From positions 32,001-96,000 of the forward strand of contig JBHLLT010000005.1 in assembly GCA_048938855.1 (NCBI GenBank): DNA of 64,000 bases, given 5' to 3'. The first letter of the stretch is position 1; the number at the start of each line of letters is the position of its first letter. Source of the DNA: Promethearchaeota archaeon (lineage in GTDB: Archaea > Asgardarchaeota > Lokiarchaeia > Sigyniarchaeales > SOKP01). Positions 1 to 64,000 of the stretch are shown piece by piece. A program made the translations under genes and the position numbers. Under the pieces are notes generated by a model. That model was not told the DNA's origin and did not search any database. It was given only the letters and a program-made list of their open reading frames with translations.

Positions 1-1907
1 CCTCCCTCAAGAGTGTGATAAATATTTCTGGCAAACCCGCCTAATTCTGCTTCTTTTTCAACTAAGTAAGTCTCAATTTCTTGACTCCCAAAATTTAATG
101 CAGCTGTGATACCACTTATTCCCCCACCAATTACCATTGCCTTCCTCGTAACTCCTAACTTAATTCTATCTATTGGTGCTATTCTTCTTGCCTTGTTTAC
201 AGCCATTCTAACTAGATCTTTTGCTTTCTGAGTAGCTTCTACTGGTTGATTCATATGAACCCAAGAACACTGATCTCTTATATTAGCCATTTGAAATAGG
301 TATCTATTTAATCCTGCTTCCCTAATTGTTTCTTGGAATAATGGTTCATGAGTTCTTGGGGTACAAGACGCTACAATCACTCTATTAAGGTGATAATCTT
401 CAATGGTCTCCTTTATTATTCCTTGAGTATCAGCAGAACAAGTATATAGATTACGATCAGCTATTACCACATTTGGAAGGGTACTAGCATATTTTGTCAC
501 TTCTGGTACATCTACATACCCACCAATGTTAATCCCACAATGGCAAATAAATACACCAATGCGAGGAGGTTGTCCTGCAACAAAAATTTCAGGAGGGAGT
601 GATTTTTCTGTTATTAAAGTTCCTCTCTTTTGATATAAAAGTTGGTTAACGCATCCTGCTGCAGCGCTTGCTTGAGTAACTGTCTCAGGTATATCTTTTG
701 GCTGAGAAAAAGCACCACAAGCAAAAATACCTGGTTTAGTAGTCTGAACTGGATTAAATATATCTGTTTTTGCAAAACCAAATTCATTTAGTTCTATACC
801 AAATTTATCAGCGAGGTATTTAGCATCATCAGGAGGATTTAATCCGACTCCTAAAACGACCATATTAAAGACTTCTTCAATTACTTTTCCATCTTCAGTT
901 TCATACCGAAGTTTTAAATCTTTAGTCTCAGGTATTTCGACAACTGAAGAAATCCTACTTCGAATATATCTAATACCATATTCTTCTTGAGCTCTAATAA
1001 TATATTTATCAAAGTCTTTTCCATAAGCTCTAATATCCATACTAAAAATAGTAGGTTTTACTTCATGCTGATGTTCATGAGCAATCACAGCCTCTTTTGC
1101 CGTATACATACAACAAACTGAAGAACAATAAGGTTGACCCTCTCCTGAATAATCACGAGATCCTACACACTGAAGGAAAGCTACCTTTTTAGGAATATCA
1201 CCATCAGAAGGTCGGAGAACTCTACCTGCGTAAGGACCGCTTGCACTTAATATACGTTCAAATTCAATAGAAGTAACTACATTTTTATAAGTACTATATC
1301 CATATTTATTGACAGCTTTAGGGATAAATTCATCAAAACCAGGTGCTAGTACTATAGATCCAACATTGATATCGATAATTTCATCCTCACGTTCATATTC
1401 TACTGCTTTGGCTTTACAAACACCAGCACACACTCCACAGCCGATACAATAATCTTTATTAATCGCATAAACAAGTGGGACCGCTTGAGGATATTTTACA
1501 GAAGTAGCATGATATTTAGCTAAACCTTCATTAAAGATATCAATAGCCTCAACAGGACAATTTCTCCCACAAACTCCACATCCTGTACATATATCAGGAT
1601 TAATATATAGAGATTTTTTTTTCACTTTTACAATGAAATTACCTGCTTCTCCAGAGACGTCTAAAATTTCACAATTTATACTCAGATCGATGTTCTGGTG
1701 GCGTCCAGTCTCTACGAGCTTCGGTGATACAATACACATCGCGCAATCATTTGTGGGAAACGTCTTATCCAATTGGGCCATTACTCCACCAATACTGGTT
1801 GAAGATTCAATTAAATAAACTTTATAACCGGAATCGCCTAAATCTAGTGCTGCTTGAGAACCCCCTATTCCAGCACCAACAACCATAACTGCTCCTACTT
1901 TTTCCAT
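1..1907 (-). CDS. hdrA: Heterodisulfide reductase subunit A-like, fused double-module form (3' end runs off window)
   Basis: Not in ORF track because no stop is in the window. Hand translation from ATG 1907 (AGGAGG SD upstream): MEKVGAVMVVGAGIGGSQAALDLGDSG..MAQLDKTFPTNDCAMC, CTGCGVCGRNCP, CIGCGVCAGVC, then a second module PPRIGVFICHCG..ASCTPRTHEP..IRDQCSWVH. Confidence 0.93.
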   Translation of the reverse strand, partial: MEKVGAVMVVGAGIGGSQAALDLGDSGYKVYLIESSTSIGGVMAQLDKTFPTNDCAMCIVSPKLVETGRHQNIDLSINCEILDVSGEAGNFIVKVKKKSLYINPDICTGCGVCGRNCPVEAIDIFNEGLAKYHATSVKYPQAVPLVYAINKDYCIGCGVCAGVCKAKAVEYEREDEIIDINVGSIVLAPGFDEFIPKAVNKYGYSTYKNVVTSIEFERILSASGPYAGRVLRPSDGDIPKKVAFLQCVGSRDYSGEGQPYCSSVCCMYTAKEAVIAHEHQHEVKPTIFSMDIRAYGKDFDKYIIRAQEEYGIRYIRSRISSVVEIPETKDLKLRYETEDGKVIEEVFNMVVLGVGLNPPDDAKYLADKFGIELNEFGFAKTDIFNPVQTTKPGIFACGAFSQPKDIPETVTQASAAAGCVNQLLYQKRGTLITEKSLPPEIFVAGQPPRIGVFICHCGINIGGYVDVPEVTKYASTLPNVVIADRNLYTCSADTQGIIKETIEDYHLNRVIVASCTPRTHEPLFQETIREAGLNRYLFQMANIRDQCSWVHMNQPVEATQKAKDLVRMAVNKARRIAPIDRIKLGVTRKAMVIGGGISGITAALNFGSQEIETYLVEKEAELGGFARNIYHTLEG

Positions 1908-1919
1908 ATTTTATCCTCC

Positions 1920-2681
1920 TTATAATTTGTGAAACATTGGTGTAATTCCAATTATTTCTCCGAAGTCGACTTGACCCCGAGTTTTTAAAACCGTCATATG
2001 ATCTAATACAATACTGGGATCTATATCTAATTCAGCTGCTAAATCCTTTACAGACCTTCTATCCTTTTCTAATGAAATTAAGATTCTATGGCGTTCAAAT
2101 TCTTCTACAATTGCTGAATTAAATATTTCATTAAATTTTTCAAGTGGAACTTTTTCGCCATATACATTTTCTTGTTCTGTAATTTTTCTTTCTCGTCCCA
2201 CAAGAGCTCGCATACGATCGTCTCCCGCAGCATCTTCGATAGCTCTTAATTTCTCAAGAATTTCTTTTTCAGGGTTTTGCCCTCCTGCTGGAGATGGTCC
2301 TAAAGCTCTAATATGTTCTGTAAATTCTGTTATAACAGAAGCATATCTAGCTCCTTCCGAGGCGGATACCCAATCTAATCTTACTCTATTATCAAAATCA
2401 ATAAGTTTTAGGAATCGTTTAACCATATCAAATTTTTTCTCAGCTTCATAATTACCCTCGAGATAATGACAATCTCCTAAATGACATCCTAAAACAATTA
2501 CTCCATCCGCTCCAACTCGGAGAGCTTCAAATATAAACTTGGGGTCTACTCGACCACTACACATAACTCTTATTACTCTAATATTTGGTGGATATTGCAT
2601 TCTACTGACTCCAGCTAAATCTGCTCCTGCATAGGAACACCAATTACATAAGAAACCTAAAATTTTTGGTTCAAAACTCAT
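1920..2681 (-). CDS. mvhD: MvhD/FlpD [2Fe-2S] subunit with C-terminal helical/HTH extension
   Basis: FLCNWCSYAGAD, RVMCSGRVDP, GCHLGDCHY, WVSASEG; C-terminal SVKDLAAELDIDPSIVLDHM looks like an HTH. Confidence 0.92.
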   Translation of the reverse strand: MSFEPKILGFLCNWCSYAGADLAGVSRMQYPPNIRVIRVMCSGRVDPKFIFEALRVGADGVIVLGCHLGDCHYLEGNYEAEKKFDMVKRFLKLIDFDNRVRLDWVSASEGARYASVITEFTEHIRALGPSPAGGQNPEKEILEKLRAIEDAAGDDRMRALVGRERKITEQENVYGEKVPLEKFNEIFNSAIVEEFERHRILISLEKDRRSVKDLAAELDIDPSIVLDHMTVLKTRGQVDFGEIIGITPMFHKL

Positions 2682-2684
2682 ATC

Positions 2685-4367
2685 TTATTTACCTCCAAAT
2701 GCATAAATTTCTGATAGTATTTGCTCATCAGTGAAATGTCTTATAATAATTGCGTGATTTGTACAAGTAGCTCCACAAACCCCGCAACCTTTACAAAGAA
2801 CTTGAGTTATTTCGATTTCATCATCCTCATTTTTACTTATAGCTTTATATGGACAAATAGTTACACAAACTTCACATCCAGTACATAAGCTTTTATTATA
2901 TTCTGGTAGAAATGAGGTTGCACCCTCAACTTCAATTGTATCATGGGAGATGATAGTACTTGCTCTAGCCGCTGCTGCATAACCTTGAGTTATTGATTCT
3001 GTAATATCAACAGGCCATTTTGCTGCTCCGCATACAAAAACTCCATCTGTAGCAAAATCCATGGGGCGTAACTTCACATGAGCTTCCAAGAAGAAATTAT
3101 TTGCTTCTAACGGAACCTTTAGTTTTTGAGCTAATTCTTTATTATCATCATTAGCGATTAATGGAGTTGATAAAACGAGGAGATCATAAGGGATACTTAT
3201 GTCTTCGCCAATATATTCATTAAATACTTTTATAGTATTTTCTTCTACAACAGGTAATTTCTCTAAATTGTAACTCATAAAAATAATTCCTGCTTCTCGT
3301 GCTCTCCTATAATATTGTTCATAATAAGTTCCAGGAGTATACAAGTCTCTAAATAGTATTGTAATATTTGCTTCGGGATTCCTTTCTTTGATTAGTAATG
3401 CATTTTTTAAGGCCGTCATGCAACATACATTAGAACAATAGACCCTCTCATCGTTACGAGCGCCTACACATTGTATCATTACAATATTTTGAGCCTTAAC
3501 TTCATTGTTTTTTAGTTTATTTTCTAATTCATATTGAGTAATTCTAATATTCCCATCATAACTAAATTTACCTGTAGGAGTCAATAATGAAGCTCCAACA
3601 GCAACAACAATAACACCTATAGTCAAATTCATACTTTTACCATTCTGATCAACTTCAATCTCATAATTCCCTACGAATCCACCAATATTTTTCACCTTTG
3701 CTGAAGTGTAAACAGTTAAATTAGGATTACTTTCGACTCTTTTCTTCAGACTTGCTAGAAGTTCAGAGGCATCTTGTTTTGTAGGGAATAATTTATTGAT
3801 AATATTAAGTTTCCCACCCAATTGATTTGCTTTTTCTACTAAATGAGTTTCAAATCCCTGATTAGCTAAGCTAAGAGCTGATGTCATTCCTGCAACTCCT
3901 CCTCCTATAACCATAGCTGTGGGAGTTGCATCGACTACAATATTATCGAGTGCCTTAAGTCTAGCTGCTTTAGCCACACCCATTCGAATAACTTCTTTAG
4001 CTTTTTCAAAAGCTTCTTTTGGGTATTTCATATGAACCCATGTACATTGATCTCTGATATTTACAAACTGAAAGAGATATTCATTTAAACCCTCATCTTT
4101 AATACAATCACGAAAGAGAGGTTCATGAGTTCTTGGAGTACATGAAGCAACTACTACCCGATTTAAATTATGTTCTTTTATTCCATTTTTAATTTGGGTT
4201 AATCCTGTTTCTGAACAAGTATATAAATTGTCTTCAGTAAATACCACATTAGGTAAAGTTTTAGCATATTCTGCTACTTCTTTAACATTTATTAATCCAC
4301 CTATATTACTCCCACAACTACAAACGAAAACTCCTATACGGGGTTCTTCTTCTCCTTTTTCAGACAT
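2685..4367 (-). CDS. hdrA: HdrA-like subunit (N-terminal Fe-S, FAD, C-terminal ferredoxin); second half of a split pair
   Basis: PRIGVFVCSCG, ASCTPRTHEP, GGGVAGM, QCVGAR..CSNVCC, CTGCEVCVTICP and CKGCGVCGATC. Confidence 0.92.
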   Translation of the reverse strand: MSEKGEEEPRIGVFVCSCGSNIGGLINVKEVAEYAKTLPNVVFTEDNLYTCSETGLTQIKNGIKEHNLNRVVVASCTPRTHEPLFRDCIKDEGLNEYLFQFVNIRDQCTWVHMKYPKEAFEKAKEVIRMGVAKAARLKALDNIVVDATPTAMVIGGGVAGMTSALSLANQGFETHLVEKANQLGGKLNIINKLFPTKQDASELLASLKKRVESNPNLTVYTSAKVKNIGGFVGNYEIEVDQNGKSMNLTIGVIVVAVGASLLTPTGKFSYDGNIRITQYELENKLKNNEVKAQNIVMIQCVGARNDERVYCSNVCCMTALKNALLIKERNPEANITILFRDLYTPGTYYEQYYRRAREAGIIFMSYNLEKLPVVEENTIKVFNEYIGEDISIPYDLLVLSTPLIANDDNKELAQKLKVPLEANNFFLEAHVKLRPMDFATDGVFVCGAAKWPVDITESITQGYAAAARASTIISHDTIEVEGATSFLPEYNKSLCTGCEVCVTICPYKAISKNEDDEIEITQVLCKGCGVCGATCTNHAIIIRHFTDEQILSEIYAFGGK

Positions 4368-4374
4368 AATCTTT

Positions 4375-5679
4375 TTATCCTCCTTTTATTACTTCTGCTG
4401 CTCTTGCTGCTGCCCCACTTGCTTCAGCAACAGAGCGAGGAATATCCATTGGTTCACGAGCACAACCACATGTGAAAATACCCGCTACACTCGTTTCTAC
4501 CGGAAAGAATGGATCTGTTTTGATAAAATTATATTCATTTAATTCAATTCCTAATGCTTCTGCTAATTTCTCAATCCCTTGAGATGGAATAATACATGTT
4601 GCTAACACAGCTATGTCTACTGTCATCTGTTTAATTTTCCCGGTATCATAATCCTCATAAGTAATGACAGGGTTTTCTTTCTCATCAATATCAATATGAG
4701 ATACTTTACTTTTTATATATTTAATATTATATTCACCTGCGCCTCGTCGGAGAAATGATTGAAATCCTTTCCCACCCGCTCTCATATCAATATAAAACAT
4801 ATATGATTCCAAATCATTATTATGTTCGTATGCTATCATTGCTGCTTTCGTACAATACATGCAGCAGATAGAAGAACAATATTTTTGATCTCTATCCGAT
4901 CGTGAACCTATACATTGTAAAAACGCTAATTTTTTTGGCTCTTCACCATCAGATAACCTTCTTAAGTGACCGTCAAGAGGTCCTGAAGCACAAATTAATC
5001 GTTCAAATTCTAAAGAAGTTACCACATTTTTATGTTTCTTATAACCATATTTTGTAAGTGGATTGACGTCTTCCATTAAACCGTAGCCGGGCGCAACAAT
5101 TATACAACCAATATTTTCTATTTCTAAAATTTCATCTTTTTGTGTAAGATCTATAGCTTCTGCACCGCAATTCGTAGCACATAACCCACATATACCATAA
5201 TTTAGATATACACATGAATTCTTATCGACAATATGAACAGGAGGAACTGCTGAAGGAAAGGGTATGTAAACAGCTGCCATATTTTTTAAATTAGCATCAA
5301 AGTAATTTGGAATCCCTCGTACAGGGCAAATTTTAGCACAATCCCCACAATTTGTACAAGCATCCTCTTTTACAAAACGAGCACGTTTAAGAACTTCTAC
5401 TGCAAAATCCCCACTTGTACCCTCTATCTTTTGTACTTCTGAAAGAGTATAAAGATTAATATTTGGATGTCTATAACATTCCGATAATTTCGGTGCCAAA
5501 ATACAAATTGAACAGTCTAAAGTTGGAAATGTTTTGTCTAATTGTGCCATTTTTCCTCCAATAACGGGACTTTTTTCAATTAAATGGACTTTTATTCCCA
5601 TATCTCCCAAATCCAACGCTGCTTGAATTCCTGCAATACCTGCTCCAATAATAAGAGCACTTTTAGAATTTTCTACCAT
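4375..5679 (-). CDS. hdrA: HdrA-like subunit (FAD plus inserted ferredoxin); first half of a split pair
   Basis: GAGIAGIQAALDL, MAQLDKTFPTLDCSIC, CTNCGDCAKICP, LEFERL, QCIGSR..CSSICCMY. Confidence 0.92.
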   Translation of the reverse strand: MVENSKSALIIGAGIAGIQAALDLGDMGIKVHLIEKSPVIGGKMAQLDKTFPTLDCSICILAPKLSECYRHPNINLYTLSEVQKIEGTSGDFAVEVLKRARFVKEDACTNCGDCAKICPVRGIPNYFDANLKNMAAVYIPFPSAVPPVHIVDKNSCVYLNYGICGLCATNCGAEAIDLTQKDEILEIENIGCIIVAPGYGLMEDVNPLTKYGYKKHKNVVTSLEFERLICASGPLDGHLRRLSDGEEPKKLAFLQCIGSRSDRDQKYCSSICCMYCTKAAMIAYEHNNDLESYMFYIDMRAGGKGFQSFLRRGAGEYNIKYIKSKVSHIDIDEKENPVITYEDYDTGKIKQMTVDIAVLATCIIPSQGIEKLAEALGIELNEYNFIKTDPFFPVETSVAGIFTCGCAREPMDIPRSVAEASGAAARAAEVIKGG

Positions 5680-5696
5680 TCAAAACACCATTTTAT

Positions 5697-6794
5697 TTAT
5701 TTTTTACTAACCTTATCTGTTGTCATTCTTTTTAATAAATCAAGCTTGCTTCCTTTCCATACATCTATAGGTGACTTTGTCGGAACAAACCTTTGCACAT
5801 ATCCGTCATTAATAGCATTGGTAATTAATTCTTGACCATTTACTGTTCTAACGATTATCATTGAATTCTGTTGGACTGCTCCAGAACCACCAAAACTGAT
5901 ATCTGCAAATCGACTTGTAAATTCATCACATTCTTTACAGTGATTTCTTACAGCTGGATCGAATTTATGAAGTTCAACTTCCTTGACTTCATTAGCTTTG
6001 TTAGTAATAAAGAAATTCTTTTTAATATTCATCTTAGCTATATCCTTCGGTTCTAATCCAGTTTCAACTTTTACAAGCTCAAATAATTTGTCATAATCAT
6101 AGTTCTCCATACAGAACAGACCAAAAACATATTTAATAACATGAGTGGGGCTGATGTTTAAAAGTTGCATTTTTCGCACGGCTCTGCATTGACATGGAGT
6201 TCCAACAAAAGCCATACGTAATTGGTTAATATCATAAATTTGATGGTGTTTTTCTACTATATCTTCGGCGATCTCATACAAATCTTTTAATGGAAGTAGG
6301 TTTGATGAGATTGTATATCTGGTACCAGAAGATTTAAATAAGTCTTCTTTATTATAGATGATCTTAGGAATAGGTTTTAGATTATCATCAAACTCCGAAA
6401 CAACTGCACCATCAATTTCATTTTTATCAAATAAATACATTAAAAGAGAGGTAACTAAACCCCCATCTTGTCCAACTTCTTTTATTTTTGCATCAGTAGT
6501 CTTTGCTGCAAGTATATCGGTGACATAGCCCATTTCATCTTTAATTTTATACTGATTTTTTATCTTTTCCATTAAAGGATCAGTTTGTGGACAAATATAA
6601 TAACAATACCCACACTCTTTACAGTTCTCAACACTTTTATCCGTTTTAAACTTAGGGGTATAATTATCCATCTCAATAACATCAAATGCTTGACTTTCAC
6701 AATATGCTATGCAAGCACCGCAAGCACAACATCTATTTACTGAGATTACATCATTTTCTAAATTCTCAAATGTCTTTTTTTCTGCTAATCCCAT
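5697..6794 (-). CDS. Coenzyme F420 hydrogenase/dehydrogenase beta subunit (FrhB/FpoF-like) with N-terminal ferredoxin
   Basis: CCACGACIAYC and CKECGYCYYICP, GQDGGLVT, VGTPCQ, GLFCMENY, ADISFG. Confidence 0.88.
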   Translation of the reverse strand: MGLAEKKTFENLENDVISVNRCCACGACIAYCESQAFDVIEMDNYTPKFKTDKSVENCKECGYCYYICPQTDPLMEKIKNQYKIKDEMGYVTDILAAKTTDAKIKEVGQDGGLVTSLLMYLFDKNEIDGAVVSEFDDNLKPIPKIIYNKEDLFKSSGTRYTISSNLLPLKDLYEIAEDIVEKHHQIYDINQLRMAFVGTPCQCRAVRKMQLLNISPTHVIKYVFGLFCMENYDYDKLFELVKVETGLEPKDIAKMNIKKNFFITNKANEVKEVELHKFDPAVRNHCKECDEFTSRFADISFGGSGAVQQNSMIIVRTVNGQELITNAINDGYVQRFVPTKSPIDVWKGSKLDLLKRMTTDKVSKK

Positions 6795-6851
6795 TTTTAG
6801 CCAATTATTTGTTTTAAATTAATTATTTTATTGAATAAAATTTATAATATT

Positions 6852-7715
6852 CTAAAATCCTTCTAATAATTCTTTAGCTTTAACTCGATGAAAATTAAAC
6901 CCTAGTTCTTCAGGTTTAAAACCAAAAGCAAGTGCTACTAGTTCCGAAAGATAGAAAACTGGAAAATCATAACCAACTTCTTTATCTTTACTCAATTCTC
7001 GTTGATTAAAATCAAATTGTTGAAAACATGCTGGACATACAAGGGTGATACAATTTGCCCCTGATTCCTGGATGGATTTGAATTTATTATCGATCATTTT
7101 AAGTGAGATGTCCTTATCTGATTTCTCAAGAGGATTTCCACAACATTCCATTTTCATCTCGTAATCTAAGGAATCTGCCCCTAATGCTCTAACAATTTCA
7201 TCAATAGTTAATGGATTAAAAGGATCATCCCAATTAATAACCTCAGAAGGTCTTAAATAATGACACCCATAATGAACTGCTACTTTAAATCCGTTTAACG
7301 GATGTACTACGTTCTCTCTAACTTTATCAAGGTTTTCATATAGAACCTGAGCAAAATGCTTTACTTCTGTGGTTCCATCATATTTTTTCCCAACTTTCTT
7401 TAAAATGGTATTTACTTCATCCTTGACTTCTGAATCATTTCTAATACTGTAATTCACTCCTTTAAGAGTTTCTACACACCCAGAACAAAATGATACAATT
7501 CCGCCATTATTATTTGATAAACTTAAATTTCTAGCTCCTAATGCTAACCAGGTTTTATGATCTATAAGTTCTATCCCTGTAGGATCGGGACAACAACTGA
7601 ATCCATCAACATCGTTTAATTTAATTCCCAACTTCTCAAATATTTTTCTTGAGGATGCTTCTAAGAATGGAAGCCTCGCTGGAATCACACACCCTAAAAA
7701 TAAATCATACGACAT
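6852..7715 (-). CDS. hdrB: Heterodisulfide reductase subunit B
   Basis: FLGC, SCCP, CSGC, HYGCH, CCG, CPACFQQFD (two CCG domains). Confidence 0.93.
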   Translation of the reverse strand: MSYDLFLGCVIPARLPFLEASSRKIFEKLGIKLNDVDGFSCCPDPTGIELIDHKTWLALGARNLSLSNNNGGIVSFCSGCVETLKGVNYSIRNDSEVKDEVNTILKKVGKKYDGTTEVKHFAQVLYENLDKVRENVVHPLNGFKVAVHYGCHYLRPSEVINWDDPFNPLTIDEIVRALGADSLDYEMKMECCGNPLEKSDKDISLKMIDNKFKSIQESGANCITLVCPACFQQFDFNQRELSKDKEVGYDFPVFYLSELVALAFGFKPEELGFNFHRVKAKELLEGF

Positions 7716-7718
7716 TTT

Positions 7719-8216
7719 TTATGCCCCCTCCTTTGGTATATTACTTTCAAAATTAGTTTCTTTTAATATCTTCTTAATTTCATCAACAGGTGCTGTTTTT
7801 ATTGATGGAAGTCCCAATTTCTCCCGTCTGGTTATAATGGCTTTCGAGTATGGAAGCGCAACTCCGTTTTCGAGAACAGCTCTTCCTTGTGAGATAAAAG
7901 CCTCAGGAACATTCCCCGTATCAAAGCACTTATTTTTGATTAATGTAAAAATTTCAGTTAGCTCGACTTTTTGAGGACATAACTCAACACAAGTCTGACA
8001 AGTAGAACAAAGCCAAGGATTAGGATCTTGCTTTTCTACCAGCTTATCTTGTAATCCTAAAATGGCTTCTTCAATAATCTTTCGAGGATTATAACTTCCT
8101 TGAGTAATCAGAGCAACAGGGCAACCACCACTACAAGTACTACATTGATAGCAGTAGCTTAAAGAAGCATTATGTTTCAATACCTCATTTCGAAACTCAA
8201 AATTTATTACAGACAT
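7719..8216 (-). CDS. hdrC: Heterodisulfide reductase subunit C
   Basis: CYQCSTCSGGCP, NPR, WLCSTCQTCVELCP; directly upstream of hdrB. Confidence 0.93.
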   Translation of the reverse strand: MSVINFEFRNEVLKHNASLSYCYQCSTCSGGCPVALITQGSYNPRKIIEEAILGLQDKLVEKQDPNPWLCSTCQTCVELCPQKVELTEIFTLIKNKCFDTGNVPEAFISQGRAVLENGVALPYSKAIITRREKLGLPSIKTAPVDEIKKILKETNFESNIPKEGA

Positions 8217-8448
8217 GTCTAAAAGTTTTAATTTCCATCTACTTAGATGGTTAGTAAAATAATAGAGATTTAATAAATTTTTTAGAAAATTTCAATAACC
8301 AAATCGTTTATATTAGTTATACATTATCGAAATCATTAGCTTCATAGCCCAAATTGACAACCACATTCCCCTAATCGAATATTTCTTTTAATGTTGGTAA
8401 TTTTTTGTTCCCTGGTTTTTGGAATGATACATAAAAAATAAATTTGCT

Positions 8449-8634
8449 GATCAAGGGCGATCATAAACCCTTAAAATTGTTTAAGAATTCTAATTATAGT
8501 TTTCATGATCGATCATAAAAATCATTCTGATCGATCTCAGTAATTTTAATGATTCTTTATGAAAAAAAATGCTTTTTTTCTCTATGACTGATCAAGATCT
8601 ATCACATGGATCCAATAATCGACATCACATGATC
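8449..8634. promoter_or_regulatory. GATC-dense intergenic tract (10 sites)
   Basis: GATC at 8449, 8459, 8507, 8511, 8529, 8533, 8590, 8596, 8609, 8631, between divergent hdrC and the small Cys-rich ORF; function inferred. Confidence 0.6.
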
Positions 8635-8794
8635 GATTTTTTCACTAAATATCATTTTCGAAACATAAAATGTCGAAAAGCGGTAATATTTAAATATGAA
8701 AAGTGATAATTATATTTTAGTGATAAATTATAATTAATATTATGAGAAGTTTTATAAAAAATTAATATATAATTTATAAGAAGTGATAAAAAAA

Positions 8795-9052
8795 ATGTGT
8801 AATAATTGTAATTGCGATTCATATGACCAATGTTCTATAGTAGGTTATATGCCCATTGGATTCTGTTGTACTAGGTGCTATCTATATGATGAGGTGCACA
8901 CATGTCTAGAATGCTCGGTGAAAGGGAAAGTCTCGAAAATTGAGGCTGTTAGTGCGAAAATTGAAGATGGCGTTTTAAAAGTCGTAGTTAAGAAGGATGA
9001 GAAGGAAGTACCTTTAATAATTGACTTAGATAAACAGCTTGGTTCTGAGTAG
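8795..9052 (+). CDS. Small Cys-rich protein with Hsp20-like C-terminal beta-hairpin
   Basis: ATG 8795 after AAGTGA (track start GTG 8783 lies in that SD-like site); 9 Cys in first 40 aa; AKIEDGVLKVVVKK resembles the alpha-crystallin AxxxxGVL motif. Confidence 0.7.
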   Translation: MCNNCNCDSYDQCSIVGYMPIGFCCTRCYLYDEVHTCLECSVKGKVSKIEAVSAKIEDGVLKVVVKKDEKEVPLIIDLDKQLGSE

Positions 9053-9098
9053 AATTTAAAATAATTATTTATGATATTTTCCTTTGTTCGAGTTACTT

Positions 9099-9143
9099 GA
9101 TCAGTTCCCTGACAAACCCTTGAATAGAATGAGTGTGTGAGGT
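9099..9143 (+). repeat. 45-bp conserved element, copy 1 (possible structured RNA or inverted-repeat end)
   Basis: gatcagttccctgacaaacccttgaatagaatgagtgtgtgaggt is 44/45 identical to the reverse complement of 17239-17283. Confidence 0.9.
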
Positions 9144-9224
9144 ATTTAGTCATCGGAAAGATTTAGGGGTTCACCTATTTTTTATATGCTATCTAAATCT
9201 TATATTAAATTATTGGTTTGAGCT

Positions 9225-9656
9225 TCAAATTTTATTTCGGTCCATTATTGTTAATTCCATCACAATTTGACCCCATCCACCACATTTCAGTCCAACATCA
9301 AAGCAACTTGATCTCTTAAAACGCATATTATTTGGATTTACACCAGCCATTAGTAATTCACCAGCTGCAAATATCACTTTGTCTAATTCTGCCAATGCAT
9401 AAATACAAATTTTTTTCGGACTAAGTTTTGTTAGAAGATTCCCTGCACCATCAAAATAAAATTTATCTCCTACTTTATGTTGGCTATTACACCCATGAGA
9501 TTTTATTACTTCAATGACAAAAGTTTTTCCAATTAATTTAAATGAATTTGATAACACATCATGATTTCGGGGATTTTCAAGAAATAACTCCAATTCTTCA
9601 GTGGTATAACCGAAATTATTCTTAATATTTTCTTTCATCTCCTCACTAATTTTCAT
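9225..9656 (-). CDS. Conserved Cys-containing protein (TIGR04076-like)
   Basis: IEVIKSHGCNSQHKVGDKFYF..ICIYAL..CFD..GQIVMEL pattern. Confidence 0.6.
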   Translation of the reverse strand: MKISEEMKENIKNNFGYTTEELELFLENPRNHDVLSNSFKLIGKTFVIEVIKSHGCNSQHKVGDKFYFDGAGNLLTKLSPKKICIYALAELDKVIFAAGELLMAGVNPNNMRFKRSSCFDVGLKCGGWGQIVMELTIMDRNKI

Positions 9657-9660
9657 AAAT

Positions 9661-10776
9661 TCACCGCTTTTTAGTTTGTGCTAATTCTGCTTTTGCATTC
9701 ATAATCGCTATGTAAGTTTCCTTTGTGTTCGATGGTGGTATTACTTCTAACTCGTTCTTTACTAATTTTATCGCATCTTCGGGACATGTAGGAATGCATA
9801 CTCCACACCCAATACATCTCTCTAAATTTATTTGACTTAAATCCTCAATTATGGATATCGCATCCATATTACATCTCTCCTCACAAGTTCCACATCCTAA
9901 ACATAAATCACTATCAATAGTTGCATGGAAATTAGTTGCAAAAAGTCTAGCAGGGTTATCAAAACGTTTTTGATTTGTTAATACTTCACAACAGCAACCA
10001 CAACAATTACATATTACAAAAGGTTTTTGAGAATTTGATGGTTGAGGTACTAAGCCAACTTCTTCAAACTCCCTTATTAATTCATAGGCTTTTTCTTTTG
10101 AAATGAACTCCGCTTCTCCTTTTTCATAGAATGTTTTAGCGGCAGATCCAAATGTCATACATGTTTTTCTGAGATCTGTTTTTTTACAAGGATCATCAAT
10201 CATATCATGGGCTTTACGACAAATACAATCCATTATACCAATATAGCTGGACATGTCAATTATTTCTCGAATCTGATCGTATGAGGCAATATTCATATCA
10301 ACAAGAACAGCTTTTTCAACTGGGATAGTGCGCAGTTGAGGAATACCTGAGATGTTATATTCCTTTTCAAAATAAGCTTCTTTGAAATACTGAAAGACAT
10401 TAGTTATCAATTCTGGAGTAAGACGACCTAATTGGAATTCATATATGCCAGGAACAAAAGGAGCCAGCAAAAATAATTTTTCACCATTATTCAACGCCCT
10501 TATAATAGTACCTTTTTCATACATCTTTTCTAATTTATTTTCTAATTCTTCTAAAGATAGATCTTTATTCCTTAATTTCCGATGAACTTTTTTTAGCTGC
10601 TGTGGTGTAAAGTTGAGCTTCATAGCCAATTGCGCTTCTTCTTCAGTAAATAACAATTTTAATATTTCAATTTCAACTCCGGAATTAGAAGTTGGAAGTC
10701 CTACAGGCATTTTATTAATATAATCTAACAATTCAAAATAAATACTATTAGATTCACTCATTTTGTATATCACCAT
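9661..10776 (-). CDS. 4Fe-4S dicluster protein with N-terminal winged helix
   Basis: LFTEEEAQLA wHTH, CICR, ICNCCGCCC, two CxxCxxCxxxC; start probably MSES after GGTGA. Confidence 0.85.
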   Translation of the reverse strand: MVIYKMSESNSIYFELLDYINKMPVGLPTSNSGVEIEILKLLFTEEEAQLAMKLNFTPQQLKKVHRKLRNKDLSLEELENKLEKMYEKGTIIRALNNGEKLFLLAPFVPGIYEFQLGRLTPELITNVFQYFKEAYFEKEYNISGIPQLRTIPVEKAVLVDMNIASYDQIREIIDMSSYIGIMDCICRKAHDMIDDPCKKTDLRKTCMTFGSAAKTFYEKGEAEFISKEKAYELIREFEEVGLVPQPSNSQKPFVICNCCGCCCEVLTNQKRFDNPARLFATNFHATIDSDLCLGCGTCEERCNMDAISIIEDLSQINLERCIGCGVCIPTCPEDAIKLVKNELEVIPPSNTKETYIAIMNAKAELAQTKKR

Positions 10777-10785
10777 TTTATGAAT

Positions 10786-10844
10786 TATATAAAAAGCTCT
10801 TTATAATCGTTAATCGATCAAAAACAACTAAATTTAAGTTGTAA
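10786..10844 (-). promoter_or_regulatory. TATA plus palindromic operator ACAACT-N7-AGTTGT (copy A)
   Basis: 50/59 identical to 12935-12993 without gaps; same TATA-to-operator spacing. Confidence 0.8.
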
Positions 10845-10923
10845 TTCGATTGCTTTTTCTCTCAGAAAAGAAATTTTATTGTTCAATAACCTTAATGATT
10901 TACAATAAGAAATTGAAAAAAAA

Positions 10924-11265
10924 TTATAATTTATCAAGTTTTTGCAATTTTAGCATTTCAGGCATGGTAGCTTTTAATTTTATTTTCTTTTGCTGGTATG
11001 CCTTAAAACCCGATATTTCTTTTTTTGCCAAAGCTATAAATGTTTCTGTACTCATTATATATTCAATATCTGGGTTCTCAATTTTTCCTTCGACAACAGG
11101 TCCAGGTTGGCCATTGACAAGTTTGAGGTTATAATACTCATCTATGTCAGTAAAATGATATTGCAAGATTTTATTCCAATTCTTAAAACTTTTAACAACT
11201 TTCTCATGAGTATATTTCTTGGATTGCTCATCAAGATATTTTAATAATTCTTCTTTATCAACCAT
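10924..11265 (-). CDS. SCP2 sterol/lipid-binding domain protein
   Basis: LQYHFTD..EGKIENPDIEYIMSTETFIALAKKEISGFKAYQQKKIKLK fits SCP2. Confidence 0.8.
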   Translation of the reverse strand: MVDKEELLKYLDEQSKKYTHEKVVKSFKNWNKILQYHFTDIDEYYNLKLVNGQPGPVVEGKIENPDIEYIMSTETFIALAKKEISGFKAYQQKKIKLKATMPEMLKLQKLDKL

Positions 11266-11298
11266 TCAAAGCACCATAATTACATTAATTGAAATTGA

Positions 11299-11559
11299 TC
11301 ATCCATAAGTAAATTTCACGCCTGTACCACCAACAGGTTCACCAAAAATAACAGCATCAACTTCGCATACATTCCAACAAGCACCGCATTCTACACATTG
11401 TTTTAGATTTGAAGGTCGATAAACATTACCATCCTGTTGCCATACATCACGAGTACAAAACTTAGCGCACAAACCGCAACCTGTGCATTTCTCTTCATCG
11501 ACTTTTATAAATTCTCCCGTGTCACCGGGATAATAATCTACAATCATTTCTATCTTCAT
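11299..11559 (-). CDS. FixX-like ferredoxin
   Basis: Two Fe-S motifs and C-terminal PVGGTGVKFTYG typical of FixX; overlaps the FixC-like stop. Confidence 0.85.
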   Translation of the reverse strand: MKIEMIVDYYPGDTGEFIKVDEEKCTGCGLCAKFCTRDVWQQDGNVYRPSNLKQCVECGACWNVCEVDAVIFGEPVGGTGVKFTYG

Positions 11560-12881
11560 TTTGATCGCCTCTTTTCATAGATATCGTTGAAATCTGTTCC
11601 AACTTGCCTATAAGGTTGAATAAACTCGAGAAAATCGTATGCTTCTGTTACAAGGTCCATATCATCTTCTTCTGCTCCTGTAATCCACTTATTATGTATA
11701 ACATTTGTAATGAAACCTCCAGAAATTACGACGTTTTGTATCATTTCTGATATTTCTTTATCGGTTTTTGATAAAATCGATTCTTTGTTCATTTGTCCAA
11801 CATAATGAAAAGACTGCATGAAGGTATTTTGCTCCAGTAATTCTTCATATGTTTCGCTTAGTTTTTGTTCAGACAAATTTTTGGTTTCAATTGCCTCTTT
11901 AGCTGCTTTTGCAGCATAGATCCCAGTAAAAAATGCTTCTGGCATCCCTTCGCCCAAAAAGGGTATAACAAATCCTCCAGCTTCGCCAGTTAAAATAAGA
12001 CCATTTTTAACTCTCTTTTCTAAGGGCTCATCATATTCTAAATGGAGCCCCCACGCAACAATTTTTCCTCCCTCGAGTTTTTTCTTTACGATTGGTAGAT
12101 TAAGAAAATTCTCCATATATGTATTTACGGATGGGAAATTTGCATTGAGAAGATTTTGATCCATATATCCCCCTGTTCCTATCGTCACTACTTCTCTTTT
12201 AGGAAATATCCAAGGCCATGTCTTGTATTGTATCCCGGGCGCGAGATAATATTCAATACAATCACCAAAACGTTCATCTATCACTTCTTTGCCTAAATGA
12301 ACAGCAACAGTAACATATAAGATCATATTTGTTCCAGATCTTTTCGTTATTAATCCCGCTTTTCTACCAACTATTGAATTAACACCCCCAGCATCAATAA
12401 CTACTTTACAGTAAAATTTTTCTCCAGAATCGGTCACCACCCCTTTAATATATCCATCTTCTTCTATTATATCTACAATGGTTGTCCCTAATTTTACTTC
12501 TGCCCCTGCTTTCTCAGCTTGTTCCGTGTGCCATGCATCAAAATGATCTCTGCGTACAGACAATAAGAGAATTCCTCCCGTAGGAATTTCATGGATTGTA
12601 GTTGATCGATCTTCAGTAATATGATGCATTCTAATTTCACTTATTTCTCTCTCAACTGGACCTTCCATAATATAGTGTAAATCTGGGTCAATTAAAGCAG
12701 CCGCATTTAAACAGGTTCCCGAGACATTTTTTTCTCCAGGAACTTGAGATTTTTCAAGTAATAAAACTTTCAATCCCAGTTCCGCAGCTTTTTTTGCAGC
12801 AGCAGGACCGGCACATCCTGCACCAATAACGAGGCAATCATATTCATTTTTATTCATCTTAATATTCATCCTTCCTTGCAA
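11556..12881 (-). CDS. FAD-dependent oxidoreductase, FixC/geranylgeranyl-reductase family
   Basis: GAGCAG, EKSQVPGEKNVSG, RRDHFDAW, DAGGVNS, WIFPK, GEAGGF..GEGM. Confidence 0.85.
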   Translation of the reverse strand: MQGRMNIKMNKNEYDCLVIGAGCAGPAAAKKAAELGLKVLLLEKSQVPGEKNVSGTCLNAAALIDPDLHYIMEGPVEREISEIRMHHITEDRSTTIHEIPTGGILLLSVRRDHFDAWHTEQAEKAGAEVKLGTTIVDIIEEDGYIKGVVTDSGEKFYCKVVIDAGGVNSIVGRKAGLITKRSGTNMILYVTVAVHLGKEVIDERFGDCIEYYLAPGIQYKTWPWIFPKREVVTIGTGGYMDQNLLNANFPSVNTYMENFLNLPIVKKKLEGGKIVAWGLHLEYDEPLEKRVKNGLILTGEAGGFVIPFLGEGMPEAFFTGIYAAKAAKEAIETKNLSEQKLSETYEELLEQNTFMQSFHYVGQMNKESILSKTDKEISEMIQNVVISGGFITNVIHNKWITGAEEDDMDLVTEAYDFLEFIQPYRQVGTDFNDIYEKRRSK

Positions 12882-12934
12882 TAAAATAATTATCAGAAAC
12901 TACTTTCACTTTTAAATTTTGTATGAGATTCCGA

Positions 12935-12993
12935 TATATAAGAATCTCTATGTAATGATTAATTGATCAAAAACAACTAGATTTAAGTTATAA
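12935..12993 (-). promoter_or_regulatory. TATA plus palindromic operator ACAACT-N7-AGTTAT (copy B), just upstream of divergent trmB
   Basis: Near-duplicate of 10786-10844. Confidence 0.8.
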
Positions 12994-13009
12994 ATCATAT
13001 TGATGAATA

Positions 13010-13921
13010 TTGATGTCTGATTTCTTATTAGAAGATTTAAAAGAATTTTTGAATGATGCAAATCTCTCGACCTATGAAGTTAATGCGTATATTGCTCTTC
13101 TAACATCCTCAAGAATGAATCTTCCATCTGCTAGAGAAATTTCTTCAGAATCAGGCGTACCAAGTGGTAGAATTTATGAAGTTTTGGAAGAATTAAATAC
13201 TAAGGGACTAATCGAAATCGTTGAATCACGTCCAAAAAAATATAAGGCTTATTCTCTGAATAAAGGTTTAGATAATTTAATTAAATACCAATCAACTGAA
13301 ACTAAAAGAAAAATTGATCATCTTCACAATCGAGCAAAATTACTTGAATCAGAATTGTATAAAGCTGAGGTTTTTATTCACAAAGAGCCTTCGAAGATAT
13401 TTTGGTCCACAGCTTTCGGTACTCAATCAATTCTCTCTTTATATGCAAAATATATTAATGAAGCGAAAGAAGAGATCATTTTTAATGAATTTATCAATAA
13501 AAGCACCTTGAAAGTATTACCATTTGGAAAAGTAATTTATGAGCCCATGAGAAAAGCAGTCGAACGAGGTGTAACCGTTAAGGATCTTTGGTCTTTCGAG
13601 TATGATGAACGTCCATTATCTAAAGAAGAACAGATTCAAAATGCTAACATATTTAAAGAAATTATTAAAATTCAAGAAGATCTTTATGATCTATCCCCTA
13701 AATTACCAGGATTTAAAATGAAATATATCTTTCATAGAACTCCAACTTATTTTGATATATTTGATAAAAGGAGAATTGTTTTTAAGCTGCAAAATCCTCT
13801 TAAGCCATACCAGATTTTTGCTACCATGAATGTGGTAGATCCTATTTTAGCTAAGGATCTAAGAGCTAAATACCTCCAAATGTGGACCTTTGATGCACTT
13901 GACGCAGAAGGGTTTCTATAA
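13010..13921 (+). CDS. TrmB-family transcriptional regulator
   Basis: LSTYEVNAYIALL..AREISSESGVPSGRIYEVLEELNTKGLIE..RPKKY, plus C-terminal effector domain. Confidence 0.9.
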   Translation: MMSDFLLEDLKEFLNDANLSTYEVNAYIALLTSSRMNLPSAREISSESGVPSGRIYEVLEELNTKGLIEIVESRPKKYKAYSLNKGLDNLIKYQSTETKRKIDHLHNRAKLLESELYKAEVFIHKEPSKIFWSTAFGTQSILSLYAKYINEAKEEIIFNEFINKSTLKVLPFGKVIYEPMRKAVERGVTVKDLWSFEYDERPLSKEEQIQNANIFKEIIKIQEDLYDLSPKLPGFKMKYIFHRTPTYFDIFDKRRIVFKLQNPLKPYQIFATMNVVDPILAKDLRAKYLQMWTFDALDAEGFL

Positions 13922-14149
13922 TTCCCACGCGGAATGTCGTAAAATTGCACCTGTTGGGCACACATCTTGGCAAGCCATACAATCAGTGCATTCCCCAATA
14001 TTTTCTGCAATTACTTTCCCATCTACTAATTCATAAACTTCAACTGGACACGAATTAATACAATCTTCAGCTCCAATGCATTTATCCAAGTCAATCTCAA
14101 CCCAATGATCTTCTTCCTCCCACTTTTTAATATCAGTCATTAAAAACAC
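13916..14149 (-). CDS. Ferredoxin
   Basis: CIGAEDCINSCP and CTDCMACQDVCP. Confidence 0.9.
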   Translation of the reverse strand: MFLMTDIKKWEEEDHWVEIDLDKCIGAEDCINSCPVEVYELVDGKVIAENIGECTDCMACQDVCPTGAILRHSAWEL

Positions 14150-14299
14150 AACTCCTACAATAATATTGTTAAATCTATTATATGGTTTATTTAATTAAGT
14201 CTAACTAAAAGTTATAAATCTAATTGTTATAAAAATATTTATATTTGTACAATAAGTTCATAATAATAGACTAGTAAGATATTAAAGGCAATTAATAGA

Positions 14300-15055
14300 T
14301 TAATTGACCTTTTGAATCTTATCTCTCAATTCTAATACTCTTTCAGGTAAATTCGAAAAGATAGCATCGACGTATTCTCCATTATATTTCATATTAAGGA
14401 AATTGTTTATTGACCTTTCAAACAAGATACCCCATATATAAAACTTAAAACCCATATCTTTAACTTTCCTAAATAAATCGTAATTTGCGTAATTAAAATT
14501 AACATTAATTCCTTGGACATTAAGCTTTCTCATATTCTCTAATTCTAAGTGCTCCTCTTTAATATTTGTATGCTTTAAGAAAATAGAATTAACTAATGTA
14601 ACATTCTGATTAAACTCTCTAATCTTAGAAAAGATAGTTGGAAGAGGGTGGGGGTATGTGGAAGGTTTTGCAATTTCTATTTTATTACCTAAATTAAATT
14701 TTTCAGCAAGTTCAATTATTTTTATGCCTACTTCGGGTTCAATTATGTCAAAGTGATACTTTATATTATATTCTTTAAATTCCTTGAAAACTTCACGAAG
14801 AGTTGGGATTGTCTCACCATTCTCTAATTTAAACCCTTTAATCTCTTCGATTGTTAACTCACTCATTCGAACATCGTTTCCATTTCTTTTAAGACTTTCA
14901 TAAAAACTTAGAACTATTTCTCCCTCTTTTGATAATTTAGCCTCTGTTTTTAAACCATCGACGCCCATCTCTATTGCATTCTGAAATGAAGAGAGGGTGT
15001 TTTGTACACCTGTAAATCCAGCACCTCTATGACCCCAAATAAATGTTTTATGCAA
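14300..15055 (-). CDS. Glycerophosphodiester phosphodiesterase family protein (degenerate active site)
   Basis: GHRGA, QNTLSSFQNAIEMGVDG, IPTLREV, VDAIFSNLPE; usual ExD and second His appear as KTE and Y. Confidence 0.8.
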   Translation of the reverse strand: MHKTFIWGHRGAGFTGVQNTLSSFQNAIEMGVDGLKTEAKLSKEGEIVLSFYESLKRNGNDVRMSELTIEEIKGFKLENGETIPTLREVFKEFKEYNIKYHFDIIEPEVGIKIIELAEKFNLGNKIEIAKPSTYPHPLPTIFSKIREFNQNVTLVNSIFLKHTNIKEEHLELENMRKLNVQGINVNFNYANYDLFRKVKDMGFKFYIWGILFERSINNFLNMKYNGEYVDAIFSNLPERVLELRDKIQKVN

Positions 15056-15587
15056 CAGTTAACACCTCCTGTTCTTTACTAATTTCTAAACCTAATTTAA
15101 GTAAATCAAAATAAACTACACCATATTGTAAATCGCCCTCAAATTTAAGATTCCCTGCAAAAAACTCACTAAAAGCATCTGCATTTCCAAGAAGAATTTG
15201 ATTCATTGTCTTTTGAGGACAGGTTATAAAGATATTTGCCCCTTCTATTTCGCCTTTCCCACACTTAAATTCTCCTTCGCCAAAAACAACCCAATAATTA
15301 AAGTCTGAATTGAACAATTTTGTTTGAACAATATTTTTTTTTAAAAAACCCAACTCTCCAAAAAATTCATCGTTTTCGCTGGCTAAATTCTCAAGAATTT
15401 TGTTAGATTCCATAATTCTTTTATTAACACAGCAGTTCTCACAAATAAATTCACTTAATGAAATAATTCCACAATTATCCATGTAACATTCCCACTGATT
15501 TGTTTCATGGTTAACGGTAATACTATATCCGCATTGCAATGGCAGAGTCTCTACTACTTTACCACATCTACTACATGTTAAACTCAT
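15048..15587 (-). CDS. Cys-rich Zn-finger fused to SCP2 domain
   Basis: 8 Cys in first 53 aa; C-terminal GEIEGANIFIT..ILLGNADAFSEFFAGNLKFEGDL is SCP2-like. Confidence 0.75.
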   Translation of the reverse strand: MSLTCSRCGKVVETLPLQCGYSITVNHETNQWECYMDNCGIISLSEFICENCCVNKRIMESNKILENLASENDEFFGELGFLKKNIVQTKLFNSDFNYWVVFGEGEFKCGKGEIEGANIFITCPQKTMNQILLGNADAFSEFFAGNLKFEGDLQYGVVYFDLLKLGLEISKEQEVLTVA

Positions 15588-15925
15588 TTTAATATCACCA
15601 TTTTAGTATAAATTTCATATAGATTCCACTAATAACTTAAGTTATTAAGTATCATCATTATTTTTTAAGTAGAAAAGAAAGAAAACGATAATTTTCCTAA
15701 CGTCTTTTGTGAAAATATTTTATAAGATATTATTATGAATAAAAAATGGTATGATTTTAGCTCTAACGCCCCATTAAATACTTAAATTAAAAAAGTAAGT
15801 ATTGTTCAATAGACAAATGTACATTTAAATACTTGATACGTTATTATTAGCATGAAATTTAATGCTGCACCATTACAAACTAATTATTAAATTTTAATTT
15901 AAATAGGAATGAAGGGTGATTAAAA

Positions 15926-16384
15926 ATTTCAGGTGAATTAACCCGAATTAGAAGAAACTATACAAATTGGGATAGTTGGTTAGGTATCGCTTACATTATT
16001 CTTGGAATAATAGATGTCATCTTTATCTTATTTGGAATCATATATAATTTCCTGCTATATCAAATCTTATCATATGTTTTCACTATTACAATTTCCATAC
16101 TCGTCTATCTTTTCCTTAAAGGAAGAATTTCATTCAAAAAGAAATCTACAGAATACAACCTATTAACAAAGCAACAAATTTACAACTATTTAAAAACAAA
16201 TGCTACAAATACTTATACCGCAGAAATGATACTGATAGATCTAAAAGAAAACATACATGACAAGGCATTTAAAAGGTTTGTAATCAAGCATTATCATTAC
16301 ATCCTAGCAGAAATGCTTACAGATAAACTAATTGAAACTACTAAAAGAAATGGACTAGAACTCTATTTTTTCCCAAGCTCATAA
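15926..16384 (+). CDS. Uncalled 152-aa membrane protein (2 TM plus probable winged helix), putative ATT start
   Basis: Hand-read open frame ISGELTRIRR..WLGIAYIILGIIDVIFILFGII..QQIYNYLKTN..LYFFPSS; GGTGA SD 6 nt before ATT; in-frame TGA immediately upstream. Confidence 0.7.
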   Translation: MSGELTRIRRNYTNWDSWLGIAYIILGIIDVIFILFGIIYNFLLYQILSYVFTITISILVYLFLKGRISFKKKSTEYNLLTKQQIYNYLKTNATNTYTAEMILIDLKENIHDKAFKRFVIKHYHYILAEMLTDKLIETTKRNGLELYFFPSS

Positions 16385-16613
16385 TAATTTTTTTTTCTTT
16401 TTTTGTAAATCAATACCTGAATCATACAACTTTTATATATCTTTAAATTGCCAAAAGCGGGGAAAAAAACAAAAACTTATACCAGCATCAGATATAATAC
16501 CTAAAAGTATTTGTCCCTATTGGGGTAAATCAATTTCACTTAACGCTAGCTTTTGTAGTAAGTATGGCAAAATTATCAAAAATAATATTCCATGAGAGAA
16601 TATTTATTTAATT

Positions 16614-16832
16614 GATCAATATACTATAATCCGTGATTGATTTCGCCATTGATGATCATTTTGCTATATTTAATTTTACAATTATTGACATTCAATCAAG
16701 TATATTTTCTATATGTGACTACTTACCAAAATTAATCTAGATTGATATCGGCGATGAATGATCATCTCCATTATCTCTATATTTACAATTAGTCATATAG
16801 ATTATCTAAAACGATCATATTTATATACGATC
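16614..16832. promoter_or_regulatory. Second GATC-enriched upstream tract (5 YGATCA sites)
   Basis: GATC at 16614, 16654, 16760, 16813, 16829; the last two are direct repeats acgatcat flanking a TTTATATA box. Confidence 0.5.
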
Positions 16833-16866
16833 ATTTACATAAGTTACTTGAGGTGAGTAAGTTATT

Positions 16867-17133
16867 ATGAACAGTTTAAAATCGAAAGAAAAAGCAGTCA
16901 AAAATTTTGAAAATATAAAAGACGCCTTAAGAGGTTTATATGACATTTTGGATCTAACTCTGAGTGATAATGAATTTTATTATGAGGCGGGGAAGGACAA
17001 TATTACCGCAGTGTATAAGAATCTTATCGAGCTATTGTTGAATGAGTATGGACTCAGGAATCTTTTAAAGAAGATCCAAAACTCTGAAGTTGAATTAAAC
17101 ATTGTACTGAACGAGTTTTTAGCAAATGCGTAA
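16867..17133 (+). CDS. Hypothetical helical protein, 88 aa
   Basis: Strong SD GAGGTGA, clean ORF, no recognised motif. Confidence 0.75.
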   Translation: MNSLKSKEKAVKNFENIKDALRGLYDILDLTLSDNEFYYEAGKDNITAVYKNLIELLLNEYGLRNLLKKIQNSEVELNIVLNEFLANA

Positions 17134-17206
17134 GAACTCTTATTTCGAATTTTAATTTTTCTTACAAACTAATATTAATGAACTAAACTAAACACGCAAT
17201 TTTACC

Positions 17207-17283
17207 ATCAGTTCCCTGTGCGTAAGCTTTGAGTACTCACCTCACACACTCATTCTATTCAAGGTTTTGTCAGGGAACTGATC
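17207..17283 (-). repeat. 45-bp conserved element copy 2 (17239-17283) inside a 76-nt hairpin
   Basis: Inverted copy of 9099-9143; 12-bp terminal inverted repeat atcagttccctg/cagggaactgat; inner palindrome tgagtactca. Confidence 0.88.
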
Positions 17284-17430
17284 TTTTCTCTTTTAAATTT
17301 ACATCACGGCTGAAAAAATTAACAGATAGAAGTTTCAAAATATATCAGAAAGTTCATTTAAATTTAAAAAAAAATCTCGATTTTTACTGATTTAGTAAAA
17401 TTTTCTAATGTTCCCTCCAATAAGAAATCA

Positions 17431-17485
17431 ACCCTCCTTTTTGAGAAAGGGTCTCTCTTTAAAAAAAAAAAAATAAAAAAAAAAA
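17431..17485 (-). terminator. Long T-tract (T11-A-T13 on minus strand) plus small hairpin after the surface-protein gene
   Basis: A-run 17461-17485; accct..agggt stem 17431-17452; archaeal terminators are oligo-T. Confidence 0.5.
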
Positions 17486-17566
17486 GAATTTAGGAATGAA
17501 GTAAATATGAAATTAATGTTCCAATAATGCATTTACTTTTAACGCTAGTTTTAACCATTAAACCTC

Positions 17567-18082
17567 CTAAAAATGTATCAATTTTATTATATCGGTACCT
17601 TCAAAACCTTTACCATCAATCAATTCTCCAGTAATGGTTATAGTACAGAATCCTAGGGACGGAAGTACATTTTTAACTGAAGCTCTGTTAAATTTGACCA
17701 TTAATTCTAAATGATTATTGAATTCAAGAATTTCAGATTTTGGCTCAGCAGGTATTAATTCATTTAGTAAAACCGAGTCCAGAACTATATTATTAACATC
17801 ATATCCCATGCTTAATGAAATATATACAGTGATCCATTTACCTTTACTTTTAAAGTTTAATGCATCTGGATCAACGTTAATATTTGCTTGTATGGGATCA
17901 CCAGGTTTTTCTTCACCTGGTTTTTCCTCACCAGGAACATTGTCAGGTTTAGTACCATCAAAAGTATTATCTTTTGAATATTGTGCTTCTCCTAAGAATA
18001 TGCCCAAACATGCTGGAAATCCTATCCCCAACCCTATAATAATTAACCCCGAAATTATTTTTTTCATAAAACTCACTAACAA
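17567..18082 (-). CDS. Membrane-anchored or secreted protein with PGEEK linker and archaeal surface-protein beta domain
   Basis: N-terminal hydrophobic segment (likely start MKKII); PDALNFKSKGKWITVYI..LMVKFNR..ITITGEL..FEGTD; 15-bp tandem repeat at 17900-17935. Confidence 0.7.
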   Translation of the reverse strand: MLVSFMKKIISGLIIIGLGIGFPACLGIFLGEAQYSKDNTFDGTKPDNVPGEEKPGEEKPGDPIQANINVDPDALNFKSKGKWITVYISLSMGYDVNNIVLDSVLLNELIPAEPKSEILEFNNHLELMVKFNRASVKNVLPSLGFCTITITGELIDGKGFEGTDIIKLIHF

Positions 18083-18410
18083 GTAAAATTAAGGCAAAAT
18101 GCAAATGGTGTTTTACATATATAAATCTATGCTAAAATTTCAATCCATTTGTCATTTTATTCGCGGAAATTAATGGAAAATCGTATTCTAAAAAATTCCT
18201 AATATCTTTTTCCTTTTTTTCCTATGAATTGGGGAAAAATATGTTTACATTTCAGTAAAACTAAATTATAAAAAAATTTTGTAAAATAAAAAAGGCTAAA
18301 TTTATTATAATAATGTATATTTTAAGCGGCAATAGTTTTGATATCTTAATAATCTTAATATCTAATAATCTGAAACATCACTTCCAACTGACTTCTTATT
18401 TGATTATAAA

Positions 18411-18797
18411 CTATTTCCTGTATGTGGGATTTTTGATATCCCTTTCTCTAATCGTCGATACAAGATTATGAAAATTTTCTTTAAAATTTATCAGATTTGA
18501 ATATTCACGAAATTTTAAATAAGGGTTATAAAGAAAACTGACAATCTTGAATCTTCCTTTTCTAGGAAGCCATTTTTTTTCAGAGATCTCATTATAAAGC
18601 CTAAATAAGGCCTGATCTGATTTTAATCCTAATTTTATGGAGGTCATATAGATTCTTACCATTTGAGATTCATTTTCTTTACGTTTTAATAATTTTATTT
18701 GAATTTCAAATTGAATAAAATACGGGGATCTTAGTTTAACAATTAATTTGTCATGTAATAATCCTCTAATCAGAGGAATAGATATTGTTAAAATCAT
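18411..18797 (-). CDS. Hypothetical basic protein
   Basis: 128-aa ORF, no recognised motif. Confidence 0.5.
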   Translation of the reverse strand: MILTISIPLIRGLLHDKLIVKLRSPYFIQFEIQIKLLKRKENESQMVRIYMTSIKLGLKSDQALFRLYNEISEKKWLPRKGRFKIVSFLYNPYLKFREYSNLINFKENFHNLVSTIRERDIKNPTYRK

Positions 18798-18926
18798 GTA
18801 GATTATAATTAATCTTGATGATTAGATTACATTTGTTATATTATTCTAATTAGTCTTAAGAAAAAGAATAAAATTTTTATAAAATAATCCTATATTTAAA
18901 ATCCCGTATAACATAGAAAATCCTAA

Positions 18927-19946
18927 TTGGTGAGTTTCATTTCTCAAACAATTTTAAAATTAGAAAATGTTTCTAAGAAGTTTGGAAATTTAACAGCTGT
19001 TAACAATATAAGTATAGAAGTTAAAAAAGGTGAAGTAATTGGATTTGTTGGGCCAAATGGAGCTGGTAAAACCACAACATTAAAATTAATTGCGAGACTA
19101 ATCAGACCAACTTCTGGAGAAATTTACATATTAAACAACCAGGATAAATTACAAAATCTTAAAGAAAAATTCGAAAATCTTGTCGATATGGGTTTCTTGA
19201 TAGATATTCCTCATTTTTACAATTCAACACCTTATCAATTATTAAAATATGTTGGAAATCTTAAGAATTATCCTAAAAAGAAATTAAAACTAAGAATTGA
19301 TCAATTATTGACATCCTTTAATTTAATTAGATGGAAATATAAGAAGGTCAAAAATTTCTCCAAAGGAATGAATCAGAAATTAGGGTTTATCGCAGCAATT
19401 ATTCATGATCCTGAAATTATAATATTAGATGAACCTCAAACTGGATTAGATCCTATTGCTCGAATTAATGTACGAAAGAATATAAAAGAACTTCAAAAAA
19501 ATGGAAAAACTATATTTATTTCTTCTCATATGTTATTTGAAATTACTGAAGTTTGTGATAAAATTGCATTAATAAATGAAGGCTCAATTATTGCATTTGA
19601 TACTTTAGAAAATCTAGAGAATTTACTTGTGACTAAGGAAATTGTCTGTGAACTTTCAAAACCAATCACAATAGAAAAAAAAGACTCAATAATAACAAAA
19701 CTCGTTCAACATCTTGAACCGTACTTAGATATAACAATTTCAGAAAATCCTGTTATATATAATCCACAAGAGAAGAAAATCATTATCTATTATAATGGTA
19801 AACAGGAATCAAGATCTGAGATATTAAACATTTTAATTAATGAATTTAAATCAGAATTTGCTATTGATTCATTCTCTAAACCAAAAACGTCTCAACTAGA
19901 GAAATTATATACTCAATTAATAAATGGAAATAAAAAAAAAACATAA
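18927..19946 (+). CDS. ABC-2 type transporter ATP-binding protein
   Basis: GPNGAGKTT, FSKGM, ILDEP, SSH. Confidence 0.93.
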   Translation: MVSFISQTILKLENVSKKFGNLTAVNNISIEVKKGEVIGFVGPNGAGKTTTLKLIARLIRPTSGEIYILNNQDKLQNLKEKFENLVDMGFLIDIPHFYNSTPYQLLKYVGNLKNYPKKKLKLRIDQLLTSFNLIRWKYKKVKNFSKGMNQKLGFIAAIIHDPEIIILDEPQTGLDPIARINVRKNIKELQKNGKTIFISSHMLFEITEVCDKIALINEGSIIAFDTLENLENLLVTKEIVCELSKPITIEKKDSIITKLVQHLEPYLDITISENPVIYNPQEKKIIIYYNGKQESRSEILNILINEFKSEFAIDSFSKPKTSQLEKLYTQLINGNKKKT

Positions 19947-19961
19947 ATAAAGTGTGTAAAA

Positions 19962-20762
19962 ATGGATTTATTAAATAATTTATATTTTGAAATAAAACCT
20001 ATTTTTCATACTTTCACTTTTGAAATAAGACTACAATTGAAAAAATTTGTTATCTTTTCAGGAATATCTATTCTTATATTATTCTTAGATCAATTTATAA
20101 GAACTATCCAAACACAGTTTTTAGATGATCAATTTTACTTCTATAAATATGGATTGGGTCCTTTTACTTTAATTATTAGTTTTGCTGTTTCTTTTTTATT
20201 TGGTGGTATTATTTGTTCTGAGTTTAAAAATAAGACAGGTTTAGAAATTATACCTTTAATTCATAGATATAAATTAATTCTCGGAAAATATCTTGCAAAT
20301 TCACTATTAGTTATTGGTATTATTTCAGTTTATTATTTAACTATGGCTCTTTTTGCTTATTATTTCTTTGCTGGGCCGCTACTCAAAACTTTATTATATA
20401 GTTTTAGTTTTGCAGTATTATATGCTTTAGCATTAGGTAGCATTGCGACTTTTTTAAGTTCTTTTTTACGATCAATCATACCCATAATTTTAATAATTGT
20501 AGGATATACTTTCATAGGAGATTTAATTATTACATCTATTATTAGAGGCATTAATAACCAGTTAGAACCATTATTTTCTTTCGATTATCTTTTTAATATA
20601 GTAGAGAATATTTTATATCCCAATTTCACTCAGTGGAATAGACTTAGTCCTTCCGGAATTTGGATGTTTCCAAGTATTGAAGGAGCATTAATTATATTAT
20701 CGCTTTACATTGTATCATTTCTTGTTTTAAGTATTTTATTATTTAAACGTAGGGAATTTTAA
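19962..20762 (+). CDS. ABC-2 type transporter permease
   Basis: About six TM helices, EFKNKT..LGKY, ends FKRREF; follows the ATPase. Confidence 0.88.
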   Translation: MDLLNNLYFEIKPIFHTFTFEIRLQLKKFVIFSGISILILFLDQFIRTIQTQFLDDQFYFYKYGLGPFTLIISFAVSFLFGGIICSEFKNKTGLEIIPLIHRYKLILGKYLANSLLVIGIISVYYLTMALFAYYFFAGPLLKTLLYSFSFAVLYALALGSIATFLSSFLRSIIPIILIIVGYTFIGDLIITSIIRGINNQLEPLFSFDYLFNIVENILYPNFTQWNRLSPSGIWMFPSIEGALIILSLYIVSFLVLSILLFKRREF

Positions 20763-20809
20763 TATTAAAAAAATGAAAATTGAATTGATAAATAAAATGG
20801 GATAAATAA

Positions 20810-21781
20810 ATGATAGAAAAAAAATGGATAGCTCCAAAAATGATTATTATTTTGATAATTATAATTCCATTAATAAATCTCATCTTAATTTCTGTAGTAC
20901 ATGCTGATACACCCTACTTAAATGATTTGGAAATCGGCACACAATTATTACAAGTTAAAAAATATGATGTTGAAACTTGGAAAAACACGGTAGATAACGA
21001 ATCAACTCCTAGTGATTGGTTTGGGGGAGATGCCGATAAAATTGGAGCTAAGAGTAAAATTACACTAAATGTTTTTTTTGATAGGAATGTAACTGCAAAT
21101 TCTTTGTTTGCAAGTGTGGTAATTCCACAAAATTATTTACCAATTTATGAATTAATTAGAGATTATGGATATGGTGAAAATTATATTGAAAACCATTATC
21201 CGAATGTATATGAAGTCTGGAGTTATTATTCTAGTTTCTGGAGATTTACAACTAAAGAATTCAAATGGAATGCAATTAGCAAATATTCATATATCTTTAA
21301 ATTTCCCCAAGATGCTTCATCACTATTAAACGATTATAATAATTTTTCTGGAATAATAAATAATGATACTGTGCTACAGTCATTAAATTACTCTTTACCA
21401 ATTCTCAGTGGAGATGATATAGTTTTACAATTAATAACTAAAAGACTTGCAGTAGGTAATCCGAAAAATCAATATATATCTTCATTTATAAATGCTGTTG
21501 GATGCATAAACGCAACAATTCAAGGCAATTCTCTCATTTTGCAAAGATATGGAGAAAAAAGTTATTCTGTTGAAGCAACTTACAAAACTCAAGGCTTTCT
21601 CGATAATATTATTGTTAAGGACTCAGAGGGTTATATTTTTTATAAAATTTCAAGTCTTTATCCAAAAGTCATATTTTACATTCTTATAGGAATAATTTCT
21701 ATTTCCATTTTAGGAGTAGTTACTGTTCTAATTATCAGGAAATACAAGCTAGAAAAATATTTTAAACAAAATAGAGAATAA
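20810..21781 (+). CDS. Cell-surface protein with signal peptide and C-terminal TM anchor
   Basis: Hydrophobic N-terminus ending VHA; C-terminal TM followed by basic tail. Confidence 0.7.
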   Translation: MIEKKWIAPKMIIILIIIIPLINLILISVVHADTPYLNDLEIGTQLLQVKKYDVETWKNTVDNESTPSDWFGGDADKIGAKSKITLNVFFDRNVTANSLFASVVIPQNYLPIYELIRDYGYGENYIENHYPNVYEVWSYYSSFWRFTTKEFKWNAISKYSYIFKFPQDASSLLNDYNNFSGIINNDTVLQSLNYSLPILSGDDIVLQLITKRLAVGNPKNQYISSFINAVGCINATIQGNSLILQRYGEKSYSVEATYKTQGFLDNIIVKDSEGYIFYKISSLYPKVIFYILIGIISISILGVVTVLIIRKYKLEKYFKQNRE

Positions 21782-21861
21782 ATAGAACATATAATATTAT
21801 TTCATGGAATTGGACCTTCTGGGTATCTGAGTGGTAATAATCAAGAATAAATATATAAAAA

Positions 21862-21889
21862 TTCGATCTTTAAGATCGAAATCTTTTTT
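21862..21889. terminator. Inverted repeat plus T-run between convergent genes
   Basis: ttcgatctt-t-aagatcgaa followed by atctttttt. Confidence 0.5.
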
Positions 21890-21913
21890 GTTAATAATAC
21901 TAATGAGTGCCGT

Positions 21914-23419
21914 TTAATGATGAATGGGGCGACCTTTTTTATGGATAGACGTCCCTACTACCGCTTCGCTACCTTCCAGAACCATTTCTGATATGGTGGG
22001 GTGACTATGTATGGTTTCCCCAATATCATGAATGGTTAATCCATGTTGCATTGCTAATGCAATTTCAGCTATCAATTCAGGGGCTTCGGCTCCAATACAT
22101 GAGGCTCCAAGAATTTTATAGGTAGTTTTATCTGCAAGAACCATTATGAAACCTTCTTCTTCTCCCATACATTTAGCTTTACCAAGAGATTGATATGGAA
22201 ACTGCCCCATTAATACATCAAAACCTAAATTTTTTGCCACTTTCCTTCTATATCCAACAGATCCTATATTCGGAGAAGTAAATATTGTAGCAGGGACAAC
22301 TTTATAGTCCGTCTTCATTTCATCTACAGGAAATCCACCAATACTACTTAAAGCATTTGCTACAGCAACATCACCTTCGTAACTTGCTACATGGGCTAGC
22401 ATAATCCCTCCTGTAACATCCCCTATAGCATATATTCCTTTAGTTGCTGTTTCTAAAGTATTTGGCTTTACTTTAATGGCACCTCTATCTGTTTCAATAC
22501 CTAAATTCTCGAGTCCTATACTTTTGGATTCTTTACAGCGCCCTATCGAGACTAAACATAAATCAGCTTCAAATAATTGTTTTTCAGCATTTTCTACTTG
22601 ATCTCGTGGAACCTCTGCAGAACAGGTAGTAGCTTTCACACCATTTCCTGTATTTTCCACAGATAATACATTTTTTGAGGTGTGAATTTCGATACCCAGA
22701 TTTTCAAATTTTTTCTGCAGTACTTTTACAATCATTGGTTCTTCAGTAGCAATAGGAGAAGAAAGATATTCCAATAAAGTAACCTTACTACCAAAAGTAG
22801 CAAAAATATTAGCAAATTCACAACCAATGACTCCCGCTCCTATTATCAATAATTGTTCTGGTACTGTCTTAAAATTAGGATCTAAGATATCATCACTCGT
22901 TAATATTCTTTTATGATCGATATTGAAAGCTGGAATTAGTGCCGGAGATGAACCAGTAGCAATTATCACTCGTTTTGCTTTAATATTTACACTTTTTTCA
23001 CCTTCAACTGAAATTTCAAACTCTGTATCAATATTTCCTCCAATTATTTTCCCAAATCCATGATAAATATCATTCTTCCAACTCCTCTCCAAAGCTTCGA
23101 TTCCCTCTACCAATTCTTTAACAACTTTATTTTTCCGTTCCACTGCTTTTGAAAAAGATAATTTAAAATCCGATACTTCTAGTCCAAATTCATCAGCTTT
23201 CTTGATTTTTTCAATTAAATGAGCTGAAGCAAATAAAGCTTTTGTGGGAATACATCCTCTATTAAGACATGTACCTCCTAGTTTATCTTTCTCAATTAAT
23301 GCAACTTTTGCACCATATTGGGCAGCTCTAATAGCTCCATGATAACCACCAGGACCAGCTCCAATAATTGCTAAATCGTATAGTTTATCACTCATTTTAT
23401 CATCAATTATTTTTATCAA
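21914..23419 (-). CDS. lpdA: Dihydrolipoamide dehydrogenase
   Basis: GAGPGGY, GGTCLNRGCIPTK, GAGVIGCE, HPTISE. Confidence 0.95.
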   Translation of the reverse strand: MIKIIDDKMSDKLYDLAIIGAGPGGYHGAIRAAQYGAKVALIEKDKLGGTCLNRGCIPTKALFASAHLIEKIKKADEFGLEVSDFKLSFSKAVERKNKVVKELVEGIEALERSWKNDIYHGFGKIIGGNIDTEFEISVEGEKSVNIKAKRVIIATGSSPALIPAFNIDHKRILTSDDILDPNFKTVPEQLLIIGAGVIGCEFANIFATFGSKVTLLEYLSSPIATEEPMIVKVLQKKFENLGIEIHTSKNVLSVENTGNGVKATTCSAEVPRDQVENAEKQLFEADLCLVSIGRCKESKSIGLENLGIETDRGAIKVKPNTLETATKGIYAIGDVTGGIMLAHVASYEGDVAVANALSSIGGFPVDEMKTDYKVVPATIFTSPNIGSVGYRRKVAKNLGFDVLMGQFPYQSLGKAKCMGEEEGFIMVLADKTTYKILGASCIGAEAPELIAEIALAMQHGLTIHDIGETIHSHPTISEMVLEGSEAVVGTSIHKKGRPIHH

Positions 23420-23785
23420 ATGAGGTTATGAAATAAAATTTTAACGATTAATATTTAATTTAAATTCTTCTATGTAAGTAAAAATATTCAAAATATTAAT
23501 TTTTTTTTAAAAAATAAATAATTCATTTATCGATATTAGTCATTGATATGATTGCAAAACGTACATCATATCATTTGATCCCTAACACTGTATAAATAAA
23601 TTTGAGATTAGGGATAATAGATCTACAAGTATTTAAAAAAACATTATTATATATAATAACGTCTCAAAAGATTTTCTCTTTCTTTCTTTTATGGTATGGA
23701 TTAATAAACGAATTATCATAATTTAATAGTAAAGCTAACATTTTTTTTATTGAATTGATTCAAAACTCATTATATTCTCATAAAA

Positions 23786-24205
23786 ATGGACATAATTGAT
23801 CAAAAAATATTAGAACTCCTTGAAGAAAATAGTCGATTGTCATTCAATGAGATCTCTGAAAAAATAAATAAAACAGAAGCAACTGTTAGGAGAAGAGTAA
23901 AAAGGCTCAAAGATGAGGGAATAATTCAAAAATTTACAATTGAGTATGATATCGATACGGGTCAGAAATTATCCGCAACTATTAAAATTGAGCCTGATTT
24001 TAAAGATATTAAAAGAATTGTGAAAGAACTATCAAATATTGAAGAGATTTCTAATATTTGGAGGTTATCAGGTGATTGTGGTTTACTTTTAAAAGTTGAT
24101 ATTATCTCTATTGATAGATTCAACCCATTAATTGAGGATAAAATATCACAAATAGCTGGAATAAAGATTATCGAGACGTGTATTATTACTGATATTATTA
24201 AGTAA
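23786..24205 (+). CDS. Lrp/AsnC family regulator
   Basis: MDIIDQKILELLEENSRLSFNEIS..TVRRRVKRLKDEGII plus RAM domain. Confidence 0.92.
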   Translation: MDIIDQKILELLEENSRLSFNEISEKINKTEATVRRRVKRLKDEGIIQKFTIEYDIDTGQKLSATIKIEPDFKDIKRIVKELSNIEEISNIWRLSGDCGLLLKVDIISIDRFNPLIEDKISQIAGIKIIETCIITDIIK

Positions 24206-24417
24206 TGAATATTGAATCTTTTTTATATATCTTAAAAATTATAATTTGAATATCACTTTTTAATAATATAAAGGAGAAACAGTTTAATATACATAAAGAA
24301 CACAAAAAATAAATAATATTAACAATAAGAATCTTTGAAATTTAATTCAAAGAAAAAAGTATTTAAGGATAATAAAAGATAATTTAGAAAAAGGAATGGG
24401 TTTCGATCTAAGATAAG

Positions 24418-24957
24418 GTGTTAAAGATAGAAGAGAAGCAAGCATTTAAATTATGCATTTTCGGTGCAGGGGGAGTTGGTAAGACAACGCTAATAAGACG
24501 ATTTGTAACAAAAGTATTCGAGGAAGATATAAAGATGACAATTGGAGCGGATTTTAGCATAAAAAATTTAACGCTTGATGAAGGTACTGTTACACTTCGA
24601 ATTTGGGATTTTGCAGGAGAAGAACGTTTCAGAGTGCTTTTACCTAGTTTTGCTAAGGGTGCTAAAGGTGGTATTTTCATGTTCGATACGACAAGGTATT
24701 CAAGTATCAAAGATATTGATGACTGGCTTTCTATCTTTGAATATTTTGGTTCTGAGTCAAAAACAAAAATACCAATCATTATGGTTGGGGGTAAGGTAGA
24801 TCTTAGAGATAAAAAATCTATAGAAACCGAAGAAGCTATGGAATTATCGAATAGATATGGGCTATCTGGTTATTTTGAGTGTTCATCTAAAACTGGGGAA
24901 AATATAGAGGAAATTTTTGAGTTTATTACTCGTAAGATGATTGAACATTCCAAGTAA
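24418..24957 (+). CDS. Rab/Ras-like small GTPase
   Basis: GAGGVGKT, TIGADF, WDFAGEERF, GGKVD, ECSSK; no CAAX. Confidence 0.93.
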   Translation: MLKIEEKQAFKLCIFGAGGVGKTTLIRRFVTKVFEEDIKMTIGADFSIKNLTLDEGTVTLRIWDFAGEERFRVLLPSFAKGAKGGIFMFDTTRYSSIKDIDDWLSIFEYFGSESKTKIPIIMVGGKVDLRDKKSIETEEAMELSNRYGLSGYFECSSKTGENIEEIFEFITRKMIEHSK

Positions 24958-25005
24958 AAGGATGGAATATCCATGAAAATTTAATATTATCTGTTATAAA
25001 ATTCA

Positions 25006-25536
25006 TTACGTTCTTTTAATAACTTTGACTAAACCTTTTTTTCTCAGCTCTTCCATCATTTTTTCTATTTCTTTTCGACTTATTTGTGCTATTTCTGCAA
25101 CTTGCTCAATTGTATTCATTCCATCACAAACTTTTAATACTTTAAACTGGTCTTTATTAAGCATTCCCAATTGTACAGCCATAGGTGAAACTTCCTTAAC
25201 TACAATTGGGATTCTAACTTCAGATCCTTCTTGAAGAGCTTCGGCACCAATTTCTTCTGTGCTTGGTGATTCTCCAAAAAATGATTTAACACCAGTTACA
25301 TCAAAATTATCATTAATATAGACATAAACAGTATGTTCTTGCCCAGAACGGTCATCAATGTCTTCTGGATCAGGATTAGGATTTGAATGTTTAAATTCCT
25401 TAGCATAAATCCCCATTTTTAAGCCATCGATGATTTCGTCCTTATCTACTCGTAAAGAAACCATATCCTCGCATATATCGCACCATGCCCATGCTTCTAT
25501 TAATGAGAAATACTTCTTGACTTTGTTTTCTGGCAT
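25006..25536 (-). CDS. Hypothetical protein with CxxC/His region and C-terminal winged helix
   Basis: WCDIC, two His; CDGMNTIEQVAEIAQISRKEIEKMMEELRKKGLV. Confidence 0.7.
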   Translation of the reverse strand: MPENKVKKYFSLIEAWAWCDICEDMVSLRVDKDEIIDGLKMGIYAKEFKHSNPNPDPEDIDDRSGQEHTVYVYINDNFDVTGVKSFFGESPSTEEIGAEALQEGSEVRIPIVVKEVSPMAVQLGMLNKDQFKVLKVCDGMNTIEQVAEIAQISRKEIEKMMEELRKKGLVKVIKRT

Positions 25537-25799
25537 CTTAGATCTCTTTATACTATTAATATTATTATATGCAAATAATGGTGTGTATCCATTTAAAATT
25601 TAATTTGCATGTTTGTTCTATAATGAATAAATCAATTTAAATCAACCAGTAAATAATTCATTAAGACTTATTTTTATTCTAATAAGAGCTAGTTCAAAAC
25701 CATAAATAATTAAAGTTATAACTTATTCTATTATCTAATTTTAAATTATGTTTATTAATTTAAATCTAAATTTAATCTAAGATTGCAAGTGATATATCA

Positions 25800-25976
25800 A
25801 TGTCAACGTACAAACGGAATGTCTGTTTTGGTTGTGGCAGACCAATAACTCCTTATGAAGCAGCAGTTCATTTTCCATGTCCTTCATGCGGAGACGTAAC
25901 AATATGGAGATGCGAACGCTGCAGGGAAATGGGAAAAGAGTATCGTTGTTTGAAATGTGACTTTTCAGGACCTTAA
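25800..25976 (+). CDS. Small double Zn-finger protein (DUF1610/HVO_2753-like), below ORF-track cutoff
   Basis: MSTYKRNVCFGCGRPITPYEAAVHFPCPSCGDVTIWRCERCREMGKEYRCLKCDFSGP; usual position upstream of aEF-1beta. Confidence 0.92.
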   Translation: MSTYKRNVCFGCGRPITPYEAAVHFPCPSCGDVTIWRCERCREMGKEYRCLKCDFSGP

Positions 25977-26001
25977 ATTTAATATTAGAGGTGGTTTGAT
26001 A

Positions 26002-26268
26002 ATGGGAGATTTTGTTGCTATGATTGATATTGTGCCTGAAGATACAGATATAAACTTTGAAGTTTTTGTAGGGAAACTAAAGAATGTATTACCCGAAACT
26101 TGTCTAATTGAACATTATGACATATTACCCGTTGCATTTGGATTAAAAAAAGCTAGATTAAGAGTTAGATATCCAGAAGAATGGGGCGGAACTGATAAAC
26201 TTGAAGAATTATTTAAGCAAGTTGAAGGTATACAAGGTATTGAAGGGATAGCTTTTTCAAAAGCATGA
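26002..26268 (+). CDS. ef1b: Elongation factor 1-beta
   Basis: MGDFVAMIDIVPE..PVAFGLK..GGTDKLEE; ATG 26002 after GAGGTGG. Confidence 0.9.
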   Translation: MGDFVAMIDIVPEDTDINFEVFVGKLKNVLPETCLIEHYDILPVAFGLKKARLRVRYPEEWGGTDKLEELFKQVEGIQGIEGIAFSKA

Positions 26269-26302
26269 AAAGAACAATATAACAATATTTTAATTAATTG
26301 TT

Positions 26303-28168
26303 TTAATTAATTCTTTTAAATAACTTATCTAATTCTTTATACGAGAAAAATCTCATTGTAGGTCTTCCATGAGCACAATGAAAGGAATCTTTACACTTAG
26401 CTAATTGGATTAGTAATTCACGAATATCTTTTAAGGAGAGATCATCTCCTCCTCTAATACTTTTATGACATGATAAATAATTAATGATCTCCTCCTTAGC
26501 TTCCGCAAAACTTTTATCTTTACCAATTTCAGAAATATCACTTACAATTTCCTTTATAATATTGATATTTGGAACCTTCCTCATTATTACGGGAATATCT
26601 CTTATAATGAAGGTGTTCCCGCCAAAATATTCAAAGGTAAAACCCAATTTAAGGATTTCATTTAGATTTGACTCTAAGAATATCTTTTCACTAGGTGTAA
26701 CTTCGATCTTTAATGGAGAAATTAGTTTTTGTTTATTTTGTTTTAAATTTTCATATTCCCTAAGAAACTTCTCTTTATTAATTCGTTCTGAAGCAGCGTG
26801 TTGATCCAAAATAAATAATCCCTCTTCATCATTCTCATTAGTTCCCTCAAGCACAACATATATTTTGTTATTTAACTGGCCTGTACTAGATATTAATCGT
26901 AATTTAGGGAAATTTTCAGAAATTATATACTTCCTTCTTAAAAAGGATTCAGGCAAATTCTTTTTAGCGTCAATTTCTCTAATTTCCTCATCGTCTAAAC
27001 TAAGTTGTACTCTTTCTTCAGAAAAACTCAAATTGTTCTGGGATGACTTCTCTATTATTTTTTCTATAGTTTGAGGTTCGTTTAATGGTTCTTTTAAGTC
27101 ATTTTCTTGTCTATCTGTTTCTGGGATAAAATCTTCTAATTCAGTTGATATAAATTTAGCTTCCTTGAATATGAATTTATCTTGAACAATACTCTGAATT
27201 ACATTATAGACTTTATTATATATAGCATCTTCCCTTTCGAACCTCACATAAAGTTTTTTAGGATGTACATTAAAATCTATTACAGAAGGATCAAGATCAA
27301 GAAAGATAATAAAAAACGGATATTTGCTTACCATTAATGTTCCTTCATATGCTTCACTTATCGCCCTAAATAATGCATCACTTATGATATAGCGTCGATT
27401 TATAAATAAACTTGAATAAGATCTGTTTTTTTTAGCAATTTGGGGATGTCCAAGCAACCCATATATCCTAAATTGATCATTTTCATCCCTATAATCAAAA
27501 GGTTCCATAAATTTAGCAATTTTTTTCCCATAGATGTGAAATACAGTGGTTTTTAAATCGTTTGAAGCAGGGCAATTGAGTATATCTAAATCATTGTGAC
27601 GATAAATAAAATGAAGTTCTGGGTAAGACAAAGAATATCTCTGAATAATATCTGTTATGTGACTCAATTCAGTAGCATCAGTTTTAAGAAACTTTTGTCT
27701 GGCGGGAAGGTTGTAAAAAAGATTAGAAACCTGAATTTTCGTACCAATCGGACAAGAAACTTTTTTCTTATCTACGATTTTTCCACCCTCAATCAATAAT
27801 TGAACTCCTTTCTCTTCATCTTTAACTCTAGAAGTAATATCCACCTTACTTACCGCTGCAATACTAGCCAACGCTTCTCCCCTAAAACCTAGGGTAGAGA
27901 GGTTTTCTAAATCCATAATACTTCTAATTTTACTGCTTGTATGTCGTTCAAAAGCTAATTCAAGGTCTTCAGATGGGATTCCAAAGCCATTATCAATTAC
28001 TTGGATAAAAGATTTACCAGCTCTTTTTACAATTACTCTAATCTCATTTGCGTTAGCATCAATACTATTCTCAATAAGTTCCTTTACAATATTAGCAGGT
28101 CTATCAACTACTTCTCCTGCTGCTATCTTCTCAGCATCAATTATTTTTTTAATTTTTCTTTCATTCAA
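26303..28168 (-). CDS. mutL: DNA mismatch repair endonuclease MutL
   Basis: IAAGEVV, KELIENSIDA, GFRGEALAS, DFNVHPKK, DQHAASE, CAHGRP. Confidence 0.96.
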   Translation of the reverse strand: MNERKIKKIIDAEKIAAGEVVDRPANIVKELIENSIDANANEIRVIVKRAGKSFIQVIDNGFGIPSEDLELAFERHTSSKIRSIMDLENLSTLGFRGEALASIAAVSKVDITSRVKDEEKGVQLLIEGGKIVDKKKVSCPIGTKIQVSNLFYNLPARQKFLKTDATELSHITDIIQRYSLSYPELHFIYRHNDLDILNCPASNDLKTTVFHIYGKKIAKFMEPFDYRDENDQFRIYGLLGHPQIAKKNRSYSSLFINRRYIISDALFRAISEAYEGTLMVSKYPFFIIFLDLDPSVIDFNVHPKKLYVRFEREDAIYNKVYNVIQSIVQDKFIFKEAKFISTELEDFIPETDRQENDLKEPLNEPQTIEKIIEKSSQNNLSFSEERVQLSLDDEEIREIDAKKNLPESFLRRKYIISENFPKLRLISSTGQLNNKIYVVLEGTNENDEEGLFILDQHAASERINKEKFLREYENLKQNKQKLISPLKIEVTPSEKIFLESNLNEILKLGFTFEYFGGNTFIIRDIPVIMRKVPNINIIKEIVSDISEIGKDKSFAEAKEEIINYLSCHKSIRGGDDLSLKDIRELLIQLAKCKDSFHCAHGRPTMRFFSYKELDKLFKRIN

Positions 28169-28375
28169 TGTAACTATCTAATTTTCAATCGTTAATCCAT
28201 AGATTGTTTAAGAATATTAAGCTAATATAATTCTCATTGCAATCAAATTTAAAATAATACACTATTAAAGTTTAAATAATTTTAGATTGAGATCGTCTTT
28301 CTTTATCTATTTTATTGAAAGTAAGTCTTTTAAATTTCCTTTAATACTTTATTATAATTCTATTATTTGTGAATT

Positions 28376-29302
28376 ATGAGCATTCAAGATTTATCGAACC
28401 AAGAGGAAAAATCCTCTTTTCAAGTGTATATCATTTGTATTTTTATAACCATCACAATTATCCTCATTGAATTAAGAATCTTCCTATATTTCTTTGAGAT
28501 TTCTGAATGGATGCAAAGCACTAAAGATATTGATTTTTATATCCTTAATGAAGGTATGGACAATGGTTTAATTAATTTCTATAACGATATTCTCATTTCA
28601 AATTGGCCACCCTACTATCTATATTTCTGGTATTTTATATTTTATCCGATTTATTTAATTCCTCCCGTAATTGGTGTTTATGTTTGGGATATTCTACGAT
28701 TAGTTTTAGTAATTCTTATTATCAGAAAATCACCAAAAGTATTTAAAAATAGAAAAGATTTATTAATTTTTTATATTCTGAGTATGGTCGGCTATAGTAT
28801 TGATGCATACTATAATAATGTTAATTTTTTGATAGCCTTCTTCTTATTTTATTCATTTGTATTTTTGGAAAAAAATAAAAAATGGATTTCTGGAATATTA
28901 TTTACCCTATCAACATTTAAAATAACAGCATTATTGTTTCTTCCAGTTCTACTCATTGTTAAAAAGATAAAATGGAAAGAATTAATTTACTATTTAACTC
29001 CTCTAATAATCTTATGCATTCCTTACATCATTTTTCCCGATTACTTCTGGCAAATGGTTGGAAATTGGTTTCACAGGGATGAAACAGTTCAAGGCCTTTT
29101 TGGAAGTTTCGATTCAATTATGTGGAAGGCTTTACAGCCCTCGCATTTGATGTTCATATCACTGTTATTAATAATATTTTTAGAGAATATAAAACGGGAG
29201 GATCGAAGAAATTTATACCGGTTTTTTCTTGTATCTTTTATTACAGTATATTACATTTATTTAACTACAATAGTTTTTATAATACCCGTTGTTTTTGGTT
29301 AG
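28376..29302 (+). CDS. Polytopic membrane protein, GT-C/GT87-like glycosyltransferase
   Basis: DF after first TM, PPYYL, NNVN, GILF..TFK pattern, many TM helices. Confidence 0.55.
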   Translation: MSIQDLSNQEEKSSFQVYIICIFITITIILIELRIFLYFFEISEWMQSTKDIDFYILNEGMDNGLINFYNDILISNWPPYYLYFWYFIFYPIYLIPPVIGVYVWDILRLVLVILIIRKSPKVFKNRKDLLIFYILSMVGYSIDAYYNNVNFLIAFFLFYSFVFLEKNKKWISGILFTLSTFKITALLFLPVLLIVKKIKWKELIYYLTPLIILCIPYIIFPDYFWQMVGNWFHRDETVQGLFGSFDSIMWKALQPSHLMFISLLLIIFLENIKREDRRNLYRFFLVSFITVYYIYLTTIVFIIPVVFG

Positions 29303-32169
29303 CTGAATTTTACTATCTTATTTTTTAGTTCAAGTAGTTTTTCTTTTAAAGATTTTGGAATATCAGATTCTATATTAATTTTATTAATTATGTCTCGTAA
29401 ATCCTCCAATTTTTCTTTGTTATTAATGGGAGCGAATAAACTTGTTTGAACATATTTCTTCTTTTTTGGAATTTTTTCTTTTTCAGCTTTAATATTCAGT
29501 TCTAATTCTTTAATATCTCTCTTTTTTTTCTCGAGATCTTTTTCTGTTCTAGTTAGATCTTCACTGCATTCTTTTAGTAATTGTGTTAAAGATTTCAATT
29601 CCACATTTAACTTTTCAAGTTCAGCTTTTTTTTCATTAATTAATTTATCATAATGCTTACTGGGTGATGTTGTTTCACCATTTTCTCTTACAGTTGTTCT
29701 AAATGGATCTTTTTCTTCTATCTGTTCAAGAATTTCAAATGCTCTAATTATAACATCATCTGGAATTCCAGCTAATTTTGCTACATGAATACCATAAGAT
29801 TTATCTGTACTCCCTTGTTTTAATGTTCGGACAAAATTGATGCTTCCATCTTCATTTTCAATGATATCTAAATGATAGTTCTTAACTCCTTGAAGATTAA
29901 TTTCTGTTAACTGATGATAATGGGTGCTAAATAGAGTTTTAACTCCTAAATCGTGTAGTTTTTCAAGAGTAGCCATCGCAATACTTTGCCCATCACTAGT
30001 GCTAGTTCCTCTCCCTAATTCGTCTATAATTATAAGGCTTCGAGGAGTAGCATAATTGAGAATTTTTGCGGTTTCAGTCATTTCAATCATAAAAGTGCTT
30101 AATTTTCTGGCAAGATCATCTGAAGCGCCTATTCGAGTAAAAATTTGATCAATTATTCCGATTGTGGCCGATTTTGCTGGAACAAAGCAGCCCATTTGGG
30201 TAATAATACATAATAAAGCCACTTGCCTAAGATATGTACTCTTACCTGCCATATTTGGACCAGTAATAATTAACAATTGATCAGTTTCGTTATCTAAATA
30301 ACAGTCATTAGGTATAAACTGTTCATCAAAATTAATCTGCTCGACAACGGGATGTCTACCCGCTTTAATTATAATTTTATTGCCATTATTTATTATTGGT
30401 TTACAATAATTATACTGCTCTGCAATTTCGGCAAAGCATGCTAAAACATCAATGATTGCTATATTATGAGCCGTCTCAAGAATGTTGATAGTTTCCTGTT
30501 CAACCTTCTCTCTAATGATGTTGAAAATTTCATATTCTAAATCGTTGATTTTTTCTTCTGCATTTAGGATTTTCTCTTCAAGTTCTTTCAATTTTTTTGT
30601 TGTATATCTTTTTGCATTTTTTAGTGTTGCTCTTTCAATATATTCTTCAGGAACATTTTTGATATTAGTCAGTGTTTTTAAGGTTATTTCGATATAGTAG
30701 CCGAGAATATTATTATACCTAACTTTTAAGCCAGTTGTTAAATTCCAAATTTTTTTTTGTGCTTGTTCATATTCAAGTATATATTTTTTCCCATTATCAA
30801 TAATATCTCTAAGTTCATCAACTTCGTCATTAAAGCCATTTTTAATGATATTTCCCTCTTTAATAGTAATAGGGGGATTGTCCTTAATGGAGATGCCAAT
30901 TAAATCTTTAACTTCATTAAAAGCTGAAATTTTTTTTAGGAAATCTGAAATTTCAGGGATTTCAGCCTTTTCTAATAATTCCTTAATTTTGGGAATTTCT
31001 TCTAAAGAATTTTTAATGTTTATTAAATCTCGAGCGTTTGTACGACCACTATAATTAATTCTATTAATAAATCTTTCAAGATCCCCGATCACTTTCAATT
31101 TTTCCCTTAAGTCTGATCTTAAAAAAATATCATCTTTAAATTTCTGAACTATATTAAGTCGCTGATTAATTTCATCAATATCAGTCAAAGGTTGTAGAAT
31201 AAATTTTTTTAACAAACGAGCTCCCATTGGAGTATGAGTGTGATTAAAAATAGAGTATAATGTTGAATCTTTTCCTCTCTCCCATAAAGAATTAATTAAT
31301 TCTAAGTTTCTTTGAGTGATATAATCTAGGTGAAGTATATTTTTTTCTTGAATTACACTAACTTTGAAAATATTTGGAATTACATCTCGCTGAGTATCTT
31401 TTAAAAAGGCTAGAAGTCCTCCAGCTGCCTGAACAGCCATTTCTTTCTCTTCTAGACCAAAACTATTTAAATTATTGATTTTAAAGTGGCGAGTAATTAA
31501 CGTATAAGCTTCCTCATATAAAAAAACATGTTCTTCATAAGATTTTATAATTGCATTGGTTAAATCTGTTAAAATTATAAAAAGTCTCTCATCTTTTTTT
31601 AAATCAGGAGGTGCTATTAGCTCAACAGGATCATACTGTGAAAATAAGCTAAGTAATTTTTCTTGTGGATCCTGCTCTTTAAATGAAAACTCTGTAGCAA
31701 TAAATTCACCTGTCGAAATATCAGCAAAAGCAACACCAAAACCATTTCTCTCTTTGACTATGGAAGAAATATAATTGTTTTCATTTGCTTTTAATAAATT
31801 GGGTTCTATTATTGTACCTGGGGAAAGTATACGTGTAACTCCCCGTTTTACGATTCTTCCTTTCACTGTAGCGGGATCTTCAAGTTGATCAACTATTACT
31901 AAAGTTTCACCGAAGTTCATTAAATTATTAAAATAATTATGACCGGCATGGTGTGGGATACCTGCTAGAGGAACATCTCCTCTTTTTGTAAGTGTTATTC
32001 CTAAAAGTTTTGAAATTCTCACAGCATCATCATAGAAAAATTCATAGAAATCGCCCATTCGGTAAGCAATAAGGTTTTCTGAATATTTTTTCTTAATACT
32101 ATACCAATGTTGAAGCATAGGTGTTAATTCTTTAAATTTAATATCCTTGAAAGTCATACTTTTGAGCAT
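29299..32169 (-). CDS. mutS: DNA mismatch repair protein MutS
   Basis: TPM, MGDFYEFF, GPNMAGKST, STFMIEM, DELGRGTS, SYGIHVA. Confidence 0.97.
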   Translation of the reverse strand: MLKSMTFKDIKFKELTPMLQHWYSIKKKYSENLIAYRMGDFYEFFYDDAVRISKLLGITLTKRGDVPLAGIPHHAGHNYFNNLMNFGETLVIVDQLEDPATVKGRIVKRGVTRILSPGTIIEPNLLKANENNYISSIVKERNGFGVAFADISTGEFIATEFSFKEQDPQEKLLSLFSQYDPVELIAPPDLKKDERLFIILTDLTNAIIKSYEEHVFLYEEAYTLITRHFKINNLNSFGLEEKEMAVQAAGGLLAFLKDTQRDVIPNIFKVSVIQEKNILHLDYITQRNLELINSLWERGKDSTLYSIFNHTHTPMGARLLKKFILQPLTDIDEINQRLNIVQKFKDDIFLRSDLREKLKVIGDLERFINRINYSGRTNARDLINIKNSLEEIPKIKELLEKAEIPEISDFLKKISAFNEVKDLIGISIKDNPPITIKEGNIIKNGFNDEVDELRDIIDNGKKYILEYEQAQKKIWNLTTGLKVRYNNILGYYIEITLKTLTNIKNVPEEYIERATLKNAKRYTTKKLKELEEKILNAEEKINDLEYEIFNIIREKVEQETINILETAHNIAIIDVLACFAEIAEQYNYCKPIINNGNKIIIKAGRHPVVEQINFDEQFIPNDCYLDNETDQLLIITGPNMAGKSTYLRQVALLCIITQMGCFVPAKSATIGIIDQIFTRIGASDDLARKLSTFMIEMTETAKILNYATPRSLIIIDELGRGTSTSDGQSIAMATLEKLHDLGVKTLFSTHYHQLTEINLQGVKNYHLDIIENEDGSINFVRTLKQGSTDKSYGIHVAKLAGIPDDVIIRAFEILEQIEEKDPFRTTVRENGETTSPSKHYDKLINEKKAELEKLNVELKSLTQLLKECSEDLTRTEKDLEKKKRDIKELELNIKAEKEKIPKKKKYVQTSLFAPINNKEKLEDLRDIINKINIESDIPKSLKEKLLELKNKIVKFS

Positions 32170-32463
32170 TAAGAATTTTAATCGAAATTTAGAATTAAAT
32201 GCTATAAGTGTCTTAGTTTTTTATTGAAAATATTACTATTTATTATATTTTTAATAATTTTTATTCCTATTCTAAATCCAAGGGGTTGTATCTAGAGTTT
32301 CTCTCCATAGTTCTGGCATATCAAATAAATCAGGATAAAATTTCTGAATTTCTGCGATCGCTTCTAAACAACCGGTTAATTTATGAGTATTATATCAAGA
32401 AATGAGTCAAGATTATATTTATTCATATCAAAAAGTTAAAATTTATTAAAATAAAAAAAGGGT

Positions 32464-35232
32464 TTATATTTTTAGAATTCGCTTTTCTAATGTTAAATCA
32501 TAAGCCTCTTTCATTGCTTCTTCATATATATCAATTTTGTATCTACTATGGAATGGACTAATTTTACTACCAAGTTTAGCTAATCTATACATTGTTTTTG
32601 GGAAAGCCCTAATTCCTCTGGTAGTCACCAAGGAAGTTGCTCTTTGGAACTCTTCTAATGTATTGTCATCATACCCCCCTAATAATCCATCTAAGAAAGC
32701 ATAGAAGAAGATAAAAACAAAGATACCCAATATGAACAGTATAGCGGTGTTAATGATTTTATCTCCAAGAGGAAGTGTCCAGATTAACTCACCTAAATAG
32801 TATAATACAACAAAATTTATAATCGCTGAAAGAACCGGAGTTATAAACGTTTTAAATGGATACAGTTTAAATTTAATTATTTTTTTTCTGACAATCCACC
32901 ATCCTATTACATCCTTTATAAATACAGCCGGAATGTAGGCGATTATTACAAGCACCATGTCTCTAAATAGAATAACAAATAGAAACATAAGTAATGCTCG
33001 AGTCGTTTGTTCAATAATCCACACCACCATGGCATAATTCGTATGCCCTGTACCTTGAAATACAGGATCAACTAACCAAGAGTATATTCCACCTGCATGG
33101 AAAAATAGTAATGGTATTAAGAACTTAACCGCAGGAGCACCGTACTCTTCACCAGCAGCTCCAACTAAAAATTTAGCTCCAGTCGCAAATAAAACAGAAA
33201 TTATGAAAAAAGCAAAATAGTTCCCCCATCTGAAAGCTTGATATATATATAATTTTGTAAGGGTTTTTTTATTATGAGAAAAAGATTCGCTATATGCCCC
33301 TAATAACGTATTCGAGTATAGAGATACAAGTTGAACAATTAATCCTAGTGTCCAGGTAAGATTAAACCAACCTAAATTATTAGAATAGTTTGCTACAAAG
33401 GTAGATGTAATTATTACTTGTATAAACCATCCTATCTGTACAAAACCTTCTCCTATCCCTAATCTTGAACCATACACTAGAGATTCTTTAACTTCTTCTT
33501 TAGAGAAATCAATTCTAAAACACGTTTTAGGTGAAAATCCCTGTTTTCTAAAAATTAAAATGGATATTAAAAATGTCATCCAGAAATCAAAGCACCTTGC
33601 TATAGCATATCCAATTCCCGCCCCTAAAGCTTCACCAAAAATAGGATTAGCAGCTCCCCATAACCGCCCAATGTAACAGAACGTAACTTGACCTACCAAT
33701 AAAAATACTACTTCCCAAGCAATATACAATATTAAGTAATAATCGGAACGTTGCATTCCTTGAAAAGTATACATGAATACTAAAAATACACCGGGATATT
33801 GTACAAAAGAATACACCACAAAAATCCAGCTCATGTGAGCAAGATTGGTATAAGGGAATATTATTGACCCAATAAACGCTATTAATGATATTTGAATAAT
33901 TCCAGTAAATATTTGCCACCATACATAAATTTGGATGTAATGAATTGCTTTTCTTGGATTGTTAACCCGATGTTGGGCAAAATATTTAGCTAATGCAAAA
34001 CTCGTTCCAAAGTCAAATAAAACCCATATGATTTGAAAGAAATTGTATGCATAATTATACCAACCCGCTGCTTGTGGATAAGGTTGTATAAATTGAGGCA
34101 TAATGTAATTTGAAACTAATAATTGTGGTAAAACTAAAATTAATCCTAAGAATAGTGTAAAAAGAAATCCACCTAATTGACGATGAACTCCTATTACTTC
34201 CCAATCATCTTTCAAATCTACGTGTTCTTCCAGTTTTTTCTCCAATGCTTCTGCTTCTTCTAATTTCTTTTTTTCTTCCTCTTCCGCTTTTAGTTTTAAA
34301 GTCTCGATAGCTTCTTGATCTATGGCAGTCCTTGATCTTTTTTTGACAACAATGAATAAACCAATCGCTAACACAGCTAAAATCGCAATAATTATTCCTA
34401 TTATTATTTGGTCTAAAAGATGAGGAACTGGTGAATAAGGCCATACTGGATAGATTTGATAAGATGAGGATAAACTTTCAAAGATTAAACCATATAATAG
34501 ATAATTAAAATAAGGCCACACTTTAAAATCTAAATTCGCATTAGCTTCTAACCATCCTGAAAACAATATTACTTTCCCGCTTCCTTTTGTTCTTTCTATC
34601 ATAAGAGGTTGTCGATATAAGTCAATTTGTAAGTTTTTTGATGCTGGATAAACATCAACCATTCTTTTCACAGAGGAATTTAAACTAGCTATTGGAATTA
34701 TCGTCATATTATTAACTTTCATCTCAGGAGCGGAATTCCAATCTATATTCTTAGAAATTGAATAAGAAGCATTATTTACAATTGAAAGCATAATTTCTTG
34801 GTTCTTACTCTTTTCCGCTTCAAATAATGCGTTGTCTATTAAACCAAGCTCCTCCAATAAGGTAGCATTCTCATGTAAATTTTGACCCATAAAAATTATA
34901 ACAGATCCTCCTGTATTAACAAAATTAGATATAATTTGTTGTTCTGAAGAATTAAATTGAACATCGAATAGAATAATGGTTTCAATCCAAGAGCCAATGG
35001 ATACTAATGGTTCACTATCAGAAATAGTTGAGATATTAAAATTTTCCTTATCAATCCCAAGACTCTGAGCAAACAAACTATCGTTTCCTTTGCTGATAAA
35101 TAATATGTTTTTTGCCTCTGTTGCTTGAGCGAAAGATGGTTTTATCAAAAAAAATACAAAGATATTGCTAGCTAGTAATACTAGTAAGCTAATTACTAAT
35201 ATTTTTGAGATTTTGTGGTTAGATTTTGACAT
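32464..35232 (-). CDS. MOP/MATE-like flippase fused to a large extracellular N-terminal domain
   Basis: Signal peptide, about 240-aa soluble domain, TM, charged coil, then about 12-14 TM with FDFGT..ALAKYFA. Confidence 0.65.
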   Translation of the reverse strand: MSKSNHKISKILVISLLVLLASNIFVFFLIKPSFAQATEAKNILFISKGNDSLFAQSLGIDKENFNISTISDSEPLVSIGSWIETIILFDVQFNSSEQQIISNFVNTGGSVIIFMGQNLHENATLLEELGLIDNALFEAEKSKNQEIMLSIVNNASYSISKNIDWNSAPEMKVNNMTIIPIASLNSSVKRMVDVYPASKNLQIDLYRQPLMIERTKGSGKVILFSGWLEANANLDFKVWPYFNYLLYGLIFESLSSSYQIYPVWPYSPVPHLLDQIIIGIIIAILAVLAIGLFIVVKKRSRTAIDQEAIETLKLKAEEEEKKKLEEAEALEKKLEEHVDLKDDWEVIGVHRQLGGFLFTLFLGLILVLPQLLVSNYIMPQFIQPYPQAAGWYNYAYNFFQIIWVLFDFGTSFALAKYFAQHRVNNPRKAIHYIQIYVWWQIFTGIIQISLIAFIGSIIFPYTNLAHMSWIFVVYSFVQYPGVFLVFMYTFQGMQRSDYYLILYIAWEVVFLLVGQVTFCYIGRLWGAANPIFGEALGAGIGYAIARCFDFWMTFLISILIFRKQGFSPKTCFRIDFSKEEVKESLVYGSRLGIGEGFVQIGWFIQVIITSTFVANYSNNLGWFNLTWTLGLIVQLVSLYSNTLLGAYSESFSHNKKTLTKLYIYQAFRWGNYFAFFIISVLFATGAKFLVGAAGEEYGAPAVKFLIPLLFFHAGGIYSWLVDPVFQGTGHTNYAMVVWIIEQTTRALLMFLFVILFRDMVLVIIAYIPAVFIKDVIGWWIVRKKIIKFKLYPFKTFITPVLSAIINFVVLYYLGELIWTLPLGDKIINTAILFILGIFVFIFFYAFLDGLLGGYDDNTLEEFQRATSLVTTRGIRAFPKTMYRLAKLGSKISPFHSRYKIDIYEEAMKEAYDLTLEKRILKI

Positions 35233-35306
35233 TTATATCAATATTATTTAATTAAATTCAATAAATAGTAATGAAATATCACATTATTTATAACTTTATT
35301 ATTATT

Positions 35307-36152
35307 TTATAAATGCTTCTGGAGCCATACGTACATATCTTGATATACTTGAGCTCTATTTTTTTCATTCCACAAATCATGCAAGAAATCGGCATATTCT
35401 TTATAGGTTTTATCACTACTTCTAGCCTTATCAAAGAATTCTTTAGTTTTTGAAGAGTCTGCTATTTTGTCTGAACCCGATTGCATGATTAAGGTTGGAC
35501 AGAGTAGATTTGATGCATTATCCATTGCCCATTTTGAAAATTGATCAATATCCGTTGCAGATTTTGCAGACATGACGTTAATCTTGTTTTTATCTGCAAT
35601 ATACTCTCTTAATATTTTTAAATCACTTGTTAATTGATTTTGATCAACGTTATAGTCTAACATTTTATTAGGTGACAATTTAGTAATAGTTTTAGATATA
35701 GATTTTATTACTTTTTTACCCAATGATAACTTTAAGTACATTCCTAATAACGGAGATGAAACTAATACTCCTGATAAATTCGGATGATGAATAGCAAAAA
35801 CTAGACTAATTAAACCCCCAAACGAATGACCCATCATAAAGATTTTTTTCTCATTCGCAATGGTTTTGATGAAATCCATAAAAAGAAGAATATCTTTTAA
35901 GATGTGATCCACACTGTCAATATGACCAGGTATATTCCCTGTATTTTTCCCATGCCCTCTTAAATCAAAAGCATAAATAGCATATCCATTTCCAGTCAAA
36001 TATTCTGAAACGTTTTTTAATCTGTCAGAACTAGTTCCCCAACCATGGAGAGCTATAATATATGCCTTAATTTCTCCAGTATCCGGTAGCCAACATTGAT
36101 AGAATAATTTTTTCAATTCTCTTCCTTCAAAAATTCCTGTTTCATTTTTCAT
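35307..36152 (-). CDS. Lysophospholipase/monoglyceride lipase (alpha/beta hydrolase)
   Basis: LHG, DLRGHG, GHSFGG, D..H. Confidence 0.88.
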   Translation of the reverse strand: MKNETGIFEGRELKKLFYQCWLPDTGEIKAYIIALHGWGTSSDRLKNVSEYLTGNGYAIYAFDLRGHGKNTGNIPGHIDSVDHILKDILLFMDFIKTIANEKKIFMMGHSFGGLISLVFAIHHPNLSGVLVSSPLLGMYLKLSLGKKVIKSISKTITKLSPNKMLDYNVDQNQLTSDLKILREYIADKNKINVMSAKSATDIDQFSKWAMDNASNLLCPTLIMQSGSDKIADSSKTKEFFDKARSSDKTYKEYADFLHDLWNEKNRAQVYQDMYVWLQKHL

Positions 36153-36358
36153 ATTACAATCACATAGACTTTAGAAAACCTTATTTTTGATTTATTGAAT
36201 TATAATCTCTTTTTCTTATAAATATTATTTCATTTAATAAATTGACAATCAAATTAACTTTTTTTAAAGTTAACCTACAAAGAAATATAAAAAAATTTTA
36301 TATTGTTCGGTAAACTTCATAATAAATAATATTTAACCAATTTTCTTCATTTTGAAAT

Positions 36359-36946
36359 ATGATTGAATCAGAAAATATTGAAATTATCATCCATGGGCGA
36401 GGAGGTCAGGGAGCGGTGACCGCCTGTGAGATTATCGCAGAGGCTGCTTATTTAAGTGGAAATTTTGTTGATGTACATGCATATCCTTCATTTGGAGCAG
36501 AAAGACGGGGTGCTCCCGTGCAAGCATTTGCAAAACTCTCTCGAACTGAGACTATTTGGGATAGAGCACAGATAGAGCGACCAAATGTTCTCATTGTATT
36601 TGATGAAACTGTACTGAATCAAGAAATTGTTTCTTCCCTTAGAGAAGGTGGGATATTTATTATTAATTCTGATAAAGACCCTGAATTTTTTATTACTAAG
36701 TTCAATATAAGCGGAGATACAAAAATAGTTGTGGCTGATATAAGCAACTTAGCAATTGAAAAAGATTTAACTATAGAGGGAAATCCAGTAATTAATACAC
36801 CCATTCTGGGTCTACTTTCAAAAGCTTTACCTGATCTTTATTTAGAAAATTTAAAATCTGTAGTTCTTAAACGCATGGGAGAAAAATTGGGCAAAATAAA
36901 CTATGAATTGATTGAGCAAGGATATAATTTAGCAAAAATTAAGTGA
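36359..36946 (+). CDS. porG: 2-oxoacid:ferredoxin oxidoreductase gamma subunit
   Basis: HGRGGQGAVT, FGAERRGAPV, INTPILG. Confidence 0.92.
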   Translation: MIESENIEIIIHGRGGQGAVTACEIIAEAAYLSGNFVDVHAYPSFGAERRGAPVQAFAKLSRTETIWDRAQIERPNVLIVFDETVLNQEIVSSLREGGIFIINSDKDPEFFITKFNISGDTKIVVADISNLAIEKDLTIEGNPVINTPILGLLSKALPDLYLENLKSVVLKRMGEKLGKINYELIEQGYNLAKIK

Positions 36947-36951
36947 TATTT

Positions 36952-39900
36952 TTATTTAGAGTGTAATGAATTGTATGGTAATTTTACAATAAACGAACTA
37001 CCCATATTTCTACCTTCTGATTCTGCCCTAATTGTCCCTCCATGTAAATTCACAATTTCTTTTGAGATAAATAGTCCCAATCCCGAACCTTGAATATTGA
37101 TATATTCTAATCCATTTCCATATCTTTCTAATTTTCCAAATCTAGTAAAAAGAATATTCATTTCATCTGTTGTTAATCCTATTCCTGTATCAGATACAGA
37201 GATTTCCACCCAATTATCTATTTTCTTTAGTCTAACAGTAATATTTCCGTTAGGAGGTGTGTTCTTTATAGCATTAGATAAAAGATTTAGTATAACTTGT
37301 TCCATTCTTATTCTATCAATTTCTAAATATAAACTATCCGCAATGTCAAGTTTTAAAGTTAGATCTCGCCTTCTTATGAGGTACATTAATTCTTTTATAC
37401 ACTCTTTTATTATTTGGCTGAAATCATATAAATCTTTTTCCAATTTGAATTTCTGATATTCTATGCGTGTTATATCAACCAAATTATCGACTAAATATTT
37501 CAACCGTTTTCCTCCTTTTTCAATCATCTCAATAAGCTCTTTTGGCTCATCTTTAAATTGATCAATAAAAGAATCTAAAAGAAGTTCGGCAGCTCCACAA
37601 ACAGAAACCAAAGGAGTTTTCAATTCATGAGAGACTCGTGAAATTAAATCCTTTCTTATTTGATCTAATTCTTTTAATTTGATAATTTCTTCTTCTATAA
37701 GGAGATCGGCTTGTTTTTGTTCAGTTATATCATTTATAACTGTCTGTAATAAAATTTCATTACCTAATTTGACTAGAGATGATTGGTATTCTATCCAAAT
37801 TAAACTCCCATTTTTTTTATATAATTGCATTTCTAATGGAGGTAGAATTTCACCCAATAAAACCCTTCGAAATCGTTTTAACAATATTGGTACATAATCA
37901 GGATGAATTGCTGGAAGATCTTTAAACTTGAATCCAACTAATTCATCTCGACGAAATCCCAACATTTTTTCAATAGAGGGATTACAATAAACAATTTTTC
38001 CCAATTTATCAATTAAAGCTATTGAAAATGGGACAGATTCAATTAAATTTCTATATCTTAATTCTGATTCCTTTAACTTCTTTTCCAATTCAAATTTCTC
38101 TGTAATGTCTGAAATTACTCCCTGTATTAGAACTGGAATGGCTTCATTTTTTCTGATTATATGAGAGTTTATTTGTACAACTATTTTTTCACCATTTTTC
38201 TTTACTGCATTGACTATATAATTTTTAACGAAACCTTTATTTTTTAATTCCGTTAAATAAACTTCTCGTTCCTCTGGTTTTTGCCAAAATTCATGGATAT
38301 CCTTATTTATTAAATCTTCAGAGGAATCATATCCCAATATCTCACAAAATCTAGGATTATGGTTTACCAACAATCCTTCCCAATTTAGTTGATAAAATCC
38401 TAAATCTAAATGGTTAATCATATTCCGATATTTTTCCTCTGATTCTTTCAGTTTTTGTTCTGTTTTTTTTCGCTCTTCAGTTACTCGCGTAATTAAAAGA
38501 ATTTTTAACTCTTCATTTTTATCTTTAATTGCTGATCCACTGGTTTCTGTCCAAACATACCTCCCATCTTTATTCTTTATTCTTGCCTCAACAAATCCGC
38601 CTCTGGACTTGAAAGATTTTACAAATTCTCGTAAAACAATTTCCCGATCATCTGGATGGATCAAATCGAGTCCTTTTCTTCCAATAACATCATCTTCGAC
38701 ATATCCCATTACTCTTTTATGAACTTGTTCATTTATATATTCGATTTTCATCTTTGTATCTGTTATAGTGATTAAATCATTAGCATTTTCTGAAATAATT
38801 CGATATTTTTCCTCGGATTCTCTCAATTTTTGCTCTGCAATTTTACGATTGGTAATATCATTAATAAAAGCAAAGGATCCCTTAAACTCTCCACTTTCAT
38901 TAAAAATTGGAGCGGCATTTATACTTGTACTTAATAGTGTTCCATCTTTTTTTATAAGATCAAGTTCATAAGTATCCTTAAACCCCTTTTCCCTTCGTTT
39001 TCGATAGCTGTCGATTAATTCTATCATTGAATCCTTTAAAAATAAATGTAGACTTTTCCCCATTAACTCCTCTCTAGTATATCCCAGCATTTCGCACAAT
39101 TTTGGATTAACAAAGATGGTAATGTCGTTTTTATCCACTGCCCACACACCTTCATGGGCATTTTCTACTAAATTCCTATACTTTTCTTCAGATTCTTTTA
39201 ATTTCTGCTGAGTTTCTTTTTGTGCTGATATATCCATTAGTACAATTTGAATGAATTCGTTCGTTCCAATTCTAATCTTTGATGCTGTAGCAGAATTCCA
39301 TATTACTGGACCTATTGTACGATGGATTGGAAATTCAAAATTTAAAGTCTTCCCAGTTTTAATTAATTCAGTAAATATTTTGTTAAATAAATCAATTAAA
39401 GGTTTTTCCTTATCATTGTAGGACCAAAACACTCTATAGTTTTTTCCAACATAATCTTCTAACGTATGGGTAGATAATAAGGTATTTGAGGCACTATTGC
39501 AATCTAATAAATTACCTTCTAAATCAAATAAACCTATAGGATATGGAGCTTTATTGAACAATTGATAAAACTTCTCTTCTGATTCCATTAATTTTTTTTC
39601 AGCTGATTTTCGTTCAGTAATATCTATTACAGTGACTAAATTTGCTGATCTTCCCTTGTATAAAATTGTTTTCGAAAAGTTTTCTAACCAAATTGTTTCA
39701 CCTGTTTTTTTAATTAAACGATATTGATAATAATGTTTAACATCTTTTGCTCCAGCTTGTTTTTTTCTTGCTTGTTCTACAACCCAGCCTCTATCTTCAA
39801 AATGAATTACATTTACAAACCATCCAGGTTCCCAATTCTTTACTTCTTCAACCGTGTAACCTATTAAATCAGCCAATTTTTGATTCATATATTTGATTAA

Positions 39901-40401
39901 ATCATCTTGAATAATACATATACCTAATAAAGACTGATCGGTAATTGGACGATATATTTCTTCTGATTCTCTTAATTCTTGAGTTTTTAAATTGATTATT
40001 TGTTCTAATTCTTTTCTATACTTTATTTCTTCCTCTCTTTTTTTAGTTATATCACGAAATAACCCATAAAATCCGACTTTATTCCCATTAGAATCATGTT
40101 TTAAATAGACAGAAGTTTCACCAATAACTTTTTCTCCCGCTTTATTCTTAAATTGATATTCAAAATCATTTAGTGGGACTCCAGTATTGTAAACAGAATT
40201 AAATCCATCATACACTATCTTACTGTTTTCTTCATCAGCGATACTTTTATAAGATAATCCTAATAGTTCTTCTCTTGAATAACCTGTGAGTCTACATAAT
40301 GAATCATTAAAAAAGGTAAAATTGCCTTTTAAATCAACTTCGAAATAAGCCTCATTAATGTTCTCAATTATTAATAGAAATTTATCTTTGGAAAATTCCA
40401 A
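36952..40401 (-). CDS. Cytoplasmic sensor histidine kinase with 7 PAS domains
   Basis: Seven PAS/PAC units linked by DIT..ESEEKY; SHELKTP, NLLSNAIK, DTGIG, GSGLGL. Confidence 0.95.
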   Translation of the reverse strand: MEFSKDKFLLIIENINEAYFEVDLKGNFTFFNDSLCRLTGYSREELLGLSYKSIADEENSKIVYDGFNSVYNTGVPLNDFEYQFKNKAGEKVIGETSVYLKHDSNGNKVGFYGLFRDITKKREEEIKYRKELEQIINLKTQELRESEEIYRPITDQSLLGICIIQDDLIKYMNQKLADLIGYTVEEVKNWEPGWFVNVIHFEDRGWVVEQARKKQAGAKDVKHYYQYRLIKKTGETIWLENFSKTILYKGRSANLVTVIDITERKSAEKKLMESEEKFYQLFNKAPYPIGLFDLEGNLLDCNSASNTLLSTHTLEDYVGKNYRVFWSYNDKEKPLIDLFNKIFTELIKTGKTLNFEFPIHRTIGPVIWNSATASKIRIGTNEFIQIVLMDISAQKETQQKLKESEEKYRNLVENAHEGVWAVDKNDITIFVNPKLCEMLGYTREELMGKSLHLFLKDSMIELIDSYRKRREKGFKDTYELDLIKKDGTLLSTSINAAPIFNESGEFKGSFAFINDITNRKIAEQKLRESEEKYRIISENANDLITITDTKMKIEYINEQVHKRVMGYVEDDVIGRKGLDLIHPDDREIVLREFVKSFKSRGGFVEARIKNKDGRYVWTETSGSAIKDKNEELKILLITRVTEERKKTEQKLKESEEKYRNMINHLDLGFYQLNWEGLLVNHNPRFCEILGYDSSEDLINKDIHEFWQKPEEREVYLTELKNKGFVKNYIVNAVKKNGEKIVVQINSHIIRKNEAIPVLIQGVISDITEKFELEKKLKESELRYRNLIESVPFSIALIDKLGKIVYCNPSIEKMLGFRRDELVGFKFKDLPAIHPDYVPILLKRFRRVLLGEILPPLEMQLYKKNGSLIWIEYQSSLVKLGNEILLQTVINDITEQKQADLLIEEEIIKLKELDQIRKDLISRVSHELKTPLVSVCGAAELLLDSFIDQFKDEPKELIEMIEKGGKRLKYLVDNLVDITRIEYQKFKLEKDLYDFSQIIKECIKELMYLIRRRDLTLKLDIADSLYLEIDRIRMEQVILNLLSNAIKNTPPNGNITVRLKKIDNWVEISVSDTGIGLTTDEMNILFTRFGKLERYGNGLEYINIQGSGLGLFISKEIVNLHGGTIRAESEGRNMGSSFIVKLPYNSLHSK

Positions 40402-40695
40402 TTTTAACCCTTACCTGCTATTTTTTTGATTCTTATTGAAAAAATGCGACTAAAGATAGAAGTGGTAACTTTTTACTATAGGTTTAATAAAATATTTAGT
40501 ATTTAATTTTAATTTAAAAAGCAATTTTTCCATTATACTTGAAATTCTATACTTATCTTAATAATTTTAAAGCTAATCTTAATAAACTAAGTTAAACTTG
40601 CTGTACTCTTTTATTTTTATAAATGGTAAGAATTAAAAACTTACGTACGTTTGATTCCATACAGAATCTCATTTATAACTACTTTTGATGTATAG

Positions 40696-40995
40696 ATGAC
40701 TGACTCAAAAAAAGATTATCAAAAAATATTAGGATCGGTCCAAAAACCGGTAATTGGTGAAGCAGGCGAAACTGGAACATGGAGTTCAAAAAAACCAATA
40801 ATCAATTTAGAAAAATGCATACCCGTTAAATCTGGAAAGCCTAGTTGTTTTAATTGCTGGCTTTATTGTCCTGAAGCAGTAATAACGAGATCAATTCCTC
40901 CTAAGATCGATTTGGTCCATTGTAAAGGATGTGGAATTTGTATGGAAGAATGTCCAGTGAAAGCGATTAAAATGGAGGAGGTGAAAACTGAATGA
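40696..40995 (+). CDS. porD: 2-oxoacid:ferredoxin oxidoreductase delta subunit
   Basis: TGTW..KP, CFNCWLYCP, CKGCGICMEECP. Confidence 0.92.
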   Translation: MTDSKKDYQKILGSVQKPVIGEAGETGTWSSKKPIINLEKCIPVKSGKPSCFNCWLYCPEAVITRSIPPKIDLVHCKGCGICMEECPVKAIKMEEVKTE

Positions 40996-42290
40996 CCATA
41001 ATTGAAGAGGAAAAAAAACATATGAGCGAAAATGTCATGATTTTAACTGGAAATCATGCTGCAGCCCATGCTTTTAGGCAAGCTAGAGTAGGTGTAGTAT
41101 CCGCTTATCCAATCACACCCCAAAGTCCTGTCGTTGAAAAAATTGCTGAATTTATATATGAAGGAAAATTAAAAGCTAGGTTCGTCAAGGTTGAATCTGA
41201 ACATTCAGCTTTAGCCGTATGTTGTGCTGCTTCCGCAACAGGATCTAGAGTTGGGACTGCAACATCTGCTCATGGTTTAGAATTAATGTATGAATTACTT
41301 CCATGGGCGGCAGGAAACAGACTACCTATCATCATTAATCTCGCAACAAGATCTCTTGGAGCGCCATGGTCAGTTTGGACAGACCATTCTGATTTTATTA
41401 CAATAAGAGATGTTGGCTGGATACAGTTTATGTGTGAAAATAATCAGGAGATCTACGATACAAATCTTCAAGCATTTAAAATTGCTGAAGATTCACGAGT
41501 TTTTCTGCCTGCGATAGTAGCATATGATGGATATATCCTAAGTCATACTATGATGCCAGTTAAATTAGAAAATCAAGATAGTATTGACAAATTTTTACCT
41601 CCTATAAACCACCACATTAATTTGTCTGATATTTCTCAAGTAAAAGGTATAGATCCCGTAACAACACCTCATATAGTTAAACGCGCTGAAGGAACTGCTC
41701 CTGGCTATTATGAATATCGATATGCTCTACAAAAATCGTTGGAAAATTCAATTGATATAATAAAGGAAGTTCATGATGAGTTTGCTGCCAAATTTGGAAG
41801 ATCTTATGGGAACGGGATATATAAAGAAGTTCAAACTGAAGATGCTGATACAATTATTTTTGCTATGGGATCAGTTGCATCTCAAGCGAGAGTTGCAATC
41901 AAAAAATTAAGAGCGGAAGGTTTAAAGATCGGGATCTTAAGTCTTAAGTTATTTAGACCCTTTCCACATGAAGAAATGAAAGAATTCTTCAAAGATAGAA
42001 AGAATATAATTGTTTTTGATAGGGATATTGGATATGGTTACGAGGGGGTGTTATCTTATGAATTAAAAGCTGCTCTTTATGGATTAAAAAACAGACCAAA
42101 TATTAAGGGTTTTATTGTAGGATTAGGGGGTAGAGATGTAAAAACTGAGCATATTATTGAAGGTGTTTATAAAGCTTTGGATGAATTTAACAAGGGAATA
42201 TCCACCAATAAAACTGATTTCTTAGGTCTGAGATTAGATGAATTGAAAGATTATGATGAATCAACATATTTTAAAAGTGGAGGATGTTAA
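40992..42290 (+). CDS. porA: 2-oxoacid:ferredoxin oxidoreductase alpha subunit
   Basis: AYPITPQS, VESEHSA, FRPFP, GLGGRD. Confidence 0.94.
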   Translation: MTIIEEEKKHMSENVMILTGNHAAAHAFRQARVGVVSAYPITPQSPVVEKIAEFIYEGKLKARFVKVESEHSALAVCCAASATGSRVGTATSAHGLELMYELLPWAAGNRLPIIINLATRSLGAPWSVWTDHSDFITIRDVGWIQFMCENNQEIYDTNLQAFKIAEDSRVFLPAIVAYDGYILSHTMMPVKLENQDSIDKFLPPINHHINLSDISQVKGIDPVTTPHIVKRAEGTAPGYYEYRYALQKSLENSIDIIKEVHDEFAAKFGRSYGNGIYKEVQTEDADTIIFAMGSVASQARVAIKKLRAEGLKIGILSLKLFRPFPHEEMKEFFKDRKNIIVFDRDIGYGYEGVLSYELKAALYGLKNRPNIKGFIVGLGGRDVKTEHIIEGVYKALDEFNKGISTNKTDFLGLRLDELKDYDESTYFKSGGC

Positions 42291-43192
42291 AAATGGTAAA
42301 TGTTATGGATCTTCCTGAAGAAGAATTTATATATCCTGGGACTCGTGCTTGTGCAGGATGTGGAATGGCATTGATCTACAGAATGGCTCTTAAAGCACTA
42401 GGGCCTAAGACAATAATAACCGTACCAGCATCATGCTTAACTGTATTGCATGGAATGCAAGGATTTTGCTCAACAAAAATATCTGTTTATCATACACCTT
42501 TTGCCACTACTGGTGCTTCAGCATCAGGGATCTTAGCATCTTTAGAAGATAAAGGTTTAGCAGATGAAATCACTGTTCTTGCTTTTGCCGGAGATGGTGG
42601 AACAACCGATATTGGAATACAGGCTTTAAGTGGAGCCGCAGAAAGAGGAACAAACTTTATTTATGCATGTTATGATAATGAAGCATATATGAATACAGGA
42701 GTTCAGAGAAGTGGTTCTACTCCTCTTGGTGTTCGAACTACAACTACTCCAGAAGGAAAGGAAGTTCATAAAAAAAATATGCCAAAAATATTAGAAGCAC
42801 ATGGCATCCCATATGTCACTACTGCTAATGCTGCTTACCCTCTTGATTTATATGAAAAATTTAAGAGAGCAAAAACCATAATTGGACCGAAATATTTCCA
42901 TATTTTATCACCTTGTCCCCCTGGATGGGGATATGATCCAAAAGATACGATGTTGATCGGCAGATTAGCAAATGAAACAGGTTTTTGGCCTCTTTATGAA
43001 GTTATTGAGGGTAAATTTGAATTATCAAGACCTAGCAATAGATATTTAGATTCCTCTAAACGTAAACCAATAAATGAGTATTTGAAAATGCAAAAAAGAT
43101 TTAAATCTATTGATGATGCCACAATTAAATTATATGAAGAATATATTTCTAAAATGTGGGATGATATAAAGCAAAGATTAGATAACCAGTAG
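42284..43192 (+). CDS. porB: 2-oxoacid:ferredoxin oxidoreductase beta subunit
   Basis: ACAGCG, GDGG..DIG, DNEAYMNTG, SPCPPGW. Confidence 0.94.
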   Translation: MLKMVNVMDLPEEEFIYPGTRACAGCGMALIYRMALKALGPKTIITVPASCLTVLHGMQGFCSTKISVYHTPFATTGASASGILASLEDKGLADEITVLAFAGDGGTTDIGIQALSGAAERGTNFIYACYDNEAYMNTGVQRSGSTPLGVRTTTTPEGKEVHKKNMPKILEAHGIPYVTTANAAYPLDLYEKFKRAKTIIGPKYFHILSPCPPGWGYDPKDTMLIGRLANETGFWPLYEVIEGKFELSRPSNRYLDSSKRKPINEYLKMQKRFKSIDDATIKLYEEYISKMWDDIKQRLDNQ

Positions 43193-43308
43193 TATTTGTT
43201 TTATAAAAAATTTGTTTTAATTTAATTTATTTTTAAATTTCATTTTACTTAACCTAAGATTTTAGAAAAAAATAAAAGCTAAATCTAGTTAAGTTAAGTA
43301 GATATTAG

Positions 43309-44091
43309 ATGCTAAGAACATTCATATTTGATGAAACTAAATCTCATTGGATCGAAGAAGAGCAACATTTACTATCTCAAGATATTTGTGCAATTTTAGA
43401 TGAAGAAAATGTCATTTTATATCTTTGGAATGGCCCAAAAAGCAAAAAGAAGAAATTTAGGAAAGCATATAAACAACTAAAGCTATTGATTGCTAATTAT
43501 CGAGAGTTAAATATCCAGTTAATTATGTCTAAGAAGAACTTTCCTCTACAAATTCAAGACAAACTAAACTCATTTTTAGATTCTTTGAAATCAGGAGAAA
43601 AAATGAATTTAAAATTTAGTAGGTTTATAACTATAAGACTTTATAGCATTTCTATCATAATTGCAGTACTATTACCCATCATATCGTTTCTAAATTTAAG
43701 TACATCGTTTTTTTGGTCAAAATTTTTAGGAAATTATGAAGTAAATAGCATAAATTATACAAATTGGATAAATTTTTCAAAAATAATCACTTTAATTGCC
43801 TTAATATTTTTTAGTATCAACCTTGTAATTGGCATTGTTGAATATGAAAATCAAGTTATTGTATTTTCATTAAATAGCATAATTATTTCAATAGGAATCG
43901 TGTTTTACTTAAATCAAGGAGTTTTTCTTTTTTTGTTTCAAGAAGGCTCAACATCCACTACTTATTTTATATTACCGAAAGATGTTTTCATCTTCTTACT
44001 GTTGAATTTAACAGCTCTTCTGGTTTTTGAAATTCCTAATATATATAAATTATTATCTTTTTTCAAAACTTATCGAAAATTCATATTTTAG
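43309..44091 (+). CDS. Gelsolin-like domain fused to about 4 TM helices
   Basis: LSQDICAILDEENVILYLWNGPKS fits the gelsolin-repeat ILD..YxWxG motif; hydrophobic C-terminal half. Confidence 0.6.
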   Translation: MLRTFIFDETKSHWIEEEQHLLSQDICAILDEENVILYLWNGPKSKKKKFRKAYKQLKLLIANYRELNIQLIMSKKNFPLQIQDKLNSFLDSLKSGEKMNLKFSRFITIRLYSISIIIAVLLPIISFLNLSTSFFWSKFLGNYEVNSINYTNWINFSKIITLIALIFFSINLVIGIVEYENQVIVFSLNSIIISIGIVFYLNQGVFLFLFQEGSTSTTYFILPKDVFIFLLLNLTALLVFEIPNIYKLLSFFKTYRKFIF

Positions 44092-44102
44092 TTGATATAA
44101 GT

Positions 44103-44978
44103 GTGCAAGTAGCAAATCTACTTACTGAACTTGAAAAGGAAGATCTTCGAATCCTCATGGCGATTGAAATTGGGATGAAGAGGTCTAAGTTTGTTACCGT
44201 AAACAATATTAAATTCTATTCTCGTTACAAAATGGAAGAAACACTTTTCCGATTAAAAAAAGTTCATAAACTTGATTTAATTATCAGAGACGCTTCTAAG
44301 CATGAAATTGCCTATACGCTCAATTCTAAGGCTTATGATTTACTTGCACTACATGCTTTAGTCGAACAAAACATAATTAGCCAATTAGGGCCTCTTATAG
44401 GTAAAGGTAAAGAATCAGATGTGTATAGCTGCATGGATGATCACGAAAATATTTTCGCAGCGAAATTTTACCGAATGGGGAGAACAAGCTTTAAAAGTAT
44501 AAAACAACTTAGAGATATTATCGGAGAACGGGGACACCTTTCTTGGCTTTATGTGAATAGACTTGCTGCAAAAAAAGAGTATGAAGCTCTTGAAAAGATA
44601 TATCTACTTAAACTAAACACTCCAAAACCAATAGGTTATAATAGGCATATAATTATAATGTCTTACTTGAGAGGAAAAGAATTAGTTTACTATAAATATA
44701 TAAAAAAACCTTTAAAGATCTTTACTAGAATTATTAAGCAATACAAATTAATATATAAAAAAGCAGGTATGATACATGGAGATTTAGGTGAATTTAATAT
44801 TGTTTTGGATGAAAAAGGAAACATTTTATTAATTGATTGGTTACAATGGGTTCCAGCTGATCATCCTAATGCAAAATCACTTTTGGAAAGGGATATTGAA
44901 AATATATGTAATTATTTTCAAAAAAAGTATAATATCGAAAGTAAAACAGATGAGATTCTTAAATCTTTTTATAAATAA
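44103..44978 (+). CDS. rio2: RIO2 kinase
   Basis: N-terminal wHTH, YDLLALHAL, GKGKESDVY, GRTSF, IHGDLGEFNI, IDW. Confidence 0.93.
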   Translation: MQVANLLTELEKEDLRILMAIEIGMKRSKFVTVNNIKFYSRYKMEETLFRLKKVHKLDLIIRDASKHEIAYTLNSKAYDLLALHALVEQNIISQLGPLIGKGKESDVYSCMDDHENIFAAKFYRMGRTSFKSIKQLRDIIGERGHLSWLYVNRLAAKKEYEALEKIYLLKLNTPKPIGYNRHIIIMSYLRGKELVYYKYIKKPLKIFTRIIKQYKLIYKKAGMIHGDLGEFNIVLDEKGNILLIDWLQWVPADHPNAKSLLERDIENICNYFQKKYNIESKTDEILKSFYK

Positions 44979-45594
44979 TTGGTCTAAAAGTTTTTAGCTG
45001 AGAAATCTTACCCTGGATTATTATATCTTCTAACTTTTCTTTTTCTATTACGATTATGTCTTTCACGTAAAGTTCTAATATTTTTAGTAAAGAATTTAAA
45101 TCTAAGTTCTTTTTAAGGATAGAAAATATGAAGTCGGTATTATTTTTACATACTCTTGTTAATTCTTCAATTCCATTTCTAATACTTGGTAAATTTTGGA
45201 ATGATGTAAATGTAAATATCATATCGAATGTATTTTCTCTAAAAGGTAAATGATCAATATCTGATAATATAAAATTTGGTAGATGGCCAAAATTATCATC
45301 TTTGAAAGTTTTTGATTTAAATTTTAACAACATATTCCAGGAAATATCTACCGCAATATAATTACTGTTTGTAATATTCTTCGCAACATTTGTTTTTATT
45401 AAATACTCAAAAAATAAACCTGTACCACACCCCAAATCTAAAATTATTCTGTTGAAATCTCTATAATTATTTAAAATTACCTCATACTTCTCTTTTTGTA
45501 TCGCTTCATATCTTTTGTCATAAAAATTTGCTGTCTTATTATAATCGCTAATAATTTTCTTTTTCTTATTTTGATTTTTATGTTTATCCTCCAA
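44959..45594 (-). CDS. Class I SAM-dependent methyltransferase
   Basis: ILDLGCGTG, VDISWNML, LPFRENTFD. Confidence 0.88.
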   Translation of the reverse strand: MEDKHKNQNKKKKIISDYNKTANFYDKRYEAIQKEKYEVILNNYRDFNRIILDLGCGTGLFFEYLIKTNVAKNITNSNYIAVDISWNMLLKFKSKTFKDDNFGHLPNFILSDIDHLPFRENTFDMIFTFTSFQNLPSIRNGIEELTRVCKNNTDFIFSILKKNLDLNSLLKILELYVKDIIVIEKEKLEDIIIQGKISQLKTFRPIIYKKI

Positions 45595-45718
45595 TATGAT
45601 AACCAGACAAATTTATTTTTGATTTTTCAATGTCGTAAGGTTTTAATTCAAAAAATTCTATCTTTAAATTATCTTTTCTATAAATATAATAATAATATTT
45701 TTGATATAAGGATTAAAA

Positions 45719-45982
45719 ATGTCAAGTAGAAATAATAATCAACAGAGATCAAAAAACCCTTTACAAATATTACAAAATAGCCAAGGTTCAATAATATTAC
45801 TCCGATTAAAAGATGGGACTGAATATAGAGGACTTTTAAAGGAAATAGATGCTTATATGAACATGATTCTTGAGGATGCTACTGAACTTTTAGATGGGAC
45901 ACCTATGGCCAAATATAACGAAATTTTCATTAGAGGTAATAATCTTCTATTTATAAAGCCTGATGCCTCTCAACTTACGTAG
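45719..45982 (+). CDS. Sm/Lsm protein
   Basis: LKDGTEYRGLLKEIDAYMNMILEDA (Sm1), IFIRGNN (Sm2). Confidence 0.93.
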   Translation: MSSRNNNQQRSKNPLQILQNSQGSIILLRLKDGTEYRGLLKEIDAYMNMILEDATELLDGTPMAKYNEIFIRGNNLLFIKPDASQLT

Positions 45983-46063
45983 GGATTCTGATTAATCTAT
46001 AGCTAATTTTTACAGTATATATCAGATTTTAGATAATAATATAAATATTATTTAGAATTAGTT

Positions 46064-46963
46064 TTACAGCTCTAAGAGTTTTGGTATAACCTCATCATTT
46101 TTAATTATTGCATAAGATGCAGGATTAGGAGAATATTCACCTCTATAATTCGCAGATGAGAATATTGATAACAATCTATTGTTGAAGAACCACCGATATC
46201 CCTCAGGAAAACATTCATGGGCTCTTATAAGAAAATTTAGATTATTATATTTCATAAACTCCTTAAAAGCGTCGTTTCCAAAAAATTTTATACCTGGACC
46301 CCTAAAACTGTCGGAAAAACCTTGTAAATCTGACTTAGGGTCATTCCACATAATTTGATATATACTTTGTGCATTTGAGGTAAAGACTTGACTAAAATCT
46401 TTGCATTTATGGCCTTTAAGCTTACCTAGAATTTCAATATCTTGTGGGATTCCTCCATGTAAGCATAAAGTTGTCTCATTAACTAAAATACATAGAGGGA
46501 GAGTGTTATATACTTTAATAATATCAATAAACTTACTCTGATCTTTGAATCTTAGAAGAAAATCTTGAAAAAAACCATAATATTGATTTATTTCAAGAGT
46601 TTCATGATTTCCTCTTATGATATAATATTTTAAAGGGAATAGAATTTTTAACGCATATACTATAATTAAACATTCTAATTGCTTTGGACCACGATCAACA
46701 ATATCCCCAAGAAAAATTACTATTTTAGGATTATTTTTATTAATAATTTTAATTAATTCCATCAAGGTTTTTAAGTTTCCATGAATATCTCCTATAACGT
46801 AAATTACGTCTGTTTTACTGTTAACACTGAGTTCTAAAAGTAAATTTTCAACCTCAAATAATTCTTTCACGGTCTTTAATATTATTGATATAATATCAAA
46901 GTTTAATTTGGAAATTTTTTGAGGATTATTGATTAGATCAAGTAAAAATGAATTTTCTATCAA
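46064..46963 (-). CDS. PPP-family Ser/Thr protein phosphatase
   Basis: GDIHG, GDIVDRG, RGNHE, HGGI, WNDP, RAHE, FSSANY. Confidence 0.93.
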   Translation of the reverse strand: MIENSFLLDLINNPQKISKLNFDIISIILKTVKELFEVENLLLELSVNSKTDVIYVIGDIHGNLKTLMELIKIINKNNPKIVIFLGDIVDRGPKQLECLIIVYALKILFPLKYYIIRGNHETLEINQYYGFFQDFLLRFKDQSKFIDIIKVYNTLPLCILVNETTLCLHGGIPQDIEILGKLKGHKCKDFSQVFTSNAQSIYQIMWNDPKSDLQGFSDSFRGPGIKFFGNDAFKEFMKYNNLNFLIRAHECFPEGYRWFFNNRLLSIFSSANYRGEYSPNPASYAIIKNDEVIPKLLEL

Positions 46964-47086
46964 CTTGAAATTTATTTAAATTGTATATATTAATTATTTT
47001 ATAGTTGTTCTATTATTTTATTATTGTTTTTAGTATTTTAATAAATAAAGAAATAAAAAATGAAATCTAAATAGTTAATTGATGAT

Positions 47087-49174
47087 ATGCAAGCTCAAAA
47101 GCTTATAAAATTCATGGAAAATCAAATTCAGGACTTTGAAAATCAAAAAGCACTTCAGCAAAATAAAAATCGTAATCTTGGAATCATCTATACTCCAAAT
47201 GAAATTGTAGATTATATAGTTTCCAATATATTCAGAATCTTTTTCCGTGAATATTTTACTTCTCTAAAAATCAATCAGGTAGATGTCAATATAGAAAAAT
47301 TAGTTGATATTTTAGGTAGAAATCCAGAATTTAAAGTTAAGATATATAATATAATTAAAAATTTGAGAATTTTAGATCCCTCTTGTGGTTCTGGGAGATT
47401 TTTAATATCAATAGCAGAAAAATTATATAAAATTTATCAAGTAGTAAATCCTGGATTATCGCCTCTTGAACTTAAGAAATCAATTATTGAGAGAAACCTA
47501 TATGCAAATGAAATTGATCAATCCGCTATTGTTATTGCCAAGTTACGGCTAATTCAGTGGCTTTTATCTAATGATCCTAATAATATTACCTACTATATTC
47601 CCAACTTTAAGAGTTTCAAAGCTACAAATATTAATCATTTCATTGAAATATTAAATCTCAAATTTAATATTTACAACTTAGATTTCCTCTTAGAATTTGA
47701 CTCTGATAAATTCGATATTATTGTTGGGAATCCACCATATGTCGAAAACAAGCGGATAAAGGATAAAGAATTTAAAAAAAAACTGATAAATAGATATCAA
47801 TCGGCATATCGATTATTCGATCTTTCAATCATATTCATCGAGAGATCTTTAGAGTTATTAAATATTGGAGGATATCTCTCACTAATTTTACCAAATAAAT
47901 TTCTATCTGCAGATTATGGTATTAAAATCAGATCGTTATTGCTAAATGAATCAGAAATCAAAGAAATCATAAATATCTCATCGTTATCTGTGTTTCAAAA
48001 TGCAGCTACATACCCTATAATATTATCTTCGAAAAAAACTAATCAAATCAAAAAGAAAGAAATTGTTATTAAATCATACAAGAAAATAAGTGAATTAGTT
48101 AATAATGCCAAAAATATGACATTATATCTTAACCAGAGTCAAATTGACTATCTACCTTCAAAAGTAATTCCTCTCTCAGATAATATAAATTTATTAACAT
48201 TTTTATTTAAAAACTTTGAAGCTTTTGATGAAACCTTTAAAGATTTGAAAATCATTTATCGACCATTTGGTTTTTTAAAATATGGTAGACATTATGATAA
48301 CATCAGTAATAAACCTCAGTCTGATAATGATTTATTATTAATTGGAACTAGTAATGTAGGAAAGTTTCATATTAAATTCGATAAAAGAATAAAAATTATG
48401 GGGAACGATCTTGAAATATCATACTTTAATTATAATTCTAACTTTGAGCATATCTGGAATGATCTCAATAGTGAAAAACTTATTTTTAGAGAAATCGCGA
48501 AAGATTTAACATTTTTTTATGATCCTGGAGTATTTACTAATATAACTGGTCTCTATTTTATTAAAATTCCCTCATTAAATACTGATCAGTTATTTGGTCT
48601 TTTAACAATATTAAATTCTGAATTTATGAACTCGGTGTTTAAATCACTATTTAGTACATTACATATGGCAGGGGGTTATTTAAGATTTAATGGCAGCTTT
48701 ATTAAAAGATTACCCATGCCAAGAATATTTCCTATGTTTTTATCACAATTGGGGAAAATTCTACAATTTCTTTCCCAATTAAATTATAGTTTCAACTCAT
48801 CTAATTTTAAATATGCAAGAAATAATGAATTAGAGCAATTTAAGGATAAATATAATAACAAAATTAATGTTTCTCTTACTTTTTTCAATAAACTTAGTAA
48901 TTCTCTAGTCAAATTATTATTCCTTGATGAATTTTACTTAAAAAATAATATAGATTATAACATTCTAAGAGATTTATTGGACTTAAGAGGAGATTTTCAA
49001 AAAATACCAGCAAAATTTTTAATTCCGGTCTTCCATTTAAAAAATTATAAAGTTTTCTCCTTTAATGAATTAGATTGTATTTTGACTGAAATTGTCAAAT
49101 TTTGTAGAAGACTACAGTGCAATAAAGAATTATTAAAACAAGTAGATAACCTATTAAAAACTAATTTCAGTTAA
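47087..49174 (+). CDS. N6-adenine DNA methyltransferase (Eco57I/TaqI-like, gamma order), no adjacent nuclease
   Basis: YTP, ILDPSCGSGRF, VGNPPY, TaqI-C-like C-terminus. Confidence 0.85.
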   Translation: MQAQKLIKFMENQIQDFENQKALQQNKNRNLGIIYTPNEIVDYIVSNIFRIFFREYFTSLKINQVDVNIEKLVDILGRNPEFKVKIYNIIKNLRILDPSCGSGRFLISIAEKLYKIYQVVNPGLSPLELKKSIIERNLYANEIDQSAIVIAKLRLIQWLLSNDPNNITYYIPNFKSFKATNINHFIEILNLKFNIYNLDFLLEFDSDKFDIIVGNPPYVENKRIKDKEFKKKLINRYQSAYRLFDLSIIFIERSLELLNIGGYLSLILPNKFLSADYGIKIRSLLLNESEIKEIINISSLSVFQNAATYPIILSSKKTNQIKKKEIVIKSYKKISELVNNAKNMTLYLNQSQIDYLPSKVIPLSDNINLLTFLFKNFEAFDETFKDLKIIYRPFGFLKYGRHYDNISNKPQSDNDLLLIGTSNVGKFHIKFDKRIKIMGNDLEISYFNYNSNFEHIWNDLNSEKLIFREIAKDLTFFYDPGVFTNITGLYFIKIPSLNTDQLFGLLTILNSEFMNSVFKSLFSTLHMAGGYLRFNGSFIKRLPMPRIFPMFLSQLGKILQFLSQLNYSFNSSNFKYARNNELEQFKDKYNNKINVSLTFFNKLSNSLVKLLFLDEFYLKNNIDYNILRDLLDLRGDFQKIPAKFLIPVFHLKNYKVFSFNELDCILTEIVKFCRRLQCNKELLKQVDNLLKTNFS

Positions 49175-49292
49175 TTATTAATTCTTATGTTGTTTTCCTT
49201 CATACAAAATCGAATTAAAATTATATTTTAGTAAAAATTATATAATAAAACGAATAATTAGTAAAAATCAATTAAAAATTTAAGTGAGAGAT

Positions 49293-49607
49293 ATGGCTAA
49301 AAAAAAGAGTGCACCAAGCGGAGAAGATGATTATGAAGTTCCCACTGGGAAAGTAGATGAAGATGGAGATGAAGTAATAGATCTAAATGAGTGGAAAGAT
49401 GATTTAGAAGAAGATGTAATATATGAAATCCCTGATGATGATGACATGATTGAAGACGAAACCGAAGATGAAGAATTTGGCATGGAAGTCGATGATGTTG
49501 TAAAAATGTTACGAGATGTTAAATGTAAGCCCTGTCCTGGTTTAAGAAGTAAACCAGATTGTAAAATTGCTCATGATTATGGATGTCCAAAACCAAAAAT
49601 GCCATAA
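49293..49607 (+). CDS. Very acidic small protein with C-terminal 4-Cys motif
   Basis: About one third D/E; CKPC-x8-C-x7-C; ATG 49293 after AAGTGA. Confidence 0.75.
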   Translation: MAKKKSAPSGEDDYEVPTGKVDEDGDEVIDLNEWKDDLEEDVIYEIPDDDDMIEDETEDEEFGMEVDDVVKMLRDVKCKPCPGLRSKPDCKIAHDYGCPKPKMP

Positions 49608-49677
49608 TTTTTATTTTTTATTTTTTTGTTATTTTGTTTACTAAATCGCGCTGGATTAAAGTTGTTAAGGGAATATT

Positions 49678-50676
49678 TTGCTTTCAAATATATTAAAACG
49701 CTTAATATTGATAATTATTGATATTCTAATAAGCTGGTATATTTGGGAAGTGAATGTTTCATTCGGAAATCCCTGTTACACGTCAGCTTTTTCAAAATGT
49801 TTTACTTTATCGGTTACAACATTTCTAATTATTTATGTGCCTTTTGAGATTTACTGGTCCTTTAGAGACCTCTGGTTTGATCGCTGGAGAAAAATTATTC
49901 TCAAGGATCTAAATGTTTCAAATAAACAAATTAAAGTCTCTGATGGGTCTCTATATGCAAGCATAGTCACAAATCAGGATAAAAACAAAATTAACCTAAA
50001 AAATTCTATTATTATTGTTTGTCATGGTTTTTCTGATACAAAAGAGACACTTCAATATTTATATTTCCCATTCGCTTATCAAGGTTATGTGGTTTTAGCA
50101 TATGATGCGAGAGGTACAGGAAAATCAAAAAAAACGGGAAAAAGAAGTGATTTTTTAAAAAGAATTGAAGATTTTTGCAAAATAATTGAATGGGTAAGAA
50201 CACAAGAAGAATACGCAACTAAAAAAATTTATTGTATTGGATTTAGCATAGGAGCAATAACAGTTCTATCTGCAACTTCTGTTATTAGAGATATTGACAA
50301 AATAATTGCAATCTCATCAATGTCTTCTTACAAACAAAATATCCCTAAATATAATCCAGTAATCATATTAGACTATTTAATTAAGGGTGTAAAATTGTTT
50401 CCAAGTAGTGAAGAAAATATCCAGTTATCTCCATTTCAATCAATAAAAAAAATGAAAGACGAGTTAAGTTTAGAGGAATGGAAAATCTTCTCTAAAAAGA
50501 TTATGTTAATACATTGTAGAAATGATAGAATTATAAAATTTAAAAATTTAAAAGAAAATAGGTTGATATTAGAATCCCCTGATAAAAATGTTCTTATATT
50601 AAAGAAAGGAGGGCATTCACAGAAGAAAAATGAATGTATATTAGTTGGAGCTTGTCTTAATTTCTTTAAATCATGA
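49678..50676 (+). CDS. Membrane-anchored alpha/beta hydrolase
   Basis: 2 TM, CHG, DARGTG, GFSIGA, D..GGH. Confidence 0.82.
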   Translation: MLSNILKRLILIIIDILISWYIWEVNVSFGNPCYTSAFSKCFTLSVTTFLIIYVPFEIYWSFRDLWFDRWRKIILKDLNVSNKQIKVSDGSLYASIVTNQDKNKINLKNSIIIVCHGFSDTKETLQYLYFPFAYQGYVVLAYDARGTGKSKKTGKRSDFLKRIEDFCKIIEWVRTQEEYATKKIYCIGFSIGAITVLSATSVIRDIDKIIAISSMSSYKQNIPKYNPVIILDYLIKGVKLFPSSEENIQLSPFQSIKKMKDELSLEEWKIFSKKIMLIHCRNDRIIKFKNLKENRLILESPDKNVLILKKGGHSQKKNECILVGACLNFFKS

Positions 50677-50687
50677 AACTAGAAACT

Positions 50688-51848
50688 TTAATATGTATTA
50701 ATCATAACTTTAATAGCTTCAAGAGCTAATTCTATACTAACATTAATAAGATTAAGTTTTTTTTTGAAGTAATCAAGATCCGAATTTGATTTATCAATTT
50801 CTTCAAAAATGTTAAAAAAATGTTTCTGGGACTCTAATTCCATAGAATAAATATTTGGTCGAGATGTTAAATTACTCATATTGACAAAACATCCATGATT
50901 TACGAAATTATGATTAAAAGCAGGGAAATAAGTTTCCCATAATTTTTCTTTCAAATTATTATATACAGTATTAGCTAACTTTAAGCAATAGTCTTTACTC
51001 TTATCATTATAGCAGAAATAAAAAGGTAATTTACCTATTCCGTGATTTCTCAAATTATATTCTTTTAATTTTTCAAAAACTATCTCAAATTGTTTATGAG
51101 TTAAATTTAAGTGTGCATGATCAGCAGAAGGGCTGCACTTGAAGAATAACGGTTTGCAATAATAAGGAATATCATATAATTTCATAATGTTTAAGATTAT
51201 CCCTTCCTTAAGCCAATGATCAAACTTATAATACGGATTGAGACTGTTAACCAATTCAATTTGAAAGCGTTCTAATAAAGAAGTCTCATGAAAATCAAGT
51301 ATATATAAATTTACGTCATGTTTATCCCAATATTTTTGTAGTATCTGTTTAACAATATTTACTTGTCCGGGTAAAGTTTTACACTTTAAATCGTTATTTT
51401 CATTACTAATATTAGGAATAAATGCTTTACACCAAAATCTATTAAGATTTGTACCATCTTCCAGATAATAGCCAGATTTGTTTGATTTACTAGGATTTTT
51501 GAAACCATAAGGATTTAATAATGGTATAAAAATTAAAATCTGATTTGATCTCGCTACATCATTAAGTTCTATTTTTTTTTCTCGTAGCAATTCAAAAAAT
51601 TTTAGCATACTAAATAAACCATTATATTCATTATGTTGAGCACCTATAAAGATTTTTACGTGATTACAATCATCTAATTTAGTATTCTTGGCAATTTTAA
51701 TAACAGGTATAATGATCTTAGAACTTTTATATATCTGATAACTTATGAAGTTTAAATTTTTAACTAATTCTAATTCATTTAGAATTTCTTTAAATAACAT
51801 TTCTCGGTTAGAAATATCCAATAAAGCTTTTAATGTTTTAAGTTTCAT
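50688..51848 (-). CDS. M14-family zinc carboxypeptidase-like protein
   Basis: GAQHNE (HxxE), IPLLNPYG, GTNLNR, LDFHE, MELE; ATG 51848 is one base after the upstream TGA (track start 51950 overlaps the neighbour). Confidence 0.8.
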   Translation of the reverse strand: MKLKTLKALLDISNREMLFKEILNELELVKNLNFISYQIYKSSKIIIPVIKIAKNTKLDDCNHVKIFIGAQHNEYNGLFSMLKFFELLREKKIELNDVARSNQILIFIPLLNPYGFKNPSKSNKSGYYLEDGTNLNRFWCKAFIPNISNENNDLKCKTLPGQVNIVKQILQKYWDKHDVNLYILDFHETSLLERFQIELVNSLNPYYKFDHWLKEGIILNIMKLYDIPYYCKPLFFKCSPSADHAHLNLTHKQFEIVFEKLKEYNLRNHGIGKLPFYFCYNDKSKDYCLKLANTVYNNLKEKLWETYFPAFNHNFVNHGCFVNMSNLTSRPNIYSMELESQKHFFNIFEEIDKSNSDLDYFKKKLNLINVSIELALEAIKVMINTY

Positions 51849-51849
51849 A

Positions 51850-53295
51850 TCAAACAATAATTTTTTTCCAGTCTGAGAAATTGATGATCTTATTATAATT
51901 TTTTGCGATTGTTGCGAATAAAACGCAGCCAATACAGAACATATTAGCAAAATCTTCTTTTGTCAAGTTTAACAAACCACAATTTTTTTCTGAAAATCCT
52001 ATTCCACGTTCAACTTCAATTTGGCCATTATAACCCGATAAATTTACTACAAATTCTTGTTTATTTAATTTAACTTTATTAACAAATTCTTCTCGTGCAA
52101 TTCTTGCTAATCCTCCAATAGGGATAACTTCACCTTTTCGTTGAGCTAGATAGATTCGTAAATCAAAAGTATGGTTCCCTCCTTTCCAATCGATTAAGGA
52201 AAAATTAGCCATCTCTTGAATGGTGTATGGGAATGGGTCACGATTTTCCATAAATTTAGCATAAAATTCATTCTTACTTTTTTCAACTAAATTTTTAATA
52301 TTATGAAGATCTTCATCTTTTGAAATAGGTATAACTCCTGCTCCTCCAGAACCTCCACTAGGTTTAATAATAAATGATTTTTTATATTCTTTAATGAGAA
52401 AATTCAATTTTTCAACTAATTCCTTCTCACTAAATGCTTTTGTGAACAATAGGTACTTTAAATTATATTTTTTAAGTAAATCTTTACTAAAATAGCTAGC
52501 TAAATATGTTAGAGACTTATCATCAGTGATATTAAAAATAGGATTCACTAAAATTGAATTTACTTTGTGGAAATCTTGTTTAACTAATTTTAAAAATTTT
52601 TTATTGTTGAAACGTCTTGTTATACCATCTCCTATTAATACACTTACCTTTTCTCCTTTATATTTAATCCAATTATTAGAAAATGAAAGTGATTTAGATA
52701 ATTGTTTATAATCAGCAATTAAAAATACAATTTCAGCTCTAAAATATTTGTCGTAATTATCAATATTAAAAATTTTAACTGAATGTTCATTAGCTTTAAA
52801 ATAATTTCTAAAATATTCTATCATTATTATTTTTTCATGGATTAAACCATCATTAACAGGTACTCCAACTATTACAAAAATTTTGTTAACTGTATGCTTA
52901 TTTCGTATAATAGCTCGAGTAATTGCTTCAATATAACCATCATATAAAAGAGATTGTTGTTTCTTAGTAATTATTGAAAGACCTCGGTGAGATCCACCAT
53001 TGGTTTCCAAAAGAAAGAATTTTTTCCCATTAGGATCATCAGATACCATAAAATCAATGCTACCAGCATAAAATGAATCTGCATCAATTAATGTGTTATC
53101 ATTTCCGATTTCCATCATTGTTAAAGCTTTATCTCTAACGTCATCTATAAAAGTATCTTCTTGTGAGGCTCTCAAATCGGCGAATGACACCAAATCAAGA
53201 CCTAAAGATTTTCCTAAGTTGATTAATTCTAAATCTGAATCTGATATTTTTGAAGACATTAGTTTTAGGAACTTTGTGAGAAGATCCTCATCCAT
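51850..53295 (-). CDS. Circularly permuted ATP-grasp ligase (YheC/D/TTL-like)
   Basis: N-terminal GSIDFM..FFLLETN; then DK, IIKPSGGSGGAGV, IQE, FDLRIY, ARIA, VVNLS. Confidence 0.8.
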   Translation of the reverse strand: MDEDLLTKFLKLMSSKISDSDLELINLGKSLGLDLVSFADLRASQEDTFIDDVRDKALTMMEIGNDNTLIDADSFYAGSIDFMVSDDPNGKKFFLLETNGGSHRGLSIITKKQQSLLYDGYIEAITRAIIRNKHTVNKIFVIVGVPVNDGLIHEKIIMIEYFRNYFKANEHSVKIFNIDNYDKYFRAEIVFLIADYKQLSKSLSFSNNWIKYKGEKVSVLIGDGITRRFNNKKFLKLVKQDFHKVNSILVNPIFNITDDKSLTYLASYFSKDLLKKYNLKYLLFTKAFSEKELVEKLNFLIKEYKKSFIIKPSGGSGGAGVIPISKDEDLHNIKNLVEKSKNEFYAKFMENRDPFPYTIQEMANFSLIDWKGGNHTFDLRIYLAQRKGEVIPIGGLARIAREEFVNKVKLNKQEFVVNLSGYNGQIEVERGIGFSEKNCGLLNLTKEDFANMFCIGCVLFATIAKNYNKIINFSDWKKIIV

Positions 53296-53391
53296 AAATA
53301 ATTATAATTATATCAAAATTTAAAAAAATTAGTCTTATTACTCATATATAAAGATTGAAATTAGGAACTAGTTTAATAAGAAGATAAAAAA

Positions 53392-54618
53392 TTAGAGATA
53401 CAAATACCCTTGATGATTTCCTTTAATGCTTAATCTAAGAGAACCAATAAGTATTTTCTTTACCTTAAGTTGTTCCTTATAAGTCAAGTTTGAATAAAGT
53501 AAGATGTAATTCTTTTCAATATTTATTGTAAACAGAAGTCCAATTTCAATCAATTCAGATTTTTCAGTCATTAAACCAATTATTACATAATGATAAGGAA
53601 GATTAATAAGTTCATAAATATCTAACTCTTTTTCAAAAATTTGATCTGCTTCCTTATCAAATTCTGTTTTTATGAACTTAATATCATCAATAGGAATCGA
53701 AATTTTTCGGAACTCTTCAAATTTCTTAGAAAATTGGCTTTGGCGTAAAAATCTTCTTTCGTCTTTATCTTTTTCATAAAAATATTTATTTTTCTCTTTA
53801 ATTAGAAAGATCTTTCTATCTTTCCTAGTACTTGATGAAGTCTTTTCAATTGTTTGAAGTTCCTCGACTGTTTCATCCTGAAAAATTATCAAAACATCTG
53901 GATCAACTGTGTTAATAAAAAAATTTTTATAAAGGATCCCTGCCTCAGTTTTAATCCAACCATCTGTATCAATTAAAACAAAATCAATGGGCTTATTCTT
54001 GTTAACGTAGTTATCAATTAGATTCCTACATGAATGAGAAACAATGAATTTATAATCTCCTTTTGGAAAAGTAGCTCCAATAAAAATAGTTTTCTCAGAG
54101 ATAATATCTTCACTTGAAACAATAAAATCTCCGATAGAACCAATGTTTATCGTAGTGGGAATATATATTATTTGTTGACCCAGATCAGAATCAAGATATC
54201 CTCCTTTCAACCCTTCTTTTAGGAAGTGGTTTGCTAAATACTTGATAAAAGTTGTTTTTCCGCTACTAATCCCTAATACCATGATTTTAAGCTCAGCGCC
54301 TTGTTTTTGTTTTAGAATTTTTATGATAGAATCTTTTATCTCACTCCAATTTGAAGAAATCGAATTTTCTTCAATATTTACAAGATTTTCTTCAGATCTA
54401 ATATATATATCTAATTTTGATTTCTCTACAGCATAAATAGGATAACTTTGTGCACTTGGTACTATTAATACATTATTTAGATTTGATACATCGGAGGATG
54501 ATTCCTCTTTCTCGGGAGTAAGTATTTTTCCAAAAACATCGACTTTTCCCTCTAATAAGGTTAATCTTGCTGGACCTTTTACTAGTAAGGTATGTCCTTT
54601 ATTTATATTTTTAATCAT
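53392..54618 (-). CDS. Clp1/Grc3-like polynucleotide 5'-kinase
   Basis: LLVKGPA, SGKTT, DSDLGQ, IDTDGW, ERRFLR. Confidence 0.88.
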   Translation of the reverse strand: MIKNINKGHTLLVKGPARLTLLEGKVDVFGKILTPEKEESSSDVSNLNNVLIVPSAQSYPIYAVEKSKLDIYIRSEENLVNIEENSISSNWSEIKDSIIKILKQKQGAELKIMVLGISSGKTTFIKYLANHFLKEGLKGGYLDSDLGQQIIYIPTTINIGSIGDFIVSSEDIISEKTIFIGATFPKGDYKFIVSHSCRNLIDNYVNKNKPIDFVLIDTDGWIKTEAGILYKNFFINTVDPDVLIIFQDETVEELQTIEKTSSSTRKDRKIFLIKEKNKYFYEKDKDERRFLRQSQFSKKFEEFRKISIPIDDIKFIKTEFDKEADQIFEKELDIYELINLPYHYVIIGLMTEKSELIEIGLLFTINIEKNYILLYSNLTYKEQLKVKKILIGSLRLSIKGNHQGYLYL

Positions 54619-54820
54619 AAATGTTTCATCTTAATTTAAAGTGTTTTAATTCTGTTATTCAATTATGATTTTCATTATTATAGGTTGTGTTATTAAAAAT
54701 AAAGAATTTATATCCAGTGAATATATTTACTAGTTTTTCTCTAATCATAATTTTAATTTTTATACAAAATTCAAATATCCTATCTTGATATTTTTAGTAA
54801 TTTATCTAAAGATAAATAAT

Positions 54821-55585
54821 TTAAGTACAAAGTTCATTAATGAATTTTATCAGTTCAGATACAATTTGTTTGTGATCTGGGCTATCTAATATTGGATGAC
54901 AGTTATTTGGAAGCCAAATTTTCTTCTTATTTCTAGATTTAATGTTATTGAAAATATATTCCATGCTTTGGCTTTTAATTTCAGAATCATTTTTTCCTTG
55001 AAATATCAAAACAGGGCAACTAATTTTGTCTAAGGATAGTTTCATCTCCTTCATTAAACCTTTTAGTTTTGTGGCAATATTTAGTGGAATCTTCTTATAC
55101 CCAACCCATTTTCCATTAGTGTCTTTAATAAATTTCTCCGAATCAACAGAATGGTATTTTATAAAAATTTTAAATAAGGGAACCAGATAAAATAAAAAAT
55201 TCTGTATTCCGATTGGAGCACTAATCGTAAAAATCCCATCTAGGTTATAATTTGCTGCTAATATCAATGCTAACACCCCTCCCATGGAATGACCCCCAAC
55301 AAACACATTTTCACATTTATTATTTAACATAGATAATTCACTATATAAAGCGGATTTCCAATCTTCAATCTGTATGTTTCTCAAATCCTTAGGTGTAGTT
55401 CCAAATCCTGGAAGTAAAGGAACAGTAATAGTAAATCCTCCTTTTGAATGTAAATCTTCTGCTAGAGGTTTCAAATCAGCACAGGTTCCACCACCTCCTC
55501 CATGTATTAAAAGAATTCCGGTATTATTTCCTCTATAATAAAATGGACCAGCACCAATTAAGATCTTTTCATTTTTCTCTTTCAA
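54821..55585 (-). CDS. Carboxylesterase (alpha/beta hydrolase)
   Basis: LLIHG, PLLPGFGT, GHSMGG, D..H. Confidence 0.87.
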   Translation of the reverse strand: MKEKNEKILIGAGPFYYRGNNTGILLIHGGGGGTCADLKPLAEDLHSKGGFTITVPLLPGFGTTPKDLRNIQIEDWKSALYSELSMLNNKCENVFVGGHSMGGVLALILAANYNLDGIFTISAPIGIQNFLFYLVPLFKIFIKYHSVDSEKFIKDTNGKWVGYKKIPLNIATKLKGLMKEMKLSLDKISCPVLIFQGKNDSEIKSQSMEYIFNNIKSRNKKKIWLPNNCHPILDSPDHKQIVSELIKFINELCT

Positions 55586-55694
55586 TATTACTCAAACATC
55601 TCAAAATAATTAGTAATTAATTAAACGACCAAAAACTTTTCAATTCAAAGAAAATTACCTTCAAAATTCCTTAATTTCCAGAATTTTTCTAGTA

Positions 55695-56222
55695 TTAACC
55701 TCTCATTTTTTTATAACAAGGAATGCACATTTCAGAGCCATTATACATCATGATCCTACTACTCATAGTAGGTTCTCCACATACCTCACAGGAGATAGAT
55801 TGTTCAACAACTGCTAACTCTGGAGGATTAAATTCGATTTCATATATATTAAATATGTCTTCAGGTTTTGAATTCAACAATAGCTGAATTTTTTCATCTC
55901 TATTTAATTTTTTATTTTCAAATTCGAGACTTTTTAGAGCTAATCTAATTCCTTTTTTAGTTCTTCTATCATAAAAATAATAATTCATCTTTCCATAATC
56001 TTTATGGACAAGATTCCCCTTCCCATATGTTGTACCTAATATTGCTTGAATTGCGTCTACACTACAGTTATCATTCTCGACAACAGCAACTAACTCTTCA
56101 TTTGGTGAATAATCAAATCCATGTTCTAAAATATATTTTGAAGCTAAAACACCAATTGTTAGGCCAGGACATATATGTCCGTGAAACCTCACAGCTTTTT
56201 CCATTAATTTACTAGCTTCCAT
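55695..56222 (-). CDS. FmdE family protein with C-terminal Zn finger
   Basis: FHGHICPG, ENDNCSVDAIQ, GKGNL, CEVCGE..CIPC. Confidence 0.88.
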   Translation of the reverse strand: MEASKLMEKAVRFHGHICPGLTIGVLASKYILEHGFDYSPNEELVAVVENDNCSVDAIQAILGTTYGKGNLVHKDYGKMNYYFYDRRTKKGIRLALKSLEFENKKLNRDEKIQLLLNSKPEDIFNIYEIEFNPPELAVVEQSISCEVCGEPTMSSRIMMYNGSEMCIPCYKKMRG

Positions 56223-56322
56223 TTATATCCATTCAAATTTTGATTATGATTAAATATATTTTATTAAAATTAATATATTTAATTTAATTCAGAATTATTT
56301 ATTAAATGCTTAACCTTTTATT

Positions 56323-56817
56323 ATGAAATTTTTAACGGACTCAATGTTCGGTAAATTAACACGATTCCTACGTATTTTTGGATATGACACAGTGTATGCC
56401 AATGATTTAACTAATTTTTTTAATATAGATCCTGTTCCTGACGATTATTTAATTGAATATGCTGATAATAACAATAGGATTATAATAACAAAAGATTTAC
56501 CTCTTTATCAACGATATAAAGATAATAGTATCTTTATTAAAGGTGAAGGGATATATAACTACCTCAATCAACTCAATAAGCAATTTGGGTTAAATTTTGA
56601 ATTTAATTTTAAAAAAGCTAGATGTTCCATATGTAATTCAAAACTAGAAAGAGTTGAAGACAAAGCTTTAATAAAAAATGAGGTTCCTGAGGAGACTTAT
56701 AATCATTTCAATGAATTTTATAAATGTGTAAATCTTCAATGTAAAAAAGTATACTGGCAAGGGACTCATATTGAAGATATTGAATATAAATTAGGAAAAA
56801 CTTTAGAATTTGAGTAA
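56323..56817 (+). CDS. Mut7-C RNase (PIN) domain protein
   Basis: KFLTDSMFGKLTRFLRIFGYDT, ITKD, RCSICN, C..CKKVYWQGTH. Confidence 0.9.
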   Translation: MKFLTDSMFGKLTRFLRIFGYDTVYANDLTNFFNIDPVPDDYLIEYADNNNRIIITKDLPLYQRYKDNSIFIKGEGIYNYLNQLNKQFGLNFEFNFKKARCSICNSKLERVEDKALIKNEVPEETYNHFNEFYKCVNLQCKKVYWQGTHIEDIEYKLGKTLEFE

Positions 56818-56822
56818 TTTCT

Positions 56823-57068
56823 TCACTTTTTAAAATATTTTTCTTTGATTTCTAAGAATCTTTGTTTTGTCTTTTCAGCAAGTTCAGTATAATTACCCTT
56901 TATATACATTCCATAAGCTTGGTTTAACAATTCAAGACATTTACGATATTCTACATTTTTAAAATGATTTTCAGAAAGAGATACTAAATAATCTCCTTTC
57001 TTTTTATAAAATTCTATAAATTGCTTTGAAGTATCAATTTTCTTTTCCATTCTAATCAATCTATCCAA
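56823..57068 (-). CDS. Small helical (TPR-like) hypothetical protein
   Basis: 81-aa helical ORF. Confidence 0.55.
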   Translation of the reverse strand: MDRLIRMEKKIDTSKQFIEFYKKKGDYLVSLSENHFKNVEYRKCLELLNQAYGMYIKGNYTELAEKTKQRFLEIKEKYFKK

Positions 57069-57138
57069 ATTTTACTTTATAAGATATTGTATGATATTAA
57101 TTATAATAACTTATTTATATTTGTTTGTAGAATATTAT

Positions 57139-58563
57139 TCAGAGAAGTTCTGATTTCTTACGAAAGTCCTCCATATTGACTACAATCCCTTTTAATCGAG
57201 ATTCATTAGCAGCAAAAGCCATTAGATGGCTTTCCAGACATTCTCTAGCATTTGTTAGAGGTTGTTCAAGGTAGGGTTTTCTTATTGACTCAAGGAATGC
57301 TTCAATTAATTTTTTATCTCCCCCACCATGCTCAACTGTTTGGAGAGATAACTTTTGATTAAAAATTACTTTTTCTTTTCCCGAATAATGATTATAGATA
57401 GTTAATTTCTTATAGGCATCATGAAATTCACCTACTAATGTTGCTTCTGTACCATCAATTCTTAAAGTCCTACCTTCTTTCTCACTGAAGCCATGTACTG
57501 TAAGATTTGCTGTAACACCATTTTCAAACTCGATATTTACTACTTGATGATCACAAACATCATTATTACAATAATAAACGCATTTACCATAAGGACTTGT
57601 TTTTAGAATCTGAATTTTTGCCTCATCAGAGAAATCTTCATCATGCTCTCTGTATAAATAATAAACCGGCCATTCACTCCAATATCGTATTCGTCTAATT
57701 AGCGAACTTATCTTAGCTAAAAAAGTTAGTAATTTAACATGGTTTTTTCTCAGATTCCCTACAAATCTCAAAATTCTATTTTTTCCTTTTTGCATAATCT
57801 GAATTATTGGTAATATGTCTACATAGGTTCTCGGAGCGTAATATTTACAACTTTCTTTTACTGGACACCCCTCTAAACAATATTTTGGTGCTCCCTTGGG
57901 AGCGTTTTCTGGTCGAAAATATAATAAACTGCCAAAAGAATTTATCTTCTTTGGTAAGGAATCTATCATCCAATATAATAAATCCAAATCATGACAAGCT
58001 TTAGCTAGAATCATCGGTGAAGATTCCTCTACTTTTGCCCAAGGTCCTCTTACATAACTATGGGCCATATGATACCATGAAATATTTTCTCGTTGTGAGA
58101 TATTAACAATATCTCCAAGGAGTTTTGATTTAATAATTTTGAAGATAGTAAAAAAAAAATCAGTATACCTTAAAACATGGCTAACTCCTAAAATTCTACC
58201 TGATTCTTCTACTTTTTGTACTATTCTAATACAATCTTTTAACTTATTTGCCATAGGTTTCTCTAACAAAACATGATATCCCTTATCCAATGCTAGTAAT
58301 GTAGGTTCTGTATGCATTTGGTCTTGCGTACAAATAAATGCAACATCTGCGAGTTTTTCTATTGAAAGTAAATCCTCCCATGATTCATAACATCGATTAG
58401 GAGGAATATTATGTAGTCTGGCAAAATTTTCACGCCTTTTTTGTATAGGATCTGCTACCGCAACAAATTTTAGTTTTTTTTTATTGTTTTTAGCATAAGT
58501 ACCATAGACATGAAAGCCTCTTCTTCCTGCTCCTAATAAAACTGCTGTAATTGTTGTATTCAC
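57139..58563 (-). CDS. Gfo/Idh/MocA oxidoreductase
   Basis: GAGRRG, LEKP, HVLRY, CHDLD, HGGGD. Confidence 0.9.
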   Translation of the reverse strand: MNTTITAVLLGAGRRGFHVYGTYAKNNKKKLKFVAVADPIQKRRENFARLHNIPPNRCYESWEDLLSIEKLADVAFICTQDQMHTEPTLLALDKGYHVLLEKPMANKLKDCIRIVQKVEESGRILGVSHVLRYTDFFFTIFKIIKSKLLGDIVNISQRENISWYHMAHSYVRGPWAKVEESSPMILAKACHDLDLLYWMIDSLPKKINSFGSLLYFRPENAPKGAPKYCLEGCPVKESCKYYAPRTYVDILPIIQIMQKGKNRILRFVGNLRKNHVKLLTFLAKISSLIRRIRYWSEWPVYYLYREHDEDFSDEAKIQILKTSPYGKCVYYCNNDVCDHQVVNIEFENGVTANLTVHGFSEKEGRTLRIDGTEATLVGEFHDAYKKLTIYNHYSGKEKVIFNQKLSLQTVEHGGGDKKLIEAFLESIRKPYLEQPLTNARECLESHLMAFAANESRLKGIVVNMEDFRKKSELL

Positions 58564-58672
58564 TACTAATACCTAGGAAATTATTTTAATAGATAAAAGA
58601 AATAAACTTGATCAAAATAATTGTATGCATTAATCAATTTAACTCTAATTTGAAATATTATTAACCAATTTC

Positions 58673-58912
58673 TTATTTACTTTTTTTAGTTTCAAATTTT
58701 TCTCTATATTTGAAAACCATTTTAGCTATTTCTCCCAAATATTCAGAGGGATTCATATCCTTTCCACATTTACTACATTTGAAATCTAACATTCCATCAA
58801 TTGAAAGTAATGTACCATTCTCACAATGAGCACATTGCTCAAATGACCATCTATCTATAATTCTTATCACATCTTCAATGAATTTTTTTTGATCTGATTT
58901 AGGCATGATCAT
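58673..58912 (-). CDS. Small Zn-ribbon protein
   Basis: CAHC..CSKCG. Confidence 0.65.
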   Translation of the reverse strand: MIMPKSDQKKFIEDVIRIIDRWSFEQCAHCENGTLLSIDGMLDFKCSKCGKDMNPSEYLGEIAKMVFKYREKFETKKSK

Positions 58913-58988
58913 TCACTTATTATTATAGACTAAATTATTGGTATTTTAATTTTTTTTTTAAAAATAATAGCCACTATCGAATTTTCAT

Positions 58989-60104
58989 TTAAGATTTTAG
59001 AATTCTAGGAATAAATCCTTCAAGTAGTAGAATATCAAGTAAAACATTTGCAATCATTGCCTCTACAACAGGAATTACCCTAGGTACAATACATGGGTCA
59101 TGTCGTCCTGAAAATTGTATATCTACATTCTCTTTTGTCTCAATATTAACCGTTTTCTGAGAAAGTCCTATGGATGCAGCCGGTTTAACTGCAACAGTAA
59201 ATTCAATGGGCATACCAGTTGAAAGTCCTCCAATAATTCCCCCAGCATCATTCTTAGTTGTTTGAATTTTTCCATTCTTTATAATCCAAGGATCATTATG
59301 TTCAGATCCTTTCATTTTAGCAGCATTAAAACCTGCTCCAAATTCAATACCCTTTATTCCTGGAATTGCAAATATAAATTTACTGATGTTCGCTTCAATA
59401 CTATTAAATACAGGTCCCCCCATCCCAGCTGGGAAATTTATAATTATACATTTTATAGTCCCCCCAATAGAATCATTATTCTTTTTAACACCCTTAATTA
59501 ATGATTCCATTGATTTAGATATTTCTTGATCAACAGCTCCAATAATAGATTTTTCTCTTAATTCAAATAATTTATTCATCTCATTAGGGAGGTATTCTCT
59601 TTTATCAACAATGTCTCCTATACTTTTGGTGTATGCAAAAATCTCAATTCCATACTTTTTTAAAATCAGTTTAGCGATTGCTCCTGCCATGACAAATCCA
59701 GCAGTAATTCTTCCTGAAAAACGACCTGATCCTCGTAGATCAGAAAAGCCATGATATTTTTTTAATGCAGGATAATCAATATGGGAAGGACGTAAAAATT
59801 TTCGATATGTTTCATAAATTGATGAATCAATGTCAGTATTTTCTATAATTAAACAAATAGGAGCTCCTGTTGTTTTGTTTTCAAAAATACCTGATAGAAC
59901 TTTTACTCTATCTTCTTCATGACGAGGAGTTGTTAAATGTGAGCGTCCCGGTCTTCTCCTATCCATTTCACTTTGGATATACTTTAAGTCAAAATCTAAT
60001 CCGACAGGTACCCCATCTACTATAATACCTATTAAGTCTCCATGACTTTCTCCGAAAGATGTAATTCTAAAAATATTGCCGATTGAATTATCCAAATTTT
60101 TCAC
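58989..60104 (-). CDS. aroC: Chorismate synthase
   Basis: FGESHG, RRRPG, RPSH, SGRITA, GRHDPC. Confidence 0.96.
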   Translation of the reverse strand: MKNLDNSIGNIFRITSFGESHGDLIGIIVDGVPVGLDFDLKYIQSEMDRRRPGRSHLTTPRHEEDRVKVLSGIFENKTTGAPICLIIENTDIDSSIYETYRKFLRPSHIDYPALKKYHGFSDLRGSGRFSGRITAGFVMAGAIAKLILKKYGIEIFAYTKSIGDIVDKREYLPNEMNKLFELREKSIIGAVDQEISKSMESLIKGVKKNNDSIGGTIKCIIINFPAGMGGPVFNSIEANISKFIFAIPGIKGIEFGAGFNAAKMKGSEHNDPWIIKNGKIQTTKNDAGGIIGGLSTGMPIEFTVAVKPAASIGLSQKTVNIETKENVDIQFSGRHDPCIVPRVIPVVEAMIANVLLDILLLEGFIPRILKS

Positions 60105-60120
60105 ATCAGTTATGGATTAA

Positions 60121-60136
60121 TTAAACCATGGTTTAA
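60121..60136. promoter_or_regulatory. Perfect 16-bp palindrome between divergent aroC and aroA
   Basis: ttaaaccatggtttaa. Confidence 0.45.
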
Positions 60137-60185
60137 CATGATTATTTAATTAATATTATATCTATTATTTTCTATTTATTAGTTA

Positions 60186-61502
60186 ATGAATTTGAAAATT
60201 AATCCAATGACTAGTAGTTTAAATGGTGAGATCACTGCACCAGGATCTAAAAGTTATTCACATAGAGCCTTTATTGCTGCTAGTCTTGCTGAGGGAATTT
60301 CTATTATTAAAAATCCCTTATCCAGTGGAGATGTTGCTTACACACTAAAAATCTTAGAATTACTAGGAATTAAAATTTTAAGAAAAAGCAAAAACACATT
60401 CATTATTAAGCGGAGTAAAGAAGCATATAAAAAATTCAAAAAGCCTTTGGATTGTGGAAATTCTGGAACGACGATACGAATCTTCAGCGCTTTAAGTTTG
60501 ATTATTGATGGAGGACTTACATTAAAGGGGGAGTTCTTAAGACTTAAGAGACCAATAATCCCGTTATTGAATTCATTACGCCAATTAGGCGCTGAGTTCA
60601 AATTAACAAACAAAAAACTTAAAATTAAACGAGTACAAGAAATTTGTGATAAGGTTCAAATTCAAGGAGACTTAAGTTCCCAGTTCATAACAGCTTTGCT
60701 TATCTTAAGTCCTTTATTAAAATGTAAGAATAAAGATTCCATTGAAATAGAATTAACATCTCCTTTAGTTTCAATACCATTTGTACAAATTACTTTGGAT
60801 GTGCTAGAAGCATTTGGTATAAATGTACAAGCTAATTTTGAGTCTGGAAAATTTTTCATAACAACTGAACAAGGTTATCGTTCCCAATCTTACGATGTAC
60901 CTGGAGATTTTTCTTCAATGGCAAACATTATTGTGGCAATAGTATTGTCAAAAAAACCATCATCAGTAATTATTAATAATCTTTTATTTGAAAATAAGCA
61001 AGGAGACAAAAAAGTAATTGAAATCCTTGAGAAGATGGGAGCAAATATCGAAATTAACAGAAATAATAATCAGATTATCATACGAGGGGGATCAACAAAA
61101 AATTTGCTAAAAGGGATTGAGATTGACTGTACCGAAATTCCCGACTTATTTCCAATCTTATCTGTTATCGGAGCTTTTGCTGAGGGAAAGACCGTCCTTT
61201 ATAATGCATCTAATCTCCGATTAAAAGAATCTGATAGAATAACTAATATGGCAGGAGAACTAAGGAAAATGGGAGTTAAGATTATTGAAGAAGATGATAA
61301 ATTAACGATCTTCCATTGTGATAAACTCAATGGAATTTTAATAAACCATAGTAATGACCACAGAATTGCAATGGCATGTAGTATAGCAGCTTTATATGCA
61401 GATTCTAGCTCAGCCATTCAAAGAAGTGAAATAGTAAACGATTCATATCCCACTTTCTTTAACGATCTGAAAAATTTAGGTGTTCAAATAGAAATAGATT
61501 AA
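60186..61502 (+). CDS. aroA: EPSP synthase
   Basis: PGSKSYSHR, CGNSGTT, SSQF, LRLKESDR, DHRIAM, SYPTF. Confidence 0.96.
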   Translation: MNLKINPMTSSLNGEITAPGSKSYSHRAFIAASLAEGISIIKNPLSSGDVAYTLKILELLGIKILRKSKNTFIIKRSKEAYKKFKKPLDCGNSGTTIRIFSALSLIIDGGLTLKGEFLRLKRPIIPLLNSLRQLGAEFKLTNKKLKIKRVQEICDKVQIQGDLSSQFITALLILSPLLKCKNKDSIEIELTSPLVSIPFVQITLDVLEAFGINVQANFESGKFFITTEQGYRSQSYDVPGDFSSMANIIVAIVLSKKPSSVIINNLLFENKQGDKKVIEILEKMGANIEINRNNNQIIIRGGSTKNLLKGIEIDCTEIPDLFPILSVIGAFAEGKTVLYNASNLRLKESDRITNMAGELRKMGVKIIEEDDKLTIFHCDKLNGILINHSNDHRIAMACSIAALYADSSSAIQRSEIVNDSYPTFFNDLKNLGVQIEID

Positions 61503-61513
61503 TATTTATTATT

Positions 61514-61924
61514 TTATCTGAATGATTTTTGGCGACGAGCTCTTGGTTTTTTACCACCAAATTTTTTCGGCTCTGTTCTTCTTGAATCACCAGATAATAA
61601 TGAATCATCATATTCTCTGAAGGTTTTCTCAATTGCTTTCGTACCAATAAACTTATTAATAGATTTAGCAATTGCTATCCGAACGGCATCTGTTTGGCCC
61701 ATGATTCCCCCTCCCTTCACTTTAACATTAATATCACACTTTTCAAGTTTAGGATGATTAATAATTTCTAAAACCTCTTGAATTCTTAATCTTGCGATTT
61801 CAGGCCCATAGAGCTGCAAAAGTACATTATTTATCTTCACTTGACCTTTTGCAGGGTGTTTTAAAACAGCTCTGGCGATAGCAGCTTTCCTTTTTCCAGA
61901 TGTTTGAATTACCTTCATTGACAT
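61514..61924 (-). CDS. rps9: Ribosomal protein uS9
   Basis: GKRKAAIARA, GGGIMGQ, RRTEPKKFGG..QKSFR. Confidence 0.97.
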   Translation of the reverse strand: MSMKVIQTSGKRKAAIARAVLKHPAKGQVKINNVLLQLYGPEIARLRIQEVLEIINHPKLEKCDINVKVKGGGIMGQTDAVRIAIAKSINKFIGTKAIEKTFREYDDSLLSGDSRRTEPKKFGGKKPRARRQKSFR

Positions 61925-61948
61925 TTATTAAACCTCAATTTGACTATT

Positions 61949-62407
61949 TTACCAACCTATTCGTTGACATAGATTTTCTAAAGTAATATACCTGTTATAA
62001 TATGATAACCTTTTTTTATCTACATTCGCAATTTCATTAGGGTTCAGTATCTGATACCTTACTTTAAACCGTTCCGGAATATCTGAAATATAAATATGAA
62101 TTCTTCTAATTGCTTCTTTTCCTCTAAGCTTTTTTCTTGGCAGCATTTGTTTTATTACTCTTCTCATGAAAGTATCTGGTCTTCTCTCATGAAAAGGCCC
62201 CCTACGCGGATTAGTTGCTGTAGATATTTTCAATTTTGATAAATATTTTTCATGAATATCTTTTCGATTACCACTAATTATGGCATCTTTTGCATTAATA
62301 ATAACTATATATTCTCCTAAAAGAGCTCTTTTAGCTATCAATGAACAGAATCTTCCTAAAATTTTATCTGTTGCGTCATATAGTTGGTATTCAATTGACA
62401 TTAACAA
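61949..62407 (-). CDS. rpl13: Ribosomal protein uL13
   Basis: DATDKILGR, GPFH..P, MLPRK. Confidence 0.95.
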   Translation of the reverse strand: MLMSIEYQLYDATDKILGRFCSLIAKRALLGEYIVIINAKDAIISGNRKDIHEKYLSKLKISTATNPRRGPFHERRPDTFMRRVIKQMLPRKKLRGKEAIRRIHIYISDIPERFKVRYQILNPNEIANVDKKRLSYYNRYITLENLCQRIGW

Positions 62408-62432
62408 TTCACTTTTAATTTTTTTTGTTATT

Positions 62433-62789
62433 TTAATATATTATTTTTACTCCACTTCCGTTAGGATTTAGTTCTAGTAATTCTTCAATTGAGATTAATT
62501 TACTTCCTGAAGATTCAACTTTTTTTTTAGCAGTTTTTGAATATTCTAAACATGCGATTGTAAGAGTGTGATTCAACTCTCCCATCCCTAATATTTTTCC
62601 TGGGACGATAATTGTATCGTTCTTTTTTGTATTTTTATTTATATGATATAAATTTGCTTTAACTCTATTCCTTCTTGGGCCACTAAGTTTTTTGGAAACC
62701 GTTTTCCATATTTTTATTTTAGTTTTCCATAAATCTCTTATCAATTTTCTTATGTAAAAATTACTAGGACCCGTAATTTTATGAGACAT
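62433..62789 (-). CDS. rpl18e: Ribosomal protein eL18
   Basis: IW..LSGPRRNR..VPGKILGMG..NPNGS. Confidence 0.95.
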   Translation of the reverse strand: MSHKITGPSNFYIRKLIRDLWKTKIKIWKTVSKKLSGPRRNRVKANLYHINKNTKKNDTIIVPGKILGMGELNHTLTIACLEYSKTAKKKVESSGSKLISIEELLELNPNGSGVKIIY

Positions 62790-62858
62790 GCAAAAAACGC
62801 TCTAATTTATTAATTCTGATATTTTTAATTTTTAATATTTTAATAATTTTTTGATAAA

Positions 62859-63692
62859 TTACGATTCTATTTCCACTTCTCCAAGTTTTTCAACAAATTC
62901 ATCAATTTTTTCCAAAAAAATCTCGAATGTTTTTTTCAAAATAACATCAAAATCAAGAACTCCATCACTTTCTATTAAAAAAATATAACTATTATCTTTC
63001 CATGAGACTTTTATCGCTTCTTCTGGGCAATTATCCTGACATGAATTACAAAGTGTGCAAGTTTTCCAATAGTCTTCTAACAATTCTGGAGTTTTATTAT
63101 TAGAGAAATCATATAACCTTTCAGGGCACATTCTTGAAACAATACACCTATCTGGGCATTTTCCACATTTGGTATTATCAAAATCGATTTGAGGATAAAA
63201 TCTATAGAAAATGTTTGAAACAGCTTGCCATTTAACATGTTCTTTGGCTAAACCTAATACTGCGTAAGCTTCAATTATCACTTTATCATTCTTATCTATT
63301 TTAACTAGTGGAATATTTGGTTCTACAGGCTTTATTTTTGGATCATTTGAATTTAAATCTCTAGAATAAATTTCCATTGGTGTATTTGTTGTATTGGTAA
63401 CCTCACAAGTTAAAGAGACTTGGCATAACGCACATCCATAACCACCACACTCACACTCACGAGGAAGTTTATACGATTCTAAATCAGTGGTTAAAGGAAT
63501 CATACCAAGCCTATGAGCTATTATTTCATCGTAGAGAGGAGAATCATTCTTCAAAATAATAACCTCATCTATTGCCATGACGGGGATTTCAGAAATTATA
63601 ATCCTACGAATGGCATTTGCCATTTCAATAGATATACCATCAACTACAAACTTTAAATTGTGCTTTGTTTTCTCAAGAATTTCAAGACTCAT
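62859..63692 (-). CDS. rpoD: RNA polymerase subunit Rpo3/D with Zn site and ferredoxin-like insert
   Basis: ANAIRR, DEIIAHRLGMIP, CECGGYGCALC, HVKW, CTLCNSC. Confidence 0.96.
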   Translation of the reverse strand: MSLEILEKTKHNLKFVVDGISIEMANAIRRIIISEIPVMAIDEVIILKNDSPLYDEIIAHRLGMIPLTTDLESYKLPRECECGGYGCALCQVSLTCEVTNTTNTPMEIYSRDLNSNDPKIKPVEPNIPLVKIDKNDKVIIEAYAVLGLAKEHVKWQAVSNIFYRFYPQIDFDNTKCGKCPDRCIVSRMCPERLYDFSNNKTPELLEDYWKTCTLCNSCQDNCPEEAIKVSWKDNSYIFLIESDGVLDFDVILKKTFEIFLEKIDEFVEKLGEVEIES

Positions 63693-63797
63693 AATAACGT
63701 AAGAAATTTATTTTAATCATAAAATTCGAATAACTTATAAAATCTAGCATTTTAGATAAGTTTTATTGTTCAAAAGAAAAAATAAGAATAAAAATAA

Positions 63798-64000
63798 TTA
63801 GTAAAACTTCAAATATTCATAAGCTTTATTTTGGGGCTGAAAACAATATTTTACTTCTTGAAAGTCTTTTCGAAATTCTGCTACTTCATTTTTAACTTTT
63901 TTAGGATCTTTTTCCTCAATTATCAATTTCTTGAAAAATTCAGCAATGTCCTTCATCTCGCTTTTTCCCATTCCGAGTCGAGTAACTTCAGATGTTCCCA
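63798..64000 (-). CDS. glyA: Serine hydroxymethyltransferase, C-terminal end (partial)
   Basis: Hand translation [43 protein letters not shown] matches the archaeal SHMT C-terminus. Confidence 0.85.

Follow-up and report, generated by a model that had tools for sequence, protein, structure and literature searches.

A predicted M14-fold hydrolase and a circularly permuted ATP-grasp ligase encoded side by side in Lokiarchaeia belong with an RtcB-like gene

A ligase gene and a hydrolase gene one base apart

When a ligase and a hydrolase are encoded next to each other in an Asgard archaeon, which amide bond do they make and break, and on what molecule? The window analyzed here, a 64,000-nucleotide stretch of DNA from a Promethearchaeota archaeon, contains such a pair, and a sequence-only reading had likened it to the eukaryotic TTLL ligases and cytosolic carboxypeptidases (CCPs), which write and erase amino acid tags on proteins. 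The features of the locus are as follows.

53345..53352, minus strand: putative TATA box, some 50 nt before the ligase gene
51850..53295, minus strand: ligase gene, an ORF for a 481-aa ATP-grasp protein
52999..53055, minus strand: metal-binding strands D81...E97-x-N99 of the ligase, permuted to the N-terminus
51849..51849, minus strand: single-base spacer in TGA-T-ATG (ligase stop, hydrolase start)
50688..51848, minus strand: hydrolase gene, 386 aa, predicted M14-fold zinc carboxypeptidase/deacylase variant
51627..51638, minus strand: altered first zinc motif Q71-H72-N73-E74 of the hydrolase

As that reading had it, the two genes lie one base apart (53295 to 51850, then 51848 to 50688, on the minus strand), and the TGA-T-ATG junction suggests translational coupling. 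The cytosolic location that it assigned to both proteins was also borne out, as hydropathy revealed neither a signal peptide nor a membrane helix. A database record starts the ligase at Met13, which gives 469 aa. Because of the putative TATA box, weak evidence in AT-rich DNA, the pair may have its own promoter; a sigma-70 scan of the locus remained at chance level, that model being unsuited to archaea. A CLP1-like kinase gene precedes the ligase in the window and in one Lokiarchaeia family (f1), with extra genes inserted between the two in several relatives, and a gene for an acidic protein lies near the pair (49284-49607). The rest of the neighborhood is ordinary family-level synteny that is replaced in distant genomes.

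Among 301 genomes of the phylum, the ligase was found in 63 of the 68 members of f1 and in one further family of the class, the other genomes yielding weak partial matches only. The hydrolase gene lies at most 94 bp downstream of the ligase in 79/79 other Lokiarchaeia genomes in which it is intact or cut by a contig end, so the coupling of the pair is not a matter of chance. Synteny across Asgard genomes, which the sequence-only reading had proposed to test, was not borne out: the pair occurs in a single Loki lineage. Across the 126 family genomes, the ligase is present in 116 and the hydrolase in 82, 5 of the latter being stubs. Deleted or reduced to a stub in many relatives, the hydrolase has been lost far more often than the ligase and is dispensable there. 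Apparent absences in two further genomes (G093 and G115) were set aside as assembly gaps, the flanking genes being missing too.

Folds and descent of the two proteins

All the ligase motifs that had been named were found (K311-P312 with the Gly loop 314-320, Q360-E361, D378-x-R380, R398, and V417-N418), and the catalytic residue set is intact and invariant in the family. A detail that had been missed is the position of the metal-binding residues, conserved among 90 family members (D81 and E97 in 88 each, N99 in 86), which come before K260, K311, R380, R398, and N418. Because these strands stand at the N-terminus, the ligase is a circularly permuted ATP-grasp amide ligase; TTL/TTLL and YheC/D are unpermuted. 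The TTL order, D-x-R before a C-terminal D...E-x-N, is not that of the ligase, in which D81/E97/N99 precede R380, and in TTL itself R202 precedes D318/E331 (PMC3563685).

Structure comparison pointed the same way. The five best matches of the predicted ligase model (pLDDT 93.5) were, in order, 3k1t, 5oeu, 7uka, 1m0t, and 2io7. Permuted enzymes scored Z 11.5-15.3 in alignments beginning at residues 16-58, the matches including 3k1t (Z 15.3), glutathione synthetases, YgiC, and glutathionylspermidine synthetase/amidase (Gsp), and the top Foldseek matches were likewise permuted (glutathione synthetase, Gsp, and the YgiC/YjfC group; E 3e-12 to 1e-6). Judging from the model, all top folds are permuted small-molecule or short-peptide ligases, of which YgiC, YjfC, and Cp1B have been described (PMC12568646). 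TTLL11 (Z 10.6) and TTL (Z 9.6) aligned only from residue 138, and a protein scan gave no PF03133 (TTL) match up to E 1. Membership in YheC/D was rejected, the ligase being permuted and its PF14398 match partial (profile positions 27-151 of 255 only) and below the curated cutoff (25.3 versus 26.8 bits). Neither protein has a Pfam or NCBIfam name above cutoff, and PDB sequence searches with each protein or the first alignments as the query returned nothing significant. If this reading is right, the ligase represents a new permuted ATP-grasp branch that lacks a Pfam model.

The nearest known systems each resemble the ligase in part. 3k1t is a putative gamma-glutamylcysteine synthetase of the GshA type (PF08886) and also an Atlas neighbor; its match, over 329 residues, takes in the C-terminal helix as well as the N-terminal strands that are permuted, yet the ligase is only 12% identical, has no PF08886 match and no GshB neighbor, and is partnered instead by an M14 and an RtcB-like gene. 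The permutation is common to eukaryotic glutathione synthetase, Gsp synthetase/amidase, YgiC/YjfC, and the E-64 ligase Cp1B. In Gsp, too, a ligase goes together with an amidase of its own, although that amidase is of the cysteine type and the one here of the M14 zinc type. Enzymes of the GSH/Gsp synthetase branch typically have an Arg at the second position ahead of the first metal Asp, whereas the ligase has Ser79, and the commonest residues at this position among the 90 members are Ser, Pro, Cys, and Ala. COG2308/PF14403 proteins, known from operons with alpha-E, transglutaminase, and Anbu genes, share the permutation and a D-L-R...G-G-L-x-R...V-V-N signature (3n6x, Z 11.7, TM 0.53), but the ligase matches neither PF14403 nor PF04174, and the examined loci have no alpha-E or transglutaminase gene.

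Most of the M14 set that had been listed for the hydrolase was found (N112-P-x-G, N134-L-N-R137, D185-x-H187, and E339), the exception being H-x-x-E, which is actually H-x-E. The motif Q71-H72-N73-E74 corresponds to Q-H-G-N-E in related partner M14s with the Gly missing, which is where hhalign places the gap, and it is invariant in 28 diverse members, as are N136-R137, H187, and E339, at a mean column identity of 55%. The clamp, third zinc His, and catalytic Glu were assigned by position; the Arg equivalent to R137 is the carboxylate clamp of M14 enzymes. No M14 Pfam match was obtained for the hydrolase, but its predicted model (pLDDT 91.3) has the M14 alpha/beta fold, with Z 18.7-20.6 against ten M14 chains and about 20 for carboxypeptidases A/B/D/T.

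By catalytic-domain homology, the hydrolase descends from EutE/AstE-like deacylases. The M14 partners of distant ligases have their closest match in EutE/DoeB, a deacylase of the ectoine pathway (E 3e-38), and the hydrolase matched an alignment of these EutE-like partners (hhalign probability 92.7, E 4e-7); EutE itself aligned to the model at Z 15.1. The first zinc ligands are embedded in a common motif in the window hydrolase and in the partner M14s of the EutE/DoeB and AstE/AspA kind. The window hydrolase has lost one zinc-loop Gly as well as the C-terminal domain and has acquired helical insertions. It accordingly has no PF24827 match, lacks the AstE C-terminal domain, and terminates in a long helix in the model. 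The model aligns from residues 1-9 directly onto the catalytic domain, starting at position 80 of the 4a37 chain and position 159 of CCP5; the N-terminal beta-rich CCP domain (PF18027) is absent by structural alignment and unmatched in Pfam.

With its shortened zinc loop, the enzyme may be inactive. One could keep the ligase in the RtcB-like pathway proposed below and regard the Loki hydrolase as a weak or dead binding or regulatory partner, given its H-x-E spacing, the lack of an M14 Pfam match, and the lower count of its gene relative to the ligase gene. One would not expect H72, E74, R137, H187, and E339 to be retained in a dead enzyme at such overall divergence, and we regard this alternative as quite improbable.

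What remains of the writer/eraser idea is an intact ATP-dependent amide ligase coupled to a predicted M14-fold amide hydrolase, both cytosolic and in an Asgard archaeon; that the two make and break one and the same amide bond is plausible. TTL/TTLL with CCP (M14D) is also an ATP-grasp plus M14 pair, cytosolic, and uses acyl-phosphate chemistry (PMC3563685). The kinship was not upheld, for here the ligase is permuted with small-molecule ligases as its best folds, the hydrolase is EutE/AstE-like without the CCP N-domain, the pair is not pan-Asgard, and the eraser is dispensable. In this 97% complete genome, the two PF00091 genes are FtsZ-like without a Glu-rich tail, and no tubulin with an acidic tail was found. 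These results remove a tempting yet unsupported claim of a eukaryotic tubulin code in Asgard archaea and put a defined, testable gene set in its place.

An RtcB-like partner and genes lost together

Two genes outside the window belong to this set.

C24:4002-5249: RtcB-like gene of the same genome, a divergent RtcB-fold gene unlinked to the pair
C74: tandem calcineurin-like phosphoesterase, at a site unlinked to the RtcB-like gene in this genome

Distant ligases were located in 21 genome loci from six phyla, represented by Actinomycetota, Chloroflexota, Bipolaricaulota, Hadarchaeota, Methanohalarchaeum, and Thermoplasmatota. An RtcB-like gene was present in 17 of these loci, an M14 gene in 18, and both in 15, in varied gene orders. 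In a quick tree, the Loki ligases nest within the clade whose members adjoin an RtcB-like gene and an M14 gene; in a bacterial sister clade, the ligase is paired with a transporter and ComA/ComB. Three distant ligases have no RtcB-like or M14 gene nearby. The ligase/hydrolase pair and the RtcB-like gene belong together, which is a new finding: a literature search, outside which the reviews Iyer 2009 and Burroughs 2016 fell, turned up no description of the ligase/RtcB-like/M14 trio.

The top PDB matches of the RtcB-like protein are all RtcB, and the metal Cys/His ligands and the guanylylated His are kept in order (D70, C109, N152-H153, H176, H260, and H338 are invariant in 41 members). Pro106 stands where RtcB has an Asp, at the third position ahead of the Cys ligand, and in H-R-K-G-A the Lys is likewise replaced. 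PF01139 matched only the canonical RtcB gene of the genome (on C81) and not the RtcB-like gene. A second RtcB-like paralog is found among genes for inositol-1-phosphate synthase, an NTP-transferase, and a CDP-alcohol phosphotransferase. A methanopterin role was considered and dropped on the distribution of the RtcB-like gene.

Four relatives that are 98-99% complete lack the ligase, the hydrolase, the RtcB-like gene, and the tandem phosphoesterase, that is, genes at three unlinked sites; CLP1 abuts an abhydrolase gene at the pair site, and metG abuts its neighbor at the RtcB-like site. The phosphoesterase, picked beforehand as an RtcB-like neighbor, is missing from 4/4 of these genomes and present in 8/8 controls, and an orthologous glycerophosphodiesterase (GDPD) is found in 0/4 versus 6/8. 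The free tree needs 3 changes and a single clade was not rejected (AU p 0.062), so that the four genomes may represent fewer than four loss events. Several candidates for co-loss were discarded: the HD hydrolase was kept in 4/4 genomes, arginine decarboxylase in 3/4 (and it is missing from one ligase-positive genome), and CLP1, the acidic protein, and the membrane acetyltransferase-like gene before the phosphoesterase were also kept. The co-lost genes point to phosphodiester chemistry rather than a protein target.

Reversible protein tagging (mono- or poly-Glu/Gly/Tyr in the manner of TTLL/CCP or RimK), with the RtcB-like protein, its partners, or the acidic protein as a possible target, is unlikely in our view. 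A ligase with a carboxylate-clamping M14 would suit such tagging chemically; the way D378-x-R380 is arranged recalls TTL R202 (PMC3563685) and RimK, permuted YgiC/YjfC accept peptides (PMC12568646), and ArgX (Z 12.7) and LysX (Z 11.6) align to part of the ligase model. Besides the permuted order, the fold evidence, and the FtsZ-type tubulin family genes, however, the pair is lineage restricted in Asgard, its eraser is repeatedly deleted, the acidic protein stays where the ligase is gone, and the phosphodiesterase co-loss would be left unexplained.

Nucleic acid tagging is about equally improbable. In this scheme an RNA end would be capped, joined, or given a carboxylated group by the RtcB-like enzyme, the resulting adduct would receive an amino acid from the ligase, and removal would fall to the M14 and the phosphoesterase. 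RNA ends are also processed by enzymes of the RtcB, HD and calcineurin-like phosphoesterase, and CLP1 kinds. The RtcB fold, metal core, and nucleophilic His are kept, the best NCBIfam matches of the RtcB-like protein, though weak, are to the RtcB2 rRNA-repair family, and a CLP1-like kinase gene stands upstream both of the f1 ligase and of an actinobacterial trio near a tRNA nucleotidyltransferase (L067). Against this, CLP1 and the HD hydrolase stay when the module is lost, a separate canonical RtcB is present, the RtcB-like protein carries the two replacements noted above, and both the co-loss of the GDPD and the inositol-phosphate cluster speak for small molecules.

A proposed pathway

In our best reading, to which we give a probability of roughly 0.55, the pair would form and recycle the amide in an undescribed pathway whose genes are scattered and whose core is the RtcB-like enzyme and the tandem phosphoesterase. 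The RtcB-like enzyme would make a small molecule of the phosphodiester type, the ligase would attach a free amino acid to it, and recycling would be the task of the hydrolase. The observations behind this reading are the folds, the permutation of the ligase, the intactness of the catalytic residues, and the linkage and joint loss of the genes. First, the RtcB-like enzyme would activate a phosphate monoester via His-GMP and link it to an alcohol, so that a small phosphodiester with a free carboxylate results, perhaps a compatible solute, head-group precursor, or cofactor. Second, the permuted ligase, with ATP/Mg, would form the acyl-phosphate of this presumed carboxylate and couple the amine of a free amino acid; acyl-phosphate/amide chemistry is established for ATP-grasps. 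Third, the M14 hydrolase would cut the acyl-amino acid bond, and the phosphoesterase and GDPD the phosphodiester. A working analogy is F420 tail synthesis (CofC/CofD, then CofE/CofF), in which a GMP-activated phosphate ester and a phosphodiester are followed by amino acid ligation to a carboxylate, but the proteins are unrelated and nothing here points to a flavin-type cofactor.

Two residues, R137 in the hydrolase, which is invariant, and R/K398 in the ligase, favor an amino acid over a polyamine as the amine donor. M14 enzymes require a terminal carboxylate, which polyamines lack. This bears on the idea that the pair alone builds and breaks a polyamine conjugate or storage peptide, Gsp/YgiC-like or cyanophycin-like, to which we give very little credence. 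The ligase is structurally akin to Gsp, YgiC, and trypanothione synthetase, CphZ aligned to the hydrolase model at Z 16.1, and genes for arginine decarboxylase and a deoxyhypusine-synthase-like protein separate the RtcB-like gene from the ligase in one genome (G078) and come after the RtcB-like gene in family f2. Yet arginine decarboxylase is kept in 3/4 co-loss genomes, and the RtcB-like link would be unexplained.

More tentatively, the amino acid-adding pathway could comprise four or five enzymes and be categorically new: RtcB-fold phosphodiester synthesis outside tRNA splicing, amidation by the ligase, and an eraser for each bond (phosphoesterase/GDPD and M14). Its product might be a solute, cofactor, lipid head group, or amino acid-tagged RNA end, near universal in the largest Lokiarchaeia family and common to anaerobic bacteria and archaea. 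If our best reading is right, this would be the first non-RNA job for the RtcB fold, and the metabolite would be made by about 90% of genomes in the most-sampled Lokiarchaeia family. Methanohalarchaeum thermophilum exemplifies the compact three-gene operon that makes the pathway directly testable, and direct testing is also feasible with the RtcB-like and phosphoesterase core found in cultured-type Loki genomes.

Gene pair and its membership of known families

The sequence-only reading had described two adjoining genes in an Asgard host and proposed that they form a reversible, TTLL/CCP-like tagging system. The one-base gap between the ligase stop and the hydrolase start was confirmed:

53295-51850, minus: ligase gene, 481 aa
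51848-50688, minus: hydrolase gene, 386 aa

The Asgard assignment also holds, since homologs bear Promethearchaeota or Lokiarchaeota names, and both proteins indeed lack a signal peptide, and likewise a membrane helix (by hydropathy). In a set of 150 other Lokiarchaeia genomes, matches to the ligase came from 116 of the 126 in the window's family (2 of them weak) and from 3 outside it, and matches to the hydrolase from 82 of the 126 plus 2 others. The hydrolase lies at most 94 bp downstream of the ligase in 79/79 intact or contig-cut copies, including 2 genomes of another family with different flanking genes. The ligase-hydrolase coupling is genuine.

The ligase has its metal-binding strands (D81...E97-x-N99) near the N-terminus; K260, K311, the Gly loop, D378-x-R380, R398 and N418 come after them, and a 90-member family conserves all of these. 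TTL has the opposite order, with R202 before D318 and E331 (PMC3563685), whereas here D81...E97-x-N99 stands ahead of R380. The Pfam match to YheC/D is below cut-off and covers half of the profile. A confident structure model (pLDDT 93.5) aligned over its whole length with permuted enzymes, among them GshA-like 3k1t (Z 15.3), YgiC (Z 12.9), glutathionylspermidine synthetase (Z 12.8) and glutathione-synthetase-like proteins (Z 13.5-11.5). In contrast, alignments with TTLL11 (Z 10.6) and TTL (Z 9.6) begin at residue 138, so that the fold comparison proposed as a check of TTL kinship went against it. Permuted enzymes were also the first 44 Foldseek matches, in agreement with the Atlas. Given the permuted order, the sub-cut-off match and these best folds, the ligase is not of TTL or YheC/D type; it belongs to a new branch of permuted ATP-grasps (~120 clusters at 50% identity) without an existing family model.

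The hydrolase fold matches carboxypeptidases (Z ~20) and, unlike CCPs, which carry an N-terminal domain before the catalytic domain, begins directly at the latter; it is therefore an M14 variant rather than a CCP. Of the M14 motifs first read, those with R137, H187 and E339 stood, but HxxE is replaced by H72-N73-E74 within an invariant Q71-H72-N73-E74. M14 genes adjoining distant ligases have Q-H-G-N-E at the equivalent place, and their profile alignment with the hydrolase (prob. 92.7) leaves a one-residue gap at Gly, indicating that the His is kept and the zinc loop shortened. This gap position rules out a His-to-Gln change. The invariance of R137, H187 and E339 speaks for selection acting on the active site, a putative zinc-binding one. 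EutE/DoeB, a small-molecule deacylase, is closest to the M14 partners of distant ligases. The hydrolase is absent from 32/40 genomes of genus g4 and, in 5 close relatives, reduced to stubs of 30-84 codons beside an intact ligase; the gene is dispensable. Anaerolineae (L080, L082, L083, L098-L107) carry two ligase paralogs, the second paired with a distinct M14 variant having Asn for Asp before the third zinc His.

A ligase profile search across 301 genomes drawn across the phylum gave full-length matches in 63/68 genomes of the window's family (f1) and one of another family (f2), with weak partial matches in 8 genomes of other families, which contradicts Asgard-wide synteny of the pair. The two tubulin-family genes in the window's genome are both FtsZ-like. 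The pair is therefore lineage-restricted and no Asgard-wide eukaryotic signature; together with the permuted ligase and the missing CCP N-domain, this leaves the TTLL/CCP likeness without support. Protein tagging by ligase and hydrolase is chemically possible but gained no positive support from this analysis.

RtcB-like gene and co-loss at unlinked sites

Distant ligases are adjoined by a 400-aa gene without a Pfam match, whose profile has RtcB structures as first matches and which aligns to the canonical RtcB of the window's genome. D70, C109, N152-H153, H176, H260 and H338 are kept in 41/41 members, whereas the Asp before the Cys in RtcB is replaced. Among 21 genome loci gathered with the distant-ligase alignment, by scan patterns favouring that clade, this RtcB-like gene lies within four genes of the ligase at 17, an M14 gene is near at 18, and both are at 15; short contigs account for most loci missing a partner. 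The trio occurs in at least four gene orders across these loci, in Actinomycetota, Chloroflexota, Bipolaricaulota, Hadarchaeota, Methanohalarchaeum and Thermoplasmatota, and three relatives stand alone. Loki ligases are nested inside the trio-associated clade in a quick tree. The RtcB-like gene is present in 127/151 Lokiarchaeia genomes. Two distant Loki genomes still have it next to the ligase; in the window's genome (G000) it has moved to another contig:

G000:C24:4002-5249 (L062), minus: RtcB-like gene, RtcB fold, no Pfam match, convergent with metG

It is a probable functional partner of the ligase. A literature search, in which two key reviews were not covered, found no description of the trio; the link of the window pair to it and the co-loss test are new to this analysis.

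Four genomes (G021, G067, G072, G142; 98-99% complete) are without ligase, hydrolase and RtcB-like gene. There, CLP1 directly adjoins an abhydrolase gene, and metG the next gene downstream; neither junction holds a remnant of the missing genes. Further candidates, chosen beforehand as RtcB-like neighbours, were compared with 8 control genomes. One has no solved relative by sequence:

G000:C74 ~18460-20060 (L145:3464-5059): tandem calcineurin-like phosphoesterase, 531 aa

It is absent from 4/4 co-loss genomes, where it is gone from the syntenic site, and present in 8/8 controls; across the class it tracks the RtcB-like gene (outside f1, both in 11 genomes, neither in 10, one in 3). An orthologous glycerophosphodiesterase (GDPD) is absent from 4/4 and present in 6/8 controls. 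The HD hydrolase was not co-lost with the ligase and RtcB-like gene, nor were arginine decarboxylase, CLP1 and an acidic protein co-lost. The best tree separates the four genomes (3 changes) and groups G067 with carriers (support 96/96), yet a single clade is not rejected (p 0.062); the co-loss thus represents one to three events, and p-values across kin overstate it. Occurrence of the RtcB-like gene and phosphoesterase without ligase in f2 suggests that this core was joined by the ligase and then by an optional hydrolase. Beside the phosphoesterase, L145:1839-3458 encodes a membrane protein whose hexapeptide acetyltransferase-like domain is similar to the terminal domain of Pls/PosA; such proteins reach 11-14 copies per genome in g4.

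Proposed chemistry and neighbouring genes

ATP-grasps form an acyl-phosphate that is then coupled to an amine (PMC3563685). Retention of the hydrolase carboxylate clamp and of ligase R/K398 suggests a free amino acid as the amine donor here. M14 enzymes cleave the acyl-amino-acid bond adjoining a free carboxylate. The acceptor may be the product of the RtcB-like enzyme, as the two genes travel and vanish together. RtcB activates phosphate via His-GMP. The product could be a small phosphodiester, given that GDPD is co-lost and that GDPD and HD genes flank the RtcB-like gene in f2. The same is suggested by a second RtcB-like paralog (~27% identity; L140-L143 in G120, G049, G041, G044), whose cluster also includes a probable glycosyltransferase, an inositol-1-phosphate synthase, an NTP-transferase and a CDP-alcohol phosphotransferase and is reminiscent of genes for di-inositol-phosphate synthesis. 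It is suggested too by the bacterial sister clade of the ligase (L053, L058-L061), where an MFS/TLC-like transporter comes after the ligase and ComA, joined in L058 by ComB, lies next door on the other strand. The most likely reading (probability roughly 0.55) makes the pair the amide arm of a so far undescribed RtcB-like pathway that works on a small molecule. Action of the module on RNA ends is a much less likely alternative; it draws on the roles of RtcB, phosphoesterases and CLP1 as RNA-end enzymes and on the CLP1-like neighbour that the module has in two unrelated lineages.

Elsewhere (L136-L138 in G055 and G105; L032 in G078), the RtcB-like gene is followed by pyruvoyl arginine decarboxylase and deoxyhypusine-synthase-like genes, and HD and GDPD genes adjoin these; the window's genome has three paralogs of the deoxyhypusine-synthase-like gene (G000:C34, C1, C39). 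Three further genes neighbour the pair:

53392-54618, minus: CLP1/Nol9-like RNA kinase, the gene immediately upstream of the ligase
49284-49607, plus: small protein rich in Asp/Glu, its tail rich in Cys, without a Pfam match
47087-49174, plus: Eco57I-like N6-methyltransferase

The kinase gene is retained where the ligase is lost; in actinobacterial locus L067 the trio, too, comes after a CLP1-like gene. The acidic protein is syntenic family-wide, yet retained in genomes without ligase. Most of the examined family members carry the methyltransferase at this position, which is unusual for a restriction-type methylase.
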